Shown: positions 1 to 64,000 of the stretch, piece by piece | How positions within the stretch are numbered: the first letter of the stretch is position 1 | How the letters are laid out: each line of letters opens with the position of its first letter | Notes under the pieces: generated by a model | Databases searched by the model: none | What the model was told of the DNA's origin: nothing | Seen by the model: the letters and a program-made list of their open reading frames with translations, nothing else | Assembly (NCBI GenBank): GCA_951406725.2 | Contig: OX597822.1 | Location: forward strand, 74,648,001 to 74,712,000 | Length of the DNA: 64,000 nucleotides | DNA from: Octopus vulgaris | Lineage: Eukaryota | Direction: 5' to 3' | Position numbers and translations under genes: made by a program

Positions 1-1549
1 TGTCCCCACCAACATCACTTGATAACCGATGCTGGTGTATTTACGTCCCCAATAACTTAGCGATTCGGCAAAAGAAACCGATAGAATAAGTACTAGGCTT
101 ACAAAGAAGTCCTGGGGTTGATTTGCTCGACTAAAGGCAGTGCTCCAGCATGGCCAGTCAAATGACTAAAACAAGTATAAGAGAGTAAAAGAGAAGTGGT
201 TGTATGCTAGAATATGTGAGGTTAAAGTATGACAGAGGACAAGAACAGGTGTCTTGTGGTGGGGGAAGTACATGGTCACCACTCCATTTGGAAAAGAAAC
301 AGGATGGTGGAGAAGATGTGTCAGAGTAAAATATATAAAAGGGTCACATGTTGATAAGATAAAAAAAATATGGAAAATAAATTACTGCTCAAAATTTATC
401 TTCTGCTGATTAAAAATAATTTGCTATAGTCATTCTGTTTTACTCAATCTAATAACTAATTCTCACCATGTGTTATGCTCTGAATATGCTTAGATGACTA
501 AGTGGATTTGGTCACAGCTACTGATCATGACAATGATGGTAATAACAACAATGGAGTTACTGACCTGTGGAAATTACTGGTATCAAATCAAATTCCCATT
601 CATAATGAAATGGGCAGCAAAGGACATTTCAGTTTTTCCCTCATTTTGTTTACACAATGATACATCTGAGAGATAAACAAAAAACAACAGATATAACAGT
701 TTCAAATTTTGGTACGAGGCCAGCAATTTTGTGGAGAGGGGCTAAGTCAATAATTACATCAACCCCAGTGTCTGACTGCTACTTATTTTATCGATTCCTA
801 AATGATGAAAAGCACAGTTGATCTAGGTGGTGTTTCAAATTAGAATGTAAAGAACTGGAAGAAATGCTGCCAGCATTTTGTGTGCCAATGATTCTGCTAG
901 CTCATCACATTAATAATTTATTTATCATTTCAAGCCTAGCCAGGCTCATGGGCCCGGTTTCTGTGGCGTATGTGTTCCCCCCCAGCTGGACGAGACACCA
1001 GTCCATCGCAGCGTTACTCAAAAAACAGGAAGAAAGAGTGAAAGTTGGGGTGAAAGAGTAGAATAGGGGTTGCCACCACCCACTGCCGGAGCCTCATGGA
1101 GCTTTTAGGTGTTTTTGCTCAATAAACACACACAACGCCCGATCTGGGAATCGAAACCATGATCCTCCAATCGAGAGTCTGCTGCCCTAACTACTAGGCT
1201 ATTGCGCTCCCATCACATTAATTACAGATATGATAGAATACAGATAAAAAGGGAACATGATGGATTAGAGAAAATGACATTTACATAGATCAGTTGCAGG
1301 ACCAAACCCCTCAAATAATGGAGCTAGCACTGAGGAAAAGGGTGTCCTACATCAATACAGAAACATAGCTATCTCAGATGGGAGAGAGAGAGAGAGAGCA
1401 AATAGGAATGCTGAAAGTGATAGAGAGGAAGATAGGGGGAATGAAAGACAGTGACAGAGGTTAAGAGAGCAAGAGAAACACAGATCACAAAGAAGAAAGA
1501 GGAGTGAGAGAGGAAGAGGGAGAGGTTTATAATAAGTATATCTGTAATA

Positions 1550-1822
1550 CAGTTCTACGCCATATACCTACGGGCATATGGGGTAGTGGTTAAGAGCGCG
1601 GGCTACTAGCCCCAAGATTCCGAGTTCAATTCTAGGCAGTGACCTGAATAATAATAATGATAATAATAATAACAACAACAACATTGAAAAATACATTAGG
1701 AATGAGAACCCAGGTTCAAAATTTCAACAAGACACCTGATGAAGGTTGGAGGGTATATCAGCCGAAATGTTGTGTTAACAACAAACAAGATGAGGACAAA
1801 TATCTGTCAAATGTACATAATG
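1550..1822 (+). mobile_element. tRNA(Arg)-derived SINE with 3' hammerhead motif, copy 1
   Basis: A/B boxes, (AAT)n/(AAC)n linker, CTGATGA..GAAA at 1736-1767; TSD TATAT(C/T)TGTAATA at 1537-1549 and 1823-1835. Confidence 0.85.
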
Positions 1823-3026
1823 TATATTTGTAATATCTTGCTATCGCAACTCATTATTGCCTCTGTATCTGAAACAGGAGAGAGAGAGAGAGAGAGAGAG
1901 AGCTGGTTAAGATCTGATGGGGTAGGGAGTGAAGGGGCCATACACTTGAGTTACATTGAGGTGTATATAGTGAAGTGGGCCAGGGAATGGAGAGGGTGAG
2001 TGAGTGGTGGTGAGGATGTCTCTGCTTAGTGTTGGCTGTCGGAAGCGAGTACTTGAGACCAGAGTAGAGATTAATGATATTTTTACTTGGATTGCATCAG
2101 TCTCTTGCTATTCTGATTATTGCCAATGTGTGCACAGGGTCTTCAGGTAAATTACAACTGAAGAGTCTGTGCATCCACAGGTGAAACCCAGAACAGTAAG
2201 AGACTGACTCAAACAAGACACACACACATACATGTACGTATGATGGGCTTCTTTTAGTTTTTATCTACTAAATCCACTCTCAAAGCTTTGAATGGCCTGA
2301 GGCTATAGTAGAAAACAACTGCCCAGGTTGCACGCAGTGGGACTGTACCTGGAACCATGTGGTCGGGAAGCAATTTTCTTACCATACAGCCATGCCTATA
2401 TATATACAATAATAATAATAATAATTATGATAAAAAGTAACAACAAAAGAATGAGACCTCGATATTAGAGAAATAGAGGATTATATGTTGTTTGTTCTAA
2501 GTTATATATATATATATGATGATGATCTTGTTCTTGCCAGATCGCTTCTTTTGTCTTTTGATGTGTGACACATGTTCTTTCACATTTCTTACTCATTCCT
2601 GTTTATTTTGTTATTTTTTTTTATTTCTATGTATATGTTGTTTTCTTTTTTTTCGCTTTACTAATTAAAATTAAGGGGAAAATGTGGGATGGACAGAGAG
2701 AGACATGTTAATTCATGTGTGTGTGTATAAGCATGCATATATATATATATATATATATATATGTCATCATCATCATCGTTTAACGTCTGCTTTCCATGCT
2801 AGCATGGGTCGGACGGTTCAACTGAGGTCTGGGAAGCCAGAAGGCTGCACCAGACCCAGTCTGATCTGGCAGTGTTTCTACAGCTGGATGCCCTTCCTAA
2901 CGCCAACCACTCCGTGAGTGTAGTGGGTGCTTTTACGTGCCAGACGAGGCTGACAAACGGCCACGATCGGATAGTGTTTTTTATGTGCCTGGCAATGGCC
3001 ATGATCGGATGGTTCTCTTACGTGTC

Positions 3027-3058
<32 letters not shown>

Positions 3059-3435
3059 TACATACACAAATATATGAAATCACCATCATACATAGACATA
3101 CTTCAGTCTCTGGCCCAGAGGTACATCATCTCTTCTCTTGGTCTTTTCGACTGCTACTATAATGGCCTCTGCTCCTCACAGCTGTCTTGATTTATTTCAC
3201 TTCCATTCAGCAGTTCTCCTCCTACTTATCACTTTTTCTCCCACCACCAATAATTATTTCCCCAGCAAGTCCCGTGCAGTAATAACTTGAACATATAAAG
3301 TGTTCACAATGGCAATAACCAGTGTATTATTTCCTTATCTGATATACACATCTGTCAAATTATTTCCTATTCTATATAAAACAAAAAAAATTTCTTGAGC
3401 CCAAGGACTCACAAAGCCAGTTACATATAAGTGAA

Positions 3436-3770
3436 GGTGCATGGCTCAGTGGTTAGAGCGTCGAGCTTATGATCATGAGGTAGTGAGTTCGAATCCTGGA
3501 CTGGGCTGTGAGTTGTGTCCTTGAGCAAGATACTATATTTCATATTGCTCCAGTTAACTCAGCTGTAGAAATGAGTTACGACATCACTGGTGCCAAGCTG
3601 TATCATGGCCCTTATCTTTCCCTTAGATAATATCAGTGGCGTAGAGAAGGGAGGATGGTATGCATGGGTGGACTGCTGGTTCTCCATAAACAACCTTGCC
3701 CGGACTTGTGCCTTGGAGGGTAACTTCCTAGGTGCAATCCTATGGTCATTCATGACCGAAGGGGGTCACC
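3436..3770 (+). mobile_element. tRNA-derived SINE, third family (relatives 40728-41060, 52445-52745, 54540-54860, 62740-63070)
   Basis: TGGCTCAGTGG and GTTCGAATCC boxes; TTGAGCAAG..CTCAGCTGTAGAAATGAG body. Confidence 0.85.
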
Positions 3771-6695
3771 CTCACCCATTATAACATATAAGTGATGAAG
3801 ATCATAACATTGCCCTGAATGGGATACCAGTTTGTTTTGAGGGGAGGGAGACAAGTTGACTATATCACTCCCAAATTTCTTGGTACTTGATTGTTTGGTA
3901 CTTTATTTTATCGACCCTTGAGATATTAAAGGTAAAGTTGATTTTGGCAAGATTTGAACTCAAAACGTAATTTTAAAAAATGGTGCTTAGGTGTGGCAAG
4001 AAGTTTTCTTCCCAACCACATGGTCCTGGGTTCAGTCCCACTGCATAGCACTTTGGTTAAGTGTCTTCTACTATAGTCTCAGGTCAATCAAAGCCTTGTG
4101 AGTGAACTTAGTAGACGGAAACTGAAAGACACACATGCATAGATATATGTACATATACACGACAAGCTTCTTTCAGTTTTCGTCTACCGAATCCATTCAC
4201 AAGGCTTTGGTTAGCCCCAAAATATATTTATGCTTCATCCATAACTGTTAGTCTGACAAAATATATTTTGTTTCACTCATGGTTCTTCAGGATTTTATTC
4301 ACTCTCAGACTTATTTTTGAGTACATTATTCTAAGTGGCTTCTTTTGAACTTGTTACCTCAAGAAAACATCAGGCATGGCTGTGTGGTAAGAAGCTTGCT
4401 TCCCAGTGACATGGTTCCAGGTTCAGTCCCACTGCATGGCACCTTGGGCAAGTGTCTCCCACAATAACCTTGGGCTAACCAAAGCCTTGTGAATGGATTT
4501 GGTAGACGGAAACTGAAAGAAGCTTGTCGTGTATATGTACATATATCTATGTATGTGTGTCTTTGTTTGTCCCCCAACACACCTGCGCCATCGCTTGACA
4601 ACTAATGTTGATGTGTTTATGTCCCCGAAAGCGGTTCAGCAACATAGACCAATAGAATAAGTACTAGGCTTACAATGAATAAGTCCCGGGTCGATTTCTT
4701 CGACCAAAGGCGGTACTCTCGCATGGCTGCAGTCAAATGACTGAAGCATGTAAAAGAGTATACATGCACACACATAGATATACATGCATGGTTCTATGGT
4801 TAAGAAGTTTGCTTTCCAATCATGTGATTCTGGCTTCAGTACCATTGTATGAAGCCCTGGTCCAGTGTCTTCAGCTATAGCCCCAGATTGACCAAAGACA
4901 TGAGTGGAATTGGTAGACGGAAAGTGAAAGAAGCACATCGTATATATGTGTGACGTTTGTTTCCAATCCTCCATGAAAACATGTTTAGCTATGTGGAAAT
5001 ATCACTTTGCTTAGAAAAACAAGATAGAGTTGGCAACAGAACGGCTTGAAAACCTGCTTCCACAAAATCCGTCTGATCAATACAAACATGGAAAAGTGGA
5101 CGTTAAAACAACGACGATGACTATAATCACAAACACAACTTGTATTATTATTAAGTCCAGTTTTCAATGACTAAGTTGGATACATACTTATTTGAAGTGG
5201 TATTTTAGGATCGGATGCTTTCCCTGTTATCGCCCTTGACCTGTGTGTCAAGTAAGGGGATTCTTTTTTATTTCTAAAGCACTGAGCTACAGAACATAAT
5301 ATTTATTCACTGGCAATATAAACCTGCCAGCACTGTTTTGAGAAGGAAACCTTCGTTCACGACAGAAAACTACCATGGCAGTAATTGTGACGAGCGATTT
5401 GAAGGAACTATAGGGGTTTGAAACTGTTCAGATGACAGTTAATGCGCATCGAGTAGAACTGTGTCGAAAAATGAAGTTCGCTCGGATTTCAAGTCGAAAG
5501 GGGAAGAAAGAGATATGCGAACAGAATGAGTCAAAGAGAGAATGAATGAGCAGAAGATGGAGAAAGAAAAAGAAAGCAAAAAAGATCCCATAATTTTATT
5601 CTGTAATTCTAAATTTAAAAATAAACACAAAATGTATTGCATTCGTGTTCTTAAGATCTTTCGCTTCGTGGATTAGGAGAGATTATTTATACAACTTGCG
5701 AAAATGCCCAATTCAGGCCATATTTTGCAGTGTGTGTGTGTGTGTGTGTATGCGTGCGTGCGTGTGTCAACAGGGCTGATTATGAAATCTTAATTACTCT
5801 CGATAAGAGAATATTTTTGGTTTATAGAAGAGAAAGCTAGAATATGTTGTGATGCCCGTACCTCACCAGCCACAAAGACATTAACGACATAAAATGTCCC
5901 ACGGTGAAGTGGAGTGGATTAGGATCCAGGTCGAGAATCGAAACTGACAAGTAGTCTCAACTTGCTGGTAATTTTATCTCTTACATCAAGTAACTGCTTA
6001 ATATACCCACCCCATATAAAGTGGAATCGGTTGCCATGGGAAGGAGGCTGCCTGTTACAAAGATGAGTAATCAAAAAGTGAACTTTGTATTTAATAGCGG
6101 AGGAATATTAAAAACGAAACACTCGTTAAATATGCAGAAAGCAAAAGATTTAATGGCTCGGCGCTTTTATGCATTTCAGAGTCAGAATTTAGAAATATGT
6201 ATTTTGGACATAGGAACAACTTGAACGAGGAGAAACATGTAATTCTAAATGGAATCAACAATAACGAGAAGGAAGAAAATAAAATAGAAAAAATAATAAA
6301 AACCATAAAGACAACCGACATGGTCAGAAGTGAAAGTTACAATGTATTGTACCGGTGTCTGAAATTGATTAACAATATAATTACGATCACAACATACACA
6401 CACGCACATACACATATAGATGTGGACAGATACACATACACACAAACAGCCGCACTAATTAGTAAATAGCAACAAGACTCAAGATTAAGTCACACACATA
6501 CGCATGTATAAATACAATAGTGGCTTTTTACTATGATCGTATGATCGATCGAGCAAATTTATATATTATATATTTAAACAAGATCGATACACACACACAC
6601 ATATATATTATTCAACACATACACAATGTGCTTTGCTTGTTCGCCATATACATTACACATACATGTGCGTATATAATGTTTATCTTCTAACAGAA

Positions 6696-7072
<377 letters not shown>

Positions 7073-7261
7073 TTCATTCTGAGAAAAAGCGAACTTCAAA
7101 ATAATTTTTTGAGCAGTTATATTTTATGTTAAAAACATATATGGTTTTAATAATGTGCAAGATTATAGGATAAAACAGATTCTAAGGATTAACTAAATCA
7201 ATAATAAAATATATAAAAACTAATATTAAATGTAACTAAAAGAAATCATATATATAAATAA

Positions 7262-7310
<49 letters not shown>

Positions 7311-8013
7311 TATCATAACATTTACATCCGATTTGGCAGCGAGGGACAGAAGGAATTCAGAGTTTGATTTAGATGAGATAATCTATGAGAGAGTCTGACA
7401 ATAGATACAGAAAATAAACGCTAAAGTGCACCACACCCTTGGAATATAAAATTCAGCATTATATCTGTGGTTCAACACAAGTATTTAGATATCTAGGAAT
7501 ATATATAAATATAGTGCAATATATATAAAAAAAAGGCAAACAGCCGTCAAAACCAAATATAGGAATGTTACCTCAATGTACGCGAACCACCTTGCATGTT
7601 GTGTATATATATATATGTGTGTGTTTGTGTGTGTACTAGAATGTATGGATATGTGTGCGTGAGAGTATGTACATGTGTTTATGTGTATGTATGTTTGTGT
7701 GTGTATCTGTAAAGAGCTTGGAAGGAAAAACCCCCGAGATGGAGATGGAGTGACATCAGATTGCACCGGATGAATTTAACATTAGCTTTTAGGCCGGCGT
7801 CAAGGGAAGTAATTCTCTTGTAAAAATCTATAAACTATGGGGAACATCTACGCTAAAGTGAATACACACACATCTATCTATCTATCTTCTTTTTTTTGAT
7901 TCTTTTGTTTTTTGTTTTTTGTTTTTTTTTTTTTTTTTTCATCCCCCAAAAGAAAAGCTCTACCTTGTAACTTGTCCCATCTGTGTGCAGCCCTGTATGG
8001 CTAATAAAGAAAC

Positions 8014-8090
<77 letters not shown>

Positions 8091-8120
8091 CATCCATCTA
8101 TCTGTCTATCTATCTGTTTA

Positions 8121-8205
<85 letters not shown>

Positions 8206-8258
8206 ATGTATGTCTATCTGTCTGTCTATCTATCTCTCTGTCTCTGTCTGTCTGTTTA

Positions 8259-8291
<33 letters not shown>

Positions 8292-8427
8292 ATGTCTGTC
8301 TGTCTATCTGTCTGTTTATCTATCTATCTATCTTTCTGTCTGTATATATATATATATATATATATGCAGGTTCCCTGATTTTTCTTATTTTTTGAGCTTT
8401 ACAACCCCTCTCTCTCTCTATCTCTCT

Positions 8428-8932
8428 CCCTACCTCTACCCTGAATTCTTCCCTGTACTTGTTGCCAACCCTTACTGACAGCATCCCTGTATATGGCTTG
8501 CACAGCTCTCACTAACTATTCATCTATCCCTAGTTTCCTCATTGACCACCAGATAAGGGATCGGGGGACTCTGTCAAAGGCTTTCTCCATATCAATGAAA
8601 GCCAGGTACAGGGGTTTATCTTTGGCTAGGTATTTCTCCTGCAGCTGTCTTACCAGAAATATAGCATCAGTGGTGCTTTTCCCTGGCACGAACCCAAACT
8701 GCATCTCATCTAAATTTACTCTCTCCCTAATCAGTAGGGCTATGACCCTCTCTGTGACCTTCATTACCTGATCCAACAGCTTGATACCTCTGTAATTATT
8801 TGCATCTAAAGCATTACCTTTACCTTTGAAGTAGTTGACTATTATACTGCTACACCAGTCATTGGGTATGACTTCTTCGTGTATCACTTGGTTAACTATA
8901 CGGTTGACTAGGCTATAGCCAACACAGCCAGA
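8428..8932 (-). mobile_element. RTE-clade LINE reverse transcriptase fragment (continues at 10207-10238 beyond the mariner)
   Basis: IPNDW..KGKG..NYRGIKLL..QFGFVPGKSTTDAIF..AFIDMEKAFDRV motifs; contains a stop and a frameshift. Confidence 0.92.
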
Positions 8933-8934
8933 TA

Positions 8935-10204
8935 CGAGGGGCGTTCAATAAGTAATGCCCCTGACCCACTTCCTATAGCAGTAGAGCAACGACACTTGGC
9001 ACAGTTATTAGTCTTTTCCTACATAGGAACTACCCAGAGTTATGCATTTCTCCCATCGTTTGATACAGCTCTGGAGACCGTTTTTGTAGAAGACCCCAGC
9101 TTGGTCCTCCAACCACGACGTGACTTCAGAAATCAAGGCTGCATCATCTGGGAAACGCTTTCCTTTCAAAATCAACTTCATGGCTGGGAAGAGGTGAAAA
9201 TCAGAGGGTGCAAGGGGAGGAGTTCATAGCTGCACGCCTGTGGTTCTGATCTGGCGACACGTGAGTTGTGGACCGGAGCGTTGTCCTGCAGGAGGAGGAT
9301 GCCTTTGCTGATCTTGCCCCGTCTCTTGATTTTGATAGCTTCTCTTAATTTCCTCAAAAGTGAAGCATAATAGGCTCCTGTAATTGTGGTACCCTTTGCC
9401 AGGAAATCTGTCATCACTACTCCGTCCTGGTCCCAGAAAACTGTGAGCATAACCTTGTCAGCGGAGGGCTGCACCCTTGCCTTCTTTGGAGGAGGTGAGT
9501 CACAGTGCTTTCACTGCATTGACTGGGCTTTGGTCTATGGATCATAGTGATGGACCCAGGTTTTATCCTGTGTGATCAGTCTTTCGAAAAATTTTGACTC
9601 ATCTTCTTGGCACATCTCCAAATTCATCCTCGAGCACTCAACGCGTTCTTGCTTCTGGAAAGGTGTAAGCAACCTGGAAATCCATCTGGCAGACACCTTT
9701 TGCATATGCAAATGGTCATGAATGATAGTTTCCACAGACCCGGTACTAATCTTGACCTTATGGGCTATTTGGCGAATAGTTATGCGTTGACCTTCCAAAA
9801 TGGCAGCCTCAACTTGACGGACAGACGTCTCATCAACGGCAGAAGGGGGCAACCAGATCTGGGAGCTGTTTCCACAGAGTTCCGACTATGTTTGAATTCA
9901 CAATGCCAGCGTTTTACAAGGTCATATGATGGGGCATCATCACCATAAGTTACTTTCATTTCATCAAAAGTCTCCCGTGGTGTGCGTCCTTTCAAATACA
10001 AAAACCAGGTCACTGCTCGACACTCAACAGGCTCCATTTCACACTTGACTCAGTTCAAACACCTGTAAATCAGAAACCACAATTAGTTCAGAGCTGTAAT
10101 TCGCCACTTAATCTATAGAGGTATAAATAAGTGCACATGCAAAATTCCAGCTAGATCAAACAACTGCAAGTGGGTCAGGGGCATTACTTATTGAACGCCC
10201 CTCG
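8935..10204 (-). mobile_element. Full-length mariner (Tc1/mariner) transposon, transposase frameshifted
   Basis: 37-bp perfect TIRs CGAGGGGCGTTCAATAAGTAATGCCCCTGACCCACTT, TA TSD, 1270 bp; transposase pieces with TQDKTW, VFWD and QDNAP motifs. Confidence 0.96.
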
Positions 10205-10237
10205 TATTTTGAGCATCTCTGCAGTAATTCTTGATGG

Positions 10238-10457
10238 GAATGAATGGGAGAAAGAGAGTCTGCCGAATGTTGATCCAACAGAGGGACCAGCTATCCGAGT
10301 TGACAGTACCTTGGTAGATAAAGCAGTTAAAAGTATGAAGACAGGGCAAGCCCCTGGCCCATCAGGAATTACTGTAGAGATGCTCAAAATATCTGACAGT
10401 GTTGGCTATAGCCTAGTCACCTGTATAGCTAACCAGGTGATACATGAAGGAGTCATA
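10238..10457 (+). mobile_element. RTE LINE fragment inverted relative to the 8428-10238 piece
   Basis: MKTGQAPGPSGITVEMLK...NQVIHEGVI, the region just upstream of and overlapping the minus-strand RT piece. Confidence 0.88.
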
Positions 10458-10500
10458 TGTATGATGATGATAGTGAGCATGATACTCATACACAAATATT

Positions 10501-10550
<50 letters not shown>

Positions 10551-11337
10551 CTCATGTATGCATGTGTATATATATATATATATATATATGTAATTAATGA
10601 TTATTCCAAATTAATTAATTTCACCCTATATTGTTGCTGATAACTATATATATATATATATATGGTTATTATGTGGTTAACTCTTTATATCTATATTATT
10701 ATCTAACTATCTATACACACACATGCATCTTCCCCTATGTCTCCGTTTTTCTCTCTCATTGCTCACACATGACCACCATCCATCTTTCTTTTCCTTATGT
10801 GATCATCTTTCTTTCCTTTCAGGACTGTCCTAAGGACTGGACGAATCCTATCCCTCTCTTCCACCTTTTCTTTTGTCAAAGTAAATATTTCTCCAGCGTT
10901 CGCTATTTTACCCTCGTTTTGGTCTAATGACCCTCCATGTTTGTTTTCTTCGATTTCCTTGTATGTCCCCACCGTCCTGTTTTTGTTCCCAATTTTGACC
11001 CTCCATAAATTCCAAATTTTATTTTTGTACTTATGGGAGCAACAGTCTTCGAAGTCTCATAGGAGTAGATAGACAGCCGACAACTGATGAAAGGTTGTTC
11101 TTTAAGTTACTTGTCCTGTTTTCCATTTGTTTCTCACATTGCTTGCACATTGAACTCATTTGTTTTCGTAATTTATGTTGTTTACTGTTGGTGACGTCCT
11201 GTACCCATATATGCCTATGTATATATATGGTATGTCATCAGATCCCAAAACCTAGGTTTTTGGAACCTTTTATGGACCCTTAGGCCAACAGATTTTGGGA
11301 ACCCTTTATGGATAGGAAACCTGAGGTAATCCCATAA

Positions 11338-11392
<55 letters not shown>

Positions 11393-11402
11393 CATATGCA
11401 TA

Positions 11403-11439
<37 letters not shown>

Positions 11440-11512
11440 TGATAAAACGGTAAGATAACAAAAGAAAGAAAGAGACCTCAATATTATGTAAATAGAGGAA
11501 ATTTATCTATAC

Positions 11513-11699
11513 AATATGTTACATTACTCGGTAGTCAAGATAAAACTCTGAGTTTCAGATGCCGAAGTGGAAATCCACAACACCATCTCTTCGGTTATCT
11601 GGCTATTTCTATAGCCAGATAACCGAAGAGATGGTGTTGTGGATTTCCACTTCGGCATCTGAAACTCAGAGTTTTATCTTGACTACCGAGTAATGTAAC

Positions 11700-11704
<5 letters not shown>
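11513..11704. repeat. Perfect inverted repeat, 94-bp arms with 4-nt loop
   Basis: 11513-11606 is the exact reverse complement of 11611-11704. Confidence 0.97.
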
Positions 11705-11746
<42 letters not shown>

Positions 11747-11811
11747 GACGCCATGATAGATCGTTAGCTCCTACACGCATTTTTTTTCACTCCTTGTTTC
11801 TTTTCTGTGTA

Positions 11812-11849
11812 TCTTTCTGTTGAAGAGCATAGGCTCGAAACGTAAAAGA
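11812..11849 (+). ncRNA. Variant minimal hammerhead motif
   Basis: TCTTT-CTGTTGA-A-GAGC-ATAG-GCTC-GAAA-CG-TA-AAAGA; core has A6>U. Confidence 0.5.
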
Positions 11850-11939
11850 CTTTTTCTATTTCTATTCGCTATACTAATACATTTGTTTGTTTGTACTCCA
11901 CCTGCCTTCGTCTTTTGTTTATTTTTGTAAACCTTCCCG

Positions 11940-11974
<35 letters not shown>

Positions 11975-13161
11975 AATGTATATATTTGTGTGTCTGTGTT
12001 TGTCACCCCCCCACCATCACTTGACAACCGATGTTGATGTGTTTACATCCCCGTAACTTAGTGGTTAGGTAAAAGAGACTGATAGAATGAGTACTAAGCT
12101 TACAAAGAATAAGTCCTGGGATTGGTTTCTTCGACTAACACCTTTTAAGGTGGTGCTCCAGCATGGTTGCGGCCAAGTGGCTGAAACCAGTAAAAGAATA
12201 GAAGAATAAAATATATATTTTTAAATGCGTGTGTGTGTGTACGTGTGTGTGTGTGTGTGTGTGTGTAATTATATTTAATTTTGCTGTGAAAGTAGGCTCT
12301 CTGGTTAACTCATTTAGGTTTCAGCAAGGCTTAATTTCACAGTGAGACTAATTATGTGTTAATTAAACTTGTGACTCTGCCTTATATATTTGTTAATCCT
12401 CTGCTTAACCGGATATACTATTTCTGGTAATTTTCAAGTGTTTTTGTGTAAAATCCCAATTCTGTTTAAAATAATGTTACACTATTGTATTAAGGGAAAT
12501 GAAGATATTTTAGTTGAATGTAAAATGACACCAACACTATATTCTTTTGCTGTGGAGTTGTAATGGCCCAGTGGTTAGGGCAGCGAACTCATGATCATAG
12601 GATCGCGGTTTCGATTCCCAGATCGGGCGTTGTGAGTGTTTATTGAGTGAAAACACTTAAAGCTCCATGGGGCTCCAGCAGGGGGTGGCAGTGAACTCTG
12701 CTGTATTATAATAGATCAGGATTCACATGAATCAGGTACTTATATGATAAGGCATCATGTCAGGTCAAGAAGTAAATTGTGTACCTAACAAAAACAGAGG
12801 AATACGCAAGCAGATACCAAATTACTGGCAGTAGGATAATTAGGTTATGTATATGATTAACTGTACCCGACTGAGTATATCAATAGCCTTGAGGCTAATC
12901 AAGAAACACACTTTGTACTAAATGTACGGTCTATAATATAGCAGGTTCTGAAAGAGATGAATAATAAATGAATGAATAACAAGGGATGGATTATGTGTCA
13001 ATTCACTACAGCTGTTTCCAACAAATTTGATTATTGGAAATATTACATCATAGAAAAAAATCATTTTCATCATGTGAATTAGTTACCCTTGCTGGTCATA
13101 GAATCATGAAGATGCACATCCTGTTGGATTTTGAATGTTTTTGAATTTTGTGATTCACGTG

Positions 13162-13246
13162 TTCACCTGACGAAATGGGTTTTTTTCATAATGGCGTAAT
13201 GTCTCCATCAATCATTTAAAAATTCATTGGAAACAACGGTTGTGAA
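13162..13246 (+). ncRNA. Hammerhead motif in Penelope-like fragment
   Basis: TTCAC-CTGACGA-AATG...CATT-gGAAA-CAACGG-TT-GTGAA; inverted partial copy at about 12960-13025 reads GAAACAGCTGTA-GTGAA. Confidence 0.55.
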
Positions 13247-13284
13247 TTGACACATAATCCATCTGTTATTTATTCATATACATG

Positions 13285-13330
<46 letters not shown>

Positions 13331-13464
13331 GTCAGGTCGCTTGTGAGTGCTGCTGGTAACATGGCACTTTGATTAAATGTCTTCTACTTCAGCTCTGAGC
13401 CAACGAACGTCTTGCAAGTGGATTTTGTACACAGAAACTGAAAAACAGCCTATCATATATATAT

Positions 13465-13692
13465 GCCGCGAGCTGGCGGAAACGTTAGCACGCCGGGCGA
13501 AATGCTTAGCAGTATTTCGTCTGTCGTTACGTTCTGAGTTCAAATTCCGCCGAGGTCGACTTTGCCTTACATCCTTTCGGGGTCGATAAATAAAGTACCA
13601 GTTTCGCACTGGGGTCGATGTAATCGACTTAATCCGTTTGTCTGTCCTTGTTTGTCCCCTCTATGTTTAGCCCCTGTGGGTAGTAAAGAAAT
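13465..13692 (+). mobile_element. tRNA-derived SINE with Meta-like central domain (young, CpG-intact copy; many relatives, e.g. 24955-25181, 26600-27320, 31690-32275, 53995-54205, 61650-62080)
   Basis: A/B boxes followed by TTTGCCTT(T)CATCCTTTCGGGGTCGATAAA..GTACCAG. Confidence 0.85.
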
Positions 13693-13704
13693 ATATATAT
13701 ATAT

Positions 13705-13747
<43 letters not shown>

Positions 13748-14939
13748 TGGCTGGATTAAGACCCATAGAGGTCCTAAGCACTCAAAAAGATATTGGTGTC
13801 TCTATATATGTTGTAATTCAAAATATAAGCAATAATAAACCATGAAATGAATTTTTATTTTTGAAGATAAAACAAAGCTAAGATTATGATGGAAAATAAT
13901 GTTTAATTTTGTATACTTCCATTTTATTTATACTTGAAAAGTTTTCTCCTACTTTTTTTTTAGATTGAAAAGCTTTTGATCAAATCCTCACTATGACACC
14001 ATGTACACTTCAAAATTATATTTCCAATAGTATAAATCATGTTGAATGTTATTTTAGCAAGTTTAAAGTGATTTCTTTTGTGCCATAAACCATTTACCAT
14101 TTGAGTATGCTGGAGCAGGGTGAGTATTTTGGCTTGGTTGAGGACTTCGGTGTTGGTTAAAACTAGATTTAATTTGATTTACGACTGAAGAGGATAAAGA
14201 CTCATTTGAAAAGTATCAATGGATAAGGAACAGTAGAAAAAGTAGAAAAATAATATACAAATAGTGTTCTTATTATGTTGTAAGACTTGAACACCTTTCT
14301 CTGTATTTCACACAAAATGAAAACATCTGAGACAAGGGCTTTTAGGTTTTTAGATTTGTACTCCCAAAAGAAGTTTTCTTTCTAAGCTCATGGTTCTGTA
14401 TTCAATCCAACTGTGTGGCACACTGGGCAGGTGTCTTCGACTATAGAGCCAGGCTGACCATAGCCTTGTTGATGGAAACTGAAAGCAGCCTGTCATATAT
14501 GTATGTATATACATGTGTGTGTGTGTGTGTGCGTGTGTGCACATGTGCATGTGTGTATGTATGTGTGTGTGTATGTTTGTGTCTCCTTGTCATGAAATTC
14601 TCTGACAGTTGTAAATGAGTGTCACTGTTATACAAGCGGTGTCGTTCATTTCCAATATTCTGGGAAAATCATGTTTGGTCATGGGGAAATATAACCTTGC
14701 CTGGAAACAGGTGAGGGTTGGCAACAGGAAGGGCATCCAGATGTAGGAAAACCGTGTCAATAAACTCCATCTGACCCATGCAAGCATGGAAATGTGGATG
14801 GTCAATTGATGATGAATGAATGGTGACATACATTCATGTTTATGTACGAATGTATGTGGAATTTTGCTGTGAGAGATAAAGTTAATGAAAGGAAGGTATT
14901 TATATTGTGCATCCATGCATCAAAATTCTAAACATTGGC

Positions 14940-15665
14940 GCCAATACCACCACCACCACCAATATTACCTCTGCCACCACCACTACTACCATCATCACCA
15001 GCACCAACATAATCACCACCACTACCACCGCTACCATTACCACCATCACCGCCACCACCACTACCACCTCCACCACCACCACCACCACCAAAATTACCAC
15101 GACGACGACGACCACCACCACCACCACCACCACCACTATTACCTCCACCACTAACACCACCACCAATACCACCACCAATATAAACTCCACCACTAAATAC
15201 CACCACTACCACCACCATTACCACCACTTCCGCTGCCATCAGTATCATTACCACCACCACCACCACTATAACCTACACCACCAGCACCCCCACCACTACC
15301 ATTACCACCACCACCACTGCCACCACCACCGCTGCCACCGCCTCTTCCACCACCACCTCCGCCATCACCACAACCACCAACACCACCACCACCATCACCA
15401 GCACCACCAGCACCACTATCACCGCCACCAGCACCAGCACCACCACCATCACCACCACTACTCTAACCCCTACCACTAAAAGCATTATCACAAACAGTAA
15501 CACTTCCAATATGAAGACGACCACAAAATTCACCGCCAGCACACTTACTAACACCAACTCCACCGCAGACTTCCCCACTAGCACTTAAGTCACCCACCAC
15601 CGCCACCACCACCACCACCACCACCACCACCACCATCAGCAACAGCATTAGCATCAACATCACTA
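14940..15665. repeat. (CAC/CAT)n low-complexity array (others at 28255-28670, 34350-34592, 42365-42780, 58655-59045)
   Basis: Degenerate trinucleotide repeats; source of the spurious poly-His/Thr/Pro ORFs. Confidence 0.95.
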
Positions 15666-15736
15666 ACAATTTATGAATGCTGTAATCAAACCCGGATGAA
15701 TATTCGAGGAAAAGAACAACAGACAGACGGACAGAC

Positions 15737-15784
<48 letters not shown>

Positions 15785-15953
15785 GCACACACATACAGAC
15801 ACACACACACACATACGCACTGTAACAGGAAACGAAAATTAAAATGCTTTAATGAGATTCTCCGAAATCTGTCGAAAGATCTTCATTGTCATTTGGTATT
15901 TGTCAGTTGAAAACTTTTGAGGAATTTGGATCATAGTGAAGAACCCTGAAGAC

Positions 15954-16029
15954 ATGAAGATCGCATCAGTGTCCATGGTTTCCCTTTTTATTTTTGGTTT
16001 ATTCAATTTCATCTCTCTGACTCACTCAA
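15954..16029 (+). CDS. RPTP exon 1: signal peptide MKIASVSMVSLFIFGLFNFISLTHS
   Basis: ATG with upstream in-frame TGA (15918); basic N-terminus plus hydrophobic core; donor GTAAGA, phase 1. Confidence 0.8.
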
Positions 16030-16317
16030 GTAAGATATTTTCTTTTTTGTTGTTTTTGTGATTGTTGTTGTTGTTATTGTCATCATTATTGTTTGCTTGT
16101 TAGTATTGTTGTTGTTGTTGTTGTTGTTTAATGTTCAAATTTGATAAAGGATATTATGTGATAAATGTCCTTCCAAGTATGAACAGCTCACTCGTCTTTT
16201 GATTTATATATGTATGTATGTATCTAGGACTGCATAATCAAATGTGGTCTTACTTTTTTTTTCTGGAAGAGTAGGCATGGATGGATGCAGACATGACTGT
16301 TTGGTAAGAGGTTTGTA

Positions 16318-16361
<44 letters not shown>

Positions 16362-16610
16362 GATAGATAGATAGAAAATAGATAGATAGATAGAAAGATG
16401 TATATATATGAATATACATATATATATTTATATATATATATATATATTTATGAATATATATATGTATATGTATATATATATATGTTTATATACATATACA
16501 TATATATATATATATATATGTATGTATCTATATGTGTATATATATATGTATATATATATGAATATATATATATATATACATATATACATATATATATGTA
16601 TATACATATA

Positions 16611-16675
<65 letters not shown>

Positions 16676-16794
16676 GTAAAGAATATGAGGGCTTTAGTTC
16701 ACTTGTGATTTAAATGAATAGGTACACTGGGTTAGTGCTATAATTGGTTGAACATTAAGTTCCAAGATCACAGCTATATATATAAATATAACGT

Positions 16795-17205
16795 GGCCGT
16801 AGCCAGTACCGCATCAACTGGCCTCCGTGCTGTGGGCACGTAACAAACACCATCCGATCGTGGCTGTTCGCCAGCCTCATCTGGCACCTGTGTCGGTGGC
16901 ACATAAAAGCACCATCCGAGCGTGGCCGTCTGCCAGCCTCGTCTGGCACCTGTGTCGGTGGCACATAAAAAACACCATCCGAGCGTGGCCGTTCGCCAGC
17001 CTCGTCTGGCACCTGTGTCGGTGGCACATAAAATCACCCACTACACTCTCGGAGTGGTTAGCGTTAGGAAGGGCATCCAACTGTAGAAACACTGCCAGAT
17101 CTGACTGGCCTGGTGCAGCCTTCCGGCTCCCCAGACCCCAGTTGAACCGTCCAACCCATGCTAGCATGGAAAGCGGACGTTAAATGATGATGATGATGAT
17201 GATGA
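16795..17205 (+). mobile_element. SINE 3' part with three internal tandem units of about 62 bp and (GAT)n tail (resembles octopus OK-type; relatives 2765-3020, 36080-36330, 47845-48230, 52770-53135)
   Basis: Shared GGCGTTAGGAAGGGCATCCAGCTGTAGAAAC..CATGCTAGCATGGAAAGCGGACGTTAAA(TGA)n body. Confidence 0.8.
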
Positions 17206-17709
17206 TGATATATATATAAAAAATACAGAATGGGACAAGAACACAAACATCCAGACAGGTGATACAAAAAATGGACAACAAAACATCCAGATAGACGATA
17301 CAAAGAAAACATGGATGAGTCATTCGGAGTTTTCTTTCCTCAGTCGAGTTCCAGATTATCTTTGCAATTTTGGCTGGTTATACTCTAGATGGCTCCGATC
17401 TGGCCAGCCCCAAAGAAAATCTAAGCTATGAGCATTAGATTCCTTAGAAAAAAAGCAGCGAATGTATACGAAAACAAGGACGGAAAAAAAAAAAGATTTT
17501 AAACAAGTAACAGGACATAACAACAGATGTTTTTGACTAAGGACGAATTAAATTAAGCAGGTGTGTGTGGAAATAAAGCCTTATGGCAGGGATACAAGAT
17601 TTCACAGGCACAGGGAGGAATATAGCTGTTGCACAGACGATGGCTGAACCAAGAAAGAAAGATCAGGCTTGGCCGAACACCAGTCATGCGGGGAGAGAAG
17701 AGAGGGAGA

Positions 17710-18015
17710 TCAGGTCATCCCATAAGTTCTGTCTGAATTTTGAATAAAGAAATCAAGTAATCAAATATTATATTTAATTGAAATTTAATCATCAATATAC
17801 TTTTCCTGATTATTTATGATTTCCTTCCATCTATTTAAAAGCTTTTTAATCCCATCAATTTATAACTCTTTTGGTTTCAAAGTGAAGAACTCTGAAATGT
17901 CAGTTTCGACCTCTTCTTGGCTTGCGAAAGTTATGTCTCCCAAATGATTCCATAAACTACGAAACAAATGGTAGTCTGAAGGAGCAAGGTCGGGAGAATA
18001 AGATAGATGAGAAAT
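17710..18015 (-). mobile_element. 3' fragment of the same mariner family as 49640-50906
   Basis: Same TIR; translates YSPDLAPSDYHLFRSL. Confidence 0.92.
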
Positions 18016-18104
18016 ACTGTGGAACACTGTCATAGAGCATTGAGCAGCATTCGTGATCTCAGCATTTTCATAGCTTGTGTGAATCATCATGATAATGGTC
18101 ACTG

Positions 18105-18370
18105 GTCCCCCTGGAGGTGGTGGAAAGTTCCAATTGGGGCGATAATGGGGTAGTGATTCAAGTAAAAGGTGGGGTGATAATGGGGTGGCAATTCATGTAA
18201 AAACAACAAAATAATGGGTTTATTAGGTTAAGTTTTATTTGTGAAATACAGTTGCTTTGAATTTGCTTCAGAAAGTTGTTTATGTTTGTGATGGTTAGTA
18301 GGGATGGAAGCGCTTGGAATGTGGCCTGGGTGTCAAAGGGGTGGCCGCTGGTAAAAGTTTGGAAACCACT
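18105..18370. mobile_element. hAT-like non-autonomous element end (second copy about 57930-58180)
   Basis: Two diverged copies ending in AAAAGTTTGGAAACCACTG / AAATGTTTGAGAACCACTG (CAGTGGTT-type TIR). Confidence 0.6.
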
Positions 18371-19352
18371 GATATAGGTAACATTTTCCCATTACTCAGA
18401 TGGCTTCCAACCCTCCTATGCAACTGACTTTTTCTTAACAACGATCTTAGTTTTTATTCTTCCTGTTTCTGGAAAAAGGAGACATAAAATATATAATTAC
18501 ACATATTTGTTTGTTCCTTCTCGAGCCGTACCTGGCTCATAAGGGCCGGTTTCCCAGTTTCCTTGGTGTATAGATTCCCCACCTCGACGGGACACCCGTC
18601 TGTTGCAGGTGAGCTGCAAGATGTAGGAGGAAAGAGTGAGAGAAAGTTGTGGTGAAAGATTCAGCAGAAGTTCGCCATTACCTTCTGCCAGAGCTGCGTG
18701 GAGCTTAGGTGTTTCGCTCATAAACACACACATCACCCGGTCCGAGATTCAAACCTGCGATCCTTCGACCGCAAGTCCACTGCTCTTACCTCTAGGCCAT
18801 GTACCTCCACACAATTGGACATATGATGGACACCATATCTAATTCATCATCATCATCATCATCATCGTCATTTAATGTCGTTGGATGTTTTGACTGAGGA
18901 CTGGCAAGCAAGAAGGCTGCATCAGGCGCCAATCCAAACTGGCAAAGTTTCTACAGCTGGATGCTCTTCCTAATGCCAACCACTCCAAGAGTGTAGTGGG
19001 TACTTTTTACATGTCACTGGCACGAGGGTCAGTCACACGCAGCACTGGCATCGACCATGCTTGAATGGTGCCCTTTACATGCCACTGGCACGGGAGCCAG
19101 TGAGACAGCACTACCCCATCAAAAAATCTTGAGTTTTAGATTAATTTTGGGAAATTTTCATACAAAAAAAAAATGCATTTCGTGATTTGCATAATAAAAT
19201 AATCTTCCATAAAAGTCAGACATTTGAATGTTAAATATTTGCTGCATTGTAAAAAATTTGTAAAATTAAAAAAGAAGAAAATTAATCATAAAGAAAACAA
19301 TTTGTTCCTCCTCTTTTGTTCCCTATGATTGTTTTACTGAAACCATTTTCAG

Positions 19353-19430
19353 AAAAATGTATTCGTAAAAACGGGGATTGTGTAGCAGCAGACGTACATC
19401 ACTGTAAAACTGCGTGCTCTGTAATTCCAG
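19353..19430 (+). CDS. RPTP exon 2: Cys-rich KCIRKNGDCVAADVHHCKTACSVIP
   Basis: ttttcAG acceptor, CAG|GTAAGT donor, 78 nt phase 1-1, open frame with 4 Cys. Confidence 0.8.
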
Positions 19431-19631
19431 GTAAGTTTTTATTATATTTTCAAAAAACTGTAGATTTAAAGTGATAGTATGTTGTCAACTTAATGTGACA
19501 GTCCCATAAAAGGGAAGAATGCTACTGTTATTTAGCCCTAGGTAACACCGTTTCTGATTGGACTTGACACATTTCCCGTGTCCTTATGTTCCCAAAGTGG
19601 AGATAAGCACCTCCACCCAGCAAAGCCAGCA

Positions 19632-19674
19632 TCCAGAGACTAGTTTCAGAGTCATTGCTCATCATCAGTCTGGA
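19632..19674 (-). ncRNA. Penelope-type type I hammerhead ribozyme motif
   Basis: Minus strand TCCAGA-CTGATGA-tGAGcaatgaCTCt-GAAA-CTAG-TC-TCTGGA: 6-bp stem I, palindromic ACUAGU stem III, GUC cleavage triplet. Confidence 0.72.
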
Positions 19675-20209
19675 GTAGCATGACTTGCTAGATGTCGATA
19701 CCTATCTGCTTTTGAAAACATATATATTACAAGTGAAATAAATTCACTGATTTTTGAAAATAGAAATAATATATTTTTTTATCATGCTGCTACTGCATAA
19801 ATCTCTCTAAGAGATTTAGAAAAATATTATTTCAACTGTAGATTTATTCAGTAATCTTACTTGCTTATAACAACCCATCAAACGTGATGACAGTGTTGAT
19901 CCAAGACATTCATCCTTCTCTGCCTGCCACACATTGCTTCTCATGGGAGCAGACTTGGTTGCAAGACCGATACAAGATAGGCAGATCTTGTGGTAGTGAG
20001 GGCATTGAGAGTGAGTCTGAAAAACAGCCATGTTGGTGGTGTTTATACAGTCTCCTGCATTCGGTTCCAAAGTGCTCCACTCCAGCACCACACATAGACC
20101 TCTGTGCCTTCTGATTAACTGCCAGGGTCTCCAACCAGTTAGGTGGGACACTGCGTAAAATGAGAGACTGCTAGAGATGAAATGAAAATGAAGTATATTC
20201 AACATAGTG

Positions 20210-20740
<531 letters not shown>

Positions 20741-21060
20741 AATACAAAAATAGTATTGAGATAAAAGACTGTTAAAACAGTGTTAATTTGTTTATTGAAC
20801 CAACGAGCAAAAGTTCATTATCTATGTGAGTTGATTGATCATTTACTCTTTTACTCTTTTACTTGTTTCTGGCGTTTGAGTGTGGCCGTGCTGGAGCACT
20901 GCCTTTAGTCAAGCAAATCGACCCCAGGACTTACTCTTTGGAAGCCTAGTACTTATTCTATCGGTCTCTTTTGCCGAACCGCTAAGTTACGGGGACATAA
21001 ACACACCAGCATCGGTTGTGAGGCGATGTTGGGAGGACAAACACAGACAAACAAACATAC

Positions 21061-21124
<64 letters not shown>

Positions 21125-21319
21125 GTATACATACATGTGATGGGCTTCTTTTAGTTTCTGTCTACCAAATCCACTCACAAGGCTTTGGTCGGCCCAGGTC
21201 TCTAGTAGAAGACACTTGCCCAAGGTGCCACACAGTGGAACTGAACCCGGAACCATGTGGTTGATAAGCAAGCTACTTACCACACAGCCACCCCTACGCC
21301 TATACAAAGAAGCATCAAA

Positions 21320-21369
21320 TGGCAATGGTGGGATTCGAATCCATGCCTCCGAAGAGACTGGTGCCTTAA
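21320..21369 (-). pseudogene. 3' half of tRNA-Leu(AAG)
   Basis: Minus strand TTTAAGGCACCAGTCTCTTCGGAGGCATGGATTCGAATCCCACCATTGCCA: anticodon loop, long variable arm, T arm and acceptor strand; 5' half absent. Confidence 0.8.
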
Positions 21370-21478
21370 AATAGGAAATTTTGAAATAATGATTCATCGA
21401 AGAGTTAATAAGAATAGTCAGCTGCCATCTGATTTAAAATATTTGCTCCTTTTCTTTTGTTTATTTATTTATTTGATT

Positions 21479-21483
<5 letters not shown>

Positions 21484-21512
<29 letters not shown>

Positions 21513-21975
21513 GCACAGATGCGCTTGCATGTGTGAGTGTGTGTGTGTGTGTGTGTATGTGTGTGTGAGTACGTGTGCATGTGTATGTGTGTGCATGTGT
21601 ATGTGTGTGCATGCGTGTGTGTATGTACTTGTGTATGCATGTGTGCATGTGTATAAGTGTGTACACATGTGTGTGCGTGTGCCTCTGTGTGTGTGCGCAT
21701 GCATGTGTATATGTACGTGTGTATGCACCTGTGCATGTGTGTGTGTGTGTATGTGTGTGTGTGTATGTGTGTGTATTTGTGTGTGTGTACGGGCACGTGA
21801 GTGAGTGTGTGTAAGTGTGTGTATGTGCATGTGTGTGTGTGCATGTTTGTGTATGTGTGTCTGTTAGTGTATGTATGTGTTTGTGCATGTGTGTGTGTGC
21901 ATGTGTGTGTATGTGTGTCTGTTAGTGTATGTATGTGTTTGTGCATGTGTGTGTGTGTGTGTGTGTGTGTGCAGG
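21484..21975. repeat. Compound (CA)/(TG)n low-complexity tract (another at 56507-57140)
   Basis: Alternating purine-pyrimidine runs. Confidence 0.95.
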
Positions 21976-22094
21976 CACATTGTTTCGCAGTATTCTATGG
22001 CAATGCAATCTTGGAACCTTTATGTATTCAAAACAATGGCTGACTGTTTTAAATCCAATTCTTTATATTTCCTTTTGAATTGTTTTTTTGGCAG

Positions 22095-22244
22095 AGAACT
22101 GCAACAAAGGAATCGATCGTTTTGGAAAAGGCAAAAAACACCAATGTCATTGCAAACAATTGAGATTTTGCAATGTCACCAACAATGGTCATTGTAATGG
22201 CAAAGGATGTATCTTTGGTTACGAGGGACCAAACTGCCAAAAAC
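22095..22244 (+). CDS. RPTP exon 3: EGF-like repeat (ENCNKGIDRFG...CHC...CIFGYEGPNCQK)
   Basis: MEGF/laminin-EGF Cys pattern; 150 nt phase 1-1; donor GTAAGT. Confidence 0.92.
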
Positions 22245-22552
22245 GTAAGTTGTATTTCAGTATTCAGTACCATAATCATCATCACCACCACCAGCATAAC
22301 CACCACCACCACCACCAGCATAACCAAGATATTTGGCAACAAAAGAAAGAATTGTTATCGCACCAGATAAATTACTTAGAGTTATTTCTCCCAACCTTAT
22401 ATTCTGAGTTCAAATGATGGTGAGGGACAATAAAATAAGTACCAGCTGAACAATGGGGGTTGACTTACACATTTTCCAAGATTGCTGGCTTTGTGCCAGA
22501 ATTTGAAAAGTATATTTAGTTATATGTAATGAACTAAATTGGTAAGTTATCA

Positions 22553-22607
<55 letters not shown>

Positions 22608-22969
22608 ATCCAAGGAAAAACCAAGTTTCCTTTAAAGGGATGGAAAACAACCAATTTTCTCCTGGTTCCTCAGTTAAATGCCCAATAGTGCAGAGAAAAA
22701 ACTTCTCTCAACTCAAAAGGATATATATTCAATATAGAAAAATTAAAAGAAAACAGAGATAAACGATTGACACATTATTCTTTTATTAGTTTCAGTCATT
22801 TGACTGTGGCCATGCTGGAGCACCACCTTTAGTAGAACAAATCGACCCCAGGACTTATTCTTTGGAAACCTAGTACTTATTCTATCAATCTCTTTTGCTG
22901 AACCGCTGCATAACAGGGACATAAACACACCAATACCGGTTGTCAAGTGATGGTGGGGGACAAACACAG

Positions 22970-23003
<34 letters not shown>

Positions 23004-23534
23004 GCGACGGGCTTCTTTCAGTTTCTGTCTACCAAATCCACTCACAAAGCTTTTGTCTGCCCGAGGCTATAGTAGGAGGCACTTGTCCAAGGTGCCATGC
23101 TGTGGGACTGAACCAGGAACCACGTGATGGGAGAGCAAGCTCCTTACCACACAATGGCATAAAGTTAATTTATTAATGTTATAATATAATTATACTATGA
23201 TATAATATGATACAAAATAATAAAATATAATAAAAATGCTAAAATAAATTTTTTAAAATTTCTATTTCTATTTGTTTTTATATTCTTATTTATTATATTA
23301 TAGTGTAGTATAACTTTATTATAACATTAATAAATTAGATTTATAACATGTCAACCATATATACTCTTTTTACTCTTTTACTTGTTTCAGTCATTTGACT
23401 GTAGCCATGCTGGAGCACCACCTTTTAGTCGAGCAAATCGACCCCAGGACTTATTCTTTGTAAGCGTAGTACTTATTCTATCGGTCTCTTTTGCCGAACT
23501 GCTAAGTTACAGGGATGTAAACACACCAGCACAC

Positions 23535-23615
<81 letters not shown>

Positions 23616-23804
23616 TACATACGACGGGCTTCTTTCGGTTTCTGTCTACCAAATCCATTCACAAGGCTTTGGTCGGCCTGAGGCTATAGTAGAAGGCACT
23701 TGCCCAAGGTGCCACGCAGTGGGACTTAACCTGGAACCATGTGGTTGGTAAGCAAGCTACTTACCACACAGCCACTCCTACACCTATCTTTATTTTCTTT
23801 TAAT

Positions 23805-23841
<37 letters not shown>

Positions 23842-23842
<1 letters not shown>

Positions 23843-24067
23843 GAGGTGGGGGCTGAAAAATTCCTGGCTTTGGGTGAAAGAAAATACAGGAGGATCAGTT
23901 AATTATGATTTTCTTTAACATATTGCCCTCTCAGATTCACACACTTAATGCAGTGGTCCCTCAGTTTTTCTAAGCCCTGTAAGACAGGGCTTAGAACTCG
24001 GAAGGTTGAGCCTCTAGCCAGGCCTTTTGCAATACCCTTAAAGCCAGGAACTTTTCAGCATCCCTTG
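23842..24067. mobile_element. Mariner-like MITE (partial inverted copy at about 37162-37312)
   Basis: Imperfect TIRs GCTGAAAAATTCCTGGCTTT / AAAGCCAGGAACTTTTCAGC; right end followed by TA. Confidence 0.7.
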
Positions 24068-27000
24068 TACACACACACACACACACACACACATAAATTC
24101 CACTAAACATTTTAATGATAACTGACACAACCATTCTGTGTTTTCCAGAACCATGCCAACCACTATCACAAATTAAAAGTGTTTGGATATTTTCCCTTAT
24201 TCCTACAGCATCCATGCTATCTATGTCAAACATTGTCTCACAGGAAGCAATTATGTATCAAATTAACGCTAATAAGTTGATTACATAAACCGCACTCATA
24301 AGCTAATTACCAGCTTAACCAACTTCTTGTTTATAACGAACTTGTGTTGCTTAACTATCATTATAACTGTCCTATGATGATGATGATGGTGATGATAATG
24401 CACATCCACCGCCACCGCCACCGCCACCACCACCGCCGCCACCACTACCACTACCACCACCACCATCATCAGTATGAGTTTAGTTCATTTCATGACCAAG
24501 CTCGTCTTATGATTTTCTTGTTTTACAAATCAATTTTCAACATCATCATCATCATCATCATTGTCATTTAATGTCTGTGTTCCATGCTAGCATGGGTAGG
24601 ACGGTACCAAAAAAAGCCGGCCAGGGCCGAAGTCTGCACCAAACTTCTGTAGCTGTTATGGCAGGATTTTTACAGTTGGATGCTCTTCCTAACATCAATC
24701 ATTCCGCATTCCTATTGAAATTTAACTAAAATATAATTAATCAGTTCCAGACCCCCAAAACCACTCAAAAATAATTTTTTGTGGGTTTTAAAACAGGAAA
24801 GGTATAGTTATAAGTAAAATGACAATTATAAAAAAGAGAATACAAAAGAAATATGTAAACTGGTTTTATTAACCGAATTACCTTAAAGATGGGACAGTTT
24901 GTGTGCTTGTCCTGCAGATTTCTGTTCATACTGCAGATTTCTGTTCATACTACCTATTTCTTTATTACCCACAAGGGGCTAAACACAGAGGGGACAAACA
25001 AGGACAGACATAGGTATTAAGTCGATTACATCGACCCCAGTGCGTAACTGGTACTTAATTTATTGACCCCGAAAGGATGAAAGGCAAAGTCGACCTCGGC
25101 AGAATTTGAACTCACAACATAATGCAGACGAAATACCACTAAGCATTTCGCCCGGCGTGCTAACGTTTCTGCGAGCTCGCCTTCTGTTCATACTACCAAT
25201 TTCTGTTCATACTGCAGATTTCTGCTTGTTCTGCAGATTTCTGTTCGTACTGCAGATTTCTGCTCATACTGCGAACTTCCACTCGTACTGCAAGACAAAA
25301 ATTCACACAAGTCCAGCTCATACAGCAAATTACTCGTACCATGGTGCACTTGAGCTGCAAGGTTCTACTGTATTTTGAATGAAAACAAAACATACCCAGA
25401 ATATCTGATTGCTAATAACAATGGAGACTTGGTAGATGAGGTTAGCTATTTAGTTTGTGAAGGTAGTTTGTATTATTTTAATTTTTTGTCTGTTATTGTT
25501 AACTTGTTCCAGTCATTAGACTGTGGCCATACTGGGGCACCTCCTTGAAGAACAAATCAACCTCAGTCCTTATTTCTTTTAAAGCTTGGTACTTATTCTA
25601 ATGGTATCTTTTGCTGAACTGCTAAGTTACCGGGATGTAAAAAGGATGTAAACACACCAACACCAGTTGTCAATCAGTGCTGGGGAACAAATACAGACAC
25701 AGGTGAAATCTTTGCTAGTGAGGCAACTGGCCAAGAATTAACAAGTATTCTGGTCTTTCATTGATTCGGAGAAGGCATTTGACAGAGAACCATGACCAGT
25801 GATTCAGTTAAAAAAAAAAAAAGTAAAGGCTACCTTCTGTTGCAATGACAAAGCATAAGGACCAGTTTCCTGATTTCCATGGCGTATATAAATAACCCAC
25901 CTGGATGGGAAGCTGGTCCATTGTATGTTTGGATAATTTCACTTGTTCATATAGCATCCATGCTATTTATGTCAGACACTATCTCACAAGAAGTGATTAT
26001 CTCACAAATTAACTCTAATAAGTTAATTACTTAAACTACACTCATAAGCTAATTACCAGCTTAACCAACTTCTTGTTTATAACAAACTTGTGTTGCTTAA
26101 CTATCATTAAAACTATCCTGATGATGATGATGATGATGATGAGGGTGATGATAATGCACTTCACCACCACCACCACCACCACCACTATCATCATCATCAT
26201 CAGTTATTACTCATTTTTGACAGCTGAGCAAACTGAAACAACATGAAATGAAGTGCTTTGCTGAAGAACACAATGTGTTGCCTGGTCCAGGAATTGAAAC
26301 CACAATCTTGCAATCATGAGTCCAACACCTTAACCACTAAGTCATGGACCTCCACAGCAATGTGAAATGAAGTGTTTTGCTCAAGAATACAATGCATTGC
26401 CCAGTCCAGGAAGTGAAACCACAATCTTACGATCATGAGTCCAACACCCTAACCACTAAGCCATGCACCTCTGCAATAACTTAGAGGTTACCGAGGAAAC
26501 TTTGTGTAGATCAGTGGTTCTCAAGTGTGATCTGTATGATCCCTAAGGGTTCATATAAGATTTCCAGTAAATTGGGGATGCACAGTAGTATTCTTTTTTG
26601 GGGGGTAGCAGTGGATTTGACTGACCCCAGTACACAACTGGTACTTAATTTATCGACCCTGAAAGGATGAAAGGCAAAGTCGACCTTGCCGGAATATGAA
26701 CTCAGAACATAAAGGCAGACAAAATACCGTTAAGTATTTTGCCCAGCATGCTAACATTTTTTATTTCTCTATTGCCCACAAGGGGCTAAACATAGAGGGG
26801 ACAAACAAGGACAGACAAACGGATTAAGTCGATTATATCGACCCTAGTATGTAACTGGTGGTTATTTAATTGACCTTGAAAGGATGAAAGACAAAGTCAA
26901 CCTCTGCGGAATTTGAACTCAGAATGTAAAGACAGATGAAATACCCATTTCTTTGCTACCCACAAGGAGCTAAACACAGAGGGGACAAACAAGGACAGAC

Positions 27001-27512
27001 AAACGGATTAAGTCGATTACATCGACTCCAGTGCGCAACTGGTACTTATTTAATCGACCCCGAAAGGATGAAAGGCAAAGTCGACCTCGGTGGAATTTGA
27101 ACTCAGAACATAGTGGCAGATGAAATACTCCTAAGCATTTCGCCCGGCGTGCTAACGATTCTGCCAGCTCGCCGCCTTAGATAACAGCTATATTCCTTTC
27201 TACACTAGGCACAAGGCCCGAAGTTTTGGATTAGGGGGCCAGTCGATTAGATCGACCCCAGTATGCAACTGGTACTTAATTTATCAACCCTGAACGGATG
27301 AAAGGCAAAGTTGACCTGTATAGAGCACAAGAAAGTGAGAGAGAGAAAAGAGAAATAAAGAGAGTAAATAGGAATGTGTTGAGAGAGATAGGGAGACTGG
27401 CAGGTAGAGAGACTGACAAATAGAGAAACTGTCTGATAGAGAGACTGAAGGATACAGGTGAAGGTTGAAAGAGTAAGAGAAATATATAGAGAGCAGAAGG
27501 AAAAGAAAGAGA

Positions 27513-27572
<60 letters not shown>

Positions 27573-27659
27573 AAATAGGAATGCTGAAAGTGGTAAGGGA
27601 GAATGAAAGACAGTGACAGAGGTTAAGAGAGCCAGAGAAACACAGATCACAAGGAAGAG

Positions 27660-27699
<40 letters not shown>

Positions 27700-28037
27700 A
27701 AGAGAGAGAGAAGGAGAAAGAGAGAGAGAGCAAATAGGAATGCTGAAAGTGATAGAGAGAAAGATAGGGAGAACGAAAGACAGTGACAGAGGTTAAGAGA
27801 GCAAGAGAAACACAGATCACAAGGAAGAAAGAGGAGAGAGAGAGAGAGAGAGAGAGGAAGAGAGAGAAGGAGAGAGAGAAAGGAAGAGAGAGAGAGAAAG
27901 AGAGAGAGAGAGGAGGAGAGAGAGAGAGGTTTATATATAATAAGTTATATTTGTAATATATCTTGCTATCGCAACTCATTGTTGCCTCTGTATCTGTTGT
28001 CTCTAATGTCTCCATTTCATTATTTCCTTGTCTCCAG

Positions 28038-28193
28038 GTTTATACCACGAATTTCTCAAATCTCAAACTGGCATGGTGATATTTGATGTGAATGCCAATA
28101 ACACATGTAGAAATATAACAGGACGGAACCAATCAATACAGTTCAATCACGTCTACAGGATCCACCAAATAAGACTTCATGGCAGAATTTCAG
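28038..28193 (+). CDS. RPTP exon 4: N-half of a divergent F5/8C or F-lectin-like domain (LYHEFLK...RLHGRIS)
   Basis: tctccAG acceptor, CAG|GTGAGT donor, 156 nt phase 1-1, open. Confidence 0.85.
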
Positions 28194-28335
28194 GTGAGTG
28201 TACCCCACCAAAAAAAAAAAAAAACCAAACAGTTTCTTTTGCTTAAATAAATGTTCGTCATCGTCATTGTCATTACTGTCATCACCATAAACCACCATCA
28301 CCATCTTCATCATCATCATCATCATCATCATCATT

Positions 28336-28366
<31 letters not shown>

Positions 28367-28621
28367 CACCACCACCATCATCATTGCTGCCGCTGCCACT
28401 GCCACCACCGCCACCGATGCAAGTACCCCACCAGCACCACTAGCACTAGCACCACCACCACCATCATTGCTGCCACCAATATCATTACCACCACTAACCC
28501 TAACCCTACCACCACCACCACTACCACCACTACTACCACCATCATCGCTGCTGAGTCACCACCACCACCACCACCAACATTATCATTGTCATAATCATCA
28601 TTATCATCATTACTGCTGGTC

Positions 28622-28666
<45 letters not shown>

Positions 28667-28713
28667 ATCTATCTATTCATACACACACACACACATGCAC
28701 AGGTGCGTGCATG

Positions 28714-28753
<40 letters not shown>

Positions 28754-28861
28754 CACAACATGTTTTGTCCTGCATTCTGCAAATATCTGCTGCTCTCCAC
28801 TACACTAATGTCATTTAAGCAATCTATGTTTTTTAATAATCTTTTTTCCTTTTGGTTTCAG

Positions 28862-29017
28862 ATACAATTACAAACATCTTTGGTTCTGATAATCAGACTC
28901 TTGAATGCAAACCTACAAAACGTGTAGCAACAGAACTATTGTGTTCAGGAGACATAACTACAAATAAGATTCAAATTATGGCCAACAATTCCTGCATAGA
29001 CAATATTAAACTTTTTG
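28862..29017 (+). CDS. RPTP exon 5: C-half of the divergent lectin-like domain (DTITNIFG...SCIDNIKLF)
   Basis: tttcAG acceptor, GTAAAT donor, 156 nt phase 1-1, open. Confidence 0.85.
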
Positions 29018-29080
29018 GTAAATAACTAATTTCTATGTTTCCAACATAACATGGGTGTTTTGTTAGAACACCAGATACTG

Positions 29081-29191
29081 CAGTTCTATATTTAAGAGCA
29101 TATGGCGTAGTGGTTAAGAGCGCGGGCTACTAACCCCAAGATTCCGAGTTCGATTCCAGGCAGTGACCTGAATAATAATAATAATAATAAT

Positions 29192-29235
<44 letters not shown>

Positions 29236-29400
29236 TAATAACAACAACAACATCGAAAAATACCTTAGGAATAAGAACCCAGGTTTGAAATTTCCCCAAG
29301 ACACCTGATGAAGGCTGGAGGGTATATCAGCCGAAACATTGTGTTAACAACAAACAAGATGAGGACAAATATTGCTGAATGTAAATAATGTAAATAATGT
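29081..29400 (+). mobile_element. tRNA(Arg)-derived SINE with 3' hammerhead motif, copy 2
   Basis: A box TGGCGTAGTGG (29103), B box GAGTTCGATTCC (29146); TSD ACCAGATACTG at 29070 and 29401. Confidence 0.88.
29301..29344 (+). ncRNA. Minimal type I hammerhead ribozyme motif within SINE (also 1732-1775 and 49080-49120)
   Basis: ACAC-CTGATGA-A-GGCTG/loop/CAGCC-GAAA-C(G)TT-GTGT: stems I and II pair, core intact; each copy has a stem III lesion. Confidence 0.7.
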
Positions 29401-29989
29401 ACCAGATACTGCGTTATTAGCTTTGAGAGATTGTCTCATATAGGTGCATGCTGCGTAAAAGCATTGACATATATTGTGGGTGGGAATCATCTGCTATGGG
29501 TGCCGGAACTTACTTATCATGTGATTTCAGCCTGCAGTCACTGGATGCCTCTCATTGATGAGGTCTTGCAGACTGAAATCATAAGAGATGAGAGCTTTGG
29601 TATATGTGCAAATGTGTGTATGTGTGTAACAACTGTATGTTTCTTAGGTATGGAACTCCACTACTGTATAATCATTTTATGTTAAAAATCATAGCTGTTT
29701 ATTTATTCATAAATTATACATTTGCTTTAAAATTTAGATTTAATTCGTGAACTAATCTAGGAATAATGAATATATGCTGTTAAGCAAACATATATTTCCA
29801 TATATAGTAATTATATGAAAAAGAATTCCAAAGATGAAGTTTTAATGATAATTGATTTTGGAAATTAATTTAAGAAAAAATAAAAGAAAGAAAAATATAA
29901 ATTATAGAAACAACATCAATAGATTTTTTAATAAAAACAAATACTAAAATTATGTTTTTAATAGTGGTTTTGTTTTGAAATTTTGGAAG

Positions 29990-30133
29990 GTTGTTCCCCT
30001 GGATGGTTTGGTGAGGAATGTACACAGGAGTGTCATTGTCAAAATGGTTCTGATTGCCATCAGCTGACTGGAGTTTGTCAAAATGGATGTGAGAATGGAA
30101 GGCATGGAGAAAATTGCCAGAATATAAATTATG
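29990..30133 (+). CDS. RPTP exon 6: EGF-like repeat GCSPGWFGEECTQECHCQNGSDCHQLTGVCQNGCENGRHGENCQNINY
   Basis: Classic MEGF10-type CxxGWFGxxC...CHC...TGxC pattern; 144 nt; donor GTAAGT. Confidence 0.95.
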
Positions 30134-30904
30134 GTAAGTCTTGTTAGAACGGTATCCTCAAAGACATAAGCATATACTGAGACATACAAACACAGACATA
30201 TGCATATCTTGTTCTTTCTTTTTTTGTCTTGCAAGCCACTTGGTGACCTCACTAATGTTGGTGTCATATAAAAAAAAAAAAAGCACTCAGTTTCCACTGT
30301 AAAGAGGTCGGTGTAAGGAAATACATCCAGTGAGAAATAATGTCAAAGGAGACCTTAGAGCTTAGGCACATTCTCTGGCTTGCTAGTTCCTGTTGAACCA
30401 TCCAACCCATGCTAACATGGAAAAACAGATGCTAAATGGAATTTTATTTCAAGGCACAAGGCCCAAACAAAGAGGGGACAATACAAGATGGATATGGGGT
30501 CAGGGTAACGAATGGAATTACACTAAGATGCATTTAAAAATTTAACGAAATTATATAGCAAATGAGGGGACAAAGAGAAACACAGTGCAATGGAGTAGGA
30601 GAACAGTCACGACCCCGCAAGACACACTCCTCCACTGAGCTGGTTTTTTATTAACCTTTTATGGCTACACTTACATGTGACCTTTCATGCCAAACAGGCT
30701 TCCATCTTTTATCAAATGTGTCTGATGACAGGTATCTCCTTTCTCGCCTTATCTTCCTTCATAGAAGGAAGACAAACCAGTTTACTAAACCTTGGCCAGA
30801 AATGAAGATACCTGTCATCATCCATTTCATCCTTGTCCTCCAAATAAATGTTAAACATCAATGATGATGATGATGTCTAAATAATCATACTGCATCTGTT
30901 TCAG

Positions 30905-31150
30905 TAAATGTTGCACTTGGTCGACCAGCATCCCAATCAAGCACAAAGAAAAAACGCTATATTTTTAAAGGTAAGATTTGTCGAGACAGAAAAACATCAA
31001 TGAATGCTTCTTCAGTTGTGGATGGAAACAATTTGATCTTTGAAAGGATGTGCAGTTCCACTGAATGGGAGAAGAATCCCTTTTGGAAGGTTAAACTTGA
31101 CAAGAATTATACAATTTCTCAGCTGAGAATATTTACAGACAACTTATATC
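30905..31150 (+). CDS. RPTP exon 7: F-type lectin (fucolectin) domain N-half (NVALGRPASQSS...VDG...NPFWKVKL...ISQLRIF)
   Basis: NVALGxPAxQSS, DG and PxWxVxL motifs; 246 nt phase 1-1; donor GTGAGT. Confidence 0.92.
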
Positions 31151-32770
31151 GTGAGTATAAAAAATTTCAACATCACTTTAACATGTTTTGCATTAGTATC
31201 TTAAACAGAGTGAAGGTACAGAGACTGGTTGTCAAGGTCATTGCACTTGTGATTGCAAGATCATGGTTCTAAATCTTAGACAAGCAGTGCATTAGGTTCT
31301 TGAACAAAACACTTCATTTCACATTTCACCTGTCCACTTAGCTGTAAATGTGTAACCTTGCAACAACAGACTGGTACTGTGTTTAGTGGGTGGGTATTGA
31401 CCTGTCCACTCAGCCAGCAGGACAGCATCATTTGAAAGCTACAACAATGCAAGGAAGCACAATCTGACCAGACATCCAATTGTCTGGTTGATACAAGGAT
31501 ACAGTGATCTTGAATACAAATTACTTATGCCTGTCTTTATCTATCTACATCATTAACTGTAGATATTGATTGGAAAGCGAGTTGATAAAATGGGTAGATG
31601 CAATGTATCACTATTGATTAGATCAGTCCTACTCAAACTTTACTATGTTTTGCTGCCCGAGGAAAGGTTTGATTCATTTCTGTATATTCCTTTCTACTCT
31701 AGGTACAAGGCTCCAAATTTTTGAAAAGGGTCGAGGGCAGTTGACTAGATCGCCCCCAGGATGCAACTGGTACTTAATTTAACGACCCCAAAAGGATGAA
31801 AGGCAAAGTCTTTACCCGGTGTGCTAACGTTTCTGCCAGCTTGCTGCCTTCATCCTACTTAGTATTCTTTTCTACTCAAGGTACAGGGCCTGAAATTTTT
31901 GGGGCGTGGGGGGAAAAATCGATTAGATTGACCCCAGTGTGCAAATGGTACTTAATTTATCGACTCCAAACACATGAAAGGTAAAGTCGACCTCAGCAGA
32001 ATTTGAACTCAGAACGTAATTTCACCTGGCATGCTAACGTTTCTGCCAGCTTGCTGCCTTCTACAAATATTTTTTCTACTCTAGGCACAAGGCCTGAAAT
32101 TTTGGGGGAGGGGAACCAGTCGATTAGATCGACCCCAGTATGCAACTGGTACTTAATTTATCGACCCTGAAATGATGAAAGGCAAAGTCGACCTCTGTAG
32201 CATTTGAACTCAGAACATAAAGACAGATGAGATACCGCTAAGCATTTCACCTGGCATGCTAACACTTCTGCCACCTTCATTTCTGTATATTACTCCTACA
32301 AGAGTGGAGGCTCATAACTGAGTAGTTTGGGAGTTGAACTCATGATTGTTAGATTGCAGTTTCAATCCCTCGGCTGGGTGACGAATTGTGTTCTAGAGTA
32401 AAACACTTTCTTTCACGTTGCTTCATCCCACTCAGCTGGCAAAAATGAGTAATCCTGTGAAAGATCAGCACCCATTTATACACGCTATGGAAATCAGGAA
32501 ACTAATCCTACGAGTCTGTATGAATTGGGAAGCGGCTTTATTTTGCTTTTACTCCTACAAGAGTAATATCACATCTGAAGCTGCCAAAGTCAATTTTCTA
32601 AAAGCTAATTTTCTTTTTTGAGTCACATACAGTACTCTGGACTATTAAAGTACAAATTTTTACATTCTGCGATTGCATAAAAGACTGCTAAATTATGAAT
32701 GGTATTCAGGGTCAGACCCAGTGGGGAACCTGGGGGTACGTGCCTCTACCCTTCAAGAAAAGAAGTGTGC

Positions 32771-33853
32771 CCTTCTAAATAATGTTATTACATCCTTCTA
32801 AATAATGTTATTATGCCCTTCTAAATAATGTTATTATGCCCTTCTAAATAATGTTATTACATCCTTCTAAATAATGTTATTATGCCCTTCTAAATAATGT
32901 TATTATGCCCTTCTAAATAATGTTATTACATCCTTCTAAATAATGTTATTATGCCCTTCTAAATAATGTTATTATGCCCTTCTAAATAATGTTATTATGC
33001 CCTTCTAAATAATGTTATTAACCTTCTAAATAATATTATTATGCCCTTCTAAATAATGTTATTACATCCTTCTAAATAATGTTATTACATCCTTCTAAAT
33101 AATGTTATTACATCCTTCTAAATAATGTTATTATGCCCTTCTAAATAATGTTATTATGCCCTTCTAAATAATGTTATTATGCCCTTCTAAATAATGTTAT
33201 TACATCCTTCTAAATAATGTTATTACATCCTTCTAAATAATGTTATTACATCCTTCTAAATAATGTTATTACACCCTTCTAAATAATATTATTATGCTCT
33301 TCGAAATAGTGTTATTACATCCTTCTAGATAATGTTATTACATCCTTCTAGATAATGTTATTTCGTCCTTCTAAATAGTGTTATTACATCCTTCTAAATA
33401 ATGTTATTACATCCTTCTAAATAATGTTATTACATCCTTCTAAATAATGTTATTACACCCTTCTAAATAATATTATTATGCTCTTCAAAATAGTGTTATT
33501 ACATCCTTCTAGATAATGTTATTACATCCTTCTAGATAATGTTATTTCGTCCTTCTAAATAATATTATTATGCTCTTCTAAATAGTGTTATTACATCCTT
33601 CAAGATAATGTTATTATGCCCTTCTAGATAATGTTATTTCGTCCTTCTAAATAATATTATTATGCTCTTCTAAATAGTGTTATTACATCCTTCTAGATAA
33701 TGTTATTATGTCCTTCTAGATAATGTTATTTCGTCCTTCTAAATAATATTATTATGCTCTTCTAAATAGTGTTATTACATCCTTCTAAATAATGTTATTT
33801 TGTCCTTCTAAATAATATTATCATGCTCTTCTAAATAATGTTATTATGCCCTT
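32771..33853. repeat. 23-bp minisatellite (CCTTCTAAATAATGTTATTA TGC/CAT), about 47 units
   Basis: Direct periodicity of 23. Confidence 0.97.
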
Positions 33854-34123
33854 TTCTCCTGGAATGGCATTCCCTTCTGACCTTGTGCCTCCCTTCTAAA
33901 AATTCCAGGGACATCACCTGGTATTCTTGGTTGTCATTTCCTTGTCTATCATTAATGCATTTGAAGAAGATTAAGTTGAAAGCTCCCTTAAAGGGTTAGG
34001 CAAAAAGACCATCCTCTTGTCAAACAATGCCTCATCTTCCCACAAAGATATTTGTCTTTGTATAAATGTCAAAATTAATCATTGAAGTAATCTTGGGTAT
34101 GTTTCTGCATTTTTGATTCATAG

Positions 34124-34294
34124 AATTGACTGTGTACATTGGTAACAACACGAAGCCATGTTTTCAACGTCCAAAGAATCATAAAGAACTGAGCTTGGAT
34201 ATTATGTGTAGAGAACCACAGATTGGAGATTCTGTGACCATAGCAATCAATGCTGGGTCTGCCATCTTGAGTCTTTGTGAAGTTGAAGTTCTAC
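34124..34294 (+). CDS. RPTP exon 8: F-type lectin C-half ending LSLCEVEVL
   Basis: LxLCEVEV terminal motif; 171 nt phase 1-1; donor GTAAGT. Confidence 0.93.
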
Positions 34295-35946
34295 GTAAGT
34301 GACGTTTCGTATTTCATGATCACCATTACTGCTATCTCCTTCTTGAACACCATCAACCAACGCCACCATCAACCAGCGCCACCACCACCACCACAACCAC
34401 CACCACCACTACCACCACCACAACCACCACAACCACCACAACCACCACCACCACCACCACCACCACCTCCACTGCCGCCGCTGCCACCACCACCACTACC
34501 AACACTGCTAACACCACCACCACTGCCACCAAAACTGCTGCCATCATCATCATCATTATAGTCATCATTGTCGTAGTCGTCGTCATCATCATTTAATGTC
34601 TGTTTTCCATGCTGGCATGGGTTGGATGGTTTTGACTGGAGCTGGCAAGCCAGAGGACCATACTGAGCTCTGCTGTCTATTTGGCATAGTTTTTTTTATG
34701 GCTGGATGCCCTTCCCAATGCCAACCACCTTACAATTTGGACTGGGTGCTTTTTACATGACACCAGAGAGGCACACTAATATCAAATGCTCTACATCTTA
34801 GGATGTGCTTCTCCTCCGGATTTATGTTTTTCTACAAACAATCCCTTTTGCTCCCTGGCCAGAGTTTTTCACAGAGACCATGCAGTTTCTGTTAAATAGC
34901 TGACCAGCACTGTGCTTCTACATATTTTACGGAAACTACAGGTGTCTCATAAATATGGAACGATTAGACCGTGGATTCTAGTGGGGCATTTCCTTGTCCA
35001 TATTTTGAAGAGGTCTTAAACCAACAGGTTTGGAGTCAGACAACCCCATAAACTGGCCTCCCCCATTAGAATGTTAGCTGCTCTACATCTTAGAGTGAGC
35101 TTCTTCTCTGGATTTATGTTTTTCTACAGGCTATATACCTGTTGTAATTTAGTCCTCCATAGTCTGATATGATATTTCGGAATAAAATTCCTTCTTCAGA
35201 TATTCTAAGATGGAGTCGCTGCTATAATCGGTTTTCCATTGGCTTTTCTTCTTTATTATTTGCTGTTGATCTTAGGCTGACACTTACTTACTTGTCCAGC
35301 AGACGAATAATGGAGTATTGTAATAATAGCACTAAAAATATATAACTTCTGTGAAGAATCATTGACTAAGAGACTCCTGATCTAAAACTTAAAAGGTTAT
35401 CATGGTAAACATTGTTTGTAGCCACATCTCGTTAACAAAAACTTAGAAATAAAAATATTAAAATATTATCTGCTCTACATCTTAGAGAGAGCTTCTTCTC
35501 TGGATTCATGCTTTTCTACAAATAACTCGTTTTTGTGGAATTCTCTTATGCTCCTTGGACTCTAACCAACCATGGTTTTTATGAAACAAACTATTTTGAC
35601 ATAGTTTTAATTGAGGGGAGTAAAAACACGCTTTAGTAATTTATTTTGATTACTTATTTTTAGTTGATTGTAGATACCATTTCTTGATAGGCCATTCTAT
35701 ATATTTGTATTTTTAGTTGCATATATATTTTTACCTTCTGTGTTTTTTTATATATGTATTCTTTTATATGTTGGATACCATGGTAATATTAAAATATGAT
35801 CAAATGTATGGAAGCGCGGTGTTATATAAAGTCATTGACTTGAATTTGATGTTTGTTCTCTAATCAATGTTTTATATATATATATATGTATATATTATCA
35901 TCATTGTTTAATGTCTGCTTTCCATGCTGAGATGGACTGGATGGAA

Positions 35947-36077
<131 letters not shown>

Positions 36078-36429
36078 GCTAAGAGCACCATTCAAGCGTG
36101 ATTGTTGCCAGAGCAGCAAACAGGCTTCCTTGCTGGTGGCACGTAAAAGCACCCACTACACTCTTGGAGTGGTTGGTGTTAGGAAGGGCATCCAGCTGTA
36201 GAAACTCTGCCAGATCAGATTGGAGCCTGGTGCAGCCATCTGGTTTGCCAGTCCTCAGTCAAATCGTCCAACCCATGCTAGCATGGAAAACAGATGTTAA
36301 ACGATGATGATGATGATGATAATGATGATGTCTGGAAACCTTATGATGCTACCTCATATATTATTAATAAGTTTGGAGTGTAGAATATTGATAATGAAAT
36401 TTACTAAATTTCAAATATTTACATTACAG

Positions 36430-36546
36430 AATGTTTACCAGGGTTTTATGGGAATCTTTGCCATTCAAGATGCAACTGTCAACAAAAAGAATGTGATCAA
36501 ATCACGGGTTTATGCATCTATGATGCATGTCAGGCACAGCTAGCAG
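36430..36546 (+). CDS. RPTP exon 9: EGF-like CLPGFYGNLCHSRCNCQQKECDQITGLC
   Basis: EGF Cys pattern; 117 nt phase 1-1; CAG|GTAAAC donor. Confidence 0.93.
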
Positions 36547-37615
36547 GTAAACTGTTTTATTTCTTTTGTTAGTTCAAAATTTACTTGGCCTTGTTTTACA
36601 GAAATTGAGCTTTCCACAATGTTATGAATAAAATAAATTTTAAAAAAAATGAAGTGTTGCTGTGTGGTTAGCTTCCCAACCACATGGTTCCAGGTTCAGT
36701 CCTACTATGTGGCACCTTGGGCAAGTGTCTTCTATATATAACCTCAGACTGAACAAAGCCTTGTCAGTGGATTTGGATTGACAGAAACTGAAAGAAACCC
36801 ATCATGTGTGTGCGTGTGTGTGCATGTGTGCTTGTCTTCCCCACCACTATTTGATAAAAACTCTTGTTGTGTTTATGTCCTTGTAACTTTACAGTTTGGC
36901 AAAAGAGATCAATAAAATAAGTATTAGGCTTTAAAAGAAAGAAAATAAGTCCTGAGGTTGATTCATTTGATTAATAATTCTGCAAGGTGGTGCCCCAGCA
37001 TGGCCACAGTCTAATGATTGAAATAAGTAAAAAAGAAAGATCAAACATACTGCAGCAGCAGCAGCAGTAGTTGTAGCTGCAGCAGCAGCAGTACTAGCAA
37101 TAATTGTGTTGTTGTTGTTATTGTTGTTATCATTGTACAGCCCTTCAATCAGCTCCTAGTACAATCGGGTGCTGAGAAGTTCCTGGCTTTAAGGGTATCA
37201 CGAAAGGCCTGGGTGGAGGCCCAACTTTTCAAGTTCTTTTACTGGGCTTTTGAAAACTTAAGACCACTTCCATAAGTGTGTGAATCTGAGAGGGGATTAT
37301 GCTGAATAAAAAACTAAGTTGGGATTGTCACATCTGGAATGCTTCTGATAAATTATATTCTTACACAATCAGGGTTGACTTAATTTAAAATTACAACCAC
37401 ATGGTTCCTTACTCCTTCTCACTTGCCCAGTGTTCCATGTAGCAGGACTGAACCCAGAACCGTGTGGCTGGGAAGCAAACTTCTTACCACACAGCCACTT
37501 CCTTACACAACATGACCCCTCTGATTACAAATCTTTTCCAAAGTTCTTTGAAATATTTTAGATTTAAAACAAATTCATTCCATATTGGCTGATTCTATTT
37601 TGATTTTGCTTTCAG

Positions 37616-37688
37616 AATCATTCTTGCAAGCGGATTCACTTATTGTAGTTTGTGTAATTTTGCTGGTGATTTGTCTGGTCATGATATA
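37616..37688 (+). CDS. RPTP exon 10: transmembrane helix LIVVCVILLVICLVMIY
   Basis: Hydrophobic stretch; ctttcAG acceptor and GTAAGT donor; phase 1-2. Confidence 0.88.
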
Positions 37689-37794
37689 GTAAGTAGATTT
37701 GCCTTTTTCTACTCTTTTACTGGTTTCAATCCCTGGATTGTGACCATGCTGGGGAAATGCCTTCAAGAGGCTTTTGCTGATCCTAATGACTCCC

Positions 37795-38085
37795 GTAGGC
37801 AAAGTGGTTGAGTTCCTTTCAAGTGTTGGGCCTCACAGAGGCAAGGTGGCTGAATTCCTTTTGAGAGGGCCTCACAGAGGCGAGGTGGCTGAATTCCTTT
37901 TGAGTGGGCCTCACAGAGGCAAGGTGACTGAATTCCTTTTGAGAGGGCCTCACGGAGGCGAGGTGGCTGAATTCCTTTTGAGTGGGCCTCACAGAGTGAG
38001 GTGACTGAGTTCCTTTCGAGCAGGCCTCACGGAGGTGAAGTGGCTGAATTCCTTTTCAGTGGGCCTCACAGAGTGAGGTGGCTGG
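37795..38085. repeat. 39-bp tandem repeat, about 7 units
   Basis: GGGCCTCACAGAGGCAAGGTGGCTGAATTCCTTTTGA unit; related to SINE-internal repeats elsewhere. Confidence 0.9.
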
Positions 38086-38625
38086 GCAAACAGCAAAAGA
38101 GACGAAAAACAGAATCATTGCAAAGACTGATTTCAAATTTTGGCACAAGGCCAGTAACATTTTGAGGTGAAGAGATTTTATCAACCCCAAAAAGATGAAA
38201 TCTTCAGCGGGATTTGAACCCACACCAATAAAATGCGACAAAGCATTTTGCCAAGAATGTTAACGATTCTACCTTCTCACTGCCTTAATTAACAAATATT
38301 AATTAAACAATATAGTACATTCTTTCTCAATCAAAAATAAATAAATAAAATATTTAGCAAAAGGAAAATTCATTTCTCAGCTGTTACTGTATTTATTTTG
38401 AGATGCTCTGTGTTTCTTTCAATTACTTTAAATATAACAAAAATTTAGTAAAATAACTTAGTTATCATTAAGCTAGTGTTAGGAACATAAATTGTGATTA
38501 AGGTTTGGTGGAAGATTTTAATTCAAAACTTATGAAAACAAGACATTTGTACTCAGAGCAAGAGCTGGTTTCAGTCTGGTCAGTAATGAAAGGTTTAAGA
38601 ATTGTTTCTCTATTATATATTTTAA

Positions 38626-38846
38626 CCCTTTTGTTATCATATATCTGTTGAGATGCTCTGTGTTTCTTTCAATTAATTTTAAATATAACAAAGGATTTAG
38701 TAAAATATCTTAGTTATCTTTAAGCTAGTGTTAGAAACATAAATTGTGACTAAGGTTTGATGGAAGGTTCTAATTCAAAACTTATGAAAACCAGACATTT
38801 GTACTCAGAGCCAGAGCCGGTTTCAGCCAAGTTAGTAACAAAAGGG
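38626..38846. mobile_element. piggyBac-like MITE; truncated tandem copy at about 38383-38597
   Basis: TTAA|CCCTTTTGTTA ... TAACAAAAGGG|TTAA. Confidence 0.78.
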
Positions 38847-38935
38847 TTAATATAACAAATTCTGGAGTTCAGCATTAGCTGTATGATTCCATGTTTTTTG
38901 CCAGCATTCATCTTCATCTTATTTTTGTTTTACAG

Positions 38936-39006
38936 TAAGTATTGCAAAATTAAGAAATATACAGCCTGTAAGAAACGACTATCAGAGGTCACTTTAGTAA
39001 GTTCAG
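38936..39006 (+). CDS. RPTP exon 11: basic juxtamembrane segment KYCKIKKYTACKKRLSEVTLVSS
   Basis: Phase 2-1 fits neighbours; positive-inside cluster; CAG|GTAAGA donor. Confidence 0.85.
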
Positions 39007-39365
39007 GTAAGAAATCATATTTCTTTATTTGATATTATGAAATTGTATAACTAGTGCCCATGTTAGTGGCATGTAAAAAAGAATCTTTCAAGCGTTGGGT
39101 CTCACAGAGACAATGACAAATGACCGAGGCCTTTAGCATTATGCCATGCTTGTGGAGAAGATCCATCAAGCCAAGTGAAATCACATTTGTGGCAGTTATT
39201 CGTGCCACACAACTGGCACCTGTGCCAGTGGCATGTAATAGCCATTACACTCTCAGAGTAGAAACCATGCCTGGTGCAACCTCTCAGCTTACCAGCCCTT
39301 GTCAAACTGTCCACCCCATGCCAGCATGGACAACGAACATTAAATAACGACGACGACGACGACGT

Positions 39366-39396
<31 letters not shown>

Positions 39397-39654
39397 ATTG
39401 CTTCCATGTACGGAGATACCATGAGCAGAGATCTTCACTATGCATATAGCCATCTTTGTTCATCATCATTTTATTCCTCACTCATCTGGGTAACAGTAAA
39501 TTCAGTTGTGAACTGTGTTATGGTTAGCTTGTCCACATAACACCGTAAGGAGCACAGGGCTAGTCTAGCAGTCTTTCTGGTGTACATATTCTTCCCTGGA
39601 TGGGATGCTAGTCTGTCATAGGATTATTCATTTTTACTGAGTGGACTGGAGCAA

Positions 39655-40019
39655 CATGAAATGAAGAACACAATGCATTGCCCAGTCCAGGAATTGAAAC
39701 CACAATATTACAGTCATGAGTCCAACACCTTAACCACTAAGTCATGCACTGCCACAGCAATGTGAAAGGAAGTGTTTTGCTTAAGAACACAATGCATTGC
39801 CCAGTCCAGGAATTGAAACCACAGTCTTACAATCATGAGTCCAACACCTTAACCACTTAGTCATGTGCCTCCACAGCAATGTGAAATGAAGTATTTTGCT
39901 TAAGAACGCAATGCATTGCCCAGTCCAGGAATTGAAACCACAATATTACAGTCATGAGTCCAACACCTTAACCACTAAGTCATGCACTGCCACTGCAATC
40001 ACGAGTCCAATGTGAAATG

Positions 40020-40022
<3 letters not shown>
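39655..40022 (-). repeat. Three tandem 119-bp copies of a SINE tRNA head (two copies also at about 26240-26470)
   Basis: CAATGCATTGCCCAGTCCAGGAATTGAAACC at 39671, 39790 and 39909. Confidence 0.88.
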
Positions 40023-40055
<33 letters not shown>

Positions 40056-41627
40056 TATTTATAAGGCTGGTGTGCAATGATGTTGTCAAGAAGTAGGCCT
40101 CAAAACAGTGTGCATTTCCTCCTGATGATCTCATACACTTGCTGGCTTCTAGCTTGTAGGGATTTCAACTTGTAGCACTTGCATGTGTAAGTTGTTTGCA
40201 AAACATCTTAAAATTTTTTAATTTATAACCGTAGGATAATAAAATGAAATTAAAAAAAGCTACTTTAATGAAATTTTTGTTGCACATCTTAAAGCCACAA
40301 CCTTGTAATTTGGATGCTTTTAGTGGAGTCCCTTAAACTAGGTTTCCAGTATAAGAATAACTTCCTCCCACAAGTTTCAGAGGCCCTATAAGGGGTCATG
40401 GGTCCTGTCTTCTCTCCTGACTAACAAAAGGAATATATTAAACATGGTATTAAATATTTATTTCTTTATTGCTCACAGGAGGCTAAACACAGAGGGGACA
40501 AACAAAAACAGACAAAGGGGTTAAATCGATTACATCGACCCCAGTGCATAACTGGTACTTATTTAATCAACCCTAAAAGGATGAAAAGTAAAGCTGACCT
40601 CGGTGGAATTGAACTCAGAACATAATGGCAGACGAAATACTGCTAGGCAGTTCACCTGGTGTGCCAACGATTCTGCCAGCTCGCCGCCCTGATGGTATTA
40701 AATATTGTATCATGTTGGGGCTTGTGAAGGTGCATGGCTCAGTGGATCAAGTGTCAGGCTCACAGTCACGTGGTTGTGAGTTTGATTCCTCGACCGGGCT
40801 GTGTGTTGTGTTCTTGAGCAAAACACTTTATTTTATGTTGCTCCAGTTTACTCAGCTGTAGAAATGAGTTGCGATGTCACTGGTGCCAAGATATATCGGC
40901 CCCTTTGCTTTTCCCTTGGATAACATTAGTGGCATGGAGAGGGGAGGCTGGTATACGTGGCTGATTGCTGGTCTTCCATAAACAACCCTGCTCAGATTTG
41001 TGCCTTGGAGGGGAATTTTCTATGTGCAACCCCATGGTCATTCATGACTGAAGTGGATCACAATAACTTATAGGTACAGGCATGGCTGTGGGGTTAAGAA
41101 ACTTGCTTTGTAGTCATGTAGTTTAGGGTTCAGTTCCACCCTTATCATCAGAAGTGATGAAATGCCGTTCCTTGTGTTTATTTGACAACTGGTCTGGTGT
41201 TGGTTTCTTTACATCCCTGTAACTTGGTAATTTGACAAAAATTGACCGATAAAATAAATATCAGACTTGAAAAAAAAAAAAAAGTAAGGTAATAAGTGTA
41301 TTTCGAGGTGGTGCTCCAGTATGGCAGCAGTCCAGTGGCTGAAACAAAAACGGTAAAAAGTTAAACGATGGTAGCAAGAATTTATTCTTTTATTCTTTTG
41401 CTTGTTTCAGTCATTTGACTGCGGCCATGCTGGAGCATCAGCTTTAGTTGAACAAATTGACCCTAGGACTTATTCTTTGTAAGCCTTAATACTTATTCTA
41501 TCAGTCTCTTTTGCTGAACTGTTAAGTTACAGAGATGTGAACACACCAAGATCAGTTTCCAAGCGATAGTGGTAGTGGTGGGGGGCAAACACAGACACAC
41601 AAACATATAACATACACACACACATAC

Positions 41628-41690
<63 letters not shown>

Positions 41691-42125
41691 GTTTCTTTCA
41701 GTTTCTGTCTACTAAATCCACTTGCATGGCTTTGGTCGGCCTGAGGCTATAGTAGAAGATACTTGCCCAAGGTGCCACGCAGTGGGATTGAACCTCAAAT
41801 CATATGGTTGGGAAGCAAGATTCTTACCACAGAGCCGCACCTGCACCCATGTAACTAATTGATTTCAAATTTTGGTACGCAGCCATCAGTTTCAAAGGAG
41901 ATGGATAAGTTGATTCCATCGACCCCCCACACTCCCCCCAGCACCCAACTGGTACTTATTTAATCAACCTCGAAAGGACAAACAGCAAAGTTTGCCCAGG
42001 TGGAGTTTGAACTCAGAAAGAAAAGATAGATGAAATGCCGCTAAACAGTTTGCCTGGTGCAGTAATGATTCTGCCAGCTTGTTACCTTAATTTATCTTAA
42101 TTAATTATGTTGTATGTTTCTTCAG

Positions 42126-42256
42126 TCCCAGACAGCATCCCCTTTGACGAGTCCGTTTACATTCAGCCAATAGCAACAGAACTGAACAAGCAAAATATTC
42201 TGATTTATGTCCAACAGAAGAAGAGAAAGCTGGAACCTTTTTCTAAAGATTTCTCT
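42126..42256 (+). CDS. RPTP exon 12: juxtamembrane/pre-D1 (VPDSIPFDESVYIQPI...FSKDFS)
   Basis: ttcAG acceptor, GTAAGT donor, phase 1-0, open. Confidence 0.88.
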
Positions 42257-43211
42257 GTAAGTTTACCAAACTACAGCAGGTTTTTTTCATTCCATTTCTT
42301 TTTTTTCTTCTTTGTAAAGAATGTGGAATAAATGTCTCTTCTAATACCCTAAATTTAGTTTATATCATTCTCATCATCACCACCACCGCTGCCACCACCA
42401 CCACCACCGCCACCACAACCACCACCACCACCACCACCACAACCACCACCACCACCATTGCTGCTGCCGCCGCCACCACCACCACCACTGCCACCACAAC
42501 CACCACTACCATCACCGCTGCCACCGCCTGTATCTCCCCCACCACTGCCTGTACAACCACCACCACCACTGCTGCCACCGCCTATATCTCCCCCACCACC
42601 GCCTGTACAACCACCACCACCACTGCCTGTACAACCACCACCGCCACCACCACCAACACCACCGCTGCTTCCACTACTGCCTGTACCACCACCACCACCA
42701 CAACTGTGTCACCACCTGTACTACCACCACCATCACCACCACCACCACCACCATCATCACCATCATCATCATCATCCCTCCACTCCAACCTTGACTATGA
42801 TCTCTCTCTCTCTCTATCTATATACCTACTTATCTATTTATCTGCATATCCATTTATCTCCCCATCTCTCTCTCTTTCTTTTTCTCGATCTATCTATCAG
42901 TATATCTATACATGGTTGGGTGTCCTTCCAAATGCTGTCCAATTCATACATTATATTGATTGCATTTTATCATGGGATTAACACTAAAGACAAAGGTTGT
43001 CAAATAGAATACATAAAAACAAAGATAAGACTGCCATTTGCTCTGAAATAGGACCACAGATGTTGAGAGATCCAATAAGATCCAATATGAACAATTACAA
43101 GGGGAGAAGTGAGTGTATATAATGATTTAAAAGTGGAAAGGATATATAATCCCTCAAAACATCTCAAACAGCAGAGGTCATTGTTATAACTGGACAGGAT
43201 TGGCCAACTTA

Positions 43212-43449
43212 TTGGGTTGGTGCATAATTATTGCGGTTTTTTTTTTCAACAAAAACAATAACAACATGTAACAAAAACATCTTTAAATGATTATTCCGGA
43301 GCATATTCACAATCTAGATCAATTACTGCTTCCCATTTGCTTGGAAGATGGTCAGACCGTCATTTAAATATGCTTTTGTTAAATATTCTTATTGTTTTTG
43401 TTGAATAAAATTTGTTGAAAAAACCCACAATAATTATGCACCAACTCAA
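43212..43449. mobile_element. Mariner-derived MITE (Hsmar1/MADE1-like TIR)
   Basis: TA|TTGGGTTGGTGCATAATTATTGCGG ... CAATAATTATGCACCAACTCAA|TA. Confidence 0.82.
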
Positions 43450-43724
43450 TATAATCCTTAAAACATCTCAAATAGCAGAGGTCATCATTGTAACTGGATA
43501 GGCTTAGCCAACTTATAAAGAACTCTTCTGCAAACTGAGTTTGTCTTTGATTCTTAATGGGACAAAAGTAAGTAGAACTTAATGCTTCATAACTGGATAC
43601 TCATTCCTATAACTATAATAAGGTTCCTACTTATCCATGAACCAGTTTGATGAATCAGTTAGTCATATTCTCTACCGATGCTTGATATGTATTTTATTAT
43701 AAATTATTTCGGTTTGTGTTTCAG

Positions 43725-43812
43725 GATCTTCCTTGTAATCTTCTTTATCCATGTACTGAAGCAATAAAACCTGAAAATAAAGACAAGAATCGTTTCCAAT
43801 GTTTACTTCCTT
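43725..43812 (+). CDS. RPTP exon 13: PTP D1 with KNRF (KNRY motif variant)
   Basis: DLPCNLLYPCTEAIKPENKDKNRFQCLLP; 88 nt; donor GTGAGT. Confidence 0.93.
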
Positions 43813-44828
43813 GTGAGTTTTCATTTTCTTATATTTCTGTTTTTCCAATTCCGTCTCTAATTTTTCTAAAATTTGATATGTAACTCCCTTACTGCAACCA
43901 CCAAATATATATATGAACCTATGTAGTACACATAAAAACATGGTAAATTTAACTATTTCTCTATAAATTAAAAGACATTGAAGCAAACTGCCTTAACCAG
44001 TTTTCAGTCCTTATTGGGGTCTCATCAGTATTCTTGGCATCACTTGACCTATCACAGGGAAATATTCAGCCAATCTGTTTATACACTGAACAAAGCCAGT
44101 AGCTTCAGGAAACTGGAGCTATTACTTTAAATTCTATAAGAGTTTGATGCTTTATTTAATCTCTGTGGCCTCTAAATCCAGGAGCTCAAAACAGTATGGG
44201 ATATGTCTGTGCAACATACTGAGAAGTCTGCCTAAGAAGATGTTTCTTGGCTGCAGAATGGAATAATACTTTGGAAGAGACTGCAGTCTTGCGTTCTTCA
44301 AGCAAGATGAGGTGCTTCTTTGCTATCTGATGCATTTTATCATCTAATCTTCAACCCTTTTAGTATTATCACCAGAACAGCATAAAAGACCACATACTAT
44401 TTTGAGCACAAGAGTAGTAAAAAAGAAGAAGAAAAAAACAAGATAAAAAAGAAAAAAAATCCTCTAGAAAAATGTATCTCTGCTCTGTACAACAAAGTAC
44501 TGATCCTCACTGGAATGGCTTTTTTACTGGTTTGAATATGTGTCAAGCATAGTCGAACCCATGATCACGAGATTGTGGTTTCAATTCCTGGACCTAGTAG
44601 TGCATTGTGTTCTTGAGTGAAACACTCTATTTCACGTTGATCTGTGATCACTTCAGCCCTTGGCATGTGGCACACAGTACTTCTGTTCAGCAACGTCAAT
44701 TTGATGGTGAGTGTGAGCTAATGTACAGCACATACATTTGACCATTATCGACAAATCATTTGTGCTTGTTCGACAAAAAATTGCAGGACCATCTTTATTG
44801 AACTATGAGAAATTTGTGTCATCATCAT

Positions 44829-44882
<54 letters not shown>

Positions 44883-46118
44883 TGTATATATAAAAACATG
44901 ATTCTTTTTACATAAATCTATATTTGGATAATAGCAAGACAATGAGCTGGCAGAGTCATTAACATGTAGGGGGAAAGCTTTATGCTGCATTTTGTCTGAC
45001 TCTTCACTCTGAGTTCAAATTCCACCAAGGTTGTCTTTGCCTTTGTTGTAGCACTGTACATAATAATATCATTATTATTATTACTATTATTATCGTTATT
45101 ATTGAGTGAGAGAACAGTGCATGCCATCAAAGTGACAATGGGGTAAAATATATGAAGACCAGTATACCGATCATGACTACCTGTCTGATAGGGGTACACC
45201 AGTCACATGCATCCCAACCATATGTGCGTGACATGGTGATCTCATAACAAGATAAATAGCGCATGACGATGCAGATGGGGCCCAGTTAGAATTTTCTTCT
45301 GGTCGAGTAACCCATCTCGCTCAAAGGTCCCTGAATAAGGATTGCTTAAGGATGTTGAACGAAGTACCCATGTTTCCAGAAGTGAATTATTCAAACTCCA
45401 AAGAATCCCTCTCAACACATGACTCTGATGCTCCCCCATTACTTCTGCTTGAGATCAGAGATGCATATATCGTCAGCCACTAAGGGACATGCTCAACTGG
45501 TTACGGTCAAACAACCACCTTTCATCCTTTTGAGGTCGATTAAATAAGTACCAGTTACACACTGGGGTTGATATAATCGACTTAATCTGTTTGTCTGTCC
45601 TTGTTTGTCCCCTCTGTGTGTAGCCCCTTGAGGGCAGTAAAGAAATGGGCCTTGTGGTGGACATGTATACACACAAAAAGTAAAGGTTAAGTTACCTTCT
45701 CATGCCATGCTGGCTCATAAGGGCCAGATCCGAAAGGATGAAATGTAGTTGTTTGACCATAACCAGTTGAGCATATCCCTTAGTGGCTGACGATATGTGC
45801 ATCTTTGATCTCGAGCAGAAGTAGTGGGGGAGCATCAGAGCCATGTGTTGAGAGGGATTCCTTGGGGTTTGAATAATTCACCTCTGGAAATGTGCTAACG
45901 TTTCTGCCAGCTCACCACCTTAAAAAGGCAGAGTCAACCGTGGCAGCATTTCAACTCAGTCAACCTTTTGAGTTAGATAAAATAAGTACCAGCTGAGCAA
46001 TGGGGTCGATGCAATCCAATTATCCCCCCACCTCAAACTTGCTGGCCTTGTGCCAAAATTTGAAATCTGTATAAAATCAAATCTATTCATAACTTTGTAT
46101 TTTTGTTCTTCAATTCAG

Positions 46119-46192
46119 ATGATCACTCTCGAGTTGTGTTACAACCTGATGCAACCTTTTCGTCTGATTACATTAACGCTTCGTACATACAT
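46119..46192 (+). CDS. RPTP exon 14: YDHSRVVL...SDYINASYIH
   Basis: Diagnostic PTP motifs DxSRVxL and DYINAS. Confidence 0.96.
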
Positions 46193-46359
46193 GTAAGTTA
46201 GTTTGGTTTTGCAATTAACTTCATTCTTAATTAACGTTGTTGTCTTGTTTTCTCCTCTCTGTCTGTTATTCTAACCCTTCCATTTAAATTTAAATTTAAA
46301 ATTTGCTGTTTTAATCTTCACAAGTAACTCAATATCTCATTGAAAGTTAATACATATAT

Positions 46360-46392
<33 letters not shown>

Positions 46393-46469
46393 ACACACAC
46401 ATGCATACACATACGGATGTGCCTACATTTACTTAAATCCTCACACTCTATGGAGAATAAGCCATTGAT

Positions 46470-46630
46470 TGCAATTCTCCGCTATTCTCATCTCTGGGTT
46501 GTCTTTTCTGATCCCTGACTTTCCAACTCAACCCCAGTATCCTACCTCCACCTATTTTTTAGGACATCCTCTCTTCTGTCTCCCTTGCAGGTTCCAAGTC
46601 AGGGCCTGATATGTAATGCAGTCTCCTTAA
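46470..46630 (-). mobile_element. RTE LINE C-terminal fragment
   Basis: CITYQALTWNLQGRQKRGCP resembles ALxWNPQGxRxRGRP. Confidence 0.6.
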
Positions 46631-48482
46631 GATTTTGCATTATGGCATCATATGTTTCCCTGAATGAAGGCCTTTCTCTCCTAGGCCTTGTTGGTTTCGA
46701 ATTATCGTCTACACTTCTGTAACTTTGCTTTTCTCTTGGTAAGAGTGGGTCCTATGCAAACCCATTTTTACCTCTTGAAAGACATGGTCCATATAACTCT
46801 CACCTTTGACCTGTCCTTGATGGGAAACTCCATCAGGAGCTTGTGATCTGCTGGAATAGCTTTGAGGGTCATTGAAGCACATAGGCCACCACTGCAACCA
46901 GGTCTGGGCCTTGTGGTGGACGTGTATACACACAAAAGGTAATGGTAAACTTAGCTTCTCATGCCATGCTGATTCATAAGGGCCAGATCCTTAGTTTCAT
47001 GGCATATAAATTTACCACCTGGATGGGACCCTAGTTCATCGCAGGATTACTCATTTTTACCAGCAGAGTAGCCTGTAGCAATGTGAAATGCAGTGGTTTG
47101 CTCAAGAACACAACGCGTCACCCAGTCCGGGAATTGAAACCACAATCTTATGATCATGAGTCCAACACCCTAACCACTAAGCTGCGTGTCTCCACTGTTT
47201 ACGCACAAGTGTGGTAATGTTCAAGTGTGAACTTAACTATGATGTCTAAAACAAATTAAAGAAGAACACAAGCATAGGCACACGTACATACTTATTAAAT
47301 ATCAGCAGGCATCATGCCATAAAAAATGATGGCTACTTGTAGTATTTTATATATAAATATGGTATAAAATAAGGTACGTAATAATCACAGATATCCACAA
47401 ATCACAGATAATCACAAATATATAAAAAGAATAAAAAAATATATATTAGGAGATATATATAAGGATATTGTTTACAATAATATCAAGTGACATAACATGT
47501 GTAAATAGCCATAAAGGTAATACCGTAAGGTAAAAAAAAATATTAATTAATAATTAATGAGGCTACAAGTAGCACTGGCATGTTAATATTGTTGTCGATG
47601 ATGACTAAGGGCATCACATGGGAGAAGAAAATGGATCACAGTGTGTCTGGTTGTGGTTGATCAGTCTGTCTAATGTGTACTTGGAAGGCTCTGTAGCAGA
47701 TCAGGCACTGCTGGGATTGAAAGCAAGGAATTGGCTCTGGAATTGTGCAGTTTGCATTTTTTTCTGTGCTTTGTGGACGTTTATACATGCATACGTGGTA
47801 ATGTTCATGTATGAACTTAACCATGATAACTAAAATACATTAAAGTGTTGGGCACCATGGAGGCAAGGTGGCCAATGCTGGTGGCACATGAAAGGCACCT
47901 TTCAAGTGTTGGGCTTCACTGAGGCAATAGTGAATGACCAAGACCTTTGGTATTATGCCATGCTTGAGAAGAGGACCCGTCAAGCCACGTAAAATCATAG
48001 ACATGGCAGATACTGGTGTCATTCAACAGCACCTGTGCCATTGGCAAAGAAAATCACCCATCACACTCTTGGAGGGGTTGGCATTAGGAAGGGGATCCAG
48101 CTGTAGCAACCATGCTAAATCAGACTGGAGTCTGGTGCAGCCTTCCAGCTTGCCAATCCTGATCAAACTGTCCAACTTATGCCAGCATGGACAACAGACG
48201 TTAAATGATGATGATGATGATGATGATGAAGAACACGTACACAAACACACATACATACTTATGTATCTATACTCGCACACACATACATGTAACCCCTCAT
48301 ACACTTCAAAGAATTAGTTAAGTGTTCTAAGTACCATATCTATGTGAAAGAGTATACTCAACACAATTGCAGAGTGAGTTTTGTGGTAGGATGGGGAAAA
48401 CCTAAGGCCACTTAATATTTAGTAGTTTTATCTCAATCAAGGCTTTCCAGGAATTTTGAGGAAATTGATGTGGTACTTACAG

Positions 48483-48525
<43 letters not shown>

Positions 48526-48863
48526 GTAAGTGTGAACACATCCACACTTGCCAAAAGGCCACTTCCAAGTGCTACACTTGATAAAAAATATATTTATAGA
48601 TAAAACAAATAACAGTGATTTCAAATTTTGGCACAAAGCCACCAATTTGGGGGAAGGTAGCACATTGATTATAGCAATCCCAATCCTCATCCAATACTTG
48701 TCTTATTGACCCAAAAGGGATGAAAGGTGTAGTTGGCCTCAATAGAACTTGACCTAAGAACTTGAAGATGGATGTATTATAACTCTACCACTTATTTTTT
48801 TACTCTGCCTGCTAAAAATTCCACCAACTCGCTGCCTTAATTGAGCAAATAATATTAATAGTA

Positions 48864-48991
48864 CAGTTCTATATTTAAGAGATGAGGAATTATGTACATT
48901 ATTTACATTCGACAGACAAATGGTGTTGTGGTTAAGAGCACGGGCTACTAACCACGAGATTCTGAGTTCGATTCCAAGCAGTGACATGAAC

Positions 48992-49029
<38 letters not shown>

Positions 49030-49167
49030 CATCGAAAAATGTCTTAGGAATGAGAACCCAGGTTCGAAATTTCCCCAAGACACCTGATGAAGGCTGGAGG
49101 GTATATCAGCTGAAACGTGTTAACAACAAACAAGATGAGGACAAATATCTGTAAAATGTAAATAATG
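48864..49167 (+). mobile_element. tRNA(Arg)-derived SINE with 3' hammerhead motif, copy 3
   Basis: Perfect 13-bp TSD AATATTAATAGTA (48851 and 49168); about 57-nt inverted terminal segment at the 5' junction. Confidence 0.88.
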
Positions 49168-49639
49168 AATATTAATAGTATTATAAAATGTTTCCTGTTA
49201 ACATTCCTCTCTCTATATATCTTACCCTAAAAATATACACTGATCTTGAAACTAAATTAATCTTCTATATTGACAACTTTATCAAATAATCATAAGTATT
49301 TGATCCACTTGTAATCTTTTTAGTTATGAAAATATAGTATTTAATTTGGGTTTACAAGAACAAGGTTTTATTCAAACTATTAATAATATATCTGATTATA
49401 TATATATATATATGTATTTGTATATATACTAGTAGAGATAACCGGCATTGCTCAGGATTGAAATGGCATTGTTTCTTTTATTGTTGTACTTGATTCGGTC
49501 ATGTGACTGTGGACATACTGGAGCACCGCCTTTAGTTGAAGAAATCGACTGAGGAAAGAAAACTCTGAATGACCCATCCTTGTTTTCCTTGTATCGTCTA
49601 TCTGGATGTTTTGTGTTCTTGTCCCATTTTGTATATATA

Positions 49640-50906
49640 TCAGGTCATCCCATAAGTTCTGTCCAATTTTACCTTTTTTAAAATTGAATGAAATTTAATA
49701 GTATTTTAGCATGTCTAATTGAATTGAAAAATTATTTTTATGCATTTGTGCACATTTAAACTAATTAAATATTATTTTACAGAATAATAGAATTAAAATT
49801 TCTTTGATTAAAACCCTTTCTAACATGGAAGTAACGAAAGAGCATTTAAGGCACATAATGCTTTATGAGTACAAAAAAGGATACTCTGCAGCCGAAGCGA
49901 CTTGAAACATACACTCAGTTTATGGGGAAAGAATGCTAGAATGAAAGAACTTGCAGAAGATGGTTTGCAAAATTCAGAAGTGAAGATTTCAGCCTTGAAG
50001 ATGAAGATCAAACAGGATGTCCAGTTGAGTTTGATGATAAGCTCCTTGAGGCATTACTTCAAGAAAATCCTGCATTATCAGTTGAAGAATAGGCAATAAA
50101 GCCTAGTTCAAACCATATAACTGTTTATCGTTATCTTCAACAACTTGGAAAGGTTCCTAAACTTGAAAAATGGGTGCCTCATGAATTGTCCGAAAGCAAC
50201 TGCAAATCCCGAGTTGACATCTGCTCTTGTCTCCATTCTCATGAACTTATTTCACCCATTTTGGATTGACTTGTGACTGGTGACGAAAAGTGGATCTTCT
50301 ATTGAAATGTTAAACATCATAAACAGTGGCTTGGTAAAAGGGAAAAAGTGCAGCCACAACTGAGAAGGGAACTTCATGGGAAAAAGGTTCTTTGCTCTAT
50401 CTGGTGTGATTGCAAAGGAGTAATTCACTTTGAATTGTAACCACCTAACGCAACAATCAATGCTGAGGTCTACTGTCAGCAATTAGAACGTTTGACCCAA
50501 GCTTTGAAGAAAAAAGACTTAATCGGAAAGGAGTGATATTTCATCAGGACGTGTGACCCCACACTGCAAAGATCACATCACAGAAGATTGAAGAGCTTGG
50601 TTGGCAAAAAATTCCACACTCACCTTATTCTCCCGACCTTGCTCCTTCAGACTACCATTTGTTTCATAGTTTACAGAATTATTTGGGGGACATAACTTTC
50701 GCAAGGTCAAAACTGATATTTCAGAGGTCTTCACTTTGAAACCAAAAGATTTTTACATTGATGAGATTAAAAAGCTTTTAAATAGATGGAAGGAAGTCAT
50801 AGATAATCAGGGAAAGTACGTTGATGATTAAATTTCAATTAAATATAACATTTGATCACTTGTTTTCTTTATTCAAAATTCAGACAGAACTTATGGGATG
50901 ACCTGA
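49640..50906 (+). mobile_element. Full-length decayed mariner transposon (intron 14)
   Basis: TIRs TCAGGTCATCCCATAAGTTCTGTC, TA TSD; ATG 49825 MEVTKEHLRH, WVPHEL, TGDEKW, YSPDLAPSDYHLF; stops and frameshifts. Confidence 0.95.
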
Positions 50907-50913
50907 TATATAT

Positions 50914-50971
<58 letters not shown>

Positions 50972-51322
50972 GTTATTCCTCTTTGAGATTCAAATTTCAC
51001 ATTACTGCTATCCAGGCTATAAGATGGTAAAGACTCACTTTGGTCATGAATGATTATGGAACTGCACCTAGAAAGTTCCCTATCCATACCCCCAATGTTA
51101 TCTAGGGGAAAGAAAAAAAATACAGCTTGGCACTAGGTTATACTCTTTACAAAAATTTCATTATCAACATTCAAGTTATCAACTTTTCATATATGTTAGC
51201 CTTGATGTATTTAATAATGAAATACTTGCATTTCTAAGACCCTTGAATAGTAACAATTTGATATAAAGGAAATTAATTGTCTTAAAATTAATGAAGTTTT
51301 TTTTATATATCTTTCATTTCAG

Positions 51323-51347
51323 GACAAGAAATATATTTCAACACAAG
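51323..51347 (+). CDS. RPTP exon 15: 25-nt microexon DKKYISTQ
   Basis: YIxTQ motif; tttcAG acceptor and AAG|GTATTT donor; only phase 0-1 bridge I found between exons 14 and 16. Confidence 0.85.
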
Positions 51348-51478
51348 GTATTTTCCATTTTGCTATTTATATTTTCATTTTGCTATTTTATCTCATTTTA
51401 TCTCAATGTATATTTAGTTTTAATTTCATGTTCTTATTTAATCTCATCTGCATTCTGTGTTTTTCTCTCTCTGTTGCT

Positions 51479-51539
<61 letters not shown>

Positions 51540-51846
51540 TAACAGTTATAAATATGTTCAATTGATATTTTTCGGGAAATATTGAAGGAGATATGTTGAT
51601 CTGATGAAGCATCATTACATATTTAAATGGATTTGATTATTCTTGGAAAACTTCTTTTAATTAATGTGGAAACAGGTGTATAAGTGGAAACAGCTGTAAT
51701 TTATGAGATGTGTCATTTGTTTGTATAAAATACATAAATTGAATTAAATTTATAATTGTTCAATTTATTGTTTTGTTTTTCATTTCTTATTTATATTATA
51801 TTATATTATATTATATTATATTATGTTATATTATATTATATTATGT

Positions 51847-51891
<45 letters not shown>

Positions 51892-52015
51892 GTAATGCAA
51901 TACGAGAGTATTGCCTTTCCAGTAAAGAATAGCCCATGAAGCTATACATTAGCGTCATATTATTACGTTTGCTATTTCCAGTAAATATCGGTACTTCGTT
52001 GTGCCATATATTTAC

Positions 52016-52055
<40 letters not shown>

Positions 52056-53338
52056 TTAAGATGATAGCTTCACAGCCACACGGTTTTAGGTTCAGCCCCA
52101 TGACATGGTACCATAGTACAGGGAAACTGAAAAGGATCCAGTTATCTTATATGTGAAGCAGCCATATATATGTATGAGTTTTTGTGTGAGTGTATGTGTG
52201 TGTTCTTGTCTTCACGACTGGTACTAATTGTAAGCAAACATCACTGTCATAAATGCAATGTCATTTGTTTGAAATCTTATGTGAAAGCATGTCCAGCTGT
52301 GGTAATGCTCATGTTTGGACAACTAAGAGAAATATAGCGTTGCTTGGAAACAGGTGAGGGTTAGCAACAAGAAGAGCATCCAACAATAAAAGATTTGCCT
52401 GGCATGGAAAATTGGACATTAACATGATGATGAGGCTCTATCGGCAAAGACCCCCTTCGGTCATGAATGTCCATATGGTTGCACCAAGAAAGTTACCCTC
52501 TGAGGCACAAGTCTGGGCAAGGTTTGTCTATGGAAGACCAGCTATCGCCCATGCATACCAGCCTCCTCTCTCCATGCCACTGACCACTAGTGGCATTGTC
52601 ACAACTCATTTCTACAGCTGAATGAACTGAAACAATGTGGAAAAAAATGTCTTGCTCAAGAATACAGCACACAGCTCGGTCTGGGAATTGAACTCACTAC
52701 CTCATGATTGTGAGCATGACACTCTTACCACTGAGCCATGCTCCTTCATACTGTATGAATATACACGTTGGCATGTAAAAAGCACCATTCAAGCATGATC
52801 ATTACCTGTGTCACCTTACTGGCACCCGTGCTGGTGGCACCTGAAAAAAACATTCGAGCGTGGTCGTTGCTAGTGCCGCTGGACTGGCTCCTATGCAGAT
52901 GGCACATAAGCACCATTTGAGCGTGGCCATTGCCAGTACCGCCTGACAGGCCCTCGTGCTGGTGGTATGTAAAAGCACCCACTACACTCTTGGAGTGGTT
53001 GGCGTTAGGAAGGGCATCCAGCTGTAGAAACTCTGCCAGATCAGATTGGAGCCTGGTGCAGCCATCTGGTTCGCCAGACCTCAGTCAAATCATCCAACCC
53101 ATGCTAGCATGGAAAGCGGACGTTAAACGATGATGATATGTGTATGTCTGTTTATGTATGTATGTATGCGCACGCACACACTCACACACACATATATATG
53201 TATATATAAGTATATGTATATGCATGCATATGTACGTGTTTGCGTATGTATATGTTTAGGTATGTTTTATATAAGGATCTGTATATGCATGTATGTGTAC
53301 AAAAGTATAACATGGTGCTTTTACTTGTAATTTTCTAG

Positions 53339-53427
53339 TGCCAACGAAAAAAACAATGGTTGATTTCTGGAGAATGATATGGCAACAGAACTGTTCTGTA
53401 ATTGTATTACTCACAAACAATGAGCAG
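53339..53427 (+). CDS. RPTP exon 16: VPTKKTMVDFWRMIWQQNCSVIVLLTNNEQ
   Basis: DFWRMIW and IVxLT PTP motifs. Confidence 0.96.
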
Positions 53428-54879
53428 GTAAAAAAAATTGTATTTGGACATTTTATTCTGAGTTCTTGTTGTTGTTGTTGTTGTTAGCAGTGTTGCTAAT
53501 GAGCTTGTTATTGATTTTATTGTTACGGATCTTACTAACTGTTTTTGTTGTGATTGGCAGTATTACTCTTTTACTCTTTTACTAGTTTCAGTCATTTGAC
53601 TGTGGCCATACTGGAGCACTGCCTTTAGTCTAGCAAATCGACCCTGGGACTTATTCTTTGTAAGCCTAGTACTTATTCTATCAGTCTCTTTTGCCAAACT
53701 GCTAAGTTACAGGAACGTAAACACACCACCATCAGTTGTCAAGCGATGAATGGCAGACAGAGACACACAAACATATACACACATACATACATATATATAC
53801 ATATATACGACGGGCTTCTTTCAGTTTCTGTCTACCAAATCCTCTCACAAGGCTTTGGTCGGCCCGAGGCTACAGTAGAAGACACTTGCCCCAGGTGCCA
53901 TGCAGTGGGACTGAACCTGGAACCATGTGGTTCGTAAGCAAGCTACTTACCATACAGCCACTCCTACACCTATGTTAATATTGTTAATATTCTTTTCTGC
54001 TCTAGGCTCAAGGCCCAAAATTTTGGGGGAGTGAGGGCCAGTCAATTAGATCAACCCCAGTACACAACTGTTACTTAATTTATTGACTCCGAAAGGATGA
54101 AAGGCAAAGTCGACCTTGGCAGAATTTCAACTCAGAAAATAAAGACGGATGAAATACTGCTATGCATTTTGCCTGGTGTGCTAACCATTCTGCCAGCTCA
54201 CCACCTGATATTGTTAATATTGTTGCTGTTGTTGTTGATATAGTTGAGTTGGTTGATGTTGCTTTGAATGATGTTACTGATGATGTTGTTTGGTTGAAGG
54301 TCAACTCTGAGCTTTTATCCATGACACCTTGTTGTTAATATGTTTATTGCAGTTCTTGTTGTAGATGTTGTTAATGTTTATTTATCACTTCAGGCAAAAT
54401 ATGTTATTGTCTCAGCTTCAGTCTTAATGAAAAACAAACCCCAAAAACAACTGTATCCTCTACAATGTATATTGAGCACTCCTTTCTCATTCATTCAATA
54501 TGAAGCAACCCATAAACCCATATATATACATATGAGACCCACTTTGGTCATGACACAAACCATGGGATTGCACCTAGGAAGTTACCCTCCCAGACACAAG
54601 TCCGGGCAAGGTTGTTTATGGAAAACCAGCAGTCGTCCATGCATACCAGCCTCCCCATTCCATGCCACCAGTGTTATCCGAGGGAAAGGCAAAAGCCGAT
54701 ACAGCTTGGCATCTGTGACGTCGCAACTCATTTCTACAGCTGAGTTAACTGGAGTAACGTGAAATAAAGTGTCTTGCTCAAGAACACAACACACAGCCTG
54801 GTCCGGGATTTGGGCTCACAACCTCACGATCATAAGCTCGACGCTCTAACCACTGAGCTATGAACAATGAATTGTCAAG

Positions 54880-55085
54880 TCATTTAGAATGCTTCAACAC
54901 GTTCTCCAGCTCCAGCCTTGCTGCATTGGCTGCAAGCCTGGGTATTGCTACCTGTAATGTAGAGAAGAAGAAAATATTCAAATACAGGAATACAACAGGC
55001 TGCTATCAGATTGTGTTGGTCAGCATGGCGACCTCAGATGTTCTTGAAACCCTCACTGTTGACTTTCTTCATAAAATCAGGATAA
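54880..55085 (+). mobile_element. Possible decayed CRE-like non-LTR retrotransposon restriction-like endonuclease fragment
   Basis: TFSSSSLAA..ATCNVEKKKIFKY..YQIVLVSMATSDVL..FLHKI loosely fits AExxKxxKY..YxFxPxAxETxG..FL. Confidence 0.35.
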
Positions 55086-55190
55086 CTATGACCTGTCTGA
55101 GAAATTAATCCTTCAAGGTGGGATGGTTGCTGCAGTGAGTGGCACTGGCCATTTTCTGCAGCAACACCTTTGCACTCATGTCCATGAGGT

Positions 55191-55728
55191 GTGGCTAAAT
55201 GCATTAGGCATGGCTAAATACGTCAGGCATGGCTAAACATGCCAGGTGTGATTAAACACGCCATGTGTAGCTAAACGTGCATGTAAGGCTAAAAATGTCA
55301 TGCAGGGCTGAACACACAGGCAAGGCTAAAGGCCAGGCGTGGCTAAACATGCTGGGCATGGCTAAACACGCAAGGCATGGCTAAACACATCAGGTGTGGC
55401 TAAACATGTCAGGCATAACTAAACATGCCAGGCTTGGCTAAACATACGAGGCGTGGTTAAATACGTCAGGTGTGACTAAACATGCCAGGCATGGCTAAAC
55501 ATGCAGGGTGTGGTTAAATACGCCAGGTGTAGCTAAACATGCTAGGCGTGGCTAAACACACTGCATATAGCTAAAGATGCCAGGTGTGGCTAAATGTGCT
55601 AGGCATGACTAAACATGCAGGGTGTAGTTAAATATGCCAGGTGTGGCTAAACATGCTGGGCGTGGCTAAACTTGCTGGGTGTGGTTAAACACACTGGGTC
55701 TGGCTAAACATGCCAGGTGTGGCTAAGC
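55191..55728. repeat. 19-bp minisatellite (GGCTAAACATGCCAGGTGT-like), about 28 diverged units
   Basis: GGCTAAA recurs at 55193, 55212, 55231 and onward. Confidence 0.93.
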
Positions 55729-55888
55729 ATACCATTTGTTCTGGGGTGTACAATCCATTCTTCCTTCCCCGCCTCTTCTGCTGCTTATTCCCCACTTTTT
55801 TCTTTTTCTTTATTTCCTTCTTTCTTGATAATGTGTTCTTTTTTATACTTTTAATGGTTTTTTTAAATTTCTTTTTAAATCTCTTCAG

Positions 55889-56011
55889 CCGGATTATGTA
55901 CAGCACTTACCTGAAGTGAATGCTACCTTGCATTTTGGATTGATCAGTGTTCAAGGAGTTCTGTTGATGAGCCACAAGTACTATACAGTCTCCAAATATG
56001 TGATATTTGAT
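55889..56011 (+). CDS. RPTP exon 17: PDYVQHLPEVNATLHFGLISV...YTVSKYVIFD
   Basis: Aligns to the KCxxYWP...YGxIxV region (degenerate); phase 0-0, 123 nt; donor GTAAGG. Confidence 0.85.
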
Positions 56012-57107
56012 GTAAGGCTTCCACTCTTTCTATCGGAACTCCACCACCTCCTCTCCTCCTCCTCCTCCTCCTTTCTCCTCCTCCACCTCCTCATATTCCT
56101 CCTTTTTCCTCCTCTTTTCTCCTTTCTCCTTCTCCTCCTTCCACCTCCTCATCTTCCTCCTTTCTCCTCCTCTTTTCTCCTTTCTCCTCCTCCTCCTCCT
56201 CCACACCCTCATCTTCCTCCTTTCTTCTCCTCTTTTTTCCTTTCCTCTTCTCCTTCTCCACCTCCTACTCCTCCTCCTCTTCCACCTTTCTCCTCTTTTC
56301 TCCTGCTTCTCCTCATCCACCACCTTCTCCTCCACTACCACCACCTCCTCTCCTCCTACTCCATTCTCCCCCCCCTCCAACACCACTACTTCCTCCTCTT
56401 CCCTCCTTCCCCCTCCTCCCCTCCTTTCCACTTAAACTGCTTCCTTTATCTTCTTTGCTTTCTTGTATTTCTTCAGCCTTAATTTCCTTGTGACCTCTTC
56501 TCTCTTACACACACACACACATACACACCCCCACCTGCGCATATGTGCATACACATGAATGAATACTCACAAACGCACGCACGCACACACACACACACAC
56601 ACACACACATGCACACACACGCATGTATGAATACTCACATATGCATGCATGCACACACATGCACACACACACGCACACACACACATGCACACACACACAC
56701 ACACACGCGCACACACATGCACATGCACACACGCACACACACATGTATGAATACTCACATATGCACACACGCACACATGCACACACAGACATGCCCACAC
56801 ACACATGGACACACAAACACATACACATATGTGTATACACATGTATGAATACCCACATGCATGTGCATCCCCCCACACACATGCACATATGTGTATATGC
56901 ATGTATGAATACTCACATGTGCATGCACACACACACACACGCACGCACACATACATGTTAGTGTGAGTGTGGGTGTATATATGTATGCATATAAATATAT
57001 ACATATATATGTGTGTGTATATATATATATAAAACTTTTTTTTGACTTTTACTTTATTTACATATATATTATGTAGCCTAAGTGTGTGTGTATGGGTGTG
57101 TGTGTGA

Positions 57108-57142
<35 letters not shown>

Positions 57143-57292
57143 CATATAAGTATATTGTTCAAATGTTCAGAAAAAGGACAAAGACAAGTAAGGGAACAAC
57201 AAGCAGATGTATTAGTTTGATACCCGGGAAGAGGGAAAACTCATTGACATTTCAAGCTAATGCTCTTCATCAGAAAGGAATGAGAGGAAAAA

Positions 57293-57357
<65 letters not shown>

Positions 57358-58340
57358 GAGATGCACACACACATTTATATATAATCAAGATGTTGTAAAG
57401 AAGACTGGAGAATTATACATCTTCAGAACTTGTTTATTGAATTATTATTCTTATAAGATTCCAACCCAACATGTGTTTCTGCTGCTTAAGTGTCCTAATG
57501 TCCTTCAATGTAGCATTTATATGCATTTAGTCGATTAATTTGCAGTACATATTCATCCAAGGTAGACCTTCTAAGGAGCTTTGTTCAAGTGGGTGAGTCA
57601 AGCAAACTGTCTGCTTTCTATGCTGGCATGGGTTGGACAGTTTGACTGAGGACTGGTGAACTAGAGGCTGCACCAGGCTCTATCTGATCTGGCAAAGTTT
57701 CTACAGCTGGATGCCCTTCCTAATGCCAACCACTCTGAGAGTGTAGTAGGTGATTTTACATGCCACCAGCATGAGGGCCAGTCAGGTGGTTCTGGCAACG
57801 ACCATGCTCAAAAGGTGTTTTTACATGCTACCTGCACGAAGCCAGTCCGGCGTCACTGGCAACGAAATCCTTCTTAAACTATATTCTTGGTCTGTGGTTA
57901 CCGAAGTGAGCAGTATTGTCTCTGTGAGGGTGGTGGAAAGTTCAAAGGAGGCATTGAAGGAAAGTGGAGCAATAATGGGGTAGCGTTTCATGTAAAAAAG
58001 CTGGGCGATAATGGGGTAGCAATTCATGCAAAAACAACAAAATAATGAGTTCATTAAGTTAAGTTTTGTGAAATACAGTTGCTTTGAATTTGCTTTGTGA
58101 TGGTCAGTTGGCATGGGGCCACTAGGAATGTGGTCTGGGTGTCAAGGGGATGGCAGCCTGAAAATGTTTGAGAACCACTGTTCTAGGTGAGGGGTCATAA
58201 ACCTCAGGGTACATGATAGTAGTGTTTGCATGATATACAACATGACTATAGTTCTAGTATCATTTAAATTATACTTATATATATATGTAATGGTGGTGCA
58301 TCAGCATGGCCACAGCTCTGAGCTGAAACTAGAAAAAAAA

Positions 58341-58396
<56 letters not shown>

Positions 58397-58468
58397 GTAT
58401 AAAGCCACTTATAAAATCTTCAATTTTACGTTTAGTTACATTATATATATGTATTTTTTTTTTTGCAG

Positions 58469-58626
58469 CCCAAATCTAAACCTTTTGTCAGCCGCACAAT
58501 AACACAATACAACTTCACTGCTTGGCCTGAAGGAATGATTCCAGCAAAACCAGAATATATTTTAAACTTTCGCCAGAAAGTCAACTCTTGCAGTGATTTG
58601 AAATATCCAATTGTTGTTCAAAGCAA
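58469..58626 (+). CDS. RPTP exon 18: ...QYNFTAWPEGMIP...YPIVVQS
   Basis: QxxFxxWPx loop and PIVV motif; phase 0-2; donor GTGAGT. Confidence 0.94.
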
Positions 58627-58689
58627 GTGAGTGATGAGTAATTGTTTTTTAACTAGACCATCATCAACATCATCATCATAATCATCATC

Positions 58690-58723
<34 letters not shown>

Positions 58724-58860
58724 ACATCATCATCATCAACATCATCATCATCATCATCATCAACATCATCATCATCAACATCAACATCATCATCATCATC
58801 ATCATCAACATCATCATCATCAACATCAACATCATCATCATCATCATCTTCATCAACATT

Positions 58861-58912
<52 letters not shown>

Positions 58913-58964
58913 CCACCACCACCATACCACCACCACCACCACCACCACCACCACCACCACCACC

Positions 58965-59037
<73 letters not shown>

Positions 59038-59857
59038 ACAACATCATTTAGCATCTGTTTTCCATACTGGCATGGGTTAGTTGGTTTAACTGGAACTGGT
59101 AAGCTGGAGAGCTGCATCAGGTTCCAGTCCTATTTTGGCTTGGTTTCTGTGGCTGGACGCCCTTCCTAATGCCAACCACTCCGTGGGTGTAATGGATGCT
59201 TTTTATGTGTCACTGGCACCGGTGCCATTTACATGAGACTGGTAACGACCACAGCTATGATTCCATTTAGCTTGATGAGTCTTCTCAAGCACAGCAAATC
59301 GTGAAAGGTCTCACTCACTTGACATTGCCTCTGTGAGGCCCGACATCCAAAGATCACGCTACTGACAGCAAAAAATGTTTTTTAACTAGTTCATTTTAAT
59401 AAATCAAATATTTATGTTATATGGTATTTAATATGCCTGTATTTTTCTATGTTGCTCAGATACATGCTACTGGCTGCTCTGAGGTATTTCTATTAGTTCA
59501 TTTAGCAGATACAGTTTAGATTAATACTGTTTTAAGGTATCTTTATTTATGCCCTTGTAATTTAGCAGTTTGGTAAAAACAGATCAAACAGAACCAAACA
59601 GACATTGATTATAGAGTCTTGGCTTGCTGACCTTTGGCTTGCTGTCCTTCATTGCAAAAAATGTCTAGAAATTCTTTAATTTCAATTTGTATGACTTAAA
59701 CAAGTAAAAGATAATATATATAAGATTGCTTTCCCACCACATGGTTCCAGGTTAGGTCCCATTGCATGGTACCTCGGGCAAGTATCTTATACTATAGTCT
59801 CAGGCTGACCAAAACCGTGTCAGTGGATTTGGTTGATGGAAGCTGAAAGAAGGCCTT

Positions 59858-59919
<62 letters not shown>

Positions 59920-60215
59920 GACTAGCATGGAGAATGGACGTTAAACGATGATGATGATGTATATAATATTTACTGCTCTACATTTTAGAGTGTGCTTCTC
60001 CTCTCTGGATTTATGTATTTCTACAAATGGTCCTATATATATATCATCATATATATGTGTGTGTATGTATGTATGTATGTATGTATGTATGCATATATAT
60101 GTATATGCATGTATGTGTCTGTCTATGTATGTTTGTATGTATGTATGTATGTATGTATAATGTATGAGTCAGATACATGCTTGTGTGTGTATGGAGGGGA
60201 GAAAATCAAGTGAAT

Positions 60216-60370
60216 CTCAGGAAACATGGAAGTTTTGAAGGATGCAGTACTCCGACAACAGACAACTGATGCCGGCAGTTTGTTCCATGCTTCAGCAACT
60301 CTCAGCGTGAAAAAATGTTTCCTGAAGTCATGGGAGCTGTGCTGTTTTCTGACTTTGTAAATATGTCCAC
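60216..60370 (-). mobile_element. CR1-clade LINE ORF2 C-terminal fragment
   Basis: GHIYKVRKQHSSHDFRKHFFTLRVAEAWNKLPASVV...FKTSM fits the CR1 FFxxRV..WNxLP tail. Confidence 0.8.
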
Positions 60371-60551
60371 TTTGTAAATATGTCTAGGGCAGATTCGTTT
60401 GACTGAGCTTCTTCAAGGTGGTGCCCCAGCATGGCCACGGTCTAATGACTGAAACAAGAAAAAGATAAACGATAAAAGAAAAGTTTGAATAAATTATTTT
60501 TGTAAATTTTGAATTTGTTTAACAATGAAGAATATTACCATTATATTTCAG

Positions 60552-60687
60552 AACTGGCGCTGGGTCTACTGGGGCATATATATGCCTTGATATTCTTCTG
60601 GAGAAATTGGAACAAAACAAAGCTCTCAACACAGCATATAGCATCAGAAGTTTGTATAATGAAAGATGTCTGATATTCACTAAACGG
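60552..60687 (+). CDS. RPTP exon 19: KTGAGSTGAYICLDILLE...ERCLIFTKR
   Basis: Aligns to SAGxGRTGxxIxxD; 136 nt phase 2-0; donor GTATGT. Confidence 0.93.
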
Positions 60688-63213
60688 GTATGTATGATTT
60701 ATTGGATTTCTTTGTAAATATTCAGTCTTTGGTTACGAATGAAGATCAAAATAAGGAGATGCAGATGCTTGCGTTTGAATGCAGACAGCCACTTTTTTTA
60801 ATTTCCTGACACACAGAAAGATGCAATTTAGGCACCTGTGCCTATATTTATCACAATTGCCTTAAGATGCACTCCAAATATTAGCAGTGCATATTGTGAA
60901 AAATGTGAGCACCAGTTTAGGAGAGGTCCAACTATGCAAATATGGTCCAGGGTGATTTTATGTGAGACATTTTTGGGGGCAAAAGTGAATCTTGTGTAGA
61001 ATCAGGTATTGGTTTCAAATTGTGACACAATACCAGTAATATCAGGGGAGAGGTTAAGTGAATTGTATTGACTCTAGTGCTTAACTAGTACTTATCCTAT
61101 TTCAGTTACATAATTTTTGTGTATCTGTTGGAATTAATAGAGAATCTTGATTCTCACGTGGAGGCACATGGCCGAGTGGTTAGAGCAGTGGACTTGAGGT
61201 CAAACGATCATGGGTTCGAATCTTAGACCAGGCAAAACACTTAAGCTCCACACGGCTCTGGCAGAAGGTAATGGCAAAACTTCTGCTGACTCTTTCGTCA
61301 CAACTTTCTCTCACTCTTTCCTCCTGCATCTAGCAGCTCACCTGCAACGGACTGGCGTCCCATCCAGGTGAGGAACCTATACACCGATGAAACCTGGAAA
61401 CCGGCCCTTATGAGCCAGACATGGCTTGAACAAATAAACAAACAAAAACTTGTCTCTCACAGTATGGAAACATTTCCCATGGCACCAGCAGATTATTTAT
61501 TTAGTTATTTATTTGAAAGGATGAAAGGCAAAACTGATTCCAGCAGCATTTGAACTCAGAATATAAAAAGAGACAAAATACTTAGTGGCATTTTGTCGGG
61601 CTTGTAATGACTATATGCCAACTCACTGTCTTATATGGCACCAAATATTCTTTTGTACTCTAGGCACAAGGCCTGAAATTTTGGGGAGGTGGGCCAGTTG
61701 ATTAGATCGACCCTAGTACACAACTGGTACCTAATTTATTGACCCCAAAAGGATGAAAGGTAAAGTTGACCTTAGCAGAATTTGAACTCAGAACATGAAG
61801 ACAGATGCAACACCACTAAGCATTTCACCTGGCATGCTAACATTTCTGCCAGCTTGCCGCTTTAAAATATTCTTTTCTACTCTAGGCTCAAGGACCCCAA
61901 TTTTTTTTTTTTGGGGTGGGGGAGAGTTGATTAGATCGATCCCAGTATGCAACTTTTACTTAATTTATCAATCCCAAAAGGATGAAAGGCAAAGTCAACC
62001 TCAGTGGAATTTGAACTCAGAACATGAAGACAGACAAAACACCACTAAGCATTTCTCCCGGCATGCTCACATTTCTGCCAGTGAAGTCAATATATACAAG
62101 TGAAGTCAATATATGTAAGGCTGTCGCTAAGCCCCTGAAACCCCTGCAGTCACAGGAGTCCTCTGTGGTTGAGGGGCCCCATGTTAAGATCAAGGAAAGT
62201 AGTTGAATCATCTATTTACTTTGGTTAAGATAGTGAACAAGAATTAAACTATGTATGTTAACAGAAAATTTCAAGAAATAAAACGGTAATACATTGAACC
62301 TGCAAAAGTTCTTGTAAAAATATTTCATTGTACTGCTAACATGTACCAGACTGTGGATTGTCTATATCTATTGAACACAAACTTAGCTCTCAGTTTGATT
62401 ATTCTGAACTGATCGATGATTTGGCAGAGCAAAAAGTGTGCCATGCTTGTCTTTGAAAGTTGTCTAAATTGTAAAAGTGCTCTTTTATTCATATCAGGAA
62501 GTTTTACTTATTGAAATTTGTAATAGACTTAAATAAATTTAAGTTGTACTTTTAAAGATGTTCTTTAGGATAATGTGAAATTCTGAACTTCAGATAGAAC
62601 AAGGTAAAAATATAGTTATGAATAAAAGGTGTGTAGATTATGAATTTTGATTGAAGGGATGGGGCCCTCGAAACAGAAAGTTGCAGGAGGGACCTCTAAA
62701 AGTCACATGACAGAGCTGAATATATGTGATGGTTCTCTTGCACATGGCTCAGTGATATGGGCATCAATCTTATGACTGTGAAGTTGTGAGTTCAAATCCC
62801 TGACCGGGCTGTGTGTTGTGTTCTTGAGCAAGCCACTTTATTTCACATTGCTCCAGTTCACTCAGCTGTAGAAATGAGTTGCCATGTCACAGGTGCCAAG
62901 CTGTATCGGCCTTTGCCTTTTCCTTGGATAACATCGGTGGCATGGAGTGGGGAGGCTGGTATGCATGGGCGACTGCTGGTCTTACAAAAACAACTTTGTC
63001 CAGGCTTGTGCCTAGGAGAGTAACTTTCTAGGTGCAATCCCATGGTTATTTGTGACCGAAGGGGGTCTCCGCAGTCTCTTGCACTGAAATGTATGGCTTT
63101 GTTATAATTTTAGAAATCAGAGTTACATCTGCATTGAAGAAGTATATTTTCCTTTATTTGAAGCTTAGCCATTTATTGAAGATCATATGATTTTTTTTCT
63201 TCCTGTTTGCTAG

Positions 63214-63363
63214 GCACAACTTGAATTTGTTTACGATGTCATAACCGAGAGTATGATGACTTCTGGTTGTAACATTAACTTCAATGATTTAAAGAGTGAA
63301 ATTGAAAGAATTTCTGTTAAAGACGAAATCACTTGTTGGTCAATTGCAGACAGGCAGTTTATG
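63214..63363 (+). CDS. RPTP exon 20: end of D1 and D1-D2 linker (AQLEFVYDVITE...DRQFM)
   Basis: QYxFxYxxxxE-like motif; 150 nt phase 0-0; donor GTAAGT. Confidence 0.92.
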
Positions 63364-63372
63364 GTAAGTAAT

Positions 63373-63412
<40 letters not shown>

Positions 63413-63967
63413 TCCTATTTCTTTCTCTCTCTCTTGCTGGCATTTCTCTACTCCTCCCACCCTCCTCTTCACACCTGCCTCCCCTCCTCCTCCCTTCTTC
63501 CTCCTCCTTCTCCAGCCCTTTCCTCCTCCTCCACCTCTTTCCTCCACTTCCACCTCTTTCCTCCTCCACCTCTTTCCTCCTCCTCCACCTCTTTCCTCCT
63601 CCTCCCCTCGCCCTCCTCACCTTCTCTTCATCTTCCTCCTCCCCTCCGACCTACCCGTCCCACTCCTCTCATACTCCTCTTCTCCTCCTCTTCCTCCCAT
63701 CCATTTTGATATTTTCAGTGTCATTAACCATGATTAATACTTCTATCGTAACTTAATTTTCTTGATAAAAATAAAACGAGTATTGTACATGTTTTCTTTT
63801 TTTCTTTTTTCCATAATTGTACTCCTACTTTTGCACTACTCCATATATGCTCTCAACACACACACACACACCTTAACAGTATTCCTACAAGCAGCTCCAT
63901 ACCATCTCAGCACAGAATCCCCCCCAAAAAATTTCCTCCTTTATTGTCTTATGTAATTATTTTGCAG

Positions 63968-64000
63968 GACATCCTTCAGCCAGTCTGCCAGGGCAACAGT
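63968..64000 (+). CDS. RPTP exon 21 (partial): start of D2 region DILQPVCQGNS
   Basis: ttttgcAG acceptor, phase 0, open to window end. Confidence 0.7.

Follow-up and report, generated by a model that had tools for sequence, protein, structure and literature searches.

An octopus repeat with a hammerhead-like core and an inverted leader reads as a solo terminal repeat of a Penelope-like element

Three copies of the element and their inverted leaders

The window, i.e. the whole stretch of 64,000 nt of Octopus vulgaris DNA analysed here (contig OX597822.1, positions 74,648,001 to 74,712,000 of the forward strand), holds three copies of one element, all on the plus strand, the pattern of its core giving three matches for zero expected. 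The features of these copies are compiled in Table 1, together with the parts of the unit, whose positions are counted on a natural full copy of 266 nt (L017:1498-1763). The body of the unit ends at a site named S and the tail that follows it at a site named T.

Table 1. Features of the three copies (window coordinates) and parts of the unit (unit positions); pLTR, pseudo-LTR
Feature	Position	Strand	Evidence or remark
Copy 1, left target-site duplication TATATCTGTAATA	1537..1549	.	13 nt; right copy 1823-1835 with 1 mismatch (93%); duplication score 11
Copy 1, inverted arm CAGTTCTA, outermost 8 nt of tail	1550..1557	-	
Copy 1, inverted pLTR head fragment	1555..1568	-	fold-back with 1573-1586; shares CTA with the 8-nt tail piece
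Copy 1, direct full-length pLTR arm	1572..1822	+	tail-less end ACATAATG
Copy 2, left target-site duplication ACCAGATACTGC	29070..29081	.	exact 12-nt repeat at 29401-29412
Copy 2, inverted arm CAGTTCTATATTTAAGAG, outermost 18 nt of tail	29081..29098	-	identical to the first 18 nt of the copy 3 leader
Copy 2, direct pLTR arm	29099..29400	+	tail-less end after one extra TAAATAATG unit
Copy 3, left target-site duplication AATATTAATAGTA	48851..48863	.	exact 13-nt repeat at 49168-49180; duplication score 13
Copy 3, inverted pLTR arm, 5′-truncated at unit position 214	48864..48916	-	alignment to unit positions 214-266
Copy 3, inverted arm, part: 33-nt tail	48864-48896	-	
Copy 3, inverted arm, part: last 20 nt of pLTR body	48897-48916	-	
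Copy 3, direct full-length pLTR arm: head, (AAT)n run, body	48917..49167	+	tail-less end GTAAATAATG
Copy 3, hammerhead-like core (GACAC CTGATGA A GGCTG..CAGCT GAAACGTGTTAAC), short variant	49079..49125	+	pattern match 49084-49110
Copy 3, right target-site duplication	49168..49180	.	exact repeat of 48851-48863
Unit, head	1-76		
Unit, (AAT)n run	77-95		
Unit, body	96-233		ends GTAAATAATG = site S
Unit, tail, 33 nt past site S	to 266		ends TAGAACTG = site T

In all three copies, the 8-mer CAGTTCTA directly adjoins the left target-site duplication of 12-13 bp, as had been noticed in a sequence-only reading of this DNA. The leaders that begin with it are, as that reading also held, of variable length (8, 18 and 53 nt in copies 1, 2 and 3, respectively); the figure of about 57 nt once given for copy 3 is too high, since the minus-strand alignment of its inverted arm covers unit positions 214-266, and the six bases at 48917-48922 already belong to the direct head. 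This alignment has 96% identity and an E value of 8.6e-15. Reverse-complemented, the leader of copy 3 gives the final 20 nt of the element followed by a 33-nt extension, and the claim that it overlaps and extends the 3′ tail is thereby borne out; the inverted repeat itself pairs 48892-48916 with 49148-49172. In the direct arm, the head aligns with unit positions 4-76 and the body with 96-233. The final C of the left duplication of copy 2 (29081) is common to duplication and leader. Copy 1 does contain the fold-back of its own head reported in the same reading, 14 nt long, 86% complementary and with a 4-nt spacer between 1555-1568 and 1573-1586. Taken alone, the 8-mer CAGTTCTA is not significant (four occurrences in the window for 2.4 expected, with 24 of 100 shuffles reaching four); beyond chance are its placement right at the duplication in three copies of three and the collinear extension in copies 2 and 3.

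A solo pseudo-LTR with a 33-nt tail

With copy 3 as query, the genome yields at least 3465 candidate places, many with a direct copy followed by the 33 nt and many others with two copies in head-to-head arrangement. The unit of ~233 nt stands both 3′ and 5′ of the coding region of a Penelope-like element (PLE), and the 33-nt tail continues collinearly into the PLE 5′ part and its open reading frame. Because the unit is collinear with the PLE on both sides of the coding region, with a frame open through the tail, it reads as the pseudo-LTR (pLTR) of that PLE. The element is best described, from these alignments, as a solo pLTR, a better name than SINE. The 33-nt extension corresponds in the aligned copies to the first 33 nt of PLE internal sequence and not to the end of an RNA, so that the 'extended 3′ terminus' of the sequence-only reading has to be given up in that sense; it is the 'tail' of the PLE literature, and its outer boundary would be a second internal start site of reverse transcription (RT) on the RNA. 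The element is a new family of an already known PLE-type structure. No paper describing the octopus family was found in the literature on PLE-mobilised SINEs, cephalopod SINEs and solo pLTRs.

Several variants of the unit were observed. The length of the (AAT)n run differs greatly among copies (L014, L016, L024, L028 and C9:74452963-74453326 of the same genome, R9 4963-5326), reaching well over 100 nt, and in one copy a long (GAA)n run replaces it. Two unrelated copies, R4 136879-137134 (C4) and L015, have the same 9-nt deletion at the S/T boundary (AAATAAT|TCCTCATC), and L003 has a different internal deletion of the tail. At L188 (C7), a short derivative lacks the coding region: repeat and tail are followed by ~430 nt from the PLE 5′ part and then by another repeat. 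It is possibly a non-autonomous form other than the solo repeat.

The autonomous Penelope-like partner

Coding sequence lies directly upstream of the unit head in three loci, with the RT motif YVDDTFILW and a GIY-YIG-type C-terminal motif (CVYSIPCSCGRLYKGETCRPLKIRVEEHRKAV); in L002 and L017, the reading frames for RT (YVDDTFILW) and endonuclease (CVYSIPCSCGRLYKGETCRPLKIRVEEHRKAV) stand directly 5′ of the unit. With the partner coding DNA as query, the unit head is met at most ~10 nt past the coding end in 18 of 20 loci, the query's own locus being one of the 20. Pfam RVT_1 scores 37.9 bits (cut-off 29.6) on the open reading frame piece L108:2112-2621; on L113 its score is 25.2 bits. Among the 29 homologues of the endonuclease piece, 12 are annotated with RVT_1; the Pfam accessions PF26215 and PF28514 are listed for these homologues as well. 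The C-terminal motif VYSIPCSCGRLYKGET..L..R..EH is present in the partner. Pfam calls no GIY-YIG domain on the endonuclease piece of the partner family itself; by BLASTP, this piece matches the Pfam-certified GIY-YIG stretch of the L077 reading frame (E = 1e-4), in which Pfam recognizes both RVT_1 and GIY-YIG. The homologue P0017 (847 aa) aligns with the same L077 frame, from the same genome, over RT and thumb (E = 4e-47); the alignment takes in the start of GIY-YIG, and the match to the GIY-YIG stretch has E = 0.006. A PDB sequence search with P0017 returned only group II intron-like RTs (E = 0.0036). Collectively, the coding motifs and alignments mark the autonomous partner as a PLE.

At its other end, the PLE bears the unit as well. 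In 12 of 19 loci with the PLE 5′ part, the unit runs from upstream of position 221 collinearly through 266 into that part. A near-complete unit precedes the PLE 5′ part in L192, where it starts at unit position 4 after unrelated flank, and in L197, but there PLE coding sequence precedes the unit. In L192 the open frame leaves the unit, crosses the tail and spans ~174 codons. Starting from an ATG near unit position 113, an uninterrupted reading frame crosses the hammerhead-like core, site S and the 33-nt tail before it enters the PLE, and S and T lie ~120 and ~153 nt past this in-frame ATG. All PLE copies examined are broken, with a longest open reading frame of 305 aa, and the start of the frame within the repeat is therefore read from fragments. 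On this basis, the unit likely holds the beginning of the PLE reading frame.

The most abundant PLE of the same genome, with open frames of 781 aa, was also considered as partner and rejected, as it shares nothing with the unit at E <= 0.01. Its open frames occur at many places (e.g. L077 and L082 on C16) with the same Pfam score, which suggests that its copies are near-identical and possibly young. The 3′ region of L077 contains repeats of ~100 nt with TGATGACGTC.

Hammerhead-like core and tRNA-like head

The core of the unit exists in two variants. The long one (GACAC-CUGAUGA-A-GGCUG...CAGCC-GAA-ACGU-U/GUGUU) fits the features published for the minimal hammerhead of metazoan PLEs, which in the available text of PMC4209133 include an extra base between 9 and 10.1, a G10.1-C11.1 pair and a palindromic ACGU in place of helix III. 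In the short variant, to which copy 3 belongs, 3 nt are missing at the predicted cleavage site, and a G occupies the cleavage position (position 17). Typing 90 arms with a loose pattern gave 37 long, 38 short (minus 3 nt) and 15 untypable ones. The loss of 3 nt is in frame and thus fits a coding constraint. A type III hammerhead, with helix III CAACAU/AUGUUG and a long helix I hairpin, was tried and set aside: seven extra bases would lie between the would-be cleavage site and helix I, and the published minimal type I form fits better. The hammerhead is a putative one, its long variant fitting the features in the accessible part of PMC4209133.

Searches with covariance models and tRNA finders give no support to either structure. 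At gathering threshold, Rfam has no match in the whole window. Relaxing the limit to E <= 10 for 48800-49250 brings up only two chance rows of snoRNA type, and a search of 17 loci at E <= 1 yields miRNA rows driven by microsatellites and nothing else; neither search reports a hammerhead or a tRNA. ARAGORN finds no tRNA gene in the whole window. A tRNA origin of the head is supported by no tool, and the head resembles a tRNA only by eye. The name 'hammerhead-SINE' used in the sequence-only reading is replaced here by that of solo pLTR, since neither ARAGORN nor Rfam detects a tRNA in the regions just listed and the element is collinear with the PLE repeat.

Architecture of the insertions in a genome sample

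The architecture was examined in a sample of 1.064 Mb taken regardless of content, made of 464 kb surrounding the window plus three blocks of 200 kb from other contigs. It contains 30 clusters, of which 20 are two-armed, the rest being fragments, single arms and complex arrangements. The view that each insertion begins with an inverted leader is correct for the three copies in the window and too strong for the genome, given the 20 of 30. The density of two-armed units in the sample is ~20 per Mb. All 20 are arranged minus-then-plus, head to head with the 3′ ends outward, and no tail-to-tail pair occurs among them; tandem-like arrangements were seen only twice (R9 418377 and L012). As in the three copies in the window, arms vary in length and duplications lie outside the whole unit. 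The duplications that bracket the pair are 9-16 bp long. A duplication score of >=9 is reached by 13 of the 20 units versus 8 of 380 mismatched pairings, and a score of >=11 by nine units versus none of the 380; in seven of the 20 units no convincing duplication is seen.

Arms ending at T range from 8 nt to full length, and those ending at S do likewise. In the usual pair, one arm extends as far as unit position 1-8 and its partner is truncated, and at the inner junction the arms overlap by 0-8 nt. Which arm bears the tail is not fixed, the tail standing on the longer arm in many units. The outer ends obey a stricter rule. In all 19 scorable pairs of the sample they are unlike, one T and one S, an outcome with a probability of ~2e-6 if the two sites were chosen independently. 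Three further, non-random sets of loci gave T/S in 18 of 20 typed pairs after inspection, bringing the count to 37 of 39, where independent choice would give about half. The two exceptions are L007 (S/S), in which no duplication was found, and L015 (T/T), which lies in a nested region. Of the 20 units, 15 have the tail-bearing arm at the lower coordinate (left), as do 12 of the 15 around the window, perhaps by chance or through a local orientation bias.

The DNA copies are ~15% diverged from one another, and the identity within a pair (0.852) equals that between pairs (0.854), with partners ranking anywhere from 2 to 88 of 89; hence identity cannot tell one template from two. The alleles of the 3-nt indel of the core differ between the arms of one unit in four of 13 scorable pairs, or five of 14 with one added later. 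A duplication surrounds the whole unit in all four unlike-allele pairs checked (149144, L003, L025 and L027), and also, on our reading, in the fifth (R12 132257). The indel sits in a slippage-prone GTTGTG context, and the search for a second marker linked to it gave only CpG sites, with weak association. These unlike alleles within one unit would suggest two RNA templates per event, recurrent slippage being the alternative. An unequal reach of the arms was observed at R4 115375-116107 (C4), which looks like a single insertion with the duplication ATCCCATTTCTT / ACCCCATTACTT (two mismatches): the T arm stops exactly at unit position 1, and the S arm continues for another 196 nt into coding sequence of the PLE, so that the templates of the arms, or their stops, differed in length.

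The two outer ends, S and T

The motif at the T end has 79 matches, 22 of which continue into the PLE 5′ part and 57 of which are true ends. T ends are sharp. Contigs of four public sequencing runs that fit from 48864 onward have unrelated letters before this position, in agreement with the sharp T end of many copies. In the same four runs, very many contig pieces correspond to the window regions 48582-48675 and 49475-49568 beside copy 3, which are probably further high-copy repeats. S ends are ragged, with one or two extra TAAATAATG units in 23 of 71. At T, the first letters of TATTATC, the next bases of the RNA, are matched by the flanking DNA (TA at least) in 34 of 57 ends versus 8.5% of 20000 random positions; units 91757 and 95001 are different, the stretch common to target and element at T being CAGTT. 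At S, flanks begin with TA, like the tail, in 25 of 71 ends versus 9.3% of random positions. Both sites have the sequence context UG|UA. In addition, S lies within an 8-nt palindrome (ATGTACAT), and UCCUCAUCU of the tail is complementary to AGAUGAGGA, 35 nt upstream of S. Folding of the last 168 nt shows an overall stability that is not unusual (z-score -0.38), with a AGAUGAGG/CCUCAUCU stem present in the MFE and centroid folds.

Mechanism and competing explanations

The leader is probably the outer end of an inverted, 5′-truncated copy of the pLTR, and the pair of arms likely results from a single integration primed on both strands. The PLE protein would nick both target strands, and both 3′ ends would prime reverse transcription at internal sites of the RNA, which is the simplest view and the one that published work suggests (PMC11167929). 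S and T, as deduced from the DNA copies, would be these two start sites, the 3′ end of one nicked strand starting at S and that of the other at T, often helped by a few bases of homology, with UA following both sites. The two cDNAs would then join by their inner ends through 0-8 nt of microhomology, each being completed on the other. Short leaders, such as those of 8, 18 or 53 nt, would represent cDNAs primed at T whose synthesis ended early. For the unit's defined 5′ end, a transcription start within the repeat could be responsible, and solo units may be made from any RNA that starts there, be it a PLE transcript or a solo-unit transcript. The suggestion that the inverted leader is a fingerprint of PLE-type priming gains support, as a PLE partner was found and the whole unit is collinear with its terminal repeat; that inverted terminal repeats are typical of PLE insertions agrees with PMC11167929 and with the available parts of PMC3846280 and PMC8557442.

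Alternatively, the element could be a genuine SINE of tRNA origin whose own head drives transcription by polymerase III and whose 3′ end is shared with a PLE, with unit-bearing PLE copies having acquired the unit secondarily. Its sharp 5′ end would be accounted for in this way (~20 arms of the sample end at unit positions 1-8 and only three enter PLE coding sequence), as would head motifs looking by eye like A and B boxes (TAGTGGTTAAGAG; GAGTTCGATTCCAGG) and the fact that solo units are far commoner in the sample than PLE internal sequence. A SINE is nonetheless unlikely in view of the absence of a tRNA by ARAGORN in the window and by Rfam around copy 3 (E <= 10) and in 17 loci (E <= 1), of the whole unit, from position 1-4 to S/T, being found on both sides of the PLE coding region, of the likely start of the PLE reading frame within the unit, and of L192, where the 5′ repeat of the PLE begins at unit position 4 after unrelated flank. 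Transcription of solo units on their own is compatible with integration by both-strand priming. Self-priming, in which one cDNA folds back on itself at the head and serves as its own template for an inverted arm, is the process favoured for such palindromes in the accessible text of PMC3846280. Head-to-head junctions with short spacers or overlaps recall it, and pure head fold-backs do exist (copy 1, L008, R4 178707 and R1 63911). As a general account it is improbable: it predicts outer ends of the same type and does not fit because 37 of 39 pairs have unlike ends, it predicts identical arms where the 3-nt indel differs in four of 13 scorable pairs and one later pair, and many arms are truncated far from the head. 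Self-priming may apply to the pure head fold-backs and perhaps to the middle segment of copy 1.

Two explanations concern the history of the pair. Short leaders might be remnants of full arms, one of the two having been trimmed by later deletions in an unstable palindrome. Copy 1, where 8 nt of tail are followed by inverted head, has the appearance of a complete inverted arm from which an internal piece between two CTA triplets was lost, and internal deletions of the tail recur (R4 136879, L015 and L003). Yet the short arms of copies 2 and 3 and of unit 91757 are unbroken from T and adjoin the direct arm exactly at unit positions 1-4, a deletion would need to end at the symmetry centre every time, and S arms truncated at 96-139 adjoin full T arms with microhomology, all of which makes trimming very improbable as a rule. 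Later deletion may hold for copy 1, and not for short arms that adjoin the direct arm at its first bases. We give hardly any credence to two separate insertions, a second copy homing in opposite orientation into the 5′ end of an older one, even though nicking by the PLE ribonucleoprotein has been reported both within its own pLTR and in other AT-rich DNA (PMC11167929), and nested insertions do occur (L015). Duplications surround the whole pair in 13 of 20 units, and also in the four checked units with unlike alleles; tail-to-tail pairs are absent from the sample; and the equal identity within and between pairs (0.852 versus 0.854) gives no sign of unequal age.

Both-strand priming at two internal sites may have a stricter form. 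Integration could be obligately asymmetric, with the nicked strands priming on two RNAs at two fixed sites 33 nt apart, leaving one tail per unit; this is conceivable, although we incline against it. It is proposed because 37 of 39 pairs have unlike ends and five of 14 scorable pairs have different indel alleles. If true, the choice of start site would be coupled to the strand or to the order of cleavage, a coupling that published in vitro work did not see.

Significance

The structure is a known hallmark of PLEs and calls for no new mechanism. It does illustrate a trap for annotation, in that a very abundant 'SINE with a hammerhead' is the solo terminal repeat of a PLE, with an apparent 5′ leader that is part of the same insertion. 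The octopus genome also contains two-armed solo-repeat insertions with readable ends in such number that they form a very large natural sample, from which rules of PLE integration can be set. Three are apparent: one tail per unit, short homology at both start sites, and arms that may stem from different RNAs. The one-tail and start-site-homology rules differ from the report on the only in vitro system. What goes beyond the cited papers, namely the nearly absolute one-tail rule and the indel differences within units, is of modest mechanistic value, as is the microhomology at both start sites.

Comparison with known systems

The hammerhead-like core shares with the minimal hammerhead of metazoan PLEs the CUGAUGA core, GAAA and a 5-bp open helix I (GACAC/GUGUU), as given in the available text of PMC4209133; it differs in that about half of the arms lack 3 nt, which places a G at the cleavage position, and in having no match in Rfam. 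Non-LTR retrozymes, according to the accessible part of 10.64898/2026.07.22.740005, are likewise short non-autonomous hammerhead sequences from PLE pLTRs. They are defined there by tandem arrays and circular RNAs, whereas the octopus units, known here from DNA alone, are dispersed, flanked by duplications and arranged head to head.

The published signature of PLE insertions combines an inverted pLTR, an optional tail at one end and a duplication (PMC11167929 and the available parts of PMC3846280 and PMC8557442); the last of these describes an inverted 5′-truncated copy and a tail of 30-40 bp, often on one end only. Penelope/Poseidon, Pen2a of Adineta vaga and Naiad resemble the octopus family in all these respects, as far as the accessible parts of PMC3846280 and PMC8557442 go: an inverted 5′-truncated copy adjoins a direct one, an extension of 30-40 bp is found at one end only, duplications surround the whole unit, the repeat contains the hammerhead, a putative one in octopus, and the start of the open reading frame, and solo repeats occur. 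The octopus family differs from them by a solo repeat that is by far its commonest form, by the (AAT)n run and by a head resembling a tRNA by eye. The one-tail rule was counted here (37 of 39), and in the available text on endonuclease-containing PLEs it is worded as 'often' or 'optionally'.

The nearest experimental parallel is the PLE of the anole, Poseidon PAc. Its purified protein cleaves and extends both strands; two neighbouring internal sites, 111-118 nt into the open reading frame, are where RT begins, and the tail is the stretch that separates them. In vitro, the start site showed no difference between top strand and bottom strand and no homology to the cleaved DNA (PMC11167929). The octopus family similarly has two adjacent sites, ~110-120 nt into the open reading frame in both systems, with the tail in between (PMC11167929). 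Cutting and extension of both strands, proposed for octopus, a hammerhead, putative in octopus, overlapping the start of the open reading frame and an AT-rich target are further common traits. Unlike PAc in vitro, the genomic copies of octopus have unlike ends in nearly every pair and a TA(TT) match at 60% of T ends.

In LINE-1 twin priming, the second nicked strand also primes on the RNA, the second primer annealing at random internal places, and this is a minority outcome. In both systems the cDNAs join by microhomology, and an inverted 5′ part lies inside one duplication. The octopus family departs from LINE-1 by its two proposed fixed start sites 33 nt apart and by a two-armed form that is the majority (20 of 30 clusters).

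Follow-up and report, generated by a model that had tools for sequence, protein, structure and literature searches.

Octopus vulgaris possesses a tandem-domain receptor protein tyrosine phosphatase (RPTP) that is predicted to be inactive as a phosphatase, since neither its first (D1) nor its second (D2) phosphatase domain contains the catalytic Cys-x5-Arg pair. We propose, by analogy with a known human receptor, that the protein is probably a double-pseudophosphatase receptor that signals as a scaffold or a competitor beside its active paralogs. The gene begins in, and extends beyond, a window of 64,000 nucleotides (the whole stretch of DNA analysed, C9:74648001-74712000 of the 2.8-Gb genome); coordinates are those of the window unless another stretch is named.

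Gene model and domain layout

A beam search over AG/GT boundaries, run on the window with flanks of 80 kb on its upstream side and 120 kb on its downstream side, gave a gene of 27 exons on the forward strand, running from 15954 to 73070 with the numbering continued beyond the window. The coding sequence of 3147 nt has a single, terminal stop and encodes 1048 amino acids, only 3 of which differ in Octopus sinensis XP_029642125. All 26 introns are GT-AG and exactly 815 codons lie inside the window, in agreement with a preliminary description made from the window alone, which had counted 815 codons with intact splice sites. Exon 18, used as a query, matches three proteins, namely P0001 (CAI9728057) and O. 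sinensis XP_036362485 at 100% and MetaClust record P0003 at 94%. P0001, the public model of this gene, is without exons 1, 2, 6, 7, 15, and 16, so the signal peptide and part of D1 are missing there.

The protein has the layout of a tandem-domain RPTP, with a signal peptide, one transmembrane helix, and two PTP-fold domains. By the gene model and hydropathy, exon 1 (15954..16029) supplies the start codon and a hydrophobic, signal-peptide-like N terminus, followed by a Cys-rich/EGF-like part (exons 2-3, 19353-19430 and 22095-22244) and by a first, shorter beta-sandwich (exons 4-5, 28038..29017), probably a degenerate jelly-roll according to its predicted fold and a tandem match to 3cqo. A MEGF-type EGF repeat (exon 6, 29990..30133), an F-type-lectin/galactose-binding-like domain (exons 7-8, 30905-31150 and 34124-34294), and a membrane-proximal EGF repeat (exon 9, 36430..36546) complete the ectodomain. 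The single transmembrane helix, at about residues 437-456, is encoded by exon 10 (37616..37688) and the juxtamembrane segment by exons 11-12 (38936-39006 and 42126-42256). Exons 13-17 (43725..56011) encode the N-terminal half of D1, with KNRF, DYINAS, TQVP, DFWRMIW, and DYVQHLP; exons 18 and 19 carry its catalytic loops and exon 20 (63214..63363) its end. The linker starts in exon 21 (63968..64000, with 34 nt past the window edge), and D2 is encoded by exons 22-27 (C9:74713214-74721070), in a downstream stretch referred to as L002, where the C terminus reads SHYAEVKK and the stop lies at L002:9070.

Among other elements of the window, introns of the gene harbor a 23-bp minisatellite of 47 copies (32771-33853) and a 19-bp minisatellite of 28 copies (55206-55734). 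On visual inspection, the sequence at about 49800-50770 resembles a decayed mariner transposase. A reverse-transcriptase-like fragment lies upstream of the gene on the reverse strand (8516-8944).

Catalytic residues of D1 and D2

Exon 18 (58469..58626) encodes the general-acid loop, which is WPE (58523-58531), WPD being absent, then PIVVQS, in which the catalytic Cys is replaced by a Ser encoded by AGC at 58622-58624. Exon 19 (60552..60687) continues with (K)TGAGSTG, in which Ser occupies the Arg site (60565-60567), and includes the Q-loop, LIFT. The two exons join in phase 2 (AGC AA/A ACT) and translate to PIVVQSKTGAGSTG. The D1 P-loop is thus VQSKTGAGSTG, without Cys, without Arg, and without the HCx5R signature: Gln707 stands for His, Ser708 (AGC) for the nucleophilic Cys, and Ser714 (TCT) for Arg. 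D1 is in register with human RPTP-alpha (6uzt) and with PTP-sigma, and the alignment to the former places QS-KTGAGSTG on HC-SAGVGRTG. Identification as a PTP is not due to chance, since Pfam Y_phosphatase scores 269 bits over two stretches of the protein. The gene model, the spliced contigs discussed below, and the RPTP-alpha alignment all bear out the preliminary reading of both the D1 Cys and the D1 Arg as Ser, and each of the other altered motifs then listed is present in the spliced model: KNRF (residues 544-547), TQVP (584-587), DYVQHLP (617-623), WPE (675-677), and LIFT (749-752). By established PTP chemistry, a domain that has lost its nucleophile, phosphate-binding Arg, and general acid is predicted not to catalyse. 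The effect of a WPE loop and the rule that D1 is the active domain are both documented (PMC2638020).

The preliminary description had left room for activity in D2. The D2 P-loop, split between exon 25 (L002:5404-5552) and exon 26 (L002:7447-7585) as VHNR/CGYFESG, has Asn for Cys and Glu for Arg, and WKD stands at the WPD position. It is covered in three of four sequencing runs, one of which, X2, confirms the exon 25-26 junction. In organism C (runs X9 and X13) the loop reads VHCRGNYFKSG, with Cys kept and Lys for Arg; the O. vulgaris Cys (Cys978) lies two residues further downstream (HNRCG versus HCRGN). As Arg is absent from D2 of both species, a move of activity to D2 fails, and both domains of the receptor are without an intact catalytic set, which makes it a double pseudophosphatase in terms of residues. 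Between the two species the D2 P-loop (L002:5548-5552 and 7447-7471) shows six nonsynonymous and no synonymous changes in 30 nt.

Splicing, editing, and alternative exons

Contigs from all four runs, whose RNA label is a guess, cover exon 18, and none covers the flanking intron. In three of the four, the contig goes on past 58626 with the opening 30 nt of exon 19, and the fourth stops 3 nt short. Since splicing in these contigs falls at the exon edges, they confirm the exon 18-19 junction, on which the reading of D1 had been made to depend. Contigs from organisms A and B show no difference from exon 18. Run X9 (organism C) shows 4 base differences and reads QSKAGAGSTG, as does P0003, and the D1 catalytic residues must therefore have been lost before the split from organism C. 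A 3742-nt contig of the same run carries exons 18 and 25 (record 2132-2290 and 2944-3089) at the offset of the gene model, indicating that no extra exon, or exon of swapped length, lies between them. Furthermore, a search of 264 kb with an active paralog as the query found no second P-loop exon, and the exons restoring HCSAGxGR that had been envisaged as a counterargument were not found in that interval. A-to-I editing is common in cephalopods; at the six codons considered, no A-to-G change can create Cys, Arg, Asp, or Tyr.

Conservation and selection

We took the ortholog as two halves, P0005 (labelled O. bimaculoides) and P0003 (which matches organism C), a pairing that we infer. Identity to these fragments is higher in the PTP domains (449/477, 94%) than in the ectodomain (388/432, 90%; p 0.019). 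The intact frame in relatives, together with dead domains that are more conserved than the ectodomain, argues that the gene is not a pseudogene. Indeed, the receptor gene contains no stop, frameshift, or lost splice site, spliced contigs are present, and no nonsense change is seen since the split from organism C, where neutral evolution at the synonymous divergence observed would predict 12-16 (lower 95% limit, 4.4), counted over the ortholog exons other than exon 17.

Against organism C, a sample of 392 bases contains 16 nonsynonymous changes and 8 synonymous ones, 2 of which are inferred. The dN/dS ratio, which had been put forward as a check on retention, is 0.51 on this sample and 0.69 once those two are dropped; the point estimate is below 1 as retention would have it, but not significantly so (p 0.13). 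Only after the D2 P-loop is removed, post hoc, does the ratio fall to 0.31 (p 0.03), and the nonsynonymous excess of this loop over the rest (p 0.0005) is likewise post hoc. Judged by these comparisons, the receptor gene is maintained yet evolving fast.

Paralogs and phylogeny

Rarity was assessed in the best 150 of 9149 representatives ranked by similarity to the octopus receptor, a sample that may under-represent other dead receptors. The first P-loop was readable in 141 of these 150, and by alignment its Cys is missing from four, of which two are records of the octopus receptor gene, one is P0014 of O. bimaculoides, and one has a gap. P0127 was set aside because a gap at the P-loop makes its Cys site unreadable, and P0053, from a crinoid, was rejected because only its Arg is missing. 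Truly Cys-less among the 141 are thus the octopus receptor gene (two records) and one octopus paralog, which, within this sample, upholds the earlier statement that receptors with an inactive D1 are rare. Shorter proteins were also searched; of 24 matches, the best at 50% identity, none is another ortholog of the dead gene, a weak indication of absence.

No family neighbor of the dead receptor gene was found in the 264 kb searched on C9. P0014 (XP_014769029) maps to C14:74.79-74.86 Mb (74793823-74860686, minus strand), where a paralog with 16 cytoplasmic exons and an open frame is identical to P0014 at 519 of 572 positions and shares 29% overall identity with the C9 gene; the exon that corresponds to C9 exon 16 measures 98 nt there, against 89 nt in C9. 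Its D1 contains VVQSSNGVGRSG (QSSNGVGRSG, with Arg kept) and WPE, its D2 reads VHGSDGMKNSG, and it is Cys-less in both. EGF exons upstream on the same strand suggest that this paralog is probably also a receptor. Before its PTP domains lies a very long, low-complexity juxtamembrane exon with KAESKGRPE-type repeats (open frame of 1020 aa). In O. bimaculoides, the C14-type dead gene appears to be split into XP_014769031 (ectodomain) and XP_014769029.

Eight loci, seven on C14 adjoining the dead paralog and one on C30, carry the active signature (HCSAGVGRTG and WPD). Both dead genes have the codons CAA AGC and GAA where 8/8 other family loci have CAT TGC and GAT. A single TT-to-AA change would explain His-to-Gln and Cys-to-Ser together, and three identical base changes in both dead genes favor a single origin. 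One old loss followed by duplication is thus the likely source of the two genes, as far as their codons tell, and the trees do not settle the order.

For these trees, 23 sequences were picked from a 141-sequence FastTree and analysed with IQ-TREE on D1, on D2, and on both domains. A phylogeny against molluscan paralogs had been advised as a further check, and part of it is clear: the cephalopod clade is recovered at 100/100, with no Biomphalaria sequence identified among the taxa, and within it an octopus trio of the C9 dead gene, P0014, and the active P0159 at 96/97. The order of the dead genes within the trio is conflicting, since D1 pairs the two dead genes (83/88) and D2 pairs P0014 with P0159, the C14 pair (81/92); a reduced set gave 62/11. 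IQ-TREE, run on D2 or on the two domains together, did not reproduce the FastTree pairing of the dead genes as sisters (0.90). Dead paralogs were found in Octopus records only, and two cuttlefish relatives (CAE1324406 and CAE1275163) have intact D1 motifs.

In the C14 interval 73.26-74.76 Mb, near-identical active-signature paralogs are clustered, at least seven in number and in either orientation. Their WPD exons are of two kinds, but the exons that follow are nearly the same, which suggests recent duplication or gene conversion. A further candidate at C14 73.47-73.52 Mb was discarded, having D2 exons only. On C28 (27.93-27.98 Mb, minus strand), a tandem PTP gene whose D1 is unusual (WEM in place of WPD, and VHC then SGGART) is possibly another weak or dead receptor; it was not counted in the family, as it looked like a member of a different one.

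Predicted fold and ectodomain

An AlphaFold2 model built from a 56-sequence alignment has a pLDDT of 83, and Foldseek ranks tandem RPTP structures first (best 6uzt, E 7e-42, target TM 0.80); the tandem PTP fold is therefore predicted to be kept. In the ectodomain model (pLDDT 72.5), the F-type lectins 3cqo and 1k12 match first (Z 15.8-15.9; for the fold match, Z 15.8 with 143 residues at an rmsd of 3.8), CBM32 modules score equally, and Pfam PF22633 reaches only 22.7 bits, under its cut-off of 27.8. The domain of exons 7-8 keeps the VDGN cation motif (h2DGx). The fucose-binding His and Arg residues of F-type lectins have been defined (PMC5712786, section 8), and the corresponding motif, His...RxDx4(R/K), is absent here: His is replaced by Ser and the first Arg by Asp, and the next loop is 5 residues shorter. 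These differences make fucose binding by this domain unlikely. Because the residues vary across the family, their loss is not specific to the dead members.

Discussion

The combination of EGF-like repeats and F-type-lectin folds in the ectodomain matches the architecture of molluscan MEGF/GBD-RPTPs, exemplified by Biomphalaria sudanica SudRes1, which have EGF repeats, a galactose-binding-like domain, one transmembrane helix, and tandem PTP domains, and whose paralogs are clustered, at the SudRes1 resistance locus of the snail (PMC12297450). That study treats D1 of these receptors as catalytically active, and the word "inactive" is absent from its main text. The octopus receptor differs in its missing catalytic residues and in having no family neighbor within the C9 interval searched. 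Its C14 and C30 paralogs (e.g., CAI9733298) belong to the same cephalopod clade and have a matching exon layout where examined, but in their D1, as in that of the cuttlefish proteins, HCSAGVGR[T/S]G and WPD are retained. XP_014769029 and its C14 ortholog are Cys-less in both domains like the C9 gene, but keep the D1 Arg and have the long juxtamembrane exon. With the F-type lectins AAA (1k12) and MsaFBP32 (3cqo), the octopus domain has the fold and VDGN in common, but not the fucose residues (PMC5712786).

Receptor pseudophosphatases are known as a principle (PMC7320164, PMC8269279), and human PTPRU has been described as unique among RPTPs for its two pseudophosphatase domains (PMC7320164). Like the octopus receptor, PTPRU has a WPE loop, and its pTyr loop is also altered (PMC7320164). 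The preliminary comparison with PTPRU, made for an inactive D1, calls for a qualification: PTPRU keeps the redox-sensitive active-site Cys and the HCX5R motif (PMC7320164, PMC8269279), and Ser708 takes the place of that Cys in octopus D1. Since PTPRU belongs to the R2B family and the octopus receptor has an EGF/lectin-fold ectodomain and has lost both Cys and Arg from D1, the two arose independently. In the open-access literature we found no molluscan or cephalopod RPTP described as lacking the Cys; as read from the genes, what appears to be new is a lectin-fold RPTP of an invertebrate whose D1 has neither Cys nor Arg, in a genome that also contains a dead paralog and active ones.

PTPRU binds and shields substrates of its active paralogs, with which it is proposed to compete (bioRxiv 10.1101/805119 = PMC7320164), and PTPRK-D2 binds Afadin without need of phosphorylation. 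By extension, after a presumed single inactivation in an octopod ancestor and a duplication into two dead genes, the D1 and D2 surfaces of the octopus receptor may bind partners independently of phosphorylation, as for PTPRU and PTPRK-D2, and these partners would be shielded from active family members or contested with them. Such competition requires co-expression with the paralogs. In the preliminary description, the gene was a "retained decoy/scaffold"; retention now stands on a spliced transcript, an intact frame, and conserved dead domains, and the scaffold role itself is drawn by analogy.

Four other readings were weighed against this one. D1 could be a phosphotyrosine reader, its Cys-to-Ser change making it a natural substrate-trapping mutant that binds phosphorylated proteins. 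Such mutants do trap phosphotyrosine, as seen in STEP C472S with bound pY (PMC2638020), the PTP fold is predicted to be intact, and Phe for Tyr in KNRF is conservative, but the C9 protein has lost the Q-loop Gln as well as the phosphate-binding Arg, and its +1 residue is Lys. Because Arg is lost as well, we consider a trapping role improbable for this gene; the C14 paralog, which keeps Arg in QSSNGVGRSG, would suit it better.

Equally improbable in our estimation is that signalling is outsourced, the dead domains being a stable spacer and the tyrosine of the C-terminal SHYAEV recruiting an SH2 protein such as SHP2, so that the receptor would be a paired-receptor counterpart of the active paralogs. 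SHYAEV (Tyr1043) matches the S-x-Y-x-x-V consensus of ITIMs, P0003 shares SHYAEVKK, and in snails the family has been linked to parasite resistance. However, a C-terminal tyrosine occurs in all six relatives compared, including five whose D1 motifs are active, a motif this short can appear by chance, and we found no octopus immune data in the open-access literature.

A gene under relaxed constraint or in decay, whether retained for the ectodomain alone or turning into a pseudogene, would agree with a sampled dN/dS of 0.5-0.7 that is not significantly under 1, with the purely nonsynonymous changes of the D2 P-loop, and with a long tip branch (1.16). It is hard to reconcile with cytoplasmic domains that are more conserved than the ectodomain, with zero stop or splice losses where many are expected, or with full frames in two dead paralogs as deeply diverged as those of C9 and C14, and we hold it to be quite improbable. 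Residual activity, whether through D2, through RNA editing or alternative splicing, or through other chemistry at Ser708 or the displaced Cys978, could draw on the WKD of D2, on a Cys only two residues downstream, and on the D2 Cys of organism C, but is very improbable given that Arg is missing at the required position in both species, that editing cannot restore the residues, that no alternative exon was found in the 264 kb searched, and that organisms A and B match exon 18 exactly.

The scaffold or competitor reading can be widened, though the result is speculative and rather doubtful as a whole: octopods would have a two-member, Cys-less pseudophosphatase subfamily, born of one TT-to-AA change, whose members are non-catalytic counterparts of the expanded active lectin-fold RPTP cluster, recruit SH2 proteins via the C-terminal tyrosine, and tune immune or cell-recognition signalling. 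With active, Cys-less but Arg-containing, and Cys-less and Arg-less members, a single genome offers a natural series in which the roles of RPTP domains can be tested without catalysis. The public "protein-tyrosine-phosphatase" labels on the dead proteins are likely wrong, in a family linked to parasite resistance in snails. Of note, the same type of ectodomain is found at C12:57.95-58.13 Mb, C20:71.15, C3:20.87, and C25:21.1-21.2 Mb; as no PF00102 match is listed near these loci, they may encode PTP-less receptors or secreted forms.
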